A DNA stretch of 64,000 nucleotides, taken from TPA_inf: Saccharomyces (taxonomy: Eukaryota). This document shows, in pieces, positions 1-64,000 of the stretch; positions within the stretch are counted from its first letter, which is position 1, and the number at the start of each line of letters is the position of its first letter. A model generated the notes under the pieces. It was not told the DNA's origin and did not search any database. It saw nothing but the letters and a program-made list of their open reading frames with translations. Both the position numbers and the translations under genes were made by a program. The stretch is from the NCBI GenBank assembly GCA_000146045.2, contig BK006947.3, positions 320,001-384,000 of the forward strand, read 5' to 3'.

Positions 1-1359
1 GTACTCTTTCTTTCTTTTTCTAAATTTAGATGCAGCTACTCTATTTCTTTCTAAAAACTCCTTTCTTTTTCTTTCTTGCTCTTCATTCTCATCAAGTGTT
101 ACGTTGTTTGAAATTTTATTATTTTCAACATCATCTTTTTGTGCTGGTGCAGTCGTAACTGCTGAGTTTTTTCTTGATATGGAATTTTTTCTTGAAGCCT
201 TAGAAGTAGAACTTGTGCTAGACATCCTTCTCTTTCTTTTTCGTGTTTTGTTATTGAACTGGTCATTGTTCTCAATTTGAGTCGTTAAATTTTCATTCTC
301 CTTGTGATTATGAGCGGAGTGCTCGATGGCATTGAACTCTGCCGGATTATCCATTTTGACAGCCGCTTTCGTTGAAGTATTTGGGGAAAAATTGGAATTA
401 CTGATGCTGTTGTTGACGGTACCATCTGTGGTATTTGTTGTAGGTGTTGATTTGAATACTGGATTAGCCAAAACTCCAGTAGATGGTAAGTTTAGCAGAG
501 AACTCAATCCCGGCGTAAGTGGTGTACCATTTACAGTTGGGTGCATTATATTAACATGAGGGTGGTTTTCAATACTTCCATTCACTGTGACACTTTTGTT
601 GACATTTTTGCTACCTGTTATAGTATTTTTATTAATTGACGGCAATACGGGATAATTGTAAGATTGCGTAAGAATACCGGGTGTCAACCCGGTCCTGATA
701 TTGGACTCATTAGGTGTCAACCCAGATTTGGACAAGTTTAATAAAAAGCCAGGCATTTGTGAATCATTCGTGGGGAAGCCGTTACCAGAATTACTTGTGG
801 TCACGTTCGAGTTTCGTGGCTGGCGTATAAGTGAAGTCCCTGAAGGAGAAGAGCTGTTTGGATACAGAGATCCGGAGGTAGAAGAAACGCCTATTGCACT
901 AGGGTTTGAATTAGAGACTGAAACAGAATGTGAATTCTGACTGGGATTCGTAGTTGAATTTGCCTGATATAAAATAGAGGGAGAAAGGAGTAGAGGTGGT
1001 AATCTTTTCGACCCACCAGGTGTGAGAATAGGCGGAGATATTATAGTAGGTCTTTGTTGGCCTGGTAAAAAACTAGGTGAGTCTTTTTTTACGTCATTAT
1101 GATTACTATTATCTGTAACGGTTGAATTCCCATTTTCTTCTGGAATACTGTTCAAACTATGAGTGGAACGTTGGGAATGTTGTGTTATCGTTGAGGTAGA
1201 ATTGTTTCGTGAAAGCTCTTTTGGTAGAGACGGATGGGAGATCGTGCCTGGAAGTGACAAAGCCTTCTTGGAAGAGGCGAAGCTTTGTTCAAAAGGATTG
1301 GGTTCTAAATCGAAAGTTGAAACAGTACTTGGTTGTCTCGAGCGTTCCTCGCTTGACAT
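1..1359 (-). CDS. SKO1: SKO1 bZIP (ATF/CREB family) transcription factor, N-terminal about 453 codons; the gene runs off the window start and the bZIP domain lies outside
   Basis: Reverse complement from 1359 reads ATG TCA AGC GAG GAA CGC TCG AGA CAA CCA AGT... = MSSEERSRQPSTVSTFDLEPNPFEQSF..., which matches my recollection of the Sko1 N-terminus. The frame stays open to position 1. It is absent from the ORF track because it has no in-window stop. Confidence 0.85.
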   Translation of the reverse strand, partial: MSSEERSRQPSTVSTFDLEPNPFEQSFASSKKALSLPGTISHPSLPKELSRNNSTSTITQHSQRSTHSLNSIPEENGNSTVTDNSNHNDVKKDSPSFLPGQQRPTIISPPILTPGGSKRLPPLLLSPSILYQANSTTNPSQNSHSVSVSNSNPSAIGVSSTSGSLYPNSSSPSGTSLIRQPRNSNVTTSNSGNGFPTNDSQMPGFLLNLSKSGLTPNESNIRTGLTPGILTQSYNYPVLPSINKNTITGSKNVNKSVTVNGSIENHPHVNIMHPTVNGTPLTPGLSSLLNLPSTGVLANPVFKSTPTTNTTDGTVNNSISNSNFSPNTSTKAAVKMDNPAEFNAIEHSAHNHKENENLTTQIENNDQFNNKTRKRKRRMSSTSSTSKASRKNSISRKNSAVTTAPAQKDDVENNKISNNVTLDENEEQERKRKEFLERNRVAASKFRKRKKEY

Positions 1360-2218
1360 AATGATTAAGCAGGGTCTAGAGACTGGGCAGGTGTATTTGG
1401 AATGCAGAAATTGAAATGAAAAGAATGAAATAAAAATAAAAATCCACGAATTGATTAAGGAACTTATCAAATAATAGAGATCGGTAAAAAGATAGGAATC
1501 TAATAAGTGGAAAACTCACTTGAATAATAAAAGAGTTTTTCTCGATAAGAAAACACAATTCACTTTTACGTTGAACCCCTTTGGTAGTAACTTTTCTGAG
1601 CTTAAAACCACTCCTGAGCGTTGGCAATGTAGCACCAAATTATTGTGTTTCTGGAGAACAAATTAGTCTCACGTATCAGTAACCAAACTTGGTCCTTTTA
1701 ACTGGAAAAATGTGCAGTTTGTTTCGAAAACCATCACCGTATGACTGAATTCATTCTATTCAGCCCAGTTAATTTTCGTGATTTTTCCCTTCGATTCTAC
1801 TTTTTTCCCTCTGCGACAAAGTTAGCAGGGTTATCGCTAGCGCGGTTAAGTACGACTTGGTTTATGAAAGTTCTTAGAGAAAAGAAGACACAACGCCATT
1901 GAAATTGAATTCTGGGTACTGTTATTGTTCCGTTTCATGTTATTACAATATAATTGACTATCTGAACATTTTGTCTTCATTTTTTTTTTTTTTTATTATC
2001 GTTTTGTTTACGTTTAGGCGAAATACTCACCTCTTTACTATTAAAATAATAGAATTTATCAGAAAAAAAGTCAGCAACATCAAAAATAACAGATGGATGG
2101 CTCTAGGATAAAGGATTCTTATTCTCTTACGATTGTCTATGTTCTTTTGGTATTTATTTTAACTTTATATATCTGTCTTAATTTATAAATATTTATAACA
2201 ACCCTTGGCGTAATGTAA

Positions 2219-3565
2219 TCATTTAGTTCCAATCCAAAATTGGCCATTTTCGCCACGATCAATTTGCTTTCTCAGATGTCTACTTAATAACACTCCGACC
2301 TCATATTTCTCCTTCGTTTTCTTGTCAAGATATTCTTGAAGCTTCACTACGGCTCTATGTAGTCTCTTTCCGTCTTCCATAGATAAAGAACCCTGTGCAT
2401 TCATCTTGTTTAGATAGTCAATTTCCTTTTGTAACTTAATGCATTTCATGGATAAATAATCATGTCTTTTTTCCAGCTTGGCAATACTGCCCAGCTCAGA
2501 CGCTGATGTGATAGGAGAGGAGACTGGCGAATCATACTTATTTAGTGAAGATTTACGACTTCCGTTTCTTGAATTGGAATTGCTGCTCACCGAGATAACT
2601 CTGAACGGATTTGTAGGGCGTCGTGTCTCGAAATTCGCCATTTTTTTCTGTCCATCACCATCTGAATTAAAGTGATTTATATTGGTACCATCTTCTTTAG
2701 AATTCTTTTTAGGGATAAAAATTTTAGTTTGAGAATCTAAGGGAGTGCTTCCTCCAGAGCGATTGGGACAATTCTCTGAATTATCGTCATGGGGTGTTTG
2801 ATCAGCTAAACGGCTGCTCTCATGGTTGTATTCATTGTCACCTCCTACAACTATGGTTTGCGGTTGTATATCTAGATCCTTATTAGCGGAAGAAAATTTG
2901 TCTAATACAAGTTCAGCGTCTAACTTGTTCTCACCGCCCAAGGTGTTATTCTGGGGCATGGGTGATTTGAAAGATTCAATCTCACTGTTTTCCTCTGTTC
3001 CCTTATCTACTCGCCCCTCTTCAACATCCGATTTTTCATCCTCCCATTCATCATCATTATTTTCGATAATTTCAACATCAGCTTCACCCCTGTTTTGATC
3101 TATATTGACTGTACCATCTTCTTTGTTCTCAGTGCAGGAGTCCTTTGCCTTTTCATTTCCAGCGGAATTTGCGACAAATGAATTATAGGAGTCACCAATA
3201 GCAATGGCGGTGTGAGTTATCTGCTCTTTCGCTATAAAAGGTTGAGTAACCGATAGCTGGGATGGGTCATCCGTACTCTTATTCGCTTCATTCTCAGTGG
3301 GAATATGGACCTGTGCGGTTTTGTGCTCTTCAACCTGAGCTGAATCTCCTGGGTTACTATCCGCTCCATCATTGCCACTAAAAAGAGCCGTTTCTGCCAC
3401 CTTTACAGCGTCGACCACACCCGTATCCTTGACATTATCTTCGACAGCTTCGTCCTCCGCAGGTTCAACTAATTGTAAATTTTCGTCAATCATCTGGTTC
3501 ATCTGGTTGATATCTATCTCTATTTGAGAAAGCCTCTTCTTTATCTTGTCCTGGTCCAAGCCCAT
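2219..3565 (-). CDS. BNI5: Septin-associated protein Bni5
   Basis: 448-aa ORF with an ATG start at 3565. Length and position (between SKO1 and YNL165W) match YNL166C. The protein is acidic and low-complexity with a C-terminal coiled-coil-like segment. Confidence 0.85.
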   Translation of the reverse strand: MGLDQDKIKKRLSQIEIDINQMNQMIDENLQLVEPAEDEAVEDNVKDTGVVDAVKVAETALFSGNDGADSNPGDSAQVEEHKTAQVHIPTENEANKSTDDPSQLSVTQPFIAKEQITHTAIAIGDSYNSFVANSAGNEKAKDSCTENKEDGTVNIDQNRGEADVEIIENNDDEWEDEKSDVEEGRVDKGTEENSEIESFKSPMPQNNTLGGENKLDAELVLDKFSSANKDLDIQPQTIVVGGDNEYNHESSRLADQTPHDDNSENCPNRSGGSTPLDSQTKIFIPKKNSKEDGTNINHFNSDGDGQKKMANFETRRPTNPFRVISVSSNSNSRNGSRKSSLNKYDSPVSSPITSASELGSIAKLEKRHDYLSMKCIKLQKEIDYLNKMNAQGSLSMEDGKRLHRAVVKLQEYLDKKTKEKYEVGVLLSRHLRKQIDRGENGQFWIGTK

Positions 3566-3831
3566 CGTTTCTGTTGTTCTATTTCACACTAACATAGCAT
3601 CACCATAACAGTAAATCAAATTACAAAACTATTAATGATTTTTGTTTATTATGAAGTTTGAATTTTCAGCGCAATATTTATTTCATAACGCGTCTAAAAT
3701 GGTCTGGGTTCTGGGCATCTCTAAAGCCCTTCACTACTAGTGAAGAAGAAGAACAAGTAAGGCTTTTGGAAAAGAAAGAGCATCAAATTGAACGATAGGA
3801 GAAGTGCTACATACATTTGCCAAAGATCCGC

Positions 3832-5052
3832 ATGGATAGAGTACGCTCTTTGATTGGAAATCGCCGGGGACGCCGACATAATCGCCAACATCCTCCGTAT
3901 CCTCACAGTGGGTCTCCATCCACCGTCAATCTCTTGGGAGCTAATGGTTATGGAGACGACCAATCTACAATATTTGCACGAGAAAATGAATCTCTGGAAA
4001 CCTCTGCCAACGAGGGCGATGATAGTGCGGATGCAGCTACTTTGAATACAGCGGTATCAGAAGGCTCAACAATTGGAGACCTACAAAGACAGGGTTATGT
4101 TAACAGAGCCCCAAGATTCACGTCAGAAAGAGCCATGCCATTCGTTTCGGTGCTACTACAACGAGGGTTTTTTGCATTCCCCAGTGAAGAATCTCTCCAG
4201 CTATTTTTACACAACAAGAGGAAGCTCGATAACATTGATCCAAAGAGGGGTCTAGGACTTCCCCTATTTCACGCCATTTCTTTAAACCTGGTCAAGTCGC
4301 TTTTCAGTGATCAAAATACACCGGTAATGAGGATATATAAATACGTTATGATAGACTCCCAATGCGATAAACCTCCATTAAACTCAGAAGTGGTCTCTCG
4401 AATAAACGAAAATGTCTCCATATATAAATATGAATTCTGCACTATTCTAAAAAAAATGGAAAGCCATAATTTTTCGAGCAGGGTAGAGCACGATTTTATA
4501 TTTCATAGAAAAGATGAACCTGATGTTCATATCCCCATGATTAATTACAATCAAAGGAAAAATGCGGATACGGCAATTCATGGATTAAATCTTCGTTGGT
4601 ACGGGACAACTAGTTTAGCTTCACCTTTTGGCTCAAATAGCATCAACCTACTTGTACTCGATGATACGATGGCATCCTACATGAACCAACAAACTATTGA
4701 AGAGTTTGATTCTTACAGCCGTTCCCGTCCCACAAGACCGCTGGGTTATCTCCCAGTATGGGCCAGATACACAGATGATAAAGTTAGTGTCATACCGAAA
4801 AAAAGAACTTTGAGAGTAGCTACCTTGTACTTACAAGAAACTGATTCGTTTGATGATGGCTCTAGTTTAACATCTACCAATTATACTGAAATGGGCTCTA
4901 ATATCATTGAAAATGTGCCGTGGGATAGTCAGATACTTACTTGCATGTGCATGCTATTACATGAATATGAATCAAGAAAGGAGAAACGCCACACCGCATG
5001 GGGCAGCTCGACCACATATATGCTAAATGGACCGGCAGGATTACTGATGTAA
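3832..5052 (+). CDS. Uncharacterised protein YNL165W
   Basis: The ORF-track entry 3817..5052 starts at TTG. The first in-frame ATG at 3832 gives 406 aa (MDRVRSLIGN...). Gene order supports YNL165W. Confidence 0.8.
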   Translation: MDRVRSLIGNRRGRRHNRQHPPYPHSGSPSTVNLLGANGYGDDQSTIFARENESLETSANEGDDSADAATLNTAVSEGSTIGDLQRQGYVNRAPRFTSERAMPFVSVLLQRGFFAFPSEESLQLFLHNKRKLDNIDPKRGLGLPLFHAISLNLVKSLFSDQNTPVMRIYKYVMIDSQCDKPPLNSEVVSRINENVSIYKYEFCTILKKMESHNFSSRVEHDFIFHRKDEPDVHIPMINYNQRKNADTAIHGLNLRWYGTTSLASPFGSNSINLLVLDDTMASYMNQQTIEEFDSYSRSRPTRPLGYLPVWARYTDDKVSVIPKKRTLRVATLYLQETDSFDDGSSLTSTNYTEMGSNIIENVPWDSQILTCMCMLLHEYESRKEKRHTAWGSSTTYMLNGPAGLLM

Positions 5053-5264
5053 ACCCATTTGCATTTACTTGTGTTTTTTCCTGTTACTATTTAGTCATAA
5101 TACCGCTAAGAAGCATATAAATATTCAAAGAGAAATATTGTCGTACACCATTAATTTTTCAATAACTCTTAAATACGTTTAGAATGTCACAAGTTTTCCT
5201 CACAAGTTTTCCTCTATTATGTAATGTTCCCTATACTACTTTATTCCTACAGTAATAATGTTGA

Positions 5265-6320
5265 CTATCTATTCCTTTTCCTACTATCTTGTTCATCTCT
5301 TGGTGGATTCGGCATACGATTGTAACCAAACGTACGATTATACCACTTTATCATGTTACGTGGTGGTTCACCAAACACCATGTAGTACTCGCAAAATAAA
5401 CACATGGGACTTGATTCGTTAACTAGGACAGAGAAATCTGGAACACGGTTTTCCGTTCTGGAAATATATTCAAAATCATGATAATAGTAGTTTCGTAGTT
5501 TGGATAAGTTTTCATAATGATGATGCGGGCAACAACTTTTATGGTCTCTAGATTCGTCATAAAAGTCATGTCGCCTTACATGCCCATTCTTTTTCGAGTT
5601 CTTTGACCTGCTGTGCTTTCTAGAAGATATGGAATGTTGACCGTCTCCATGCAAACGAGCTGCGTCAACGGTATCATGATCGATATCTGTGACTTCTTCT
5701 GCAACATCTAAATCCTCTACATTTGTTACAGTTCGCAACCCCCCCTGTTCTTCACTTCCAAACCCTCCCGGTAACACCGATTCTATCATTTGAGAAATCT
5801 TTTCCCCTATACCATCCGGTGTATCCAGTTCTTGGCTCTCATAATCGAAAATTATTTCGGCTTCTTCGCCATCCAAGTTAAGTTCTGAGTCTTTAAGATC
5901 ATCATCTAAAATATTTTGCAAGTCCTCCTCTATTATGAAGTCTGCACTATTTCTAGAAGCTATTTGGCCTATTTTACTTTCAAAGGTTTCCTTTTCCTCT
6001 GCGGAATCAATGTGGTATGCACTTTGGCCATCTATTTTCGCAAGTTCATCTTCCAAACTCAACGAGTCCATCTTAGGAAGAGCATCTTTGAGCTCTTCTA
6101 ACCGTGCATTTGATAAAGCTTTTCCTCCATTTCTTATAACGAATTGCATTGCATGAGGAGCGTTTTGAAAAGCTTGTCTGTCTTGAAGCTGATTGGAAAG
6201 AATTTTAGTCAGCGCTTTCACACCTTCTTGCATCATAACGTTTATTGGCATAGGTCCATCCTCTGAAAGTACCTCCACAGATGCATTAGTCGTTCCACTA
6301 GATTGGTTTGTAGGTGTCAT
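5265..6320 (-). CDS. IBD2: Ibd2, spindle-checkpoint-related protein
   Basis: 351-aa ORF with ATG at 6320. Size and position between YNL165W and RIA1 match YNL164C. Confidence 0.8.
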   Translation of the reverse strand: MTPTNQSSGTTNASVEVLSEDGPMPINVMMQEGVKALTKILSNQLQDRQAFQNAPHAMQFVIRNGGKALSNARLEELKDALPKMDSLSLEDELAKIDGQSAYHIDSAEEKETFESKIGQIASRNSADFIIEEDLQNILDDDLKDSELNLDGEEAEIIFDYESQELDTPDGIGEKISQMIESVLPGGFGSEEQGGLRTVTNVEDLDVAEEVTDIDHDTVDAARLHGDGQHSISSRKHSRSKNSKKNGHVRRHDFYDESRDHKSCCPHHHYENLSKLRNYYYHDFEYISRTENRVPDFSVLVNESSPMCLFCEYYMVFGEPPRNMIKWYNRTFGYNRMPNPPRDEQDSRKRNR

Positions 6321-6740
6321 TTTCTTGATGATATGGCATGAAAATAGAAGAGAAGAGAATATGATTAAAGCTATAAATTCGTCGTAAGAAGCACGATATC
6401 AGTAAATATGGATAACAAATTACCAAATATTTAGCAAAGAAATTCCTATTCAGGGTATATGCAAAAAGTGCAATCTGTAGTTCTTGCTGTAGCTCTCGCT
6501 TATTTTGCCATTCTCATCGTCCAGATCATCTCAACTTTCTTGTCCCATCGCTAAAACATTCACTCGCGCGAGAGTATGTAGTATATCATAGAATACGTAA
6601 GACTGGAAATGCTTGAAAACTGTGCTATTTCATCTCATATTCAAGTGAATATACATACATACATACATATATTTATATATATTTTCAACTAGTGAAAACT
6701 ATCTATATTAGTCTATGATTCATATAAACCCTAAAAAACC

Positions 6741-9700
6741 TTAATTCTTTTTCAAAGTACGTTGTTTTTCGGCATTTTCGACAACTTTTTCTTCAATGAA
6801 TAGACCTTTCCTTCTTCTGATGGCATTCATATGCTTACGGGCAATATTCTCTCTATCTGCTGTATCACCTAGTTCCTCCAATTCTTCTTCTGTGGTTGGG
6901 ACCCAAAATGGATCTAAATCGATACACTCGAATCCGGAAAATACCAATTGAGGTTGTGCTGCACCAGATGTTCGTTTACGAATATCTTCACTTAAACCGA
7001 ATGCTTCCACAACGGGCACATGTGCCTCAATTTGAAAAAACGGTGTACCTTCTTTCATTTCTTCAGAAATGATTTTACCATGCCTCTGTAGAATAACGGC
7101 ATACACTTTTCCAAGTACATCGACAGAGGTTTGAATATCACATGAGTAAATTGCCCACATAATTCTTGGGGACCAGTCTAAAAAGGCCTCATGTATAGCG
7201 TCCCTTGTAGAAGTTATCAACCTCCCTGATAAGTCCACAATATGTTGTTGGTAGCGCGGATCTTCAATAGATTCAATTTCGTCTTGTGACATCTTATGTA
7301 CGCTTTCAACAAGAACACACATTCCCTGTACGGGCTCATTTGCCAGAGGTCCTTCGCTAACAGCCAGTTGGAAGCCATTTTTGATGGAATCTGAATACTC
7401 AAAGGCTGCTGGAGTACCTTCAAATAGGCTTCCAAGAAGATTATCCTGCGACAGCAAAATGTTGCACCCAACTCTACTTGGCCCAAAACCTGCTAACTTT
7501 ACTTTAAACCCACTTAATAGTTCTCTGCTCTTCTCCTCCTGATTTATGACCTCTTCAAAAGCAACGAGTAAAGACTTTTTGTCTAGAAAAGAACTTCCAG
7601 TTGATTCTATGACGGGATCCATGCTTGAAGTGGACGTCTTCAAAATGTTTTTAATGCTATTTTGATGTTGAGATAAAAAGTCTGTAACTTTACCGCTTAA
7701 TGGGAACGTTCTGAATGTAATCTTGTACTGGCTCAATAGTAGTTCATGAACACCCCTTCCCAGCTGTGAATTCTGCGGTGGATTCATATCTGAGGCTGAT
7801 AAAAATGTTTCCCTATATGGAATAGCCGGTTCAGAATGTGTAATTTCTATTCCTGCAAATCTCTCTGTTAAATCTTTTAGGCATCTTTCTAAATGTAATT
7901 CACCGGCCGTACACAGAATGTGTTCACCAGTATTTTCAACGTATGTGTGCACGCAAGGATCTGCTTGATCCAACAACTTTAATCCTCGTACCAACTTGCT
8001 CATTTCCACAGGATTGGCTGGCTCCACAGCAACACGAACGATTGGCGTAAAATGGAAATTGACGCCCGCTAGATTGACGCCTTGTACGCCCTTCTCTATC
8101 AACGTACCACTCTTTAAAACTTTACCGGCCAGACCACGAATACCGACTATATTTCCTGATGGACAAACGTCCAAAGGAACCAATTCCTTACCCATAAACA
8201 AATATAAATGCGTAATAATCGCAGTTTCAATATGCTCCTCTGGACATTTTGGATCATATTTTGGACCCAATACCGAAATCTCCTGACCAACTCTTAGTGT
8301 GCCACTGTATATTCTTGCAAATGCTACCAAGCATTCTTCCTTTTCGTCAAAAATATCATCTACTTCATCGTTCACATCCTCTGAAATTTGCTTAATACTC
8401 TCCAAAAGTGGATCTTCTTCCTCATATTCAAACATTGAACTTAGAGGGTCATTTGGATCTATGTCAGTTGGTACAAAATCTAGGCCGAAGTTATCTTGAC
8501 TATCTGAATCATCCTCCCCCTCATATTCAAATTCTAAATCCAAGGCGGAAGAAGGCTCTGAAACAACACAGAAAACATCATTATTTCTTGAAGGTTTTGG
8601 CTTTGTCTGTTCTCCTACTTCGGGGGTCATAACGGTATCTTTTGCTCTTTTATATAAATCTGATGTATTTTTAGAATTGTCATTCAAATCCATCATTGCC
8701 ATATTTTCTACCATACCAGCATGTTTTGCAGCATTAAGTGCTTCCTCACGTGCCTTTCTACTTCTCTCCATCAGCTCATCCGAAGATGCTATCCTCTTAG
8801 ATTCAACAGGTAATTCTTCTCTAGGAATTGAAAGCATCTTAGATACGTATGCACTAACTGGTCCTTCTTTATCACATGTCTTCATGGCTTTCAGAAGTCT
8901 TGGATCCATGGCTGCTGTGTCGGATTCGGAGACCAAAATAGTGTTCAAACGATCGGTTTGTGATTCCAAAGGTGAAGGTAATTTTTCAATAACTGTTAAC
9001 AATACTGCTGTGCTGACGGGTAGCCATTGACCCATGATAGTTCTTAACAATTGTTTATCGTCCTTCGACCTTAGATCACGTGCAAGTAGCTTAATATTTA
9101 AAGTTTTTGCTATTTTTTCGACCATTTCAGAATCTCTCGATGTGATTATGTTTTGATAAATTTTCCATATATTTTCGAGGATTAGCGATGTGAAAAGGGG
9201 TTTCAGGGATCTTCCCTTAAGGCCTTTATTGTTAATAATTTTTTTTGTCTTGGGATCCATATAGAAATCACCCCATAAAACTTTCTGTAGGTTTTCCCTT
9301 TTAGCGCCTAATTTTTGTTCGTAAAATTTGGCCAATTGACCGATGTTGAAACCCCAACCATCAATTGCGGAAGCAAAAATAACGTTGTTATCAGTAGGGT
9401 TAAAGTAAATACCCGAATCATCCTTTTCAATATATTCCGCGTTTTCGTTCTTTTCTAATTGCTCCCTCCAAAATAAATCATCCAATTGTCTCTCGTTTGC
9501 GAAAAAGGACCCGATAACTGAGTTGACTTGTTCAATGACTTTGGACAAGTGAATATAAGCTTCTTGGGGAGTTAGTTGTAGTTCTGTGATCAATCTATCA
9601 ATCTTATTCAATACTAAAATGGGCTTCAGCTTCTCCGTCCAACATTGTCTCAACACTGTGACGGTTTGCGAGCATACCCCCTCTACGACATCAACCAGTA

Positions 9701-10073
9701 CGACAGCACCATCACATAGTCTTGAAGCTGCACTGACCTCACTTGAAAAATCAATGTGACCTGGGGAATCAATTAAGTTTACTAGATGCTCGCTTACAAG
9801 AGGCTCATCGGAACCTTCTTGTTTACGCAATACCCTAAAATATAAAGAGATAGCCGATGATTCCATTGTGATACCACGTAGTTGTTCGTCAGGCCTGGCA
9901 TCTAAGAATCGAATTTTGCCGGCAAGCCTTTGTGATATAATACCATTCGAAGCCAAAAGAGAATCTGAAAGTGAAGTTTTACCGTGATCAACATGAGCAA
10001 CAATACATATATTTCTTATACAGGAAGGGTCATTTTGCAGACGTTTGTAAGTCTCCGATTCCACTCTAGGCAT
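6741..10073 (-). CDS. RIA1: EF-2-like cytoplasmic GTPase Ria1/Efl1 (60S maturation, Tif6 release)
   Basis: 1110-aa ORF. The N-terminus carries the G1 motif AHVDHGKTSL plus NKIDR, typical of the EF-2/EF-G family. There is a long acidic insertion. The size matches Ria1. Confidence 0.92.
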   Translation of the reverse strand: MPRVESETYKRLQNDPSCIRNICIVAHVDHGKTSLSDSLLASNGIISQRLAGKIRFLDARPDEQLRGITMESSAISLYFRVLRKQEGSDEPLVSEHLVNLIDSPGHIDFSSEVSAASRLCDGAVVLVDVVEGVCSQTVTVLRQCWTEKLKPILVLNKIDRLITELQLTPQEAYIHLSKVIEQVNSVIGSFFANERQLDDLFWREQLEKNENAEYIEKDDSGIYFNPTDNNVIFASAIDGWGFNIGQLAKFYEQKLGAKRENLQKVLWGDFYMDPKTKKIINNKGLKGRSLKPLFTSLILENIWKIYQNIITSRDSEMVEKIAKTLNIKLLARDLRSKDDKQLLRTIMGQWLPVSTAVLLTVIEKLPSPLESQTDRLNTILVSESDTAAMDPRLLKAMKTCDKEGPVSAYVSKMLSIPREELPVESKRIASSDELMERSRKAREEALNAAKHAGMVENMAMMDLNDNSKNTSDLYKRAKDTVMTPEVGEQTKPKPSRNNDVFCVVSEPSSALDLEFEYEGEDDSDSQDNFGLDFVPTDIDPNDPLSSMFEYEEEDPLLESIKQISEDVNDEVDDIFDEKEECLVAFARIYSGTLRVGQEISVLGPKYDPKCPEEHIETAIITHLYLFMGKELVPLDVCPSGNIVGIRGLAGKVLKSGTLIEKGVQGVNLAGVNFHFTPIVRVAVEPANPVEMSKLVRGLKLLDQADPCVHTYVENTGEHILCTAGELHLERCLKDLTERFAGIEITHSEPAIPYRETFLSASDMNPPQNSQLGRGVHELLLSQYKITFRTFPLSGKVTDFLSQHQNSIKNILKTSTSSMDPVIESTGSSFLDKKSLLVAFEEVINQEEKSRELLSGFKVKLAGFGPSRVGCNILLSQDNLLGSLFEGTPAAFEYSDSIKNGFQLAVSEGPLANEPVQGMCVLVESVHKMSQDEIESIEDPRYQQHIVDLSGRLITSTRDAIHEAFLDWSPRIMWAIYSCDIQTSVDVLGKVYAVILQRHGKIISEEMKEGTPFFQIEAHVPVVEAFGLSEDIRKRTSGAAQPQLVFSGFECIDLDPFWVPTTEEELEELGDTADRENIARKHMNAIRRRKGLFIEEKVVENAEKQRTLKKN

Positions 10074-10245
10074 ATTTGCTTATCGTGCTTAGAAAAATAA
10101 CTGAGTTTGGTTATTTTATAAACTATTTTGATAATCTTGATGATGTACAAAGATTGTATTTCGGGTGCACCTATCTATCAATATTCTTGGCTCTTAAGTT
10201 CCCATTTTTCAAAATTTCTTTTCTCGTAGGAAAAAGAAAAAGGAA

Positions 10246-10255
10246 GCGATGAGCT
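10246..10255 (+). promoter_or_regulatory. PAC element (GCGATGAGCT) in the RIA1 / YNL162W-A divergent promoter
   Basis: Exact match to the PAC consensus of ribosome-biogenesis genes, about 180 bp upstream of the RIA1 ATG. RIA1 is a ribosome-biogenesis gene. Confidence 0.6.
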
Positions 10256-10328
10256 GAAAATTCCACTTTACAATATATCGAATATCCAGTATACCAAAAC
10301 TACATACAAACGAACACGTCATTAAAAG

Positions 10329-10547
10329 ATGTCTGATAAGCCCGACTCCCAAGTATTTTGTCCAAATTGCAATGAAAGACTTCAAAAGTGTTTAGTACAG
10401 CAAAATTATGCCATTATAATATGTCCCAGCTTAGTCTGCGGCTACCCATTCAATCAAAGAGAAGTACTCGAAAATCTAACGTATGTAGACGATAATGACG
10501 TCTTAAAAGTTGCAAAAAAAAGATTATCTTCACGAAGCAAACCATAA
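10329..10547 (+). CDS. Small 72-aa protein with Cys pairs (CPNC...CPSLVC), probably a zinc-ribbon micro-protein (YNL162W-A)
   Basis: 72-aa ORF with an ATG start, divergent from RIA1. The position matches the small ORF annotated between RIA1 and RPL42A. Confidence 0.6.
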   Translation: MSDKPDSQVFCPNCNERLQKCLVQQNYAIIICPSLVCGYPFNQREVLENLTYVDDNDVLKVAKKRLSSRSKP

Positions 10548-10949
10548 AATAGTTGCACTATTGCTGTTCATTATCTTTCATTATCCCTAGTAACGCCATT
10601 GCAGAGTCAAATATGAGCGATAACAATATAAAGAGCAATAACATGATAGTTGAAATTAACATAAAAGAAGCGACATAATTAAAGGTCTCAAAGAGTGAAG
10701 ATCAAGTATCCGGTTTTTACGAATAATCTACTTTCTATGTGAAACCCAAAAAAGTTCGTACAAGGAAAACTAAAAAGTGTGTAATAACTTGTCTAGCTTT
10801 GGCATTAAAACTTGTCAATTATTCATCACCAATATAGACTAATGCGTTTTGGAACGCCAAACCGCAGTGACAAATAGCAAATATGTAGCTGTCATATCGG
10901 CATATAATAACAGTTTTCTACCAAATGCTGTCCTACATTCAGAGATCTT

Positions 10950-10962
10950 ACATCCTTACATC
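10950..10962 (+). promoter_or_regulatory. Rap1-like site (ACATCCTTACATC) followed by a T-rich element, about 380 bp upstream of the RPL42A ATG
   Basis: 10 of 13 positions match ACACCCATACATT. Placement and the downstream T-rich stretch are typical of ribosomal-protein gene promoters. Confidence 0.3.
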
Positions 10963-11331
10963 TAAAGTAAAACCTAGACATTTACTTCGAGTTATACTTT
11001 TTTTTTATTTATCTATTTTTTCTCTTGCGGACATTTAACACCTGAATTCCGCCTAACGCCAGGACTGATCCTGCCAGGGAAGGGAGCTTTGTCTAGTGCC
11101 AATAGGCCGGACCAGTAGGAAGGTTACAGCAGCTGGCCCGCAGAGTGATTGGGTCACAGGAAATAGCGCAACCTTCTCTTTTGCCCGGGAAAGGCGGTTC
11201 AATCTACCTTCGAAGGGCTAGTACATGAGCGCGAAGGAGGCAGATAATAGCACCATTAAGTGGTCCAAATGCATCTTGAAATCTAATCCTTAATAGAGGA
11301 AAACAACAATTATCAGTAAAAATGGGTATGT

Positions 11332-12154
11332 TATAACCATAATTCCTAATGGTGAATAAAATCAGGACCAATAAAGAAAAGCTAATTTGATTTTTATTGT
11401 CAATGAAATTTCATAATCGTCATGAATGCATAAACAGACACACCTAGCAACTGTATAATCTGCGCCTAAAAAGGGCGTATACACAAAACTAAACGATGCG
11501 CAATAAAAGTTCAGCAGTCAGCAATGAAACCGAGATATGCAGCAACAGAGTATCATATGCATGGAGGATCCTTTCTGTTTTTCTGATAATATGCTCTGAA
11601 AAAGCTCCAAACAGCACAGTAGCCTATTTGTGAAGCTCAAAAAAGGCTTCTATTTCCCTCGCTATCTTCAGATTGTGCAGTGATATTCTTTGAGGAAGGA
11701 AACGTAGAGGGGATAAGTTGGATAACTGTTATTTCTTTTCAATATGCTAGATTTTGCTTACCACCTTACTGATTTTTTCTAATAATAAACTTTTTTACTA
11801 ACATTAGTACGATGTCTCATCTATTTCTTCTATTTAGTTAACGTTCCAAAGACCAGAAAGACCTACTGTAAGGGTAAGACCTGTCGTAAGCACACTCAAC
11901 ACAAGGTTACTCAATACAAAGCTGGTAAGGCTTCCTTGTTTGCCCAAGGTAAGAGACGTTATGACCGTAAACAATCTGGTTTCGGTGGTCAAACCAAGCC
12001 TGTTTTCCACAAGAAAGCTAAGACTACCAAGAAGGTTGTTTTGAGATTGGAATGTGTCAAATGTAAGACCAGAGCCCAATTGACCTTGAAGAGATGCAAG
12101 CACTTCGAATTGGGTGGTGAAAAGAAGCAAAAGGGTCAAGCTTTGCAATTCTGA
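11332..12154 (+). CDS. RPL42A: Ribosomal protein L42A (eL42/L44e); spliced gene with exon 1 at 11332..11335 (ATGG), intron 11336..11837 and exon 2 at 11838..12154
   Basis: Exon 2 translates to [105 protein letters not shown]. The upstream sequence reads aaaATGG|GTATGT at 11332-11341. TACTAAC sits at 11806-11812 and the 3' site is tttAG at 11836-11837. Joining the exons gives MVNV.... Confidence 0.93.
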
Positions 12155-12596
12155 ATCTCTTTATGGGTTTCGCTTTTGTATTTTCTTTGCTTTAAAATCT
12201 GATATAATTACATATTATTACAATATAAAACTTTACGATAATTCCTGCAACTAATGATGCGTTAGTACGGTTCGGGCGCTCTAGGACGCGTGTCGGTCGG
12301 GTAACCATCATTCTTATTCGACGAAAATGATTAGTTTCCAGAGAAGCAGTTGCACTCCAGTTTGATCTGCAGTCCAGCGACTATTTTTAACATTCAAAGA
12401 TCATTTTTCGTTTGAATAGTTGAGCAAGGTCATATAAATTTCTATATCACACGAATAAGGGTTCAGATATTGCTTTATTATCGGCGAACACTGATATTAC
12501 CACATAGATATCGCTCTTTTTTTGAAACGTAAGCGTAAATTTCAGTATAGGTACACGTCTGCGCTGATCCTTCTGTAATCCTCTGCAGTTTTCGCA

Positions 12597-14867
12597 ATGT
12601 ATAATAGCAGCACCAATCATCATGAGGGTGCACCTACTTCAGGACATGGCTATTATATGTCCCAACAACAAGACCAACAGCATCAACAACAACAACAATA
12701 CGCCAACGAAATGAATCCGTATCAGCAAATTCCTAGACCGCCTGCTGCAGGATTTAGTAGCAACTACATGAAAGAGCAAGGCTCTCATCAATCGTTACAA
12801 GAGCATTTACAACGTGAGACAGGTAACCTTGGCAGCGGTTTTACAGACGTTCCAGCCCTGAATTATCCAGCCACACCACCACCACATAATAATTACGCAG
12901 CTTCAAATCAGATGATCAATACCCCACCGCCGTCGATGGGTGGTCTTTATAGACATAATAATAATTCCCAGAGCATGGTTCAGAACGGTAATGGGAGTGG
13001 GAATGCACAATTACCCCAATTATCACCGGGCCAATATTCTATAGAGTCAGAGTACAATCAAAATTTAAATGGCAGTTCTTCTAGTAGTCCGTTCCACCAA
13101 CCGCAAACGCTACGGAGCAATGGGTCATATTCAAGCGGGTTAAGGAGTGTGAAAAGCTTCCAGAGGTTACAACAAGAACAGGAAAATGTCCAAGTTCAGC
13201 AACAACTTTCCCAAGCACAGCAACAAAATTCCCGGCAACAACAGCAACAACTTCAATACCAGCAGCAGCAACAACAACAACAACAACAGCAACATATGCA
13301 AATACAACAACAACAACAGCAGCAACAACAGCAGCAGCAATCACAATCTCCCGTTCAGAGCGGCTTTAATAATGGTACCATATCAAACTATATGTACTTT
13401 GAAAGACGACCAGATTTGTTGACTAAAGGAACGCAAGATAAAGCAGCAGCTGTAAAGTTGAAGATTGAGAACTTTTACCAATCCTCTGTTAAATACGCCA
13501 TTGAAAGAAATGAAAGAAGAGTGGAGTTAGAAACAGAACTAACTTCTCATAATTGGTCAGAAGAAAGGAAATCTAGGCAATTGAGTTCTTTGGGTAAAAA
13601 AGAGTCACAATTTTTAAGGCTGCGTAGAACGAGATTATCGTTAGAAGATTTCCACACTGTGAAAGTCATTGGAAAAGGGGCATTTGGTGAAGTCAGACTG
13701 GTTCAGAAGAAAGACACCGGAAAAATATATGCAATGAAAACTTTATTAAAATCCGAAATGTACAAAAAGGACCAATTAGCACACGTCAAGGCTGAAAGGG
13801 ATGTTCTGGCTGGAAGTGATTCTCCATGGGTGGTTTCGCTATATTACTCATTCCAAGATGCTCAATACTTATATTTAATCATGGAATTTTTGCCCGGTGG
13901 TGATTTGATGACCATGCTAATCAGGTGGCAACTATTTACAGAGGATGTTACTAGATTTTACATGGCTGAGTGTATTTTGGCCATCGAAACCATTCATAAA
14001 TTAGGATTCATTCACAGAGATATTAAACCAGATAATATTTTGATCGATATTAGAGGTCATATAAAATTATCTGATTTCGGGTTGTCTACGGGGTTCCATA
14101 AAACTCACGACTCAAACTACTATAAAAAGCTTTTGCAACAAGATGAGGCAACTAATGGTATTTCCAAGCCAGGTACTTACAATGCAAATACAACCGATAC
14201 TGCAAATAAAAGGCAAACAATGGTTGTGGATTCTATTAGTCTAACAATGTCAAACAGGCAACAAATTCAGACATGGAGAAAATCACGTCGTTTAATGGCA
14301 TATTCTACCGTAGGTACACCAGATTATATTGCTCCTGAGATATTTTTATACCAAGGTTATGGGCAAGAGTGTGATTGGTGGTCACTTGGAGCAATTATGT
14401 ACGAGTGTCTGATTGGTTGGCCTCCATTCTGTTCCGAAACTCCACAGGAAACGTACAGAAAAATCATGAATTTTGAGCAAACTCTACAATTTCCTGATGA
14501 TATTCATATCTCTTATGAAGCCGAAGATCTAATCCGTCGACTATTAACTCATGCAGACCAAAGACTTGGTAGACATGGTGGTGCAGATGAAATAAAAAGT
14601 CATCCATTTTTTCGCGGTGTTGATTGGAATACAATCAGACAAGTAGAAGCACCGTATATACCAAAGTTGAGCTCCATCACCGATACTAGGTTCTTCCCAA
14701 CCGATGAGTTGGAGAATGTTCCAGATTCCCCAGCTATGGCACAAGCTGCCAAACAAAGGGAACAGATGACAAAGCAAGGTGGAAGTGCGCCAGTCAAGGA
14801 AGATTTACCTTTTATTGGCTACACTTACTCCAGATTTGACTATTTGACAAGAAAAAATGCGTTGTAG
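12597..14867 (+). CDS. CBK1: NDR/LATS-family Ser/Thr kinase Cbk1 (RAM network)
   Basis: 756-aa ORF with a Q-rich N-terminus and an AGC/NDR kinase domain ([33 protein letters not shown]) with the long NDR-type activation-segment insert. It ends in the hydrophobic motif [10 protein letters not shown]. Confidence 0.93.
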
Positions 14868-15818
14868 GGACGCGTTAAGGACATTCCTCTTTATTCAAGT
14901 ATTTATCTATGGATGTAGAACGCACATTATGAATAAATAACTGCACTTTTTTCGGGAAAAAAATTACCAAAATAGACATCAGCTTTATCATATGTCTCCT
15001 TGAAGTATTTGAACGACCACCTTTCCGAAGACAATGTACCTAGTAACCTACAGGCTGCCCTTAATCCATACATCCACGCACAATAGCACAATCTCGGTGA
15101 TGGCTGGTTTTTTTACCTTGAAAAACAAGAAAAATGGCTGATGTAGTTGAAAAAGGTAAAAGAGATGGCAGATCAGGGGACGATTTTGTAGAGGAAGTAT
15201 CTATATATATCGACCATATTGAAAAAAATATGAAATAACATACACACGTGTAAGAATATATAATTTTTGTTATTAACACGTCGTAAAAGAGAAAAGATCG
15301 TGCTTTCATCACGCGCTTCCTCTCGGCCTTTCGAACTATAAATTATAAGATGATCCAGTCTTACAATACTGAATGAAACTCAGGGAAGACGATAGCGGAG
15401 GTTCGACAACCGATCACTGTAAAACCTACACTTTCAAGTTCATTAATCGTCGCTTGAAAGATCGTCATAACCAAATATTGCTAGAAACAAAAGCGTTCGG
15501 GATAGGTCAAACCATGATGAACTAGTTCCACACGCATATCTTAAAGCGTGCTATTTTTTAAAAAGGGCAAATTTAGGAATGTCTGACGGAATCCCTAATC
15601 ATCTTTGGCTTTTCCCTTCACTCCCTTCTTTTACCGACGATGGTTTGAAGGAAAGAGAAAAATGAGCAATAGGAAAATTCAGTAGTCGATTTCCATTTCA
15701 ATTCCCTATTGGGTAATGTGGCGGCGAGGGCTAAACATTCGGTATCATTGATTCAATGTTCTCACAATGTTCAAATTCTCGGATCGGGTATCCCTAATTG
15801 GGATCTCTTTCCAGAGGA

Positions 15819-16115
15819 AGGGGCCTTGATGTGGGATTGAAGACACATGAGTTTTTTTCTCACCGTCGAAACTTTTGCTTACCCGTAAAACATCGGCCAT
15901 TCGTTGGTTTATTATGTGACTTTTTTGTGACTTTTTTTTTTGCGAAGTTTTCTCGTCATCCGCGGAAGATCCGGCGGGCGAAAAAGTCTCTCACTTTTAC
16001 CCAATCGGGGCATGTTATGTGGACATGTTATGTGTCCAAGAGACACATGAGCCCAAAAAGGGTACACTGTCTAAATAGTTTACCCTTTACGAATCGAAAC
16101 TTCTCGAAGAAGGGG
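15819..16115 (+). promoter_or_regulatory. YGP1 upstream region with two STRE cores (AGGGG at 15819 and 16111) and several short direct repeats
   Basis: AGGGG occurs at 15819-15823 and 16111-16115. AGACACATGAG occurs at 15841-15851 and 16041-16051. CATGTTATGTG is tandem at 16011-16021 and 16025-16035. GTGACTTTTTT is tandem at 15916-15937. Confidence 0.5.
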
Positions 16116-16544
16116 CCGAAAATTAGCGCAGAAGTTGACGAAAGTTTATACTTTTCCTAATGGAGAGGCTCAGGAGCTGAAAAGGGATATATTCGTACTC
16201 TATTGCATCTTCAAACTCCGAAGAATCTCAGTAGGGAGTGAAGCCGGCTTCTCGATGCTACAGTTCAACATCGATACTTTGAAGAAAGAAAGCGCCTATT
16301 ATATCTCTTTTACCCTATTAGTAATAATTAGGAAAAAGGGAGAAAAAAGTACCTCACTAAAAAAACCATCATCTCTGAAATATAAAAAGCTTGATAGAGG
16401 GTGACATTTGCTAGAACTTCTGCTGTGTTCTCTTGGGTTATTGCTCTTATTGAATATCCCTTCTATTTCTTTCTTGCTTGTAAAAAATCAGCTCAAAAAA
16501 CATCTACAGGATTAATCGTCAGTTAAGTAATACAGTAATAGAAA

Positions 16545-17609
16545 ATGAAGTTCCAAGTTGTTTTATCTGCCCTTTTGGCATGTTCATCTGCCGTCGTCGC
16601 AAGCCCAATCGAAAACCTATTCAAATACAGGGCTGTTAAGGCATCTCACAGTAAGAATATCAACTCCACTTTGCCGGCCTGGAATGGGTCTAACTCTAGC
16701 AATGTTACCTACGCTAATGGAACAAACAGTACTACCAATACTACTACTGCCGAAAGCAGTCAATTACAAATCATTGTAACAGGTGGTCAAGTACCAATCA
16801 CCAACAGTTCTTTGACCCACACAAACTACACCAGATTATTCAACAGTTCTTCTGCTTTGAACATTACCGAATTGTACAATGTTGCCCGTGTTGTTAACGA
16901 AACGATCCAAGATAAGTCATCCGCCGGTGCCGTTGTTGTTGCCAACGCCAAATCTTTGGAAGCTGTCTCATTCTTCTTCTCTATCATTTTTGACACCGAA
17001 AAGCCTATTGTTGTCACTGAAGATTCCGCTTATGCCATTCCAGTCGCTAACAATAAGAACGCTACCAAACGTGGTGTCTTGTCCGTCACTTCTGACAAAT
17101 TAGTGTACTCCGGTGTCTTCACTCCACCTACTGCTTGTTCTTACGGTGCTGGTTTGCCTGTTGCTATCGTTGATGACCAAGACGAAGTTAAATGGTTCTT
17201 CGATGCTTCTAAGCCAACTTTAATCTCTTCTGACTCGATTATCAGAAAGGAATACAGTAACTTCACTACTCCTTATGGTCTATTAGAAAACGGTGTTCCA
17301 ATTGTTCCAATTGTCTATGACGGTGGTTACTCTTCCAGTTTGATTGACTCCTTGAGTTCTGCCGTTCAAGGTTTGGTTGTTGTTTCTTCTGGTTCTACCA
17401 ACTCAACCTCATCTACTATTGAAAGCACTGAAATCCCAGTCGTATATGCTCAAGCTAACACTCCATTAAACTTTATTGACAACAAAGATGTTCCAAAGAA
17501 CGCTGTGGGTGCTGGTTACCTATCCCCAATTAAGGCCCAAATCTTGTTGTCCATTGCTGCCGTTAATGGTGTCACCTCCAAGTCCGCTCTGGAAAGCATT
17601 TTCCCATGA
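16545..17609 (+). CDS. YGP1: Secreted cell-wall-related glycoprotein Ygp1 (gp37)
   Basis: 354-aa ORF with a signal peptide (MKFQVVLSALLACSSAVVASP) and many N-glycosylation sequons (NxS/T). Size and position match YNL160W. Confidence 0.9.
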   Translation: MKFQVVLSALLACSSAVVASPIENLFKYRAVKASHSKNINSTLPAWNGSNSSNVTYANGTNSTTNTTTAESSQLQIIVTGGQVPITNSSLTHTNYTRLFNSSSALNITELYNVARVVNETIQDKSSAGAVVVANAKSLEAVSFFFSIIFDTEKPIVVTEDSAYAIPVANNKNATKRGVLSVTSDKLVYSGVFTPPTACSYGAGLPVAIVDDQDEVKWFFDASKPTLISSDSIIRKEYSNFTTPYGLLENGVPIVPIVYDGGYSSSLIDSLSSAVQGLVVVSSGSTNSTSSTIESTEIPVVYAQANTPLNFIDNKDVPKNAVGAGYLSPIKAQILLSIAAVNGVTSKSALESIFP

Positions 17610-18477
17610 ACTGATAGATATTAAATCTAGCGAAGCATAGAGATTCTTTTTTTACCAGTCATCATAACCATTATTTTACAAAATTTCCACGCAACAGCTT
17701 TTATTTTCGTTCGTAATAGGAACCATACTTCCCATTAAAGCAGTATGATTGTTTTATACACCTTTTTATTGTTATTTAAGACATACCCCAAATAATTAAT
17801 TAATTAATTGATGAAAGAATCATATAAATTCTTGGCCATACATATTTTTTTATTATCTTTTGCTACATTGACCATAGGTGAATATCTTCCCGGGGTGACA
17901 CTCCACTGAAGTGGGAAAAAAAGAAAAGTTTTAAAACATTGCTCACCTTAAGTCTCGAAGGTCTAGCATTCACTACCTGTAAGTGTCAAGACCCCACATG
18001 TATACATGGATACAATAAAGAAACAATGTCCGTATAATTTGTATACATTTTACTACAGATAAGGGATCTCACCCCCTTCTTTTGTGTCTAAGTGAAATCT
18101 TCTGATATATTTAGTGTTTTATAGCGTCCATGTTTTAAACTAGAACGGCAAAATAGTAGTTGTTGTAAACGCTTATTTTCGAGACATCAGGTAAAAAGGA
18201 TAGTTAAATCTTACAATCAATGCATGTAGTGAGTGGCGTTTATCAATAGTTTTTAACAATTCCCATTTTGAAAGAAGCCCACAACAACCCTAGTAGTTCG
18301 TTAATATACGTTATGATGGTCAAGTGTCACAGTACGGAAAGCTTGCAAACAGCTCTTACATAGAGGAGTTGCTTCAAAATAAACGTCCTCTGGTGTCAAG
18401 TGTCTCATACAGCGACCACATGCGAAAGAAACTACTACAGATAAGCAAATACACAAATTATAATCGTGGATTCATCA

Positions 18478-19347
18478 TCAGAATACGCCTGGCCCTGTAA
18501 TCCTTTGGCTCACCAACATTCGATGGACACCTTTATATCTTCTAATAACAGTGAATAATAGACACAATACGAAGAAAAACCCAGCGGTAACCATGTAAAC
18601 GGTACCACTTACGCCATAAGCTAAATAGATCAGAATGGTAGAGACTTTGACAAATAGCTCGAAAGCTTTAGCGAACATTAGTCTTATCCAATTTAAGTTG
18701 GGTTCATTGCCATCTCTACTTTTCATAATATGTTTTATCACAGGTGAAGAGTAAAATACAATGATGTTATGAAACTTTCCAAGCAACCCTAATTTACCAG
18801 TATCCTTATATGCTATTAATGTCGTGCCACCAGAACCAAATATCTTGGCAAATTTCCAGTATCCCACGATTTCGATTATAAAATCATTCTCTGAAAAGGT
18901 CATTGAATTGAACCCGCTCCTTAATATGTTGTATACGGAAAATGGGAATAAAATTAGCCCAATAAAGTAATCTAAAATGAATAAATTTCTAAGAAAAGTT
19001 CTGAGAGGGCTCTGCTGCCTTGCTGTGAATGGGGAATCGGCCGTATTGGCGTTGGTGGCTCTTATAGTGTCTGCATTGATTCCTCCATTTCCGTTTGTGG
19101 TTGCATCCATATTAGCTGCTCTATTTATATTTGAAGTAGAACTCATATTCCTCCTAAGGGAGTTAAATATTCCATCGATTGCTTGCTGTACATCCTGCTG
19201 TAGTTCTTGCTGAGATTGCTCGGTTACAGGTGAAGGCTCTCTACTATGCCTCGTTTCCGATTCTTCTAGAAATCGCTGAAACAGATAATCATCATTATCG
19301 TCTCTTTCTGTCCAATTACTGCGGCGATGATTTTGAGGCCTCGCCAT
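18478..19347 (-). CDS. ASI2: Inner nuclear membrane Asi-complex subunit Asi2
   Basis: 289-aa ORF whose C-terminal half has predicted transmembrane helices. The position matches YNL159C. Confidence 0.8.
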
Positions 19348-19611
19348 TTTTTCTCACTAAATGCTTGTGAGGATGTATGCGTTTGATTCGGTGTCTCTTT
19401 AATCATATTCCCGAATCGACCCTATTTGAAGGTAGAGGGAGTTGTTTCCTCTCACTATTGTTATAAAAGATCATCAATGACGGAAACTAATATGCAATGA
19501 AAAAATGAGAAGTTTACATGAATATGAAGATTAACTGCACAGCAATGTTGTTGACCCTTGGTATTCGCACACACTAAGCCAACATAGGTTCGTTCAATTT
19601 TTAAAAAGAAG

Positions 19612-20208
19612 ATGGTCCGGCCTCAGAATGTTCACTGGTTTATCGCTACAATTGTATTTTTCATCGGATTTGTACACGCTAATACAGAATCAATCTTATA
19701 TAAGGTTCCTCACAACTTTCCCCTCAAAAAACCAAGAGACAGCTCTACTTATGCAAGAGATGTAAACTTGATATCTTCCATATCACTATCGGGAGAAGCA
19801 ATGAGTCAGATCACTATCGAGGCCAATACCACTGACTTGGAGTTGCATAATACTACGTATATTGAACTGGCGGACTTACAGCGAGACGAAACATATCAGA
19901 TTAAAGTGTGTTGGTCAGCAATACATCCAATTTCCATTAATAATCTCCAAACTATCACAATACCACGTTTCACTGAATTTCAGGGAACTAAGTCAGACTA
20001 CGCGAGAATACTAGTGACTTTCCAGGTCTTGTCTGACTCGTATCCTAGTGAGCATGCCATGGTTCCAATACAAGTCTCATTAATCACCACTCGGCTAGGT
20101 ATCCCCGTGGATATTTACCCAACATTAATCGTTATGGTGCTATTAGTAGCAGGGCTTGTTGTTACCCGGGCACCACACGTATTGAACGATCTTTTGCTGA
20201 AATTTTAG
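19612..20208 (+). CDS. PGA1: Pga1, essential ER membrane subunit of GPI-mannosyltransferase II
   Basis: 198-aa ORF with an N-terminal signal/TM segment and a C-terminal TM segment. Size and position match YNL158W. Confidence 0.8.
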
Positions 20209-20351
20209 TATGGAAGCCTGAGCCCCCTTTGGCTGGATAGCTTGGCCTCATCACAACTAGAACGTAAAAAAGTCCATTAACCATCAAATGCTTCTCATTA
20301 AAGTGGGTATTTTTATCGAAAGAAAGGGACCTGAATATCTAACTCGCCGCT

Positions 20352-20858
20352 ATGTCGAATGAAAACTTATCTCCCAATAGTAGTAACCCAGATTTAACTA
20401 AACTGAATAACGGCGAAAGCGGAACTATTGATACCAGCAAATTCTCGCCCAACGAAATGAAGCTATACAAAATGTACGGAAAGCTGCCATCAAAGAAAGA
20501 TATTTTTAAGCATACCATGCAGAAAAGAAAATATTTCGACAGTGGTGATTACGCTTTGCAGAAAGCTGGCATTCAAAACAATGATCCAATAAACTATGGA
20601 AAGAATAACCTGCCATTAACAAATCCCAGCAAACTACGAGAAGATATAATAAAAAGAAGGATAAGCACTTGTCCGTCAACTGCCTCAACCGCTGGTGTAG
20701 TAGATAATGCGACGTTGATACAAAAGGAGGGAAGTATATCGAGTGGACCACCATCGTCTAATAACGGTACTATTGGAGGTGGTAGTACAAGTTCAACGCC
20801 AGTGGGGAACCACAGCTCTTCGTCGTCCAGTTTGTATACTGAATCACCCATTAGATAA
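20352..20858 (+). CDS. IGO1: Endosulfine-family protein Igo1 (PP2A-Cdc55 inhibitor, Rim15 target)
   Basis: 168-aa ORF carrying the endosulfine signature KYFDSGDYAL. The size matches YNL157W. Confidence 0.88.
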   Translation: MSNENLSPNSSNPDLTKLNNGESGTIDTSKFSPNEMKLYKMYGKLPSKKDIFKHTMQKRKYFDSGDYALQKAGIQNNDPINYGKNNLPLTNPSKLREDIIKRRISTCPSTASTAGVVDNATLIQKEGSISSGPPSSNNGTIGGGSTSSTPVGNHSSSSSSLYTESPIR

Positions 20859-21068
20859 ATAGACAACCTGTACTTTTTTATATTTTTTTAGGGAAAGAGA
20901 AGGGTCTCTTATATTTAACGCTTATTATGTGATTTCTCGAAATGTCAAGTGTTACAGCCATATGGCTGACTGTGTTTACGTTAATTAGTTATATATAAAC
21001 GATAAGCCATTCTGATGTTATCTTCTTGTACTTCTAATTAATAATATTTACTCGTCAGAATTTCGACT

Positions 21069-21968
21069 TTAATGAGAATATAGATATCTTCCTAGTTTTC
21101 CAAACATTAGAGAACCAAGGAAATAAAAATCCATGAAATATAAAAATTGGGAACCGTCGATAATATCTTTGTAGCAAGAGATACAACAACCCACCCCAAT
21201 GCAGATGCAGCTCATTAACATGGATATTGAGCCGTCAAAAAACAACCACAGTATAATATTCAGAAGCCCCCATGCCCCTGCCGCCTGCAAAGAGGAGTTC
21301 CACTGTATTTTCCTGATCCCAAATGTGACTCCCAACATGGCATTGATACTTCTAATAACAGAGGTCAAACTGTCATGGTGGACAGAGCTCTTAACAACCT
21401 CTGTTTGAAAAATATTATCCAGAATTGGTACAACAGAACCAAATAACAGTCCTTCAACACCGTAGCCTAACCAGTTTGGCAGAACCCCATTGGATAGCCA
21501 GTTACAAAGTTTGACACCCAGTAGAAGGGGTCTCGATGCAAAATCTGGATGTAAGAGATGATTATCGTGCAAGTTTCTGGACAGTTCATGATATGCGAAA
21601 CCGCTCAATGACAAAATTAATACAGCTTGCAGGTAATGAAGAATATTTTGACGAGTTTGTCTGGTTCTTGACGGAAAGTTTTCGTGAATGGATGATGCTG
21701 ATAAAATCCTTTCCAAATTATTAGAAGATACTGTGTTCCTTGGCAGCGAGCCGCCAACCTTATGGGCCAAGTAAAAAGTCGAATCAATAGTTTGATCTCT
21801 ACTATATTTGGTAGAATCTATAGAGACAGAGCGTTTCAATTCTTCGTAAATTTCGTTATCTTCCGATCTCACGACGTCATCATCATATAATGAATAAAGC
21901 TGCGGTTTAGTCAGAGAGCAGATTGATTCGGTGCTCTTCTTTGGATCCGGTTCTCCTCTATTGGCCAT
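21069..21968 (-). CDS. NSG2: INSIG homologue Nsg2 (ER membrane)
   Basis: 299-aa ORF with a multi-pass hydrophobic C-terminal half. The position matches YNL156C. Confidence 0.8.
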   Translation of the reverse strand: MANRGEPDPKKSTESICSLTKPQLYSLYDDDVVRSEDNEIYEELKRSVSIDSTKYSRDQTIDSTFYLAHKVGGSLPRNTVSSNNLERILSASSIHENFPSRTRQTRQNILHYLQAVLILSLSGFAYHELSRNLHDNHLLHPDFASRPLLLGVKLCNWLSNGVLPNWLGYGVEGLLFGSVVPILDNIFQTEVVKSSVHHDSLTSVIRSINAMLGVTFGIRKIQWNSSLQAAGAWGLLNIILWLFFDGSISMLMSCICIGVGCCISCYKDIIDGSQFLYFMDFYFLGSLMFGKLGRYLYSH

Positions 21969-22515
21969 TCTGTATGCTGTTTTCTTTGAGAAATACTTTG
22001 TCGTTTATCTTCGTCCTTGTCTTCTTTTTGGTCCTTTGTGTTTGAGTGCTTTCCAAACTTTTTCTTTACCTTTTGCACGCCAACTACTATGCCCTTTATT
22101 GCAAATAAAATAGGTACTACAATAAGCCCTATCATCAATGTTGAGCTGTCAACTAGAAGTTTAAGGAAAAGAACATCTCGAAGTTTAGTAATTTCCTTGC
22201 TTTCATATTTTAAATGTCTAGCTAATTTCGTATCTACCCTTTATCTCATGCCGATAAAAAGAAAAGTTCCCCCCTCGTGGCCAGCGACGTTCGTATATAC
22301 ATAAAACTGCCTCACCCTCCTTTCGGTGGCAAAAGCATGTTCTACAAATGAGTATAAAGATGTAATAAGAGCTTGTACAAGCAAGGACTCGAGCTAGGGC
22401 GGAAGTGTGACAACAGTGAGCTATAGGCACATTGTAGTGTACATCTACTGCAAGAGCTTGCATTAATTTTGATATAAAAAAAAGGACCATCAACTAATTT
22501 TTGCTATATTTAAGA

Positions 22516-23340
22516 ATGTCGGCGGCTATCGAAAAAGAAACCGGAATGTTGGATGTAGGAAAGCACTGTGCATATTGTAGACAACTAGACTTCCTACCTT
22601 TCCATTGTTCGTTTTGCAATGAAGATTTCTGCTCGAACCATAGACTTAAGGAAGATCACCACTGTAGGTGGTTGCTAGAGCATGAAGAAGTTCATAAAAC
22701 TGAAAAAAGTCCTAGCAAAAGCCGGGATGGCTCAAGTTCTAACGATGAAGCATATTTCAAGAGTCTGTTACCTGAGAGGGCCAGTGTTAGAATCCAGAGA
22801 GTAAGTGAAACAAGAGAGCCTTTGAGAGGTTCTAACACTGCCAAAGTGAGCTCTACTTTGAACTCAAAGACATTAGACAAAATATTTAAGTTCTTCCAAA
22901 GGAATGAGAAAAGAAAGAGCAATAACAAATCAAAAAAGAATTTCGGTTCCTCGTCGAATAAGATAATTCAATTGGCTAATCTCAAGAAAATTGCTAAAGG
23001 TGACCCCAAGATTCCTATGCAAAATAGGATTTACATTTGGTGTTACTTGGTGGATGGTGATGAGACGGATATAGCCAAGGAGGATACAAGAATGCCATTA
23101 TACATTAACAAAATGTGGCCTGTGGGTAGGGCCATGGACTATTTGTCTATCCAGCTAAACGTGAAATCTAGCACACTAACTAATTCAAGTTCTAATGACA
23201 AATTTCAACTATGCAAATTGAAAGAGGGTAAACAAGTTTCATTTTATAATATTGGCGCTTCCTTAAGAGTCACTAATGAGATCAAAGATCTTGATACTCT
23301 GTATTTAGTACACAATAACGCCGACGAAAAATCTAATTAA
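22516..23340 (+). CDS. CUZ1: Cuz1, AN1-type zinc-finger protein (Cdc48-associated UBL/zinc finger)
   Basis: The ORF-track entry starts at TTG 22501. The first ATG at 22516 gives 274 aa, MSAAIEKETGMLDVGKHCAYCRQLDFLPFHCSFCNEDFCSNHRLKEDHHC, which is an AN1 zinc finger. Confidence 0.85.
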   Translation: MSAAIEKETGMLDVGKHCAYCRQLDFLPFHCSFCNEDFCSNHRLKEDHHCRWLLEHEEVHKTEKSPSKSRDGSSSNDEAYFKSLLPERASVRIQRVSETREPLRGSNTAKVSSTLNSKTLDKIFKFFQRNEKRKSNNKSKKNFGSSSNKIIQLANLKKIAKGDPKIPMQNRIYIWCYLVDGDETDIAKEDTRMPLYINKMWPVGRAMDYLSIQLNVKSSTLTNSSSNDKFQLCKLKEGKQVSFYNIGASLRVTNEIKDLDTLYLVHNNADEKSN

Positions 23341-23635
23341 GAAGGACACTATAAATAACAAACAATCGCGCGGAACGTCAAGCGTATATACTATATAAAA
23401 AGAAAACAAAAAAAATCAATAACCCATTAAAGATACATAATCAATAAAAAACGATATTAAAAAGCACGTAAAGTACTTAATATTTTTTTAATAATAGACA
23501 TTTTCGCCCTTACTTTTTAAATAAAAAACATAAAAAAATATCAAATGTACATCAAAATCATAATACTAGAACAAAATGTGAAGATCACTGGACGGTGGTG
23601 GGAATGATTACAAAAAACCTCCTCCGTTTTCTATT

Positions 23636-25276
23636 CTAACAGCATCCTAGCTTACTGAAAAAACCTTTCGATGATTTGTTACTATTTCTATCTTGCGCTG
23701 CGTTTTTAGCGTTTTGTTCGTCGTTCGCCGTTGGTTGCGCATTATATGGATACTTGTTAGTTTGACCATTGGCACCTGTATTGGCAAACTGTTTGGATTT
23801 CTGTTGCATTTGCTTTTGTTGTTGCTGAGCATATTTTTGTTGAGTTTGTTGCTGATATGCTTCATACGAAGTTGGATCAAGCTTCGACGCCTCTCTTTCT
23901 TCGTCATAGTGCGAGTCATCTGGTTGTAATTGATAACGATTGGCCTGTTGCTGGGCCTGGGCTTGTTGCAATTGTTGTTGCTGCACTTTGGCTTGTGCTT
24001 GAGCCTGTGCTTGAGCCTGAGCCTGCTGTTGTTGTTGCTGTTGATTGTAATGATGGTGATGATCGGGTGATGAATATTGATGGTTTTTACTTCTATGCCT
24101 TTTTGATTTTTCATTTGGTGGATTTGGGTGACCATAACCATGTAAGTTCGGCTTTTTGTTTATCGACAAATCCCAACCACGGCCACCATTCAGCTTCATC
24201 CAATCATATTGTCCATCTGCTGTTTCACCTAAATCATCCAACACAGATAAAAGTAACATGCGGTAGCCCTCATAATCAGGAGTTTCCTCAAACGATAAAT
24301 TTCTGACTATTTCCAAATACCTACCAAATTGGATTGGGAGACCCTGAGCTAAATCGTAAACATTTGTTAGTCTTTTCTTTTCGCCAATTTTTTCGTACTT
24401 TTGCTTGTTATTTGGTGCTTTCAAACCTTGCCATGGTAGCTGCCCCCTCAAGAAATAAAAGAAGACATGACCCATAGCTTCCATATCGTCTCTTCTCGAT
24501 TGTTCTCTACCCAAATGTGTATTTATCGACATGTATCTTGCTGTGCCACTTAATGATTTCTTTTCCCTGTACGGAATATGTTGTTTAGTTTTTGGATCAC
24601 GATATTGTTTGGCCATACCAAAGTCAATTAGATGAACTTTGTTAGCATCTGGTTGACCCGGTCTTCCGATCAAAAAATTATCAGGTTTAATATCACGGTA
24701 TATCAAATCATGAGCGTGCAAATCTTCAATTAAAGTTATCATTTGTACTGCGACTTGTACAACAGTTTTTACCGAAAATCTTCTTCCACACCAATCGAAT
24801 AAATCTTCTAAAGAAGGACCAAGCAGATCAATAACCAATATGTTATGTAATCCTTCCTGACCAAAGTAGTATTCTTGTGGTATACCAGGTGTTCCCGCTA
24901 AAATTTTATAGGTCCGATATTCGTCCTTTAGCTGTGGGGCTTCTGTTTTTCTTGGTTCAAACTTGATAGCAACTGGTAATCCATTGATCATGTTTGTACC
25001 TTCAAAAAGTACACCAAATGAACCTTCACCGATTTTCTTACCTATCTTATAGTGCAGCCCGACTATAGTGGAATCGTCGCGTGATTGTGAGCCAGAATAG
25101 GAGGCAGAGCTATTGCCAGTGTTGTGATTTAGGTTAGAGCTAACATGTAAGGATGGGGGTAAAGTACCATTGACCAATCTAACATTGCTACGGTTAGGCA
25201 TTTGTGAGTTCATTGTGTTATTATTGACAGCTAAACCAGAGTTCGTTGCTGTCAAAGGACTTTGCACTTGAGACAT
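23636..25276 (-). CDS. YCK2: Casein kinase I isoform Yck2 (plasma-membrane, C-terminally palmitoylated)
   Basis: 546-aa ORF with a CK1 kinase domain (GEGSFGVLFEG, YRDIKPDNFLIG, HLGREQSRRDD), a Q-rich tail and a terminal ...GCC acceptor for palmitoylation. Confidence 0.93.
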   Translation of the reverse strand: MSQVQSPLTATNSGLAVNNNTMNSQMPNRSNVRLVNGTLPPSLHVSSNLNHNTGNSSASYSGSQSRDDSTIVGLHYKIGKKIGEGSFGVLFEGTNMINGLPVAIKFEPRKTEAPQLKDEYRTYKILAGTPGIPQEYYFGQEGLHNILVIDLLGPSLEDLFDWCGRRFSVKTVVQVAVQMITLIEDLHAHDLIYRDIKPDNFLIGRPGQPDANKVHLIDFGMAKQYRDPKTKQHIPYREKKSLSGTARYMSINTHLGREQSRRDDMEAMGHVFFYFLRGQLPWQGLKAPNNKQKYEKIGEKKRLTNVYDLAQGLPIQFGRYLEIVRNLSFEETPDYEGYRMLLLSVLDDLGETADGQYDWMKLNGGRGWDLSINKKPNLHGYGHPNPPNEKSKRHRSKNHQYSSPDHHHHYNQQQQQQQAQAQAQAQAQAKVQQQQLQQAQAQQQANRYQLQPDDSHYDEEREASKLDPTSYEAYQQQTQQKYAQQQQKQMQQKSKQFANTGANGQTNKYPYNAQPTANDEQNAKNAAQDRNSNKSSKGFFSKLGCC

Positions 25277-25668
25277 TTTTGGAAAACTATTTTCTTGGCT
25301 TATATGCTGTGTTCAGTAGAAACAACAAGTTTTGTCTATCAAAATGGAGAAAAAAACTTTCTAATATGATCTGCACAGAAACACGAAACACAACCACGTT
25401 CTTAAATCTCGAAAGAGAAAAACAATATCAAACGAAAGAAGTAATTTCCGTAAAGAAACTCTTTTTTTCTGTCTGAAAAAAAAGGTACTTAGGAATATAT
25501 GCGGATTACAAAGGTATACAAAAAAAACTCTATCTCATACACAATAACTTAAACTTGCTTTTTATTATCATGTTCTTTACTTTTCTTTAATTTCCCTCCT
25601 GAAAAAATTAAAAATTTTTCATTACTCATTTTGTGGAGACACCCACAGCCCACACTTTAATGAGTGTT

Positions 25669-26058
25669 CTAACGTTCAAGGTTGATATTATCACCAAATT
25701 TAGCATACAGGATCGCCTTCAGAGCATCAAGACGGGAATCAATGTCTCTTTGCTTGTCCTCTAAAGTCTCTATTTTGTTGTCGAGACGTTCTGCGTCTTT
25801 TTCGAGCTGTGCGGTAACTTTGCTCTGTTTCATGAAGATAAAGAGGTCGCCCACCTTGTATTGCACGGGCTCATCTTCGTCAATCAATTCAATTTCTAGA
25901 GACACATCATCGAGGTACTCCTTCTCCTCCCTCTGTAAACTCAATTCCTGCGCAATGGCGTCCTTACGCATAATCAACTTCGAAAACTCGTTGATCTTTT
26001 GCTGATCTTCGAACGTTACCTGAGTGTTGTTCCTTTGTCCCTGTGGTAACAGTTCCAT
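25669..26058 (-). CDS. GIM3: Prefoldin subunit 4 (Gim3)
   Basis: 129-aa coiled-coil ORF of the prefoldin beta class. Size and position match YNL153C. Confidence 0.85.
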   Translation of the reverse strand: MELLPQGQRNNTQVTFEDQQKINEFSKLIMRKDAIAQELSLQREEKEYLDDVSLEIELIDEDEPVQYKVGDLFIFMKQSKVTAQLEKDAERLDNKIETLEDKQRDIDSRLDALKAILYAKFGDNINLER

Positions 26059-26312
26059 AATGGTCCTCTGTTAGTTTCTTGGCGTTGTGTATTCTGGTAG
26101 TTTCCGCAGGACCAAACAGAGCATAAGTCCTCTAAGTACTTAGCTTCCTGTAAAATTGTATGAAAAGCCGCCTCTGCTGATCATGAATGACGGCCTAGCG
26201 TTCCTCATATGATTTAGATAAAAACATAGAAAGGTATGTTAATAGTACGAGAGAATTCGGAGACCTTAGGTTTCACAACTGGAATTGGGTTAACTCGTTG
26301 AGTCACTGTCGA

Positions 26313-27542
26313 ATGTCCGAAGAAGTATGGAATGGAAACCAAGGAATCCTCTCCGTATATGTGAGCAAAGCTAGAGACTTGCCTAATTTGAATAAACTGG
26401 ACAAGCAAAATGTAATGCTTAGGTTGCGAATAGCTCATATGACAAGAGCCAGCAACACTCTACATCGAGCAGGTCAAAACCCTGTTTTCCATTATTTAGA
26501 AAAATTTGATATTACTCCAGAGATAAAGCCTTTAATGTACGTCGAAGTTTACTGCGATAGAAGGAAAAAATCTCCGCTGCCAATTGGAAGATGTGAAATA
26601 GACCTTTTAAATGCTATTAGAGCAGACCCGAAGGAGGGTTATTGTACCTGGTACGAACTGAAAAGAAGTGGGGATGAATTTGCTGGCACTATATTCATTG
26701 AGTTGACTTTCACTCCCAAAGTACCTCGTTTAAACAGGGACGATCTTAACAAAGAAATGGACAGGTTGGATTCATCTATGGCTATGAGGCCGATACCACC
26801 ATTGCCAACAGAATCAGAGTATGACTATGTTCATGGTTCTACGATGAGACAGATTACTCCCCAGTGTGTTAGCACAAGTCACGAGGATAAGGATGAGGGA
26901 CAGCCCTACAGAAATGGCAATGTTTTCTCCATGTCATCTAAATCAGATACAGCGGTATTGGCAAATAGTAATGACCCAATAATTTTACCTCCAACTTTTT
27001 CAGCATCCATGGGTACAACGTCTACATTAGAAACTAATGATACTGCTATATCAAACACTTCGAATACAAAATTCCATTTTGCCAATTTAAGGAAATTAAA
27101 GGAGAAGATAAATATATTTAAGAATCCTGATAGTTCAACAAACAACTGCCAAAATGAATCTAACAAGGTAGATATTGAGGCACTTCAAAAGGCTATTGGT
27201 GTAACTTCGTTGTCTTACGACGAAGATGATGACGATGACGACGAAAATGACGCATTTTATTCTTCCAGCCATAGAGTCTCCCACAACTATAACCAACCGC
27301 CCTTACCTCCTATACCGACCAGAGATGATATGTCCAATTATTCAAGTTCGCGCAATACGCCGTTAGTAAGAAGAGATAGACCCTCACGCCTAGATTCCTC
27401 TTCGCCTAACTCACATCCTCATCCATCAGGCCTGAATTCTCCAAAACTACCACCTCTACCGACTACTTCGAATTCCAATTTTAATTCGAGGAAGAATTCG
27501 ATGTCTCCTACAAGAAAAAGACCACCTCCAAGGCTCAGCTAA
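26313..27542 (+). CDS. INN1: Inn1, C2-domain protein required for primary septum ingression
   Basis: The ORF-track entry starts at TTG 26298. The first ATG at 26313 gives 409 aa, with an N-terminal C2-like domain and a C-terminus carrying proline-rich PxxP motifs. Confidence 0.85.
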   Translation: MSEEVWNGNQGILSVYVSKARDLPNLNKLDKQNVMLRLRIAHMTRASNTLHRAGQNPVFHYLEKFDITPEIKPLMYVEVYCDRRKKSPLPIGRCEIDLLNAIRADPKEGYCTWYELKRSGDEFAGTIFIELTFTPKVPRLNRDDLNKEMDRLDSSMAMRPIPPLPTESEYDYVHGSTMRQITPQCVSTSHEDKDEGQPYRNGNVFSMSSKSDTAVLANSNDPIILPPTFSASMGTTSTLETNDTAISNTSNTKFHFANLRKLKEKINIFKNPDSSTNNCQNESNKVDIEALQKAIGVTSLSYDEDDDDDDENDAFYSSSHRVSHNYNQPPLPPIPTRDDMSNYSSSRNTPLVRRDRPSRLDSSSPNSHPHPSGLNSPKLPPLPTTSNSNFNSRKNSMSPTRKRPPPRLS

Positions 27543-27765
27543 TGACAAGAGAAACATGCTGTTATTGTAATACTAATATTTAAATAGAATTAAGATTTTT
27601 AATGTTTACCAAGATTTTTTCTTTTTTAAATTTTATTATTTCAATATGTATACATAAATCTGTTGCGCCCTCACCGCCGATCTAAACCATAAAGAAAAAT
27701 GCTAATTGTACAAATTCTGCTTTGAAGAATATCCAAAAATATGGTAAAGCGGTATAAATTTTCAA

Positions 27766-28521
27766 CTAAAAGGCGGCCTCTTCATTTGGATCCTCTTCAT
27801 CACCGTAATCATCATCGTCACCATTGTTGAAATACTTTTCAGCATTATAATCATCATCATCTTCTTCGTCTTCATCTTCTTCGAAATCATCATCCGCCAA
27901 ATCATCATCTTCTCCTTCGCCTGTTTTACTTCCTTTTGCTGCCCCATCACCCGTCGACGCATCATCCACATCTTCTGCCAACTCCTTTAACTTTGCCAGC
28001 ATGGATAGTCCGATGTTTTCATCTTGTAAACCTGTACCAGTAAAAACATCATCGGCATTATTAAACTTGGAGATTGCCAATAATTTTTTCTTGTTGATCC
28101 CCATTACATTGTACAATTCATTGGGAAAGAGGTTCAAATTATACGGATGATCATCAATAGAAATACCTATTTTCCTTTTTTTCAAATATTTATCGGAATA
28201 TCTTTCAATGCCATCATTAGTATCGTCTTCGTCTAGGATTATGTTGGGTTTGCGTTTACCGCTCTTGCTGTTTTCCTGTTGATCTATTATCAAGCTCATT
28301 GATCCGGTATAAAATGGGCCATCTTTAACAGTCTTTCCAAAATTGATGTACTTTACTGCTAAAGATCTTTCCTTATTTGTTATAGGACCATTGATGGGCA
28401 ATGGGATGGATGGAAATTCCGTAATATGATTTTTGCCTACATCTCCATAACCTAATCCGAAGGGTAGATTGCTCATATAGTTGCTCCCGCCACCTCTACT
28501 GCCGCCCCTATAAGAACTCAT
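27766..28521 (-). CDS. RPC31: RNA polymerase III subunit C31
   Basis: 251-aa ORF with an extremely acidic D/E C-terminal tail, characteristic of Rpc31. The position matches YNL151C. Confidence 0.85.
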   Translation of the reverse strand: MSSYRGGSRGGGSNYMSNLPFGLGYGDVGKNHITEFPSIPLPINGPITNKERSLAVKYINFGKTVKDGPFYTGSMSLIIDQQENSKSGKRKPNIILDEDDTNDGIERYSDKYLKKRKIGISIDDHPYNLNLFPNELYNVMGINKKKLLAISKFNNADDVFTGTGLQDENIGLSMLAKLKELAEDVDDASTGDGAAKGSKTGEGEDDDLADDDFEEDEDEEDDDDYNAEKYFNNGDDDDYGDEEDPNEEAAF

Positions 28522-29366
28522 GTTTGTTCGGGGTATATATGCTCGGTACTATCAAGTTACAATATCTTTCTGTCGTGTTGTTTTCTATAGGTTGCTGCGA
28601 TGAGGAAACTATTTTCTTCTTTGAGATTTTTTCAAATTTCTCTTCATTTTTCATGCGGCCGCACAAGAGTTGAAACCACTGACGAAAGCAATTTCAGTTC
28701 ATTGAGTTACACCTAGCGAGGCACTTCTTTGTGGAATGGTAGCCATTGTATTGAGATTTTTCTTGTCGACCATCAGCCTTTTTCTTCATAAGAGAAAAGA
28801 AGATCTCGTTCATGACTGCTAATTACTTTGAACGATCACCTCTGCAATGTGACATTTGTTCGAAAGCCGCCCATTAGTATTGAAAATAATTTATATTTTC
28901 AATTGGCTAGACTACGAAATTTGGACAAGCCATTGCTGCGTAATCCTTTCTCTTCTACGTCACAGTACATCTCTTTAAACCTTTTCGTTTCTCGGCTGTT
29001 TAAGGAAAGTATCGTCTTGCCGTATCTACATAAATCAATTCTTACCCATTTTCTTTTGCATTCTAGCCGTTAATTCACGGCTTAGTCGTTTGATATCGTG
29101 TTTGAATTGTGAATTGCATCATTCATGCGGAATGGGAATCATCGCAGTCGTTATCCGTCTCACAAACGTCGGCATTTGCTGACTATTAAGGCGACACGTA
29201 ACCTACAAACTCAATTTGAGACGCAAACGCAAGTTGATTAGACGTTGAGAATGATGCAAGTAGCAACATCGGTAATGGTTAGACTATTTTATCAGAAAAC
29301 TATAGAAAAACTAAAAACAAAACAATGTCACAATGACAAAGAGGAACCCATACATACACAGAGAGC

Positions 29367-29756
29367 CTATTCTTCCAGTAGTTCCTCAATATCAGCATCA
29401 CTATCTGGGTCCAACCCTTGGTTTCTTCTCTTAGCCTCTTCCAAAGCGTTTTCAAACAACTCCTGTTGTCTTTTAACTCTTCTTCTAGTTTTCTTACCCC
29501 AACCGAAAGAAGTTGTTTCTGCTGTTGCAGCATCATCTGGCTTGTCGATCAGGTCTTTTGATCTCTTTTCCTCTTTGTCTCGTTTGTCCTTTTCCACTTG
29601 GGCAGCCAACTGCTTCTTCGCCAATTCCCTGGATGCGATATTTCTTAAGAGTAAATAACCACCTACAATTATCACCAATCTTATAAAGTGCTTGTAGTCA
29701 TAGTTGACTAGTTTTGCCATCCAGGTATCCACCCATGTTTCCGCTACTTCAGACAT
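29367..29756 (-). CDS. PGA2: Pga2, ER/nuclear-membrane protein involved in protein trafficking
   Basis: The ORF-track entry starts at TTG 29765. The first ATG at 29756 gives 129 aa (MSEVAETWVDTWMAKL...) with a single TM segment and a charged tail. Confidence 0.75.
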   Translation of the reverse strand: MSEVAETWVDTWMAKLVNYDYKHFIRLVIIVGGYLLLRNIASRELAKKQLAAQVEKDKRDKEEKRSKDLIDKPDDAATAETTSFGWGKKTRRRVKRQQELFENALEEAKRRNQGLDPDSDADIEELLEE

Positions 29757-29906
29757 CTCTTTCAATTACTCGGCAGTTTTTCTCTTCATAACATCTTTTC
29801 CTCATACAAACCGCCGAGTGCACATAAATACAACTACAAATAATAATATGTTGACATCGGATGGAGATCACTAACTAAACCGCCACCGCGCTAATTCTGC
29901 ACAAAT

Positions 29907-30671
29907 TCAAATTTCATCATCGCTCTCCACGTCATCATGGACGTCTTCCACCTCGGCGGATTCTTCGTCTTTTGATAGAATTTCCACAGCCCGCGGACGC
30001 ACAAACGATCCGTGACCCGGCGCCACAGGCCCAAACAGTGTTACCCCATTTATGCGCCCATCGTTTTTGCCTGCGGCTTCCGGGAATTCCACACCGCACC
30101 ATGTGCCCATCACGTCCAACGGTAGTGGTCCTACGTACCGTAAAATGGCCTCACGTGGAGCGCTCCCGTCTACTGTGACACGACAGTGGCGGCCGATAGC
30201 CGCCGTTAATTGCTCTCGGGCATATGCTTCGTCCTGCTTTGCCAGCGCAGCGCGCTGGCTCTGCTGTGCAGCATTAAACCTACCATAGCCGTGAGCCATC
30301 TTCCATCGTAATACGGATTGATCCCTTCGCAAATAATCCTCCTCGCTAATTACTTCCATTGAGGGGATTCCTTCCGCTTGCGTGGCCAGCTGGTTAGAGA
30401 TTGATTGGGCATTAGAGTCTGTAACAACCACAATAAGCTCCTCCTCTCCTTTTAGGAAGTTGGCATCTTCATCCTCATTTGAATAGGCACCCCCCTTTTT
30501 AGTACTATATATCTCCTTGTTGTCGTACTGTCTTTTCACAACTATTTCCATATCCTCTGGTTCCACTCCGGTAACATGGTACAATCGGTCCTTGAACTGC
30601 CTTAATTTAAGCGAATTTGGTAATTCCTTTTCTGTACGGACCAATTCACTCTCTATGACAACTCTAACCAT
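29907..30671 (-). CDS. ALF1: Tubulin-folding cofactor B homologue Alf1 (CAP-Gly domain)
   Basis: 254-aa ORF with a ubiquitin-like N-terminus and a C-terminal CAP-Gly motif (GKNDG...GxxLFGP). Confidence 0.85.
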   Translation of the reverse strand: MVRVVIESELVRTEKELPNSLKLRQFKDRLYHVTGVEPEDMEIVVKRQYDNKEIYSTKKGGAYSNEDEDANFLKGEEELIVVVTDSNAQSISNQLATQAEGIPSMEVISEEDYLRRDQSVLRWKMAHGYGRFNAAQQSQRAALAKQDEAYAREQLTAAIGRHCRVTVDGSAPREAILRYVGPLPLDVMGTWCGVEFPEAAGKNDGRINGVTLFGPVAPGHGSFVRPRAVEILSKDEESAEVEDVHDDVESDDEI

Positions 30672-30939
30672 AGTTTTGCCATGTAATTTTTTTTTCTATC
30701 TCTTTATTTGAATTCGTTGCTCTATGTTCTTGTCGCTTGTCTTCTTCAACTGCCGTTTCCCTGCGAGCCGGAAAAAAGTACTGTTCTTTCGAACAAAGGC
30801 GAAAAAAGCTGTAGCTGAAAACAGACAACTGGGAAACGACAATTAAGAATACGCATGTACGTGTATACTACTACAGTAAAAAAGAAAGTTATTTGAGAGC
30901 AGCACTTTGTTTACTACACAGAACATTAACCAAAAAAAC

Positions 30940-31383
30940 ATGCATCAGCAACACTCCGTATGTTTCACTTCTTATTTTCTTCCGTGGCAATAACCTTCCT
31001 TTTGACTTATTTATACTAACATTATAATAACTATGTTTCCTTTTTGAACTAAGAAATCAGAGAACAAACCACAACAGCAAAGGAAAAAATTCGAAGGCCC
31101 TAAAAGAGAAGCTATTCTGGATTTAGCGAAGTATAAAGATTCTAAAATTCGCGTCAAATTAATGGGTGGTAAATTAGTTATAGGTGTCCTAAAAGGCTAT
31201 GATCAACTGATGAACTTGGTACTTGATGATACAGTAGAATATATGTCTAATCCTGATGATGAAAACAACACTGAACTGATTTCTAAAAACGCAAGAAAGC
31301 TAGGTTTGACCGTCATAAGAGGTACTATTTTGGTCTCTTTAAGTTCCGCCGAAGGTTCTGATGTACTATATATGCAAAAATAG
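30940..31383 (+). CDS. LSM7: Sm-like protein Lsm7; spliced gene with exon 1 at 30940..30957, intron 30958..31053 and exon 2 at 31054..31383
   Basis: Exon 1 reads ATG CAT CAG CAA CAC TCC and is followed by GTATGT. TACTAAC sits at 31014-31020 and the 3' site is ctaAG at 31052-31053. Exon 2 reads KSENKPQQQRKKFEGPKREAILDLAKYKDSKIRVKLMGGKLVIGVLKGYDQLMNLVLDD..., which has Sm motifs. The total is 115 aa. Confidence 0.9.
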
Positions 31384-31385
31384 GT

Positions 31386-31580
31386 TTAATAATATAATCT
31401 CATATAAACTCCCTTCCTTACAGTTGAAAACAAAATCAAATCACGGTATGGCATTTCTTTACATATTCTCAATACCTGACTGACATAGTATGCGCTACAT
31501 AGTTTTGTCCTATTTTTTTTACACCGCGATTTGAAGTCTAAAGCCAGAGAATGAGGAAAAACGAAACAAACTGAGATCAT
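31386..31580 (-). CDS. Possible small ORF YNL146C-A (64 aa from the first ATG); its protein-coding status is uncertain
   Basis: 70-aa ORF in the track. The position between LSM7 and YNL146W matches a small annotated ORF. Nothing in the sequence itself beyond the open frame supports it. Confidence 0.25.
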   Translation of the reverse strand: MISVCFVFPHSLALDFKSRCKKNRTKLCSAYYVSQVLRICKEMPYRDLILFSTVRKGVYMRLYY

Positions 31581-31714
31581 TTGTATAAGGGGAGTCACTG
31601 TACAGCTGCCAATACCAATTTTCCTTCTGCCAAATCAAAAAAGTATCCGCATACACATACACCCCTCCCTCTACAATCTTAATTATTTACTGATTCCTTT
31701 CGTATTTGTCCAGT

Positions 31715-32017
31715 ATGAGCAATACTAAGCATACCACTTCTCATCACATGGAACTCAAAAGGATCATTATCCTTACACTTTTATTCATACTCATAATGTT
31801 GATATTTCGAAACTCAGTGTCCTTCAAAATGACATTTCAAGAACTACTGCCACGATTTTACAAAAAGAATTCAAACTCAGTTAGTAATAATAACAGGCCC
31901 TCATCTATTTTCTCGGAAAACTTGGTGGATTTTGATGATGTTAACATGGTCGATAAGACCAGACTGTTTATTTTTTTATTTTTCAGTTTCATCATTACTA
32001 TACCGTTTATGGTATAA
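31715..32017 (+). CDS. Small membrane protein YNL146W (100 aa)
   Basis: The ORF-track entry starts at TTG 31706. The first ATG at 31715 gives 100 aa with two hydrophobic segments. Confidence 0.55.
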   Translation: MSNTKHTTSHHMELKRIIILTLLFILIMLIFRNSVSFKMTFQELLPRFYKKNSNSVSNNNRPSSIFSENLVDFDDVNMVDKTRLFIFLFFSFIITIPFMV

Positions 32018-32162
32018 ATTAGAAAAGTTAAAGCAGCATGTTTTCATTTGAAACAAATACTAATGCAATAATAGGTACACCATCTACTACATAATTAATT
32101 GATAGTTTCCTTTTCCGTTAAGTGCATGCATAGGACGCCCATAATTTTTTAAGTTAAAAAAG

Positions 32163-32193
32163 CATGTATTTACCTATTCGGGAAATTTACATG
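32163..32193 (+). promoter_or_regulatory. alpha2-Mcm1 a-specific-gene operator upstream of MFA2
   Basis: CATGTATTTACCTATTCGGGAAATTTACATG matches the roughly 31-bp asg operator consensus CATGTAATTACCnAAtAAGGAAATTTACATG. This includes the central Mcm1 CC(N6)GG core and the flanking alpha2 half-sites. It lies 220 bp upstream of the MFA2 ATG. Confidence 0.85.
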
Positions 32194-32413
32194 ACATGGA
32201 TGCCATAAGGAACGAAAATGAAACATGCATGTCAGAGGAAAAAGAACAAAGCGAGAGGAAAAAGCTGTTGCATTACCACGTAATTTTGTATATAAATATC
32301 TGATAAATAACCATTTTATTTCCATCCACTTCTTCTGTCGTTCATCCGTTCATTGACATCACTAGAGACACCAGCGAGCTATCATCTTCATACAACAATA
32401 ACTACCAACCTTA

Positions 32414-32530
32414 ATGCAACCGATCACCACTGCTTCCACACAAGCCACTCAGAAGGATAAATCCTCTGAAAAGAAAGACAACTATATAATCAAGGGCCTC
32501 TTCTGGGATCCCGCCTGTGTTATCGCTTAA
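32414..32530 (+). CDS. MFA2: a-factor mating pheromone precursor (38 aa, C-terminal CVIA CAAX box)
   Basis: Direct read gives ATG CAA CCG ATC ACC ACT GCT TCC ... = MQPITTASTQATQKDKSSEKKDNYIIKGLFWDPACVIA*. The ORF is shorter than 60 aa, so it is absent from the ORF track. The alpha2-Mcm1 operator lies upstream (see the 32163..32193 feature). Confidence 0.95.
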   Translation: MQPITTASTQATQKDKSSEKKDNYIIKGLFWDPACVIA

Positions 32531-32819
32531 TTTTTGACGACAACCAAGAGGTCAAATCAATATCTACCCTTTCATTTATTACGTGTTGCTGGCAAACTAA
32601 TTTATTCCAATTCTCTCATCATTAGCTCACCCTTTCCATACTTTTTCATACTTTTATACATATGTATTTGTAGTTATCACTTTAACAGATTTTTTCATGT
32701 TTTTCTTTTCTGATACGCCTTTCCCTCCGCAGGAAATGAAAGATGAACCACCCATTACATTCGATTTTTTTTTTAATTATATTTTTGACTATTATTTAAT
32801 CATTAAAAACACATATATT

Positions 32820-35042
32820 TCATAAATTCGTAAGGTCGTTAGTTCTATCGTAAAAGTGAAAAAGTTTTGAGCCAGTTTTCAAAAACCCGCAGGATCCCAC
32901 TATGTATGGCTTTAAATAATGGTTTTTCACGTGCATCAAGTCCGTACTATCTTCACCACTATAAACTCTTATAGGTGGATTATTCGTTTCGAATGCTGGT
33001 GGCAGTGCCGGTTTGAAAATAATCTTACCTACCCATGGGTGGTCTTCCGTTAACGGTTTGATGCATCTTAATGAGTCTTTGATATATCTTTTCCTTGAAA
33101 CTAGTTGTGTCGCCGGTGCCCACTTCGAATCGTTACTGGATTGATTCTTATTTCCACATTTTAGTGACAATTTCTTTGGAAAATCATGATTTAAACAACC
33201 AGTCACGGAAAAGCTTTTCGTACTGAATATTGTACCGTACTCAACGTCCGCATTCTCATAGCGAGATTCTCTTTCATCCAAATATACCAATCTATTGATG
33301 TCATCATCCTCAACATATCCATCTTCATCATCCTCTTCGTAATTAGCATCGTCTTCGTCTTCGTCATCATCTTCATCTCCATTTACATCTTCATTGCCAC
33401 GGTTTAACTTTTCTTCACGATTCGTACGCTCAGCAGAATTCGAAATAGTTGACCTTCCTGTTCCCTCGTATACCGGTTCAAAATTATTAATTTTCAACAC
33501 TGACCGATCACAGCGCAAAGGATCTATAGGGTTGGAATTCGATCTACTTCTGAAGTTTTCATGGATGGATGTTTGTGCCGTTAAAACAGAATGTGCTGTG
33601 GGAGAAAAAGTGGAAGATAGAACAGAAGTATTGGTATTAGTAGTACTACCATTGTCATCGATTTCTTCTTGAACACTATTCAGTTCCTTCGATCTCATTT
33701 TTTGTCCAATGTCCATATTAGAGTTTTTTCTCGAACTGGAATCTGTTTTAAAGAAATTTCTTAGTTTTGATGTAAATAAGCCACAAAAATCAGTTTGAGA
33801 ACTCTCCCCTGCCAATGAACCAGAGTCATTGGGCCCATTGGAGTCATGACTCGCATCGGATACAGAGGGAGGTAGCAAGCTTAAACTTCTTGATCTTGAT
33901 TTGTTTGTCGGACGTTCGTTGCCGGTGGCCACTTTTGTTACAACAGAAGAGGTGTGTGATCTTCTTAAAAGTAAAGAGTGGGAGCGAGAATCATTTCTAT
34001 CACTATTTTGTCTGCTCTTGTTTTTGTTTTTGTTCTTATTGTGTTGCTTAAATCTTCTTGCCCTCGGATGTCTCCTTCTGGGAACGCTTCTATAGGTGGG
34101 CATTTCCCTCAATTCCAGATCCAAGGACAGGGATATACCCATGTTCAAATACATAGCCCAATAGATCAATTCGTCTACATGAGAAAACTGCACTAGAAAC
34201 TGTTGTCCCTCACAACGCATTCTTAAAACAAAATCTCTAGAGGAATAATCTATAGGCAGACCAACTTTGGCACATTGCAGGGAGTAACTCTTAAAGAGGC
34301 GCTCATCTGATAAAAATTTGTGCTCGTCTCGTGCTATTTCCCCGCATATCCTTTCCTTGTCATATTTATCGAATTGGTAAGTGGATTTCGTCGTGAACGC
34401 ATTTAATAACGACCGAGCCGAATGATGGCGATCGCTAGCAGTTTTGGAATGGTGGGAATGGTCAAACATGTCACCACCACGATAGTTTTTAATATGCCTG
34501 GTTAATGAATCGTCAATAGAATAAAAGTTTATCTGCGTAGAGTTTATTTGAAGAATAAAGTTGTTCCATAATCGAGAAGAAGCATTTTCAAAGGGCGATA
34601 GTTTTTCCATCTTCATAGAAACCACAGTATAGTGTTCTACAGACGGTGTATAACTGGGAGGTTTCACAGAAGTGAGGCACGGACGACAATGCTCATATAT
34701 AGGGTACCTAATGACTTTAGACGGATTCGCAAAATCATAACACGGAGGTTCCACTGGGTACGGATCTATGCAGTAAAGCACGTTTTTGTCAGCAACATCA
34801 ACATCTACTCCGGATTGTGGCTCCACTATTTCGTTCATGATGTTTGTGTTAATGTCTGTTATGCTATCGATATGGTTAAAAGTCACTTTCGGAAGCGGAG
34901 AATCCAGAATAGAATTACTAGTAGTACTGGAACAAAGAAACTCGTCGCCCATGGATATGGATGAGGCTGTCTGTGAAAGCTTCAGCCCCGTACTATCCAT
35001 ACCGTCGTGGTCTATTGTCATTTCAAAGATGCTGGAGGACAT
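32820..35042 (-). CDS. Uncharacterised protein YNL144C (740 aa from the ATG at 35042)
   Basis: The ORF-track entry 32820..35171 starts upstream. The ATG at 35042 gives [16 protein letters not shown].... The protein is S/N-rich with an acidic patch. Confidence 0.75.
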
Positions 35043-36793
35043 TTTCTGAATAGGTCCGTTTATCTCTTCTGCTGTCTGCGAAAACAACGTAAAAAAATAG
35101 TGCTTAGTGTTACTGCCTGTGTAACAACTAGTGCCAAAGTTACAAAGAAACTTCACTAACAGTTTTTGCAATTTACCAAGAAAGCACCAACAAAATAAAT
35201 AAATAGCATGCCTGTATATATTACGAAAAGTCCTTCAACTACGTCTTCCACTTGCTCTATCCCTTGGCGGAAAACAGAATACATGCAAATTTTAGAGAAT
35301 TTTTCAAGATGCCTGCCCCCCACATTTTCTTACTTGATCAAGAGCAGATCTGTTCCTTTGCGCAGGGGGTTGCATGGGGGAGAAACTGGCCGGAAGCAGC
35401 CGAAAGAAAGTTCGCAAAAAGATAATGGGGACAGTATTAGAGAAAACGGCGTGGAGGGGTATGGAGGAAACAGTTAGCATAGGTAACGAAAAACCGCAGC
35501 AAAATAATTCTCTCTTTTTTTCTTTTGACTTAGTTGTGGGACCCGGATCATTCGGTACTGCATCTTATTCCCGTGCCAAGGTCTCTGGGTGTTGCTGATT
35601 TCCGGGTATCCAGAGCTCTATCTGCTTCCGTACCCAGTGAGTGAGCTAAAATAAAAAAGGGGCCTCGGCGGAATTTGAATTCGGGTTACGTTTCCCACGG
35701 AGCCCCGGATAGAAAAGATTAGTTTCAGGTACATGTGTCAAATGAGGATAAATCTCAAACACCCATGTACCGAAAATCGATGTGTTGGTTATATTACAAG
35801 GTTGGAATAGACCACGGTGATAAGACGTGGAATTTTTGACTGACCATGCGACTCTGAAGGTGTTAACCGGAGGAATTCACGTAATTTACATCTCAAGAAC
35901 AGCAGAACAAAGATCGAGTATATGATGAAATTTCGTTTTACATGAATAAAGTCATATTTTAACTCACTGTGCACGGATTAAGGGCTGTGATTTAGTGGGA
36001 CGAGTGGTTCTACACTACTCAAGAAGTCACGCTGTCATTTGATGGAATTACAGTGCTTATTAGGAGCCGTGTAGCTTAGTGTGAATTGATGGAAGCTTTC
36101 GAGTTTCATAGAACATATCTGGTGAATGTATATGAGTTTTTCATTCCTTTTACGAGACGCAACTTTCCGCGGTTACGGAACTGTTGTTTTGTTTTACATC
36201 TTTTCATTTTTCATACATTTTATTGAGGCGTAGAAATGAAATGGGTAGAGCGGCACATGGATGTAACAATCTCCATTATTCACGTCGAGCCGATACCCGC
36301 TTCTGTTGACGCTCTGTTAAGCATAGAACCTACGAGATTTGTGCTAAAGGACGTTGGCAAGGAAGAAAACTATTGTTGATGACAGGATTTATAGCAGTAA
36401 ATATTTTTTTCTTTTTTGCGAAATTATGTACGTTTCTCATCCAAGAAGAATCCTGTTAATATTTAAATTTCTGCTAGTCATTATCATATTGCAATGGCTT
36501 TTATTAGTGAAAGCCACTGTCAACAGTAACTGAGCTACTCCCTCCAATGTTGTCTAACTCTATGCTCTTTTTGGCGTCTGAATGAGCCATAACGAGGGAA
36601 ATAACTGTATCAGGAATACTAACAGAATACAGATTGGATGCACTGGTGCTGGTGAGTTTTCTTTTTCTGATATTATTGGATAATATTTTCAGCTATAGAC
36701 TATCATCATTCAGCATTGGTCACGCTAAAATATACGTTCCATGCATACGTGATAGCCTACTCGGTTGTCAACTTCATTTTATAGGCTGCCTGG

Positions 36794-37010
36794 TCACCGA
36801 TTACCGCCCCGCTCAGCAGGACGGTTTAAGCTTCTGTTCTTGGAAACGACGTAATTCATGTCGGCCATCGAAATCATTCCTGGCTTTGTAATAGTCATAA
36901 TGAACAAGGAATGCTGTCTTGGGTTTTTTTCCCTTTGCGAATACCCGGGCTGCCAAAATAGAAAAGGAACAAATGGTAGGTCTTTAAGATAAGAAAGATA
37001 AGATAAGACA

Positions 37011-37044
<34 letters not shown>

Positions 37045-37186
37045 CCGATAACAAAGAAGAATCCTTCGGTCTCTTCTTACTGCTGTTACTGCTTATCAAG
37101 AGTGTCTGGTAATAGTCAAAGCCAGATAAGATAAGAAATGTAAAATCGACTATTTCCCTCGTAAAAAGCTTCAATTGCTCACGCAT
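36794..37186 (-). CDS. Questionable ORF (130 aa, position of YNL143C) whose reading frame runs through a 42-nt poly(A) tract encoding a Lys run
   Basis: Open frame only. An AAA run of 12 or more codons encodes the Lys run. It lies inside the MEP2 promoter region. Confidence 0.25.
36988..37135 (+). promoter_or_regulatory. Cluster of six GATAAG (GATA-factor; Gln3/Gat1 nitrogen-catabolite-repression) sites flanking a poly(dT) tract in the MEP2 promoter
   Basis: GATAAG occurs at 36988, 36997, 37002, 37125 and 37130, and as CTTATC at 37092. The cluster lies 320-465 bp upstream of the MEP2 ATG. MEP2 is a classical NCR-regulated gene. Confidence 0.75.
37013..37054 (+). repeat. Poly(dT) homopolymer of about 42 nt (poly(dA) on the MEP2-antisense strand)
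   Basis: Uninterrupted T run counted directly from the sequence. Confidence 0.95.
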
Positions 37187-37452
37187 CGACGAATACTAAG
37201 CGGCGTGAAGACCCTGTGCCTTATCAATGAAGTATTCAGTACAAGAGGTGTTCATTCCGAGCCACTTTTCTGCACCATATATAAGCAGTAGTTACACATG
37301 TGCTAACCAAACATCAGTGGGTAGTAATCATTCGTGCTTTCACGTCCTTTCAAATTAAATATCCTTCTTAAATAATAAGTCTGCACAGAGCTTTGAAAGA
37401 AGTTTAGTTTTGTAATATATCATACTTAATATATTACAATACAATATCAACA

Positions 37453-38952
37453 ATGTCTTACAATTTTACAGGTACGCCTACAGGCGAAGGAACGGGTGGT
37501 AACTCGTTGACAACAGATTTGAATACACAATTTGACTTGGCCAACATGGGATGGATCGGTGTGGCTTCAGCAGGTGTGTGGATTATGGTCCCAGGTATCG
37601 GTTTATTATATTCTGGTTTATCCAGGAAAAAGCATGCTTTATCCTTGCTTTGGGCCTCGATGATGGCTTCCGCCGTGTGTATTTTCCAATGGTTTTTCTG
37701 GGGATACTCATTAGCTTTCTCACACAACACTAGAGGTAACGGTTTTATTGGTACCTTGGAATTCTTTGGGTTTCGTAACGTTTTAGGAGCCCCATCTAGT
37801 GTCAGTTCTCTTCCCGATATACTGTTTGCCGTTTACCAAGGTATGTTTGCCGCAGTCACCGGTGCCCTAATGCTAGGTGGTGCCTGCGAGAGGGCAAGGT
37901 TGTTTCCTATGATGGTGTTCTTGTTTTTATGGATGACTATTGTTTATTGTCCTATTGCATGCTGGGTCTGGAATGCCGAGGGTTGGTTGGTCAAATTGGG
38001 TAGCTTGGACTATGCAGGTGGTTTATGTGTCCATTTAACATCTGGACATGGTGGTCTAGTTTACGCTTTGATACTGGGTAAGCGTAATGACCCTGTTACA
38101 CGTAAAGGGATGCCCAAGTACAAACCACATTCCGTCACCTCGGTGGTTTTAGGCACAGTGTTCTTATGGTTTGGTTGGATGTTCTTTAACGGAGGCTCTG
38201 CAGGTAATGCAACTATACGAGCATGGTACTCTATTATGTCCACAAACTTAGCTGCTGCTTGCGGTGGCTTGACATGGATGGTTATCGATTATTTCAGATG
38301 CGGAAGAAAGTGGACTACAGTTGGTTTGTGTTCAGGTATCATCGCTGGCCTAGTGGGTATCACCCCAGCCGCCGGGTTCGTGCCAATCTGGTCAGCCGTT
38401 GTCATTGGTGTGGTTACTGGTGCAGGATGTAACCTTGCTGTTGACTTAAAGAGTCTATTGCGCATCGATGATGGTCTAGATTGTTACTCTATCCATGGTG
38501 TGGGTGGTTGTATTGGTTCTGTATTAACTGGTATCTTTGCTGCAGACTATGTAAATGCCACTGCAGGCTCTTACATTAGTCCAATTGATGGTGGCTGGAT
38601 CAATCATCACTATAAACAAGTTGGTTATCAATTAGCAGGTATATGCGCTGCACTAGCCTGGACTGTTACTGTCACATCTATCTTGCTTCTAACTATGAAT
38701 GCCATTCCATTTTTAAAACTAAGATTAAGTGCTGATGAGGAAGAATTAGGTACCGACGCTGCTCAAATTGGTGAATTTACATACGAGGAATCCACTGCTT
38801 ACATCCCAGAACCAATCAGATCTAAAACATCGGCACAAATGCCACCTCCTCATGAAAACATTGATGATAAGATTGTGGGTAACACAGACGCAGAAAAGAA
38901 TTCTACGCCTTCCGACGCTTCTTCTACTAAGAACACTGACCATATAGTATAA
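37453..38952 (+). CDS. MEP2: High-affinity ammonium permease / ammonium sensor Mep2 (Amt/Mep/Rh family)
   Basis: 499-aa ORF with 11 predicted TM helices and Amt signature motifs (DYAGG, HGGLVYALILGKR, the twin His). Confidence 0.95.
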   Translation: MSYNFTGTPTGEGTGGNSLTTDLNTQFDLANMGWIGVASAGVWIMVPGIGLLYSGLSRKKHALSLLWASMMASAVCIFQWFFWGYSLAFSHNTRGNGFIGTLEFFGFRNVLGAPSSVSSLPDILFAVYQGMFAAVTGALMLGGACERARLFPMMVFLFLWMTIVYCPIACWVWNAEGWLVKLGSLDYAGGLCVHLTSGHGGLVYALILGKRNDPVTRKGMPKYKPHSVTSVVLGTVFLWFGWMFFNGGSAGNATIRAWYSIMSTNLAAACGGLTWMVIDYFRCGRKWTTVGLCSGIIAGLVGITPAAGFVPIWSAVVIGVVTGAGCNLAVDLKSLLRIDDGLDCYSIHGVGGCIGSVLTGIFAADYVNATAGSYISPIDGGWINHHYKQVGYQLAGICAALAWTVTVTSILLLTMNAIPFLKLRLSADEEELGTDAAQIGEFTYEESTAYIPEPIRSKTSAQMPPPHENIDDKIVGNTDAEKNSTPSDASSTKNTDHIV

Positions 38953-39343
38953 TGATATACTCAAGCAGACTATGATTTTATGTTTAATCTTTATGTAACG
39001 CTTCATTTAATAATTTTATTTTTAATATTTGATATATTTTCTTTTTTTGATAACTCCGAATGATGAGGGGAGACGTTAGTATTACTTCTCTTGTCTTATG
39101 TTATTATCATAATCGATGACTTTAACTGTGCACACTATAATATACAGCATCTCCAGAGCATGATAGCAAGAAATTTTCTTTAAGAAAGCCTCTATATACC
39201 CTATATATGCTGTTAACAGGAAAAGAGCACAAGGTTTATTTTGCTTTGGTTGCAAATTTTCATCGCTTATAGAAGACATATTTTGATGTAAAAACCTTGA
39301 TATACTTCCTTTTTGCCTTATCTTTCACTGTTTCCATCTCTTT

Positions 39344-39345
<2 letters not shown>

Positions 39346-39388
<43 letters not shown>

Positions 39389-39389
39389 A
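39346..39389 (+). repeat. Poly(dT) homopolymer of about 44 nt in the AAH1 promoter / MEP2 3' region
   Basis: Uninterrupted T run counted directly; it is preceded by further T-rich sequence. Confidence 0.95.
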
Positions 39390-39595
39390 ATCTTAAAATT
39401 CTCGAAACTGCACTGAAATGGCGCAGGAAACTGACCTCATCGCATGCCAACGAAGATTGAAAAAAATTAACATATAAGGCTTATGAAAGCGACATCTTTT
39501 GCAAATGAATAATTGACAAGCAGGCCTGTGTATTTATAGTTATTTTGAAATAATAACTACCATTAGAACTAACAAAAGAAAAGAAAAAAAAAATA

Positions 39596-40639
39596 ATGGT
39601 TTCTGTGGAGTTTTTACAGGAGTTACCAAAATGTGAGCATCACTTGCATTTGGAAGGTACTCTAGAACCTGACCTATTGTTCCCATTAGCTAAAAGAAAC
39701 GATATAATTCTACCTGAAGGTTTTCCTAAATCGGTCGAGGAATTAAACGAAAAGTATAAGAAGTTTCGTGATCTGCAGGATTTCTTAGATTACTATTATA
39801 TTGGTACTAATGTCTTGATTAGTGAACAAGATTTCTTTGATTTGGCGTGGGCCTATTTTAAAAAAGTTCACAAACAAGGCTTGGTCCATGCTGAAGTGTT
39901 TTACGACCCTCAGTCACATACATCTAGGGGCATCTCCATAGAAACAGTCACTAAAGGTTTCCAAAGAGCTTGTGACAAAGCCTTCTCTGAATTTGGTATT
40001 ACATCCAAGCTAATTATGTGTCTGTTAAGACACATTGAACCAGAGGAATGTTTGAAAACTATCGAAGAAGCTACCCCATTTATTAAAGATGGTACTATCT
40101 CTGCCTTAGGATTAGATTCTGCTGAGAAACCATTTCCCCCACATTTATTTGTTGAATGTTACGGAAAGGCCGCCTCATTGAATAAAGATTTAAAACTAAC
40201 TGCACACGCAGGTGAAGAAGGCCCCGCTCAATTCGTCTCGGATGCTTTAGACTTGTTGCAAGTAACAAGAATCGATCACGGTATCAACAGTCAATACGAC
40301 GAGGAGTTATTGGATAGGTTGTCGCGCGACCAGACCATGCTAACTATTTGTCCTCTCTCCAACGTGAAGCTACAAGTAGTCCAATCCGTTTCAGAGTTAC
40401 CACTACAAAAGTTTCTTGACAGAGATGTTCCATTTTCTTTAAATTCTGATGACCCCGCCTATTTTGGTGGTTATATCTTAGATGTCTACACTCAAGTTTC
40501 GAAAGATTTCCCACACTGGGACCATGAAACATGGGGTCGTATCGCTAAGAACGCCATTAAAGGTTCATGGTGTGACGATAAAAGAAAGAACGGTTTGTTA
40601 AGTAGAGTGGACGAAGTAGTCACTAAATATTCGCATTAG
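39596..40639 (+). CDS. AAH1: Adenine deaminase Aah1 (adenosine/adenine deaminase fold)
   Basis: 347-aa ORF carrying LPKCEHHLHLEG (metal-binding HxH), SLNSDDPAYFG and a deaminase-family C-terminus. Confidence 0.93.
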   Translation: MVSVEFLQELPKCEHHLHLEGTLEPDLLFPLAKRNDIILPEGFPKSVEELNEKYKKFRDLQDFLDYYYIGTNVLISEQDFFDLAWAYFKKVHKQGLVHAEVFYDPQSHTSRGISIETVTKGFQRACDKAFSEFGITSKLIMCLLRHIEPEECLKTIEEATPFIKDGTISALGLDSAEKPFPPHLFVECYGKAASLNKDLKLTAHAGEEGPAQFVSDALDLLQVTRIDHGINSQYDEELLDRLSRDQTMLTICPLSNVKLQVVQSVSELPLQKFLDRDVPFSLNSDDPAYFGGYILDVYTQVSKDFPHWDHETWGRIAKNAIKGSWCDDKRKNGLLSRVDEVVTKYSH

Positions 40640-40923
40640 TACCATTTGCAAGACATTGTATAATATTTTTGTTGAAAGTCTTTTTCGATTCATAAGCGCT
40701 TTTTTGTAAATTTATAACACTATGTGTATGCACAAATTTCATTCGATGTTTTTGATGCTTTTTACATCCCCTTTTGTGTGGGAAAGGATACAATAGAATT
40801 CTACAAACTTATTTGAGTGATTATACGAGCATTAGCTGGACCTTTTGTATTTCACGAGATTACAATTCGGGAACTATCAAAGTACACGTTAAAATTCAGC
40901 TCGGGTATGTTAAGTACTAGTAA

Positions 40924-43900
40924 TTACCTCTGGTACCTACTGACGTAATTCCCACCCTTGGGACCTTGCGGAAGCGCCTGAGTATTGCTCTTTCTATTTC
41001 CGTTGTACCTTTGATTTTCATTGGCTCTATGGGCAGCACCGCTATCTCGTGTATTTCTATAATCTTGCGTTTGAAATTTGTTTCTAATTGTTTCATCCTT
41101 CTTGAATCTTTTATTCGGCTTTTCTTCATTTTCTGAAGGCGAGTCGCGCTTGTAAGATGAAGCTTGGTAAGGGTTGGCTTTGCTGCTGTCTTTGCCCTCT
41201 TGAAATGGCTTTTCAGGAAACCGTAATTGTGAACGTTGTGAACTGTTTTTCTTATACTCTTCACGTAAGCGGTTATCCCTTTGATCAAAACCATCGCCCC
41301 TGTCCGGACCTGTGGGTCTAAGTGCCCTACTTCTATCATTATATGTTTTACTTTTACTAGGTCTAGTTGGTAGTTCTGACCTTTTATGTGCATAACTACT
41401 GATTGGCTTAATATTTTTGGGTGCAGAACGATCATTGCTTGGTCCTCTATAGTTGGAACTACCATAACCATCTTTGCCTCCAGCATTTCCGCTGTACCTA
41501 CTTGATCTTTTGGTATATTCAGGAGCAGCAGCTTCAGAATATGAGCTAGTCGTATCTGGGTATGGCTCGCGCGAGATATTTTTAATATACCTTTTAAGCG
41601 AATCAATTTTTTCTGCAAAATCTGGATTTTGAGGATTTTGAATGAGTGTCCTAAAGTACCTTTCGAATATTTCCAAAGTCGAATTTCTAAAGTCGAATAT
41701 TGGCATATTTTGCTTAGATAATTTCCTTAAATTCCGAGTTTCATCGTCGTTCTCTACTAAGGAAATTGCCTTTTGTAAATGGTTCGTGGCCAAATAATGG
41801 TTTATATCGTCGACGTGCCTGGTGACTTTGGAATATGACCATTGACTACTAGAAGGTTTTGTTGGGATTACAGGCTCATTACGAGAATAAGTATATCTAT
41901 CCTTGCTATTTAATCCAGCACTGCCGCTTGCAACACTTTTGGGTGGATCATTTTGAAGTCTTTGCGACTTATTAAGCTCTAACTGCTTTCTTAAAGCTAC
42001 TTGCTTTTGTTCATTTTGGCAAGCTGTTTCATAATTTTTGATCTCTTCTAATTCCATTTCACGTATTCTCTTTTGTTCAGCTTCCTCTTCAGTTAAGGTG
42101 CAGAATTCGTCCAATTCTAAAGCGTCCTTCAAACGCGCTTTCAAATGGCCAATCAATGCGCTGCTTGGTAGTTTAATATCCTCCCTTTCTTCATTTATCA
42201 AGTTTTCCTCTAAAGTTGTGTAAACCAACTGGATATGAGCTTTCACTACAGGGAAGACACTAGTGACGTGCTTCATGAATTCAATACCGTTTCTAATTGA
42301 CATGTAATTTTTTTCGGATAAAAGGTCAATGACTTGCTCGGTAATTACTGAATGCCATTCATAAAGCTTTCGAGAAGCTTGGTCGTTGAAATCGCCATTT
42401 AATCTCATTTTTTCAAGCTTTTTAAGAACGTCAGTGAAAAACAGACCTAAATTGCCTGCTTCAGAGCTAGTACAACAGAACAGCAACGTTTTTAAAATAT
42501 TTGATGTAATACAAGTATTCAATATCGACATCAAATTTTCTGTCCTAAAAGCCATAAAGATAAAAAACGAAGAGAAGAGAGCATCTGAAGGAGAAAATAA
42601 AACCCTTGGCACAACACAATTCTGCAAGAATATCTTAATTTGATCTTCCCCGCAGTCTTTGTTCCAGACATTTGATTTTTCAGATATAAATTCTGAAGTT
42701 TTCTTGAAGGCTCTTTGATGCGAAATTCCAGTAACCAAAATATCCTTGATTTGATTCTGAATCAGGTGTTTTTTTCTATTTGACATGTGGCCCGTGTTTT
42801 CTCCGGATAGTGCATTCTTACGCTCGTCATATAGTGATTTATCGAAATGGATATCGTATAATGAAAGTCTCCAAAAAGTAGTGAAAAGATCCTTTGATAT
42901 TTTCGTTAAATCAACATCGCTAAACTCTGCACCTTCAATTAATTCATCAATAGAAAAATTCTCATTTGAGTTCAATTGATTATCCAAGTAGTCTCTCCAT
43001 ATGTGGAAAGTCCACGGTGTCGATAAATGGAACCTATTATTCAATTCTACAAATGGGAGAACATTCTCTTCAAATGCTTTCCCTTTCAAACAATGTTTAA
43101 TTAACTCAATAAACGACCATAACAATGTATTCATTTCATCGCATCTAGTGGATAAAATTTTGTAATGAGAATTTTGCGTATTTGCTTTCAGGTTTAAAGT
43201 GTATAACAGGAGAATAATCTCAGAAATAGCGCTCTGATCAGTGAAAAATGAGGTTAGCCTCGACGAAATAACCGAATTATCATCTCTAAAATCATATATG
43301 AGATGTCTTGCATATTGCTTTAATGGTGATCCTGAGTTTAACATTAATAGTTGCTTCATATTAACTTCGTTTAAGTCTCTAATGCCCCCGACTGTAATAA
43401 TTAATTCCTTTAGGATAGAAACTGCTATGATATTCCCATTATGCAACGTCTTTAAAATATAGGTGATTATATTTGAGATATCCATATTGGGACAATTTTT
43501 GGCCAAACCTGCAATAAATATTGATAATCTCTGGACCCACATGGCCTGGTTAACACCATCAAATTGAACAGCAGGCCTGTTATAAGTTAAGCGTAACAAT
43601 AATACAAATTGCAATACATCATACGCAAAATCGTTAAAGTACTTCGTGGTGTAAACAACAAGCTCAGAAACTTTGTCATAGTTTTCAATCTGCTTAACTG
43701 CTGGTACCAGTGAGGCCAATGGATTTGTAGAGATTAATTTGGCAAATCTCCTGGACTCTTTTGCGATTGTATCTATACTCAAAGCCTTCAAAATACTCTT
43801 CGCTTCTCTTTCGGCCTTATTGAAGCTCACCTTAAGCGGTAGAATATCTTGGGATAATTTCGTCATCATTTCGTTGTAAATAAAATATCTTTTTTCAAAA

Positions 43901-45717
43901 GGGAAAAATTTCATTAGTTCGTAAACTTCCGATGTGGCAATTGGATTGTTCTGCAATAGCGAGGTAGCTGGAAAAATGAATTTTCTTACATAGTCTATCC
44001 ACTTATCAATCGTAACATGCAGAGACTCAGAACCGTGGTTCTTTTGAATGTCAGCTACCCCAATACGTGAAATCTTACTCAAAAGCGTAGGAATTCTCCC
44101 CAAATACGGTCCTATGATAGATAAATAGATATGCGAGTTTTCAAATAGATCATTTACAGAAGCAAAAGGAGTCAAATTGGAATTCCACTCGCTGTAATAG
44201 AAGACGTAGCTTGAATTCAATTCAAGGGATTCAAATGGCTCGTGAGTTTTATATTTATGGATCAACCTTGGCTTATGGGCTAGAATACCATTATCTATAC
44301 GGGTTATCATCAAAGCAGTTGCCATATCTTTTGATTCACCAGATGAGGTCATTGATGTGTACAATGGATTTAAAAGATATTCAAATACTCTTCCCAAATA
44401 TCTAGATAAGGATTCACTAACATATAACACTTTCGGATATTGCTTTAACACATGTATCACGGGAATAACGCAACCATGTATGAGTAAGCGTTCCAAGAGT
44501 TTTATTTTACCAAATAATAAAATATCTTGCTGAGTTTTCTGCTTGCCTTTTGATTCTATATCAGCGTTTGTTTCCTCAGAGATTTTATCCTTCATATTAA
44601 CATCATCATTTACAACAAGGGCGTTGTCTTCGTCAGTTTCATTTTCAGTGGACAAAGCAGCTGCCATAGCCAAGGGATTTTCTACGCCTTTAGTGGACTC
44701 CTCTTCCAGTTCAGTTTCTAAGTTTTGAATATATTCTTGTAGAAATTCCATCTCTGGTTTAACGTTATCCCAAATAGAATAAAAATTGACAAACCCATTT
44801 TTCAGTAAAATGCAACACATATCCATATACCGTTCATAGTTTTCCTTATCGACTTCTTCGTTATATTGCGATAAATTGAATGAAATAATGTTTGCTGCAA
44901 TCATATTACCGCCTTCATTAAGAGAAGAATAATTGGAATTGTTAGCTACATGGCTAGATGGCCAAGAATCCGACTTTCGTAAAAGAGCAATAAAGAACTT
45001 GTACCCTTCAGTGATAAACTGACTAGAAACGTTCAAAATAACATCTAAAGTACGAATAGAATCCAAGGAATATTTCCCCATAATATGATAGATTTCTTTC
45101 AAATATGCGGACACTTTGGAAAAATTGTCGGGATCATAATACGCCAATATTAATAAGGCTACCAATTGACCATAACCCACTGAATTTTCTACCAAAAGGT
45201 TATATTTCTTCAGTTCGTATTTTGACTTTTTTAACAAATGCCTTAATAAGGTGGTTTGTTCCTTGTTGAGCAGCTTAGAGGATATCCAACTAAATTTGAA
45301 CAATTCTTCATGCAACGACGGTATTAGTTTACATAATGATATGGTTGTTAGATCATTTATATTTGGAACAGTGCTTGAGACGGCGATAAACATTTTACCA
45401 ACTATGGAAGCCTGGGACACTTGCCTTTCATGATTCACTAATTCATTAGTAAATGATGCAACATCAGAAAGCTTGAGGGGAGAATTTTCATCGTTTTTAT
45501 TTATGAAATCAAACAGTTCAATAAACAAAGTCCTCAACCAGTCTTCCTTTTCATCATTTGACTCCAGTGCAGTGAAATCGGAGCAGAGAGTTTTTGATCG
45601 TTCAGGCCAGTTTCGTATCACCTCTTCCGTTAAAATGCTTGCCTGACTAGGGGAAGCTGGTGGTATCACTTTTTGAGAAAGAGCGTTCAATTTGGAAAGT
45701 AGCGTCTGTTCTGCCAT
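40924..45717 (-). CDS. THO2: THO complex subunit Tho2 (Rlr1)
   Basis: The ORF-track entry begins at TTG 45771. The ATG at 45717 gives 1597 aa (MAEQTLLSKLNALSQKVIPP...). The C-terminal roughly 250 aa are basic and R/S/K/N-rich. Confidence 0.92.
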   Translation of the reverse strand: MAEQTLLSKLNALSQKVIPPASPSQASILTEEVIRNWPERSKTLCSDFTALESNDEKEDWLRTLFIELFDFINKNDENSPLKLSDVASFTNELVNHERQVSQASIVGKMFIAVSSTVPNINDLTTISLCKLIPSLHEELFKFSWISSKLLNKEQTTLLRHLLKKSKYELKKYNLLVENSVGYGQLVALLILAYYDPDNFSKVSAYLKEIYHIMGKYSLDSIRTLDVILNVSSQFITEGYKFFIALLRKSDSWPSSHVANNSNYSSLNEGGNMIAANIISFNLSQYNEEVDKENYERYMDMCCILLKNGFVNFYSIWDNVKPEMEFLQEYIQNLETELEEESTKGVENPLAMAAALSTENETDEDNALVVNDDVNMKDKISEETNADIESKGKQKTQQDILLFGKIKLLERLLIHGCVIPVIHVLKQYPKVLYVSESLSRYLGRVFEYLLNPLYTSMTSSGESKDMATALMITRIDNGILAHKPRLIHKYKTHEPFESLELNSSYVFYYSEWNSNLTPFASVNDLFENSHIYLSIIGPYLGRIPTLLSKISRIGVADIQKNHGSESLHVTIDKWIDYVRKFIFPATSLLQNNPIATSEVYELMKFFPFEKRYFIYNEMMTKLSQDILPLKVSFNKAEREAKSILKALSIDTIAKESRRFAKLISTNPLASLVPAVKQIENYDKVSELVVYTTKYFNDFAYDVLQFVLLLRLTYNRPAVQFDGVNQAMWVQRLSIFIAGLAKNCPNMDISNIITYILKTLHNGNIIAVSILKELIITVGGIRDLNEVNMKQLLMLNSGSPLKQYARHLIYDFRDDNSVISSRLTSFFTDQSAISEIILLLYTLNLKANTQNSHYKILSTRCDEMNTLLWSFIELIKHCLKGKAFEENVLPFVELNNRFHLSTPWTFHIWRDYLDNQLNSNENFSIDELIEGAEFSDVDLTKISKDLFTTFWRLSLYDIHFDKSLYDERKNALSGENTGHMSNRKKHLIQNQIKDILVTGISHQRAFKKTSEFISEKSNVWNKDCGEDQIKIFLQNCVVPRVLFSPSDALFSSFFIFMAFRTENLMSILNTCITSNILKTLLFCCTSSEAGNLGLFFTDVLKKLEKMRLNGDFNDQASRKLYEWHSVITEQVIDLLSEKNYMSIRNGIEFMKHVTSVFPVVKAHIQLVYTTLEENLINEEREDIKLPSSALIGHLKARLKDALELDEFCTLTEEEAEQKRIREMELEEIKNYETACQNEQKQVALRKQLELNKSQRLQNDPPKSVASGSAGLNSKDRYTYSRNEPVIPTKPSSSQWSYSKVTRHVDDINHYLATNHLQKAISLVENDDETRNLRKLSKQNMPIFDFRNSTLEIFERYFRTLIQNPQNPDFAEKIDSLKRYIKNISREPYPDTTSSYSEAAAPEYTKRSSRYSGNAGGKDGYGSSNYRGPSNDRSAPKNIKPISSYAHKRSELPTRPSKSKTYNDRSRALRPTGPDRGDGFDQRDNRLREEYKKNSSQRSQLRFPEKPFQEGKDSSKANPYQASSYKRDSPSENEEKPNKRFKKDETIRNKFQTQDYRNTRDSGAAHRANENQRYNGNRKSNTQALPQGPKGGNYVSRYQR

Positions 45718-46032
45718 AAAGTCCTGAAAATGTATACTGGTGCGAATATGTATCAACTGAAACCGTTTCACCCTATTATGCTTTAGATAAAGACGATAAA
45801 ATCACAGCCCTATAATTTATGCAACAGTGTTTGCTTCTAAATCAACGTGTTCCCTGGGCATAAACTCTCATACGTTATGTCGCTATTGAAGAAATAGCGG
45901 AAAATCTTACGCCGAAGTTAGCGTTGTCACCCGGGAAGAAGAGAAGAACATAAGCCTTCTCATTCAGAACATGTAAATAGTGGCTAAAATGGTTATATTA
46001 CACAATTCGAAACAGTGAAATTAAGAAAAGAA

Positions 46033-46412
46033 ATGGTATGTTACGTTCTATTGCGCTTTAGTTTGAATTGAAATCATCTTTACCATGGTACTAACTACGC
46101 TTGCGATGAATCGTGCAAGTCCGTGCGGCTTATACGTAATGCTAATACTCAAAACAGGCGGAAAAGCAGAGGCAGTTGAAGTTGCAGAAGATATACAAAC
46201 AAAAGTACATCGGACTGGGAGATGAGAGCACTACACGAGAACAGTGGCAGAGAAATGTGAGAAACGATACACTAAATACATTACAAGGCCACTCCGCATC
46301 TTTGGAGTACGTTTCATTGAGCCGAGGAGACCTTAGTATACGTGACACTCGTATTCACCTCCTGAAATCCATGTCCCCTGGCTATAAAGCCTACTTACGA
46401 GAAGAGAGGTAG
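46033..46412 (+). CDS. YSF3: SF3b 10-kDa subunit Ysf3 (SF3B5 family); spliced gene with exon 1 = ATG only (46033..46035), intron 46036..46157 and exon 2 at 46158..46412
   Basis: The sequence reads aaATG|GTATGT at 46033-46041. TACTAAC sits at 46089-46095 and the 3' site is aaaacAG at 46156-46157. The spliced product MAEKQRQLKLQKIYKQKYIGLGDESTTREQWQRNVRNDTLNTLQGHSASLEYV... is 85 aa. The motif YIG(L/T)GDESTT...W is the conserved SF3B5 signature. Confidence 0.85.
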
Positions 46413-46740
46413 GACGTTGAAGCCACATCCATAAATAATTTTTACATAAAATTACGCCTCGTATGTCGTTCTCAAGATTTATGGTAGAGATCACACTCAG
46501 TCAGTAACCTTTTAGGCATTGATTCTAGTAACTGTCGAACATTATTAACCTTGATGTTTATATAAAGATATAAAATGTTGGGACAGTATACAATTCATAT
46601 CGTTTAAAATGATCTATACATGTCGCGTGAAGTCATAAACAGGGATTTAGAAGTGAAATCTTTTGGTAGTATAGGGGAAAACTCAGCTTGAAACTTTTCG
46701 TAATTGAGTAGGCCAAGTTGCAACCGTGTGAAATCGAATC

Positions 46741-48321
46741 ATGCCTGACTCTAAGTACACAATGCAAGGTTATAACCTTGTTAAGCTATTAAAAAGGCTA
46801 GAAGAAGCCACTGCAAGATTAGAGGATGTCACCATCTATCAAGAAGGTTATATTCAGAATAAATTGGAGGCATCTAAAAATAACAAGCCTTCCGACTCCG
46901 GGGCCGATGCGAATACTACGAATGAACCTTCTGCAGAAAATGCTCCTGAAGTAGAACAAGATCCGAAATGCATAACTGCGTTCCAATCTTACATCGGTGA
47001 GAATATTGATCCGCTGGTAGAATTATCAGGAAAGATCGACACGGTGGTCTTAGATGCTTTGCAGTTGCTAAAGGGAGGCTTTCAATCGCAATTGACTTTT
47101 TTAAGAGCTGCTGTGAGATCAAGAAAACCGGATTATTCTTCTCAAACTTTCGCTGATTCTTTAAGACCTATCAACGAAAATATTATAAAGCTGGGTCAAT
47201 TGAAGGAATCAAACCGTCAAAGCAAATACTTCGCATATTTGAGCGCTTTATCTGAGGGTGCTCCTTTGTTCTCCTGGGTTGCAGTGGACACTCCCGTGTC
47301 TATGGTCACAGATTTCAAGGACGCAGCACAGTTTTGGACTAATAGAATTTTGAAAGAATACAGAGAGTCTGATCCTAATGCTGTTGAATGGGTTAAGAAA
47401 TTTTTGGCCTCTTTCGATAATTTGAAAGCCTACATTAAAGAGTATCATACTACTGGGGTTTCCTGGAAAAAAGACGGTATGGATTTTGCTGACGCGATGG
47501 CACAATCAACGAAGAATACAGGTGCTACTTCATCTCCTTCGCCAGCAAGTGCTACAGCGGCTCCAGCACCACCACCTCCTCCACCAGCCCCACCAGCTTC
47601 CGTCTTTGAAATCTCTAATGATACACCAGCAACGAGTAGTGATGCTAACAAAGGCGGTATTGGCGCGGTCTTCGCCGAACTAAATCAGGGTGAAAATATC
47701 ACTAAGGGTTTGAAAAAAGTAGACAAATCCCAACAAACTCACAAAAATCCTGAATTACGTCAATCCTCTACAGTTTCTTCCACAGGAAGTAAATCCGGTC
47801 CACCACCAAGGCCAAAAAAGCCATCAACATTGAAAACTAAGAGGCCTCCTAGAAAGGAATTGGTAGGAAACAAATGGTTTATTGAGAATTACGAAAATGA
47901 AACTGAATCTCTGGTTATTGATGCAAATAAAGATGAGTCTATCTTCATAGGTAAATGTTCTCAAGTTCTTGTTCAAATAAAAGGAAAAGTTAACGCTATC
48001 TCGTTGAGTGAAACTGAGTCATGCAGTGTTGTTCTTGATTCTAGCATTTCCGGTATGGATGTCATCAAATCCAACAAGTTTGGCATTCAAGTTAACCATT
48101 CCCTACCTCAAATCTCCATTGATAAATCTGACGGCGGTAACATCTATTTATCCAAGGAATCCTTGAATACTGAAATCTACACCTCGTGCTCAACTGCTAT
48201 TAACGTCAACTTACCAATCGGCGAGGACGATGATTACGTAGAATTCCCAATCCCTGAACAGATGAAGCATAGCTTCGCTGATGGTAAGTTCAAATCTGCT
48301 GTTTTCGAACATGCTGGTTAA
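46741..48321 (+). CDS. SRV2: Adenylyl-cyclase-associated protein Srv2/CAP
   Basis: 526-aa ORF with a central poly-Pro block ([11 protein letters not shown]), a WH2-like segment and a C-terminal CARP/beta-helix domain. Confidence 0.93.
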
Positions 48322-48594
48322 TATTGCGAGGAGCATTAATTGTATTTAGTTAAAAGAAATAAATCACATTTGAATCAATCAGAAAGAAAAGTGAATGAAT
48401 AAACAATTATATACTTTTTGTAAAACCTTTTTTTCATGTGTAACCTTTTCTTAAAGAAGTAACAGGAAAACGAGGAGCGACTAAGTGACTACTTGATCGT
48501 TCGAGTAGAACTTAAAAACAAAAAAAATTAAATATTTACAGTGTAAAGAGAGGCTGAAGATCAGTCAAAAGACGCGTGCAACAATACACGACGA

Positions 48595-50067
<1,473 letters not shown>

Positions 50068-50367
50068 TTAATTGTAACCAGTCTTCCGTACCAAAAAAGT
50101 ATAAAGGAGCTCCTACTCGATATATATTCGAATTAGTTGCACTTCCTCTGGGGAAACCTTCACCTTTTTGACCGTTCGCTCTCTCTTTTTGTATATCTTC
50201 AGCATAGTTCCTTAACTAATACTGCGAAGCGAAACGTATCCGGCTGCCACCATGAAAAGTAAAATCGTGCTTAACGAAGAAATCAATCATATAATCTATG
50301 AAGATGGATTGGCGGAGTTTATTAGAAGTTGCTAGCTGCTAGTGAAGAAAAGGGAATCGTGGATGTG

Positions 50368-51645
50368 ATGGTAGTACATTGGACAATTGTGGATGAAATA
50401 CGACTTCTTAGATGGGCATCTGAATTCAAACCGGCCGGAATTCATAAGCATTTCCACATGTTTTGCATAGTGGAAAGAATGAATTCGCCAGATAAGTATC
50501 CAGTGACGCTATTACAGAAAGAAACCATGAAGTTGGGGAAGGTATTTACTGCAAAAGACATATGGGATAAGTTGAGCCAATCTTACAATTTAGAGAAAAT
50601 TGATGAAATGGAGAATACATATTCCTTGGAAGCCACTACAGAGAGTTCACGGAATGGCAATGGAAATGGTGACGATGCAGAAATTCATGAAGAAACTTTA
50701 CTTGAATTGAATAATCGAATAAGAGTACGCAAGCAAGATTTTACATTACCTTGGGAGGAATACGGTGAGTTGATCTTAGAAAATGCAAGAAAAAGTCCAA
50801 ACTCTAACGAAGAGTATCCTCGAGTTGAAGATATGAATGAGAAAGATAGTACAATTCCAAAGGAAAGTCCTTCTACAGACCTAAAGAACGACAACAATAA
50901 ACAGGAAAAAAATGCGACAATTAAAGTGAAAGAGTTGCCTGAATATCATACAGAGGAAAATGATAGCCCCATAGACGTCCAGAAAGAACCCATTAAGGAG
51001 GTGCAAAGCGATGAAAAGGAACTCCAGAGGGAACATATGAGTGAAGAAGAACAGAAAATGAAAAGTACAAATAAAACAGCAGCTCCAGTAAGAAAATCTC
51101 AAAGGTTGAAAAGAAGTAAGGAAGTTAAATTTGAAGATGAAGAAAAGGAAGAGATAGAAGAAGATAATACGAAAGACGAAGAACAGAAAGAAAAGAAAGA
51201 GGAGATCCAGGAGCCAAAAATAACCCACAATGAAGAAGTAGATAAGGAAAAAAACGAAAACGAAGAAGGTGATGATGAGCGTGAAAAATCCACCTCTTAT
51301 GAAAATACCAATGGCTCTGAAAGCGAAGGAGTTGACGAAGGAGTTGACGAAGAACTGGGATACGAGTCTGAACGTGAGGCAGAAGGTAAAGGAAAACAAA
51401 TTGAATCAGAAGGGGGCAACTTAAAGAAAAAAACGGAAAACAAAAAAGGAGATGATCAACAGGATGATACCAAAAAGGATTCTAAGGACAAAAATGAACC
51501 ATTAGCAAAGAGAACTAGGCATTCATCATCCACAGGTAATACTAGCAATGAAACCTCGCCGAAAAGGAAAAGGCGGAAGGCAGGCTCTCGTAAAAATAGC
51601 CCTCCTGCCACAAGAGTTTCCAGCAGGCTACGAAATAAAAAATAA
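50368..51645 (+). CDS. EAF7: NuA4 histone acetyltransferase subunit Eaf7
   Basis: The ORF-track entry begins at TTG 50329. The ATG at 50368 gives 425 aa. The C-terminal half is highly charged, K/E/D-rich low complexity. Confidence 0.85.
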   Translation: MVVHWTIVDEIRLLRWASEFKPAGIHKHFHMFCIVERMNSPDKYPVTLLQKETMKLGKVFTAKDIWDKLSQSYNLEKIDEMENTYSLEATTESSRNGNGNGDDAEIHEETLLELNNRIRVRKQDFTLPWEEYGELILENARKSPNSNEEYPRVEDMNEKDSTIPKESPSTDLKNDNNKQEKNATIKVKELPEYHTEENDSPIDVQKEPIKEVQSDEKELQREHMSEEEQKMKSTNKTAAPVRKSQRLKRSKEVKFEDEEKEEIEEDNTKDEEQKEKKEEIQEPKITHNEEVDKEKNENEEGDDEREKSTSYENTNGSESEGVDEGVDEELGYESEREAEGKGKQIESEGGNLKKKTENKKGDDQQDDTKKDSKDKNEPLAKRTRHSSSTGNTSNETSPKRKRRKAGSRKNSPPATRVSSRLRNKK

Positions 51646-51881
51646 TCACTGCTCATATATAGATCGCGATAATAAACGCTCATCCGTTCCATAGAGGTAT
51701 CTGTATTTAATGTAGTGTAGCAGATATAGAATAAAATAACCTTAATGAAGAAATAGAATATACGTATGCTTCTCCTTGTCTAATCTTTTGTAATTATATA
51801 TCTATTTCAATTAAGGCTCAGATACTTACCATAAACATAAATAAAAAGCAGAAAGGCGGCTCAATTGATAGTACTTTGCTT

Positions 51882-52226
51882 TTAGTTGACCTTCAACAAT
51901 TCGACGTCGAAAACCAAAGTACTGTTTGGTGGAATCAAACCTGGGAAACCACGTGGGCCATAAGCATATGGGCCAGGGATGGTTAACCTAGCTTTTTCAC
52001 CAACAGACAACTTTGGAATACCAACATCCCAACCCTTGATGACTTGGCCGACACCGATGTTACATTGGAATGGAGAGCCCCTGTCAACGGAGGAATCGAA
52101 TTTTTGGCCGTTCTCCAAGGTACCGGTGTAATGAATGGTAACCAAGTCACCTGTCTTTGGGAAGGTGGCACCATCACCTGGGGAAATTCTGTCAATTTTG
52201 ACGTTACCTTCAATTACTTCAGACAT
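51882..52226 (-). CDS. FPR1: FKBP12 peptidyl-prolyl isomerase (FK506/rapamycin-binding protein)
   Basis: 114-aa [49 protein letters not shown]...[18 protein letters not shown], which is a canonical FKBP sequence. Confidence 0.95.
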
Positions 52227-52450
52227 TATTACTTGTTTTGATTGATTTTTTGCTTATACTCGAGTTTAGGTGAAAGGCCTTACTTTAAGCTTTCACGAGT
52301 TTATCCACCAAATTCTTTCAACGACGTCTCTCTTCCGGCAATTTTTTTTGCCCGAAAAAGACTAAGGCGGGTGAGGGGAATTGAACGGCACTATAATGTG
52401 GAGGTAAACAGAATGATCAAGCGCTATATACATAAGTAGCTATAGATTAT

Positions 52451-53581
52451 TTATTTCAAGACGGCAACCAACTTTTCGCCAGAATTCCTCCCGTGCTTAA
52501 TATCATCAAGTAACTGTGGGATATCATCTAACCCGTTCTTGTAAACTTTCACTGGGATGTGGTGGATTTCACCATCATTGATTTTTGGATTGATGAACTT
52601 AATAAATTTTATGGCGGCTTCCTTGTATTCAGGGTCTGCTGGCAAAGTAAACGTGCCAAATGGGACGTCGTTACCTCCTATCAAATATAGAAGGGTTCCT
52701 TCAATACTGACGTTTTGCCTCCTGTCTTCCTCCTTGATATCTTTTTCGGTTAAAACGGTCAATTGAACGACCGTAGCGTCTAAGTCATCAGCGGCACATT
52801 TGTACACCTGTTGAATAGTTTCTGTGTTGGAGACACAGTCCACCAAGTAAGGAATGTTGTTGTACTTCTTTTTTATCTGTTCGATAACGTCAGCATCGTG
52901 GTAGTCAAAAAGTTCATCTGCACCGTACTCTTTCAACAATTTTTCATGTTTACGAGAAGCAACGACGATGATCTTGCTGAAACCGTTTAGTTTTTTTGCC
53001 AATTGAATAAGCATCTGGCCAACAGCAGTGGCACCACCCCAAAATAAGATGGGTTGATCTCTTTGCGCTTTGGAGGGCTTCCATGTCATGTCCAAGCCAA
53101 AACTATGTGTAAGGATCATACCAGCCGTGGTCAATGAGACTGGGAGGGATACTGCCCCTTCTAAAGATTTTACGGGGCCTTCTGGTAGCTTGTCTTTACC
53201 GCACAATCTAAACTCTCTGGCTGGTTTATAAGCAGTCTCGGATGAAATGGCAGAGTACTCAGCAAAGGCACCGTTTGAGGGGAACCTCACTGAAGCACCG
53301 TGAATAACCCCATAAATGTAATCACCAATGGCAAAGCGTGCAGCATCAACATTTGGGCCCAACTTTACGATTTGGCCGGCTGCATCACAGCCTAAGAGGG
53401 CACCTTGAGGACCAATCTTGAAATCAATATGTTTCCAATCGGTAGGGTTACCGGCAACGGCGACAGTCTTAATTAGAACAAATCCTTCTTCTAATTCAGG
53501 AATTGGAATGTCCTGTTTGACTACAGCCTTGCCATTTTCAATGACAACGGCTTTCATGGTTTCTGGAATCGAGGCGGACAT
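52451..53581 (-). CDS. MDR-superfamily (zinc-type ADH-like) NADH-dependent aldehyde reductase YNL134C
   Basis: 376-aa ORF with an ADH-like GroES fold at the N-terminus and a Rossmann motif GGATAVGQ. A Yap1 site lies upstream. Confidence 0.88.
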   Translation of the reverse strand: MSASIPETMKAVVIENGKAVVKQDIPIPELEEGFVLIKTVAVAGNPTDWKHIDFKIGPQGALLGCDAAGQIVKLGPNVDAARFAIGDYIYGVIHGASVRFPSNGAFAEYSAISSETAYKPAREFRLCGKDKLPEGPVKSLEGAVSLPVSLTTAGMILTHSFGLDMTWKPSKAQRDQPILFWGGATAVGQMLIQLAKKLNGFSKIIVVASRKHEKLLKEYGADELFDYHDADVIEQIKKKYNNIPYLVDCVSNTETIQQVYKCAADDLDATVVQLTVLTEKDIKEEDRRQNVSIEGTLLYLIGGNDVPFGTFTLPADPEYKEAAIKFIKFINPKINDGEIHHIPVKVYKNGLDDIPQLLDDIKHGRNSGEKLVAVLK

Positions 53582-53863
53582 GCTTGATATGCAGTATGAT
53601 ATTGCTTTTTGCTGTGTATAGTTAACGATTTTTTTTCAACTAGAATTACAGTACTAATCAAGAAGTGAGAGGAAGAAAACGGCAAAAAAAAAACTCTCTC
53701 CTTTTAAATCGAAGCATTGCCGAAATACCTTAAAAACGGTCTTAAATCCTTAACATCTGTCCTTACTAATCGATGCCAATCCAACGGAGGGAGCCCATAT
53801 GCTAGGTACTAAGAGTACGCAGGGGCGGAACCGCGCGACAACCGTAAGCGGATCCGAGGAACT

Positions 53864-53870
53864 TTAGTCA
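53864..53870 (+). promoter_or_regulatory. Yap1 response element (TTAGTCA / TGACTAA) upstream of YNL134C
   Basis: TTAGTCAGC lies 283 bp upstream of the YNL134C ATG. The YRE-A consensus is TTAGTCA. Confidence 0.5.
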
Positions 53871-54170
53871 GCAGGGGCTGTGATGACCATTAAAAAATTG
53901 CGGACACAGGTAGTGGAACGAGCAATCAATGTGATCAATTTGCCATTTCATTCCACGAAATGGTTTCCATTCTAAGCATGAATGCTTTGACGTTACGGGT
54001 GTTGGTTATTTCGGTTCTTTTTATTGCTTCCGTGGGCACGTACGAGAAGGGAAGATGAATAGAAAAAGAGTTTCCGAGTTTTGTATGTCCAATGTTTACA
54101 TAATTTATATAACTTGAAGTTTAATCTTGGCATAAAGCTCTAGTTGTGACGAAGTGTGTAGGCCATCACA

Positions 54171-54692
54171 TCAGTTCTCCAGTTTTCTACCCAATTTTTT
54201 TATGGATACCTTGATTTTTGGTTTAGGGCTGGATGTCTTTACGCCCTTTATTTGTGTTTTACTGCCCAAACTAGTGCCGGTCTCTAAATATTTTTCTGTA
54301 TTAGTAGTAGAATCGTTCTCCATTAGTAATGCTTTTTTTTTCTTTTCAAAATTGATTGCCTTGACGTCTAAGTAGTTATTCAGTTCTTTTTCCTTTTTTA
54401 GCAACTCATTCTTGCTCTTCTGGTAAAATTCCAGGTCCTCTTTACTCAACCTAGTAAAACTTTCACGGTCTCTCACCAAACCGTTATATTGTTTTTGTTT
54501 ACTAATAGCATTAGACCTAAGCTGATCTCGCAGGGACTTCCTGGTTTTCCTTTTATATTCCGCTTCATATTTTTTTTGCTCCACTTGCTCTCGTATCCTC
54601 TGGGCCTCTACATTACCAACTCCTTCTGACACGAATTTCAGTGGTTTTTTCTCTCTTGCACTATTAGCATTATTATCACTGGTAGATGACAT
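54171..54692 (-). CDS. FYV6: Fyv6, small nuclear protein (173 aa), basic and coiled-coil-rich
   Basis: 173-aa ORF with ATG at 54692. Size and position match YNL133C. Confidence 0.75.
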   Translation of the reverse strand: MSSTSDNNANSAREKKPLKFVSEGVGNVEAQRIREQVEQKKYEAEYKRKTRKSLRDQLRSNAISKQKQYNGLVRDRESFTRLSKEDLEFYQKSKNELLKKEKELNNYLDVKAINFEKKKKALLMENDSTTNTEKYLETGTSLGSKTQIKGVKTSSPKPKIKVSIKKLGRKLEN

Positions 54693-54868
54693 GATGATAT
54701 AACAGAGCCCACAGTCTTTTGTTGGAACCGCTTTCTCTAGGCTTCGATGGACTTACATCTAATTGCACATTCTCGTGCGTTTAAACGTCATTTTTCCCTC
54801 AGATTGGCAGTGCATCAAAAGTAATTCCTAGGGACGACAAAAAGGCGGAAAAGGTTTCAGAAAAATAA

Positions 54869-54959
54869 GCGGACTTAGCTCAGTTGGGAGAGCGCCAGAC
54901 TGAAGAAAAACTTCGGTCAAGTCATCTGGAGGTCCTGTGTTCGATCCACAGAGTTCGCA
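54869..54959 (+). tRNA. tF(GAA): tRNA-Phe (anticodon GAA) with an 18-nt intron 3' of the anticodon
   Basis: GCGGACTTAGCTCAGTTGGGAGAGCGCCAGACTGAAGA[aaaacttcggtcaagtca]TCTGGAGGTCCTGTGTTCGATCCACAGAGTTCGCA. The A box is TAGCTCAGTTGG and the B box is GTTCGATCC. It is near-identical to classical yeast tRNA-Phe apart from a C6-G67 pair. A downstream T8 terminator follows. Confidence 0.95.
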
Positions 54960-54969
54960 ATTTGAAAAA

Positions 54970-54977
54970 TTTTTTTT
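54970..54977 (+). terminator. Pol III terminator (T8) for the tRNA-Phe gene
   Basis: First run of 6 or more T residues downstream of the tRNA 3' end. Confidence 0.8.
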
Positions 54978-55130
54978 AATGATTACGCATGTGGATGTGT
55001 TCAGTATCAACCGATGCTCGCTTTTCCAATCAAATGATACAAGCCAGACCGAACATTGCATGTTTTCCATTGTAACTTCCCAGGTATATCTGAATTAGTT
55101 GTAAAAAGTAATAGTTTACCCGGAATCGTG

Positions 55131-55185
55131 TGAAAAATTTTGAAAAAAAAAAATGAAGAGCCAAGATACAATGAGATGAGATGAG
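55131..55185 (+). promoter_or_regulatory. RRPE (TGAAAAATTTT) plus a tandem GATGAG (PAC core) in the KRE33 promoter
   Basis: TGAAAAATTTT lies at 55131-55141, with a second copy at 54963-54973. GATGAGATGAG lies at 55175-55185. KRE33 is a ribosome-biogenesis gene; the elements are 140-190 bp upstream of its ATG. Confidence 0.55.
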
Positions 55186-55320
55186 GTGCTGAAGATGCAT
55201 GGAGATTCTGTATTTATCTCAAATAAAGTACGCAATAGAGTATATAAGCCAAGTCACCTTTTATATTTCTTAGTTTTTAACTTGCAAAGACTTATAAGAG
55301 ACTTATAAAACAAGGAGAAA

Positions 55321-64000: not shown

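Follow-up and report, generated by a model that had tools for sequence, protein, structure and literature searches.

Poly(dA:dT) tracts, perfect or near-perfect dA:dT runs of at least 5-10 bp, are among the best-studied promoter elements of yeast, and they resist nucleosome formation. The yeast promoter homopolymers that have been tested by mutation are perfect runs of ~10-30 nt beside activator sites, and they act via DNA structure and nucleosome exclusion with an effect that grows with length. Slippage rate also climbs steeply with run length. Genome-wide, nucleosome depletion grows with tract length, and the evolved layout of the nucleosome-depleted region (NDR) places poly(dT) on the coding strand upstream of the NDR centre and poly(dA) downstream of it (Barnes and Korber 2021). 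RSC displaces nucleosomes directionally at poly(dA:dT) (Krietenstein 2016; Barnes and Korber 2021). Pol II pauses and terminates, both in vitro and in vivo, at T-tracts that lie on the non-template strand 3' of ORFs (Han et al. 2023). The yeast genome is reported to contain 102 perfect tracts of 21 bp or more, of which 94 lie in R-loop-prone regions, and deletion of such tracts at four genes other than those studied here left mRNA levels unchanged (Wahba et al. 2016). Unstable tandem repeats in promoters are reported to confer transcriptional evolvability in yeast (Vinces et al. 2009).

We analyzed two poly(dT) tracts in a 64-kb stretch of Saccharomyces cerevisiae DNA, hereafter the window. 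Tract 1 is an uninterrupted T32 on the + strand (37013..37044) with a C cap at either end. Tract 2 consists of TTTTC followed by an uninterrupted T42 on the + strand (39341..39387, pure run 39346..39387); all but one of the 47 bases starting at 39341 are T, and, like tract 1, it is G:C-capped. The third-longest A/T run in the window is 15 nt. Under an i.i.d. model, 64 kb is expected to hold 4e-12 runs of 32 nt or longer and 3e-17 of 42 nt or longer, indicating that T32 and T42 are not compositional accidents. The original prediction of two very long poly(dT) runs on the same strand was correct in their presence, places and strand. Their lengths, given as ~42 and ~44 nt, had to be revised to 32 and 42 nt, so that only T42 exceeds the 40 nt claimed for both; the predicted start of the interval was exact and its end lay 2 nt too far. 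The two runs are perfect direct repeats 2302 bp apart. This spacing is not unusual per se, as ~2 pairs as close as 2.3 kb are expected by chance among the 102 tracts of at least 21 nt in the yeast genome.

The gene between the tracts (37453..38952, + strand) is MEP2, encoding the high-affinity ammonium permease; its product is identical to S. cerevisiae Mep2 in PDB entry 5aex (499/499 residues, 1152 bits) and is the S288C-type allele with G352. The second gene (39596..40639, + strand) is an adenosine/adenine-deaminase gene at the position of AAH1 (adenine deaminase); its product belongs to the adenosine-deaminase family (PF00962), and members of its protein cluster carry the name Aah1p. Both tracts occupy intergenic promoter positions upstream of a Pol II gene, as had been proposed: T32 lies at -440..-409 relative to the MEP2 ATG and T42 at -250..-209 relative to the AAH1 ATG, ending 208 bp before it (~200 bp had been estimated). 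T42 also lies 394 nt after the MEP2 stop codon. The tracts share a strand because MEP2 and AAH1 are tandem + strand genes. Each tract belongs to a separate promoter, and the flanking of MEP2 is a consequence of two adjacent promoters; the view of the two tracts as a unit bracketing MEP2 was thus not supported. No structured RNA or tRNA was found near the tracts, and the 2.3-kb intergenic region between YNL144C and MEP2 contains, besides one ORF of 130 codons discussed below, no ORF of more than 89 aa.

Tract 1 is embedded in a cluster of GATA sites, in agreement with the original prediction. Seven GATAAG sites are found in 36988..37225, compared with 43 across the whole 64 kb. Three of them (36988..37007, + strand) lie directly 5' of tract 1 and constitute the 5' half of the GATA activating region of MEP2, and two of these three are invariant in the species alignment of this site. 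A GATAAC (37047..37052, + strand) lies directly 3' of the tract and is kept in five of the six sequences that cover the position, with S. mikatae having GATAGC. Four further GATAAG sites follow within 37092..37225, at 37092 (- strand), 37125 (+), 37130 (+) and 37220 (-). The rule for UAS-NTR elements of nitrogen-regulated genes calls for at least two closely spaced GATAA(G) sites (15-35 bp), and the seven GATAAG and one GATAAC in 36988..37225 conform to it as predicted GATA-factor sites. A likely MEP2 TATA box, TATATAAG (37278..37285, + strand), is located ~235 bp downstream of tract 1. The same sequence occurs in the upstream regions of five other species, and S. arboricola has TATATAAA.

The AAH1 promoter also contains motifs 3' of tract 2. 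A PAC core, GCGATGAG (39436..39443, - strand), is located 49 bp 3' of tract 2 and is kept there in five of six species; the window contains four matches to this core against 0.87 expected. It is followed by TGAAAAAAATT (39458..39468, + strand), which we take to be an RRPE-like motif and whose counterpart in S. mikatae and S. kudriavzevii is TGAAAATTT. An A10 run (39584..39593, + strand) occupies -12..-3 relative to the AAH1 ATG and is A5 in four haplotypes. T42 and A10 thus make a two-sided poly(dT)...poly(dA) arrangement across the AAH1 promoter.

We compared both sites across Saccharomyces species. In the alignments, a T-rich element is present at the position of tract 1 in all seven lineages, flanked by the conserved GATAAG and GATAAC, and at the position of tract 2 in all six lineages, flanked by a conserved block and the PAC core. 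The site 2 comparison is without S. paradoxus, as the sole paradoxus-like contig stops inside tract 1. The pure runs across lineages were T32, at least T24, T26, T9, T7, T6 and an interrupted T5 at site 1, and T42, T10, T8, T17, T6 and at least T30 at site 2. Long pure runs at site 1 were found in S. cerevisiae, the paradoxus-like contig and S. mikatae, and those at site 2 in S. cerevisiae, S. uvarum and one eubayanus-type contig; S. arboricola, S. kudriavzevii and S. uvarum have T5-T9 or interrupted runs at orthologous sites. Since the sites are T-rich throughout while the runs extend from T5-T9 or interrupted to at least T30, conservation applies to the element and not to its length. The T5-T10 or interrupted runs of other Saccharomyces argue that 32-42 nt are not required.

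We consider it likely that the two tracts are canonical poly(dA:dT) promoter elements of their downstream genes that have been lengthened by slippage, with T42 probably serving as a terminator too. This conclusion is based on sequence, position, strand, motif context, conservation among species, length lability and assembly breakage, and on the literature for nucleosome depletion, the role of RSC, termination, R-loops and any effect on expression. Both T runs are on the + strand upstream of + strand genes, and A10 is added at AAH1 on the far side of a presumed NDR centre. Each tract thereby puts coding-strand poly(dT) on the upstream side of its own gene's regulatory region, where RSC would read it directionally and shift nucleosomes 3' of the poly(dT), i.e., toward the gene. 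The nucleosome exclusion and promoter role originally predicted for the tracts accord with established knowledge of such elements, strand included. At MEP2, T32 would keep the GATA sites open to Gln3, Gat1 and Dal80, and at AAH1, T42 together with A10 would hold open the NDR containing the PAC and RRPE-like motifs. Lying on the non-template strand past the MEP2 stop, T42 is probably also a Pol II T-tract termination site, which would shield AAH1 from MEP2 read-through. The extreme lengths would have arisen by replication slippage, with selection on the presence of the element and not on its exact length. Two features of MEP2 count against this explanation, namely that its promoter contains a TATA box and that the gene is strongly induced at low nitrogen; NDRs of TATA-containing, strongly induced genes are less dominated by poly(dA:dT).

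The resemblance to the described systems is close in layout and weaker in scale. Like the mutation-tested promoter homopolymers, T32 and T42 are perfect runs beside activator sites, but they are longer, their function is predicted, and T32 lies between GATA sites and not beside a Gcn4 site. The coding-strand poly(dT) on the 5' side, the poly(dA) on the 3' side at AAH1 and the G:C caps are those of the NDR elements read by RSC (Krietenstein 2016; Barnes and Korber 2021), whereas the genome-wide classes of such elements end at "15 or more" nt, which T32 and T42 exceed 2-3 times. T42 resembles the Pol II T-tract terminators in being on the non-template strand, downstream of the MEP2 ORF and its likely poly(A) region. 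It differs from the sites at CYC1 and TAH1 (Han et al. 2023), where the tracts are far shorter and depend on flanking sequence, and it lies ~300 nt past the likely MEP2 3' end, nearer to the next promoter. Both tracts exceed the 21-bp threshold for perfect polyA tracts in unique sequence, above which 94 of 102 form DNA:RNA hybrids (Wahba et al. 2016), and are R-loop candidates by length. They share with the promoter repeats reported by Vinces et al. (2009) hypermutability, an apparent variation among strains and a location in the promoter nucleosome-free region, which is predicted here; unlike for those repeats, the link between length and expression is hypothetical for MEP2 and AAH1, and the variation may be largely technical.

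The lengths reported in 18 other S. cerevisiae assemblies ranged from 8 to 45 nt at either site, in apparent accord with the strain-to-strain polymorphism that had been anticipated, but these values are confounded. Six assemblies with no SNPs relative to the window over 4.7 kb differed from it at the tracts alone (10-33 nt at tract 1 and 8-45 nt at tract 2). Both tracts shrank together in these assemblies, and their lengths co-varied with a Spearman coefficient of 0.95 (the six assemblies plus the window, n = 7); over all 17, the coefficient was 0.75. Co-varying tract lengths in assemblies without SNPs suggest that much of the reported length polymorphism is probably technical. All 12 short-read Logan contigs examined started at tract 1 and ended in tract 2, and in each of the 77 blocks that had no MEP2 contig of 50 kb or more, MEP2 lay on contigs no longer than 5 kb. 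With no block having MEP2 on a 5-50 kb contig, the tracts stopped every short-read assembly sampled, which bears out the original prediction that they are error-prone in sequencing. We regard it as an evenly balanced question whether the strain differences are mostly sequencing and assembly artefacts, with true tracts of ~30 and ~40 nt in most strains. Besides the co-variation and the halted assemblies, this reading accounts for the shortest lengths being chiefly in CP0055xx records, which we take to be Illumina-based, and for short-read contigs that share the Mep2 allele of one of these records (T12/T18) ending in at least 24-25 and 21-23 T. It is at odds with the assemblies of CANC prefix, apparently from one project, which have 19-28 nt at tract 1 and 22-39 nt at tract 2 and vary independently at the two sites (20/34, 28/33 and 19/22), with one assembly of T45/T28, the opposite of the reference order, and with the interruptions between species, which cannot be length miscalls. 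The spread among the CANC-prefix assemblies, the T45/T28 assembly and the species differences make it likely that some of the length variation between strains is real. Whatever real variation exists may be neutral: a T core of ~8-15 nt would be functional and the extra 20-30 T would be neutral microsatellite slippage, so that strain differences tune nothing. The chance that this is correct falls slightly short of even. The short or interrupted runs at the S. arboricola, S. kudriavzevii and S. uvarum sites, the patchy distribution of long pure runs among species and within-species lengths of 8-45 nt with no favoured value are consistent with it. So are the tract deletions at four genes, from which length past some threshold may not affect expression (Wahba et al. 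2016). The scaling of nucleosome depletion with tract length genome-wide argues against neutrality, as do the reported effect of promoter repeat length on expression at other yeast genes and a reported difference between a wine and an oak strain in MEP2 allele-specific expression and GATA footprint, which is unexplained.

The remaining readings assign the tracts other functions and are all improbable. The GATA cluster raises the idea that tract 1 is a variable-length spacer within the MEP2 activating region, which we consider very unlikely. The last upstream GATAAG (37002) and the GATAAC (37047) are separated by the length of the tract and a further 7 bp, and the Dal80 repressor prefers, in vitro, paired GATA sites spaced 15-35 bp; the reported lengths (~19-45 nt) therefore straddle the preferred spacing. 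Still less plausible is that tract 1 encodes the poly-lysine stretch of a real gene. The tract has appeared in the literature before, as the "32 adenines" of the dubious ORF YNL143C, a 130-aa ATG ORF on the - strand (36794..37186) that traverses the tract, reads it as ten lysines and overlaps the MEP2 upstream activating region with its conserved GATA sites. The reading frame is not conserved among strains: beyond the lysines the ORF continues in any of the three frames, with a total length of 62-130 aa in 16 assemblies, tract lengths are spread evenly across the mod 3 classes (5, 6 and 6), and every non-S288C haplotype has a second frameshifting indel, of 1-2 nt, at 36924. YNL143C also has no Pfam match and, according to the literature, low ribosome-profiling coverage. 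Two further candidates were rejected as extremely unlikely. As perfect 32- and 42-nt direct repeats enclosing MEP2 and most of its promoter, the T runs could amplify or delete a 2.3-kb MEP2 unit under ammonium limitation by unequal recombination or circle formation, and MEP2 amplification is selected under that condition (literature). The MEP2 copy-number variants described are segmental amplifications or whole-chromosome aneuploidies, none reported as bounded by the tracts; one ammonium-limited evolution experiment and a serial transfer under fluctuating nitrogen starvation yielded no MEP2 amplification at all. For S. cerevisiae x S. uvarum hybrids with recurrent MEP2 rearrangement, the published study says nothing of homopolymers or of hotspots at the tracts. 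None of the 18 assemblies had the unit duplicated or deleted, and the unit would omit the three upstream GATAAG sites. Alternatively, the T-rich intergenic region between MEP2 and AAH1 could be an origin of replication, T42 forming the flank that excludes nucleosomes, given one exact 11-bp ARS consensus match (38976..38986) and the depletion of nucleosomes by poly(dA:dT) at origins as well (Barnes and Korber 2021). This match is 360 bp from T42, beyond the range of an origin flank, and the six matches in the window do not differ significantly from the three expected.

T32 and T42 belong to the tracts of 21 bp or more that have already been catalogued genome-wide (102 tracts), and as a discovery they are of little value. 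We found no paper that dissects either tract or names it a promoter element, in the MEP2 promoter papers or the wider literature searched. In practice, variant calls and apparent polymorphism at this locus are not to be relied on unless they come from PCR-free, long and accurate reads, and YNL143C, which has served as the extreme case of a poly(A)/poly-lysine ORF in nature, is best treated as a dubious ORF. The wine/oak study relied on SNP-informative reads and left out SNPs overlapping indels and low-mappability regions. If tract 1 did act as a spacer, slippage could tilt the balance between Dal80 repression and Gln3/Gat1 activation, and the tract could be the cis variant behind the wine/oak difference. 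An unexplained cis difference at MEP2, together with a hypermutable tract between its GATA sites that SNP-based analyses overlook, provides a cheap and directly testable hypothesis.

We read positions 36500..40000 and listed all homopolymers of 10 nt or more across the window. Two T runs on the + strand are free of interruption: tract 1 of 32 nt (T32; 37013..37044) and tract 2 of 42 nt (T42; 39346..39387). The observation of two such tracts in the original prediction is real, but their lengths (about 42 and 44 nt) had been miscounted and only T42 exceeds 40 nt; the interpretation was broadly right on the kind and location of the tracts. T42 is immediately preceded by TTTTC; counted from 39341, 46 of 47 bases are T. 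Apart from the two tracts, the longest A/T run in the 64-kb window is 15 nt. Under an i.i.d. model the expected numbers of runs are ~4e-12 for the tract 1 length and ~3e-17 for the tract 2 length, indicating that the tracts are no compositional accident. The ORF at 37453..38952 encodes S. cerevisiae Mep2 (499/499 residues identical to PDB 5aex, 1152 bits), and that at 39596..40639 encodes an adenosine-deaminase family protein (PF00962), whose identical or nearly identical database members carry the name Aah1p. Relative to the MEP2 ATG, T32 occupies -440..-409. T42 starts 394 nt past the MEP2 stop, at -250..-209 of the AAH1 ATG, close to the predicted distance of about 200 bp.

We compared tract lengths in 18 chromosome-scale or large contigs besides the window. 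Between identical flanks, the reported lengths ranged from 8 to 45 nt at tract 1 and from 8 to 45 nt at tract 2. Six assemblies (L001-L006) had zero SNPs relative to the window over 4.7 kb, the tracts being the sole differences (10-33 nt at tract 1, 8-45 nt at tract 2), and in these six and the window the two lengths co-varied (Spearman 0.95, n = 7; 0.75 over all 17). An assembly method that shortens both tracts would produce such co-variation; independent slippage would not be expected to. The spread of 8-45 nt thus resembles the predicted length polymorphism between strains, a prediction that is right but unproven, since SNP-free assemblies also differ and the lengths co-vary; much of the variation may be technical. 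Assemblies with the CANC accession prefix, apparently from one project, reported 20/34, 28/33, and 19/22 nt at tracts 1/2, and one assembly reported T45/T28, the reverse of the reference order.

That the tracts are error-prone in sequencing, as also predicted, was evident from the short-read contigs. In histograms of the longest contig per block, no block had MEP2 on a contig of 5-50 kb, and 77 blocks, with two Mep2 alleles, had it on contigs of at most 5 kb. All 12 short-read contigs examined (2.32-2.35 kb) started in or at tract 1 and ended inside tract 2, retaining up to 28 and 25 Ts, respectively. In every sample, then, both tracts are of a length that halts assembly, even where the Mep2 allele is that of an assembly reporting no more than T12/T18. 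Published slippage rates climb steeply with run length, and detection with short reads fails past about 13 nt. Given these rates, the CANC values and the T45/T28 assembly, some real length variation is likely; the tracts are both slippage-prone and error-prone, as predicted, and the reported spread may mix the two. Two of the SNP-free assemblies (L003, L004) lack the TTTTC at 39341..39345, so that the run merges into T38-T39 in sequence otherwise identical to the window, which may reflect either true variation or an error in the consensus. Shorter homopolymers nearby, the T run at 36924 and the A10 at 39584..39593, also carry indels.

Syntenic loci were obtained by exact-protein look-ups of cluster members and upstream-gene orthologues from S. 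mikatae (L022, L030), S. kudriavzevii (L027), S. arboricola (L021), S. uvarum (L029 and the uvarum-like L032), and a non-cerevisiae S. pastorianus chromosome (L023, L024), which we infer to be the eubayanus-type subgenome. Contig L025, whose upstream-gene orthologue was 84% identical, is probably from S. paradoxus. In cross-species alignments of the two sites (A1, A2), all lineages have a T-rich element at matching positions, flanked by conserved motifs, and the length of the pure T run differed greatly between lineages at both sites. At site 1, it was T32 in S. cerevisiae, at least T24 in L025 (the contig ends in the tract), T26 in S. mikatae, T9 in S. arboricola, TTTTCTTCTTTCTTTTT in S. kudriavzevii, TTTTTTCTTTCCTTTT in S. 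uvarum, and TTTTTTTCTTTCCTTTT in the eubayanus type. At site 2, it was T42 in S. cerevisiae, T10 within a 40-nt T-rich stretch in S. mikatae, ~45 nt of T/C with a longest run of T8 in S. arboricola, interrupted in S. kudriavzevii, T17-GG-T7 in S. uvarum, TTTTCTTTTTGTTTTTT in L023, and at least T30 in L024, which has the same Mep2 protein as L023. The T-rich element is thus retained, its length is free, and long pure T runs arose repeatedly. At site 2, S. uvarum additionally carries A11-C-A12 ~50 bp 5' of its T17.

The original prediction had the two tracts bracketing MEP2 on one strand. By chance, a genome of ~12 Mb with 102 tracts of 21 bp or more should hold about 2 pairs no farther apart than 2.3 kb, and the expectation is lower for rarer, longer tracts (e.g., 0.07 pairs for 20 such tracts). 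That the tracts share a strand is explained by the gene order: MEP2 and AAH1 lie in tandem on the + strand, with poly(dT) upstream of each, as is usual. We found no evidence that the two tracts function together: MEP2 amplifications in the literature are large or aneuploid, or absent, none being bounded by the tracts, and the 2.3-kb MEP2 unit was neither duplicated nor lost in the assemblies examined. A special bracket of MEP2 is therefore unsupported.

T32 is embedded in the GATA cluster of the MEP2 promoter, as predicted. Seven GATAAG motifs occur in 36988..37225, vs 43 across the whole window: three directly 5' of T32 and, past a GATAAC 2 nt 3' of the tract, four more within 180 bp. With such motifs on both sides, T32 lies inside the GATA-factor activating region of MEP2; a TATATAAG box follows ~235 bp 3' of T32. 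The gap from the GATAAG at 37002 to the GATAAC at 37047 equals the tract 1 length plus 7 bp. Since the preferred Dal80 target is paired GATA sites 15-35 bp apart, tract 1 length differences could matter for MEP2 regulation through GATA spacing, and so for the allelic difference described next, a speculation that we consider very unlikely to hold. In an F1-hybrid study, the wine-strain MEP2 allele was expressed higher in low nitrogen; allele counts came from SNP-informative reads, with SNPs overlapping indels or low-mappability regions left out. Within Mep2, codon 352 (38506..38508) is Gly in the window, the S288C allele, and Ala in 5/6 other retrieved Mep2 sequences, S. arboricola and S. pastorianus among them; published experimental evolution in limiting ammonium selected for Ala352. 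The S. uvarum lineage (L029, L032, L033) carries an (ACTAT)n microsatellite close upstream of the MEP2 ATG (about -90..-40 in L029, reverse complement), inside which the short-read contig L033 breaks off.

Tract 1 is also covered by YNL143C, a 130-aa ORF on the - strand (36794..37186) that reads T32 as ten lysines. YNL143C is used in the literature as the extreme natural poly(A)/poly-lysine ORF: it was the sole yeast ORF with all polybasic features screened in one study, and its ribosome-profiling coverage is low, with the tagged product measured on blots. Tract 1 lengths are evenly spread over the three classes mod 3, all three frames occur past the lysines, and the stop codon comes after 62-130 aa (16 assemblies). 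A second indel, a 1-2-nt deletion in the T run at 36924, alters the reading frame of all non-S288C haplotypes. Because the post-lysine frame differs among strains, YNL143C is probably not a conserved gene. It has no Pfam match and overlaps conserved GATA sites; the most fitting view is of a promoter element overlain by an ORF that is very young or due to chance.

The tracts are a known kind of element, and both instances are already within genome-wide catalogues. Nucleosome depletion increases with tract length, S. cerevisiae promoters have evolved to carry, on the coding strand, poly(dT) 5' and poly(dA) 3' of the centre of the nucleosome-depleted region (NDR), and the remodeler RSC moves nucleosomes directionally, with a 3' offset relative to poly(dT) (Barnes and Korber 2021). 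T32 and T42 are each oriented in precisely this way with respect to the downstream gene, and AAH1 is also two-sided (T42 and A10). Because of this match, each tract is probably the element that excludes nucleosomes from its own promoter: T32 would leave the MEP2 GATA sites accessible, and the AAH1 NDR would have its upstream edge set by T42. At T runs on the non-template strand, RNA polymerase II pauses and is released in vitro, and nascent 3' ends accumulate in vivo (Han et al. 2023). T42 is such a run 3' of MEP2, which makes a second role plausible, in ending MEP2 transcription ahead of the AAH1 promoter. R-loops form at 94/102 yeast tracts of at least 21 bp (Wahba et al. 2016), a threshold that T32 and T42 both exceed.

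Just past the MEP2 stop, a conserved A/T-rich stretch (about 38955..39050) has the look of the 3'-end region of MEP2, and T42 therefore belongs mainly to the AAH1 promoter. An exact 11-bp ARS consensus match (TTTTATGTTTA, 38976..38986, + strand) lies 24 nt past the MEP2 stop; the number of such matches in the window is not significant. The 347-aa Aah1 proteins are listed within the 90%-identity protein cluster of Mep2 (P0001), apparently a quirk of the clustering; a fused gene model spanning the T42 intergenic region may have bridged the two. A block kept across six species (AATCYTCGARAnnGCACTRAAA, 39389..39418, + strand) comes directly after T42 and is itself followed by a PAC core (GCGATGAG, 39436..39443, - strand; 4 matches in the window vs 0.87 expected) conserved in 5/6 Saccharomyces species, an RRPE-like motif (TGAAAAAAATT, 39458..39468, + strand), and, adjoining the AAH1 ATG, the A10 (39584..39593, + strand), which is A5 in four haplotypes. 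PAC and RRPE together are the signature of the ribosome-biogenesis regulon, and the PAC and RRPE-like motifs would fit the shut-off of AAH1 on entry into quiescence.

What the first reader, a model, noticed from the sequence alone, without database searches (positions are those of the whole stretch)
46033..46160. YSF3 first exon is the start codon alone (ATG|GTATGT); an intervening AG is skipped at the 3' end
The first exon is a bare ATG followed immediately by GTATGT. The functional 3' splice site (cAG at 46156-46157, 63 nt past the TACTAAC branch A) is the one that yields the 85-aa SF3B5-like ORF. An upstream AG (caAG at about 46117-46118, roughly 23 nt past the branch point) would hit a stop after about 20 codons, so it must be bypassed. 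The gene encodes a U2 snRNP (SF3b) component.
Basis: partly seen in the sequence, partly recalled or inferred. Interest (0 to 1): 0.5.

Follow-up and report, generated by a model that had tools for sequence, protein, structure and literature searches.

The report
Annotated YSF3 intron, distant branch point
This is the already annotated intron of the yeast splicing-factor gene YSF3: it sits directly after the start codon and splices to a distant CAG while ignoring a nearer AG, a known and fairly common arrangement in budding yeast.

Summary
ATG (46033-35) is followed by GTATGT. TACTAAC is at 46089-95 (branch A 46094). The only intervening AG is at 46118-19, which is 25 nt from the branch A, not 46117-18 and 23 nt. 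The used CAG is at 46155-57 (63 nt). Splicing to it gives an 85-aa SF3b10 protein identical to Ysf3 in yeast spliceosome structures. Splicing to the proximal AAG gives a 20-aa dead end.

The window is S. cerevisiae chrXIV (+320,000), and the intron equals the annotated YNL138W-A intron. All elements are already documented:
- YSF3 is one of 20 yeast genes whose coding exon 1 is AUG only.
- It belongs to the class of distant-branch-point introns.
- RNA-seq found no alternative junction in NMD mutants (2014). A deeper data set (2023) merely lists the proximal junction.

New here:
- The ATG|GTATGT junction is conserved across Saccharomycetaceae.
- The 61-63-nt spacer is specific to the genus Saccharomyces and more conserved than neutral proxies (0.76 against 0.59-0.60).
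- The proximal AG always lies inside a predicted hairpin, and it is a consensus CAG in S. uvarum and S. eubayanus.

However, shuffled spacers enclose that position almost as often, and covariation is not significant. Masking by structure is therefore the likeliest mechanism but is unproven for this intron. Low interest; already known.

The parts
46033..46035 (+). YSF3 start codon. It is the whole coding part of exon 1; the 5' UTR lies upstream and its extent is unknown.
   Evidence: PMC3226532 Table 2 lists YSF3 with a 3-nt 'AUG' coding first exon. ATG|GTATGT is conserved in 10 species.
46036..46157 (+). YSF3 intron, 122 nt, phase 0, directly after the ATG.
   Evidence: It equals chrXIV:366036-366157 in Roy 2023 Table S1 and chrXIV:366035-366157 (122 nt) in the NSMB 2025 supplement.
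46036..46041 (+). 5' splice site, GTATGT (consensus).
   Evidence: Invariant in all species examined.
46089..46095 (+). Branch-site consensus TACTAAC, with the branch A at 46094.
   Evidence: Invariant in all Saccharomyces taxa. Roy 2023 assigns the best branch point at 366094, but that assignment is computational, not mapped.
46099..46142 (+). Predicted spacer hairpin(s) that enclose the proximal AG. S2 is the long hairpin 46099-46142 (-14.7 kcal/mol at 37 C, -17.7 at 30 C). S1 is the genus-consensus hairpin 46110-46121 paired with 46127-46137. S3 is the local stem 46099-46105 paired with 46114-46120.
   Evidence: The spacer is more conserved than the rest of the intron. It is not more stable than shuffles, and covariation is not significant.
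46118..46119 (+). Proximal AG (cAAG|U), 25 nt from the branch A. It is unproductive: a 20-aa ORF followed by a stop.
   Evidence: Junction 366036_366119 is listed in Roy 2023 Table S1. No alternative junction was detected in Kawashima 2014.
46140..46146 (+). Second, degenerate branch-site-like motif TGCTAAT (A at 46145, 12 nt before the used AG). Probably non-functional.
   Evidence: It reads TACTAAT in S. paradoxus but CACTAGC or TGTTAGG in four other species.
46155..46157 (+). Functional 3' splice site CAG, 63 nt from the branch A.
   Evidence: Annotated 3'SS.
46158..46412 (+). YSF3 exon 2 coding sequence: codons 2-85 plus the TAG stop.
46185..46187 (+). Downstream in-frame cryptic acceptor CAG (+30 nt). 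It would give a 75-aa product lacking residues 2-11.
   Evidence: Junction 366036_366187 in Roy 2023 Table S1. The 75-aa annotation P0005 (MKIYKQ...) in one S. cerevisiae genome.

Best explanation
This is the curated intron of YSF3 (YNL138W-A), which encodes the SF3b10/SF3B5 subunit of U2 snRNP. The identity is essentially certain.

The intron is a phase-0 intron placed immediately after the ATG. U1 recognises AUG|GUAUGU and U2 pairs with UACUAAC (branch A at 46094). Exon ligation then uses the CAG 63 nt downstream.

[quoted passage not shown] The hairpin has two effects:
- It encloses that AG.
- It shortens the effective distance to the CAG from 63 nt to about 19-35 nt.
The first AG presented to the catalytic centre beyond the hairpin is then the CAG.

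The non-consensus AAG sequence of the proximal site adds to the discrimination in S. cerevisiae. The rare proximal-AG products, and unspliced RNA, carry early stop codons and would be NMD substrates.

Shown: the gene identity, the splice sites, the frame consequences, the rarity of the alternative junction and the conservation of the spacer. Inferred: that the hairpin forms in vivo and is what causes the bypass.
For: Identity and splice sites.

Bypass at the splicing step: no alternative junction was seen even in upf1, upf2 or upf3 mutants (Kawashima 2014 Table S4).

Mechanistic precedent:
[quoted passage not shown] Disrupting the UBC13 stem redirected splicing to a CAG 38 nt from the branch point, and compensatory mutations restored the normal pattern.
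- The NSMB 2025 study found 'downstream stems' in 21 of 88 introns. Cryptic YAG/AAG 3'ss were enriched in stems (29% against 12.3% background).

For this intron:
- A hairpin covering the AG is predicted in S. cerevisiae.
- In all five other Saccharomyces species a hairpin is predicted at the same place. The +23-25 AG is enclosed with P about 1.0 in the four that keep it.
- The consensus hairpin keeps 94% of its cells paired, with one compensatory change.
- The spacer shows 0.76 mean pairwise identity and 48% invariant columns. The comparison values are 0.59 and 26% for the 5' half of the same intron, 0.59 for the upstream flank and 0.60 for third codon positions of exon 2.
- Spacer length is fixed at 57-59 nt.
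- In S. uvarum and S. eubayanus the proximal site is a consensus CAG at +23. Using it would give a premature stop (36 and 11 aa), and it is predicted paired at P >= 0.95. Weakness of AAG therefore cannot be the general explanation.
Against: - Thermodynamics does not discriminate. The z-score of the S. cerevisiae spacer is -1.44 (16 of 200 shuffles fold as well).
- With the branch-site region held open at 30 C, the spacer is less stable than the mean shuffle.
- Shuffled spacers enclose the same position with mean P 0.91-0.98, against 0.99-1.0 observed.
- Covariation is not significant: 136 of 500 shuffles reach the observed score, from only 7 sequences.
- The preferred fold differs between species: S2 in S. 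cerevisiae, S3 in S. paradoxus and S1 in the others.
- In S. cerevisiae the AAG is predicted to be unpaired, in a hairpin loop (P unpaired 0.84-0.99).
- S. arboricola has lost the proximal AG yet keeps the spacer.
- No structure-probing result for this intron was found. It is listed in the NSMB supplement, but I could not establish that a structure was called for it.
Confidence: 0.6

Rival explanations
1. Sequence preference alone. The proximal site is a weak non-YAG acceptor (AAG, preceded by GUGC and with no U-tract). Second-step factors and proofreading (Prp18, Slu7, Prp22) simply favour the distal CAG, and no structure is needed.
For: - The 3'SS consensus is YAG, and Prp18 enforces it (Roy 2023).
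- AAG is a minority class among annotated 3'SS: 9 of about 96 in Kawashima Table S4.
- In S. cerevisiae the AAG is predicted to be unpaired.
- The thermodynamic evidence for a selected structure is null.
Against: - AAG is a competent annotated 3'SS in several yeast genes, and it is apparently the YSF3 3'ss in T. globosa.
- In S. uvarum and S. eubayanus the same position holds a consensus CAG that must still be bypassed.
- A 63-nt unstructured distance is at a range where Gahura 2011 found structure to be required.
- This rival does not explain the elevated conservation of the spacer.
Confidence: 0.22
2. A different branch point is used. The branch is the downstream TGCTAAT (A at 46145, 12 nt from the CAG). 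The AAG at 46118-19 would then lie upstream of the branch and never compete.
For: - The motif is present in S. cerevisiae and is closer to consensus (TACTAAT) in S. paradoxus.
- The 12-nt spacing and the ...AAACAG|TC 3' end mirror K. africana, where TACTAAC lies 12 nt before the CAG.
Against: - The motif deviates from consensus at two positions in S. cerevisiae.
- The branch A is replaced by G in S. kudriavzevii, S. arboricola, S. uvarum and S. eubayanus (CACTAGC or TGTTAGG).
- The perfect upstream TACTAAC is invariant in all seven taxa.
- Roy 2023 assigns the best branch point at 366094.
- The junction to 366119 exists, and it requires an upstream branch.
Confidence: 0.05
3. Both acceptors are used substantially, and NMD removes the proximal-AG mRNA. 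The 'bypass' would then be an artefact of looking at steady-state RNA, possibly serving as regulated unproductive splicing.
For: - The proximal product has a stop after 20 codons.
- YNL138W-A RPKM rises from 57 to 81-88 in upf1, upf2 and upf3 mutants.
- The proximal junction is listed in a data set that includes upf1-deletion strains.
Against: - Kawashima 2014 detected no alternative junction for this gene in any NMD mutant.
- The 1.4-1.5-fold rise can equally come from unspliced pre-mRNA, which has a stop after 12 codons, or from indirect effects.
Confidence: 0.06

Closest known systems
SGD/RefSeq annotation of YSF3 (YNL138W-A), chrXIV 366033-366035 joined to 366158-366412
   Same: The start codon, 5'ss, branch site, 3'ss and 85-aa product are identical.
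   Different: Nothing differs. The finding is a re-discovery of the curated gene model. The Ala2 of the window is the S288C allele; most strains have Ser2.
Distant-branch-point introns whose 3'ss is chosen through a stem between branch point and 3'ss: COF1 and UBC13 (Gahura et al. 2011, PMC3239191), RPS23B and APE2 (Meyer et al. 2011, cited), and the 'downstream stems' of NSMB 2025 (PMC12350175)
   Same: A long distance from branch point to 3'ss (63 nt). An intervening AG lies inside a predicted hairpin. The predicted effective distance is brought down to about 19-35 nt. The spacer is conserved within the genus.
   Different: No mutational or probing evidence exists for YSF3. The predicted fold is not more stable than shuffles and is not conserved in detail. 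In S. cerevisiae the AG sits in a loop rather than a stem.
Yeast genes whose coding first exon is only AUG, such as RPL30, RPS17A/B, RPS24A/B, QCR9, VMA10, UBC12 and BOS1 (PMC3226532 Table 2)
   Same: A phase-0 intron directly after the initiation codon. YSF3 is itself one of the 20 genes listed.
   Different: None. Added here: the junction is conserved in Kazachstania, Torulaspora, Lachancea and Vanderwaltozyma.
Human SF3B5 / SF3b10 (Pfam PF07189; PDB 5ife_B)
   Same: The same protein family. Weak but significant direct sequence similarity (E = 3e-4).
   Different: This concerns the protein only. The intron architecture of the human gene was not examined here.

Membership tests
SF3b10/SF3B5 protein family (Ysf3) | Match to Pfam PF07189 above the gathering score | tested here: met
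   66.7 bits against a cut-off of 27, E = 2.1e-18, residues 3-74.
SF3b10/SF3B5 protein family (Ysf3) | Identity to the Ysf3 chain seen in solved yeast spliceosome / U2 snRNP structures | tested here: met
   Residues 1-85 equal 5gm6_K; also found in 5lqw, 5nrl, 5zwm, 6g90, 7oqe and 7dco.
SF3b10/SF3B5 protein family (Ysf3) | Syntenic position between THO2 and SRV2 in related yeasts | tested here: met
Canonical S. cerevisiae spliceosomal intron | GUAUGU 5'ss, UACUAAC branch site and YAG 3'ss in order, with at least 42 nt from 5'ss to branch point and at least 10 nt from branch point to 3'ss | tested here: met
   GTATGT at 46036, TACTAAC at 46089, CAG at 46155. The distances are 58 nt and 63 nt. 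The pair of signals occurs 3 times against 0.07 expected.
Canonical S. cerevisiae spliceosomal intron | The spliced junction is observed in RNA | tested here: met
   From the literature only. Junction chrXIV_366036_366157 has 97/98-nt perfect overhangs in Roy 2023 Table S1. The gene is listed as expressed and spliced in Kawashima 2014.
Canonical S. cerevisiae spliceosomal intron | The branch nucleotide is mapped experimentally | not testable with these tools
   The Branch-seq supplement (PMC5029451) is not held. The branch point in Roy 2023 is a best-match assignment.
Structure-dependent distant-branch-point introns (Gahura 2011 / Meyer 2011 class) | Linear distance from branch point to 3'ss beyond about 45-50 nt | tested here: met
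   63 nt. Gahura counts 22 introns over 60 nt.
Structure-dependent distant-branch-point introns (Gahura 2011 / Meyer 2011 class) | A stable stem-loop between branch point and 3'ss, beyond what composition gives | tested here: inconclusive
   A hairpin of -14.7 kcal/mol is predicted, but z = -1.44. It is no better than shuffles at 30 C with the branch-site constraint.
Structure-dependent distant-branch-point introns (Gahura 2011 / Meyer 2011 class) | Intervening AG(s) sequestered in the structure while the true 3'ss is outside it | tested here: inconclusive
   The +23-25 AG is enclosed with P 0.99-1.0 in the five species that have it, but shuffles give 0.91-0.98. In S. cerevisiae the AG is in a loop. 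In four species a UAG at +49-51 lies outside the hairpin.
Structure-dependent distant-branch-point introns (Gahura 2011 / Meyer 2011 class) | Evolutionary support for the stem (covariation or conservation) | tested here: inconclusive
   94% of cells are paired, with 1 compensatory pair, but 136 of 500 shuffles do as well. Spacer identity is 0.76 against 0.59-0.60 for neutral proxies.
Structure-dependent distant-branch-point introns (Gahura 2011 / Meyer 2011 class) | Disrupting the stem activates the proximal AG or abolishes splicing, and compensatory changes restore it | not testable with these tools
   This needs a reporter experiment.
Regulated unproductive splicing coupled to NMD | The alternative junction creates a premature stop | tested here: met
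   A 20-aa ORF.
Regulated unproductive splicing coupled to NMD | The alternative isoform accumulates when NMD is inactivated | tested here: not met
   From the literature. No alternative junction was detected in upf1, upf2 or upf3 mutants (Kawashima 2014 Table S4). Only total RPKM rises, by 1.4-1.5-fold.

The most novel reading that the evidence does not exclude
The genus-specific, unusually conserved 57-59-nt spacer is a selected RNA switch, for example a thermosensor like the one in APE2. It would tune how much productive YSF3 mRNA is made, by toggling between the CAG and unproductive acceptors or intron retention. Because the gene encodes an SF3b subunit that sits at the branch site, this would form a feedback loop on U2 snRNP dosage.
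Probability: 0.06. Interest if true: 0.5.

Novelty: already known. Interest (0 to 1): 0.12.

Why it matters

The gene model, the AUG-only coding exon, the 63-nt branch-point-to-3'ss distance and even the rare proximal junction are already in public tables. The general mechanism, hairpins that hide proximal AGs and shorten the effective distance, has been demonstrated for other yeast introns.

The small added value lies in the comparative picture:
- The ATG|intron junction is ancient.
- The long spacer is a Saccharomyces-genus innovation and is under constraint.
- In S. uvarum and S. eubayanus a consensus CAG at an ideal distance has to be ignored.
These points make YSF3 a clean natural test case for structure-based 3'ss choice.

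Tried and rejected
1. Thermodynamic significance of the spacer fold. It is not better than dinucleotide shuffles, and enclosure of the AG is almost as frequent in shuffles. I rejected it as evidence either way.
2. Covariation on three explicit folds across 7 Saccharomyces sequences. There is one compensatory pair, which is not significant, and too few, too similar sequences.
3. Downstream TGCTAAT as the real branch point. I rejected it on conservation.
4. NMD hiding heavy proximal use. I rejected it on Kawashima Table S4.
5. An Rfam scan of 45700-46800. The only hit is a sub-threshold snoRNA match on the minus strand (22.8 bits against a gathering score of 50), which I treat as chance.
6. The second ATGGTATGT at 55676. 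It is out of frame inside a long ORF, so it is chance.
7. Junction counts. The text of Roy 2023 held here has only the junction catalogue. The supplements of the Fyv6 paper and of Aslanzadeh 2018 contain no YSF3 entry.
8. Papers and supplements not held: Meyer 2011, Plass 2012, Gahura's Supplementary Table S1 and the Branch-seq supplement. I therefore could not check whether YSF3 is listed individually there.

Full report
WHAT IS IN THE SEQUENCE

On the + strand, ATG (46033-46035) is followed directly by GTATGT (46036-46041). TACTAAC lies at 46089-46095, with the branch A at 46094. Downstream of it there are exactly two AGs before the coding body:
- cAAG at 46116-46119, with its AG at 46118-46119, 25 nt from the branch A;
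- aCAG at 46154-46157, 63 nt from the branch A.

Everything else is exact.

The splice outcomes are as follows:
- Joining the ATG to 46158 gives an 85-aa ORF that ends at the TAG at 46410-46412.
- Joining it to 46120 gives MSVRLIRNANTQNRRKSRGS and then a stop.
- Unspliced RNA reads MVCYVLLRFSLN and then a stop.

The 5'ss and branch-site pair is not a chance co-occurrence. GTATGT-N30-60-TACTAAC is found 3 times in the window against 0.07 expected. ATGGTATGT alone (2 matches against 0.46 expected) would not be convincing. Its second copy, at 55676, is out of frame inside a 1060-codon ORF.

IDENTITY

The 85-aa product matches Pfam SF3b10 (PF07189) at 66.7 bits, E = 2e-18. It is identical over residues 1-85 to the 'RDS3 complex subunit 10' chain of seven yeast spliceosome entries, such as 5gm6_K. 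Its protein cluster is named 'U2 snRNP complex subunit YSF3 [Saccharomyces cerevisiae S288C]'. The neighbours are a THO2-like ORF on the minus strand and an SRV2/CAP-like ORF on the plus strand.

Published tables give the YSF3 intron as chrXIV:366036-366157, with TACTAAC at 366094 and a branch-point-to-3'ss distance of 63. The window is therefore S. cerevisiae chrXIV offset by 320,000, and the finding is the curated gene model of YNL138W-A.

'FIRST EXON IS THE START CODON ALONE'

This is true for the coding part only. A 5' UTR must precede it, and its start cannot be read from the sequence. [quoted passage not shown] Its Table 2 lists YSF3 next to RPL30, RPS17A/B, RPS24A/B, QCR9, VMA10, UBC12 and others.

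New here: ATG|GTATGT is conserved in all of the following:
- S. paradoxus, S. kudriavzevii, S. arboricola, S. uvarum and S. eubayanus;
- Kazachstania africana, Torulaspora globosa, Lachancea thermotolerans and Vanderwaltozyma polyspora.

The junction is therefore ancestral in Saccharomycetaceae. The conserved N-terminus M-S-(E/D)-K-x-R-Q, which begins exactly at the junction, independently supports the choice of acceptor.

IS THE PROXIMAL AG REALLY BYPASSED?

Yes, and at the splicing step. Kawashima et al. [quoted passage not shown] RPKM was 57.4 in wild type and 88.2, 84.8 and 80.7 in the three mutants.

The deeper, multi-aligner catalogue of Roy et al. 2023 does list a junction 366036_366119 (the proximal AG) and a junction 366036_366187 (an in-frame CAG 30 nt downstream). 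No counts are available in the text held here. Use of the proximal AG is thus rare but not zero.

One S. cerevisiae genome annotation (P0005, 75 aa, MKIYKQ...) actually chose the +30 acceptor.

MECHANISM

The established precedent is structure-based 3'ss selection in distant-branch-point introns:
- Gahura et al. 2011 showed for COF1 and UBC13 that a stem between branch point and 3'ss both shortens the distance and masks proximal acceptors, with compensatory-mutation proof.
- The NSMB 2025 in-vivo DMS study found such 'downstream stems' in 21 of 88 introns and an enrichment of cryptic 3'ss inside stems.

For YSF3, three overlapping hairpins can be drawn:
- S2 is a long hairpin at 46099-46142. 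Its energy is -14.7 kcal/mol at 37 C and -17.7 at 30 C, and the AAG sits in its apical loop.
- S3 is a local stem, CUUGCGA paired with UGCAAG, that pairs the AAG.
- S1 is a genus-consensus hairpin, 46110-46121 paired with 46127-46137, that pairs the AAG.

S1 or a variant of it is the predicted minimum-energy fold in every taxon except S. cerevisiae. Scored as fixed folds, it is the best of the three in S. kudriavzevii, S. arboricola, S. uvarum and S. eubayanus.

CONTROLS

The thermodynamic support is weak:
- The z-score is only -1.44.
- With the branch-site region held single-stranded at 30 C, the S. cerevisiae spacer is no more stable than shuffles.
- Shuffled spacers enclose the same position with mean probability 0.91-0.98, against 0.99-1.0 observed.
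- Effective distances (medians of 19-32 nt) equal those of shuffles.

Covariation is not significant either. S1 keeps 94% of its cells paired and has one compensatory pair, but 136 of 500 shuffles do as well. S2 and S3 have no compensatory changes. Structure prediction alone therefore neither proves nor disproves masking.

WHAT DOES CARRY WEIGHT IS COMPARATIVE

1. The long spacer is specific to the genus Saccharomyces. Its branch-point-to-3'ss distance is 61-63 nt in all six Saccharomyces species. The distance is 12 nt in K. africana, 15 in T. globosa, 19 in L. thermotolerans and 42 in V. polyspora.
2. Within the genus the spacer evolves more slowly than neutral proxies. It shows mean pairwise identity 0.76 and 48% invariant columns. 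The comparison values are 0.59 and 26% for the 5' half of the same intron, 0.59 for the 100 nt upstream and 0.60 for third codon positions of exon 2. Only single-base indels occur in the spacer.
3. An AG at +23-25 is present in five of six species, and using it always gives a premature stop (11-36 aa). In S. uvarum and S. eubayanus it is a consensus CAG at an ideal distance, yet the conserved 85-aa frame requires skipping it. There it is predicted paired with P >= 0.95. This argues that weakness of AAG cannot be the general explanation, although it probably helps in S. cerevisiae.

RIVALS

The rivals are listed here with my confidence in each:
- Sequence preference alone (0.22). The consensus CAG in the two sister species and the 63-nt reach both argue against it.
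- A downstream branch point, TGCTAAT at 46140-46146 (0.05). It is attractive because it sits 12 nt from the CAG, as in K. africana, and reads TACTAAT in S. paradoxus. However, the branch A is lost in four species, whereas the upstream TACTAAC is invariant. The observed junction to 366119 also needs an upstream branch.
- NMD hiding heavy proximal use (0.06). The absence of alternative junctions in NMD mutants contradicts it.

COMPARISON WITH WHAT IS KNOWN, AND VERDICT

All elements of the finding are already in public annotation or tables, and the mechanism class is established. YSF3 itself does not appear to have been dissected individually in the literature I could read.

I could not read several sources that may list it:
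- Meyer 2011;
- Plass 2012;
- Gahura's supplementary table;
- the Branch-seq supplement.

The novelty rating is 'already known' and interest is low (0.12).

The most novel reading not excluded is that the conserved spacer is a regulatory switch feeding back on SF3b dosage. I give it about 6%.

Noticed in passing
window 46158 (first base of exon 2); loci L008, L009 and others: S288C has CAG|GCG (Ala2). Most S. cerevisiae strains (cluster member P0004, seen on 100 contigs) and every other species examined have CAG|TCN (Ser2). The base immediately after the 3' splice site is therefore a reference-strain-specific variant.
   Followed up: partly
L003 (S. kudriavzevii), L005 (S. arboricola), L001 (S. 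uvarum), L004 (S. eubayanus): 12 nt upstream of the annotated YSF3 3'ss: These four species carry a UAG at branch A +49 to +51, outside the predicted hairpin and mostly unpaired. Using it would add 4 in-frame residues in three species and give a stop after 4 codons in S. uvarum. Which acceptor is used there is unknown, because the annotations are homology-based.
   Followed up: partly
window 46140-46146; L009 (S. paradoxus); L010 2175-2242 (K. africana): A second branch-site-like motif lies 12 nt before the CAG: TGCTAAT in S. cerevisiae and TACTAAT in S. paradoxus. Its spacing and the ...AAACAG|TC end resemble the K. africana intron, where TACTAAC lies 12 nt before the CAG. It may be a relic of the ancestral branch site, left behind when the spacer arose.
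   Followed up: partly
window 46185-46187: An in-frame CAG lies 30 nt inside exon 2. Roy 2023 list it as junction 366036_366187, and one S. cerevisiae genome annotation uses it (QHB11241.1, 75 aa).
   Followed up: yes
YNL138W-A expression (literature): RPKM rises from 57.4 in wild type to 88.2, 84.8 and 80.7 in upf1, upf2 and upf3 mutants, although no alternative junction was detected. This suggests that an NMD-sensitive fraction exists, perhaps unspliced pre-mRNA, or that the effect is indirect.
   Followed up: no
window 45971-45976 and 45989-46018 (+): Two upstream ATGs lie shortly before the YSF3 start codon: ATG-TAA, and a 9-codon ORF ending in TGA at 46016-46018. Whether they are in the 5' UTR depends on the unknown TSS.
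   Followed up: no
window 30958-31020 (+) and 60781-60723 (-): Two further GTATGT...TACTAAC signal pairs are present. The first follows ATGCATCAGCAACACTCC (MHQQHS, probably LSM7, from memory). The second is probably the CPT1/YNL130C intron. Both are likely annotated introns.
   Followed up: partly
L012 1895-2196 (Torulaspora globosa YSF3): The annotated 3'ss is an AAG 15 nt from the branch A, and an out-of-frame CAG lies 7 nt further downstream. Here the non-consensus proximal site appears to be the productive one.
   Followed up: no
L011 1359-1553 (Nakaseomyces bracarensis): The SF3b10 homologue is called as a 64-aa intronless ORF that lacks the conserved N-terminal segment, and no ATG|GTATGT is found upstream. 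The cause may be intron loss with N-terminal truncation, or a mis-annotation.
   Followed up: no
window 45988-46087 (-): A sub-threshold Rfam match to snoZ107_R87 (22.8 bits against a gathering score of 50, E = 0.045), antisense to the 5' part of the intron. I treat it as chance.
   Followed up: no
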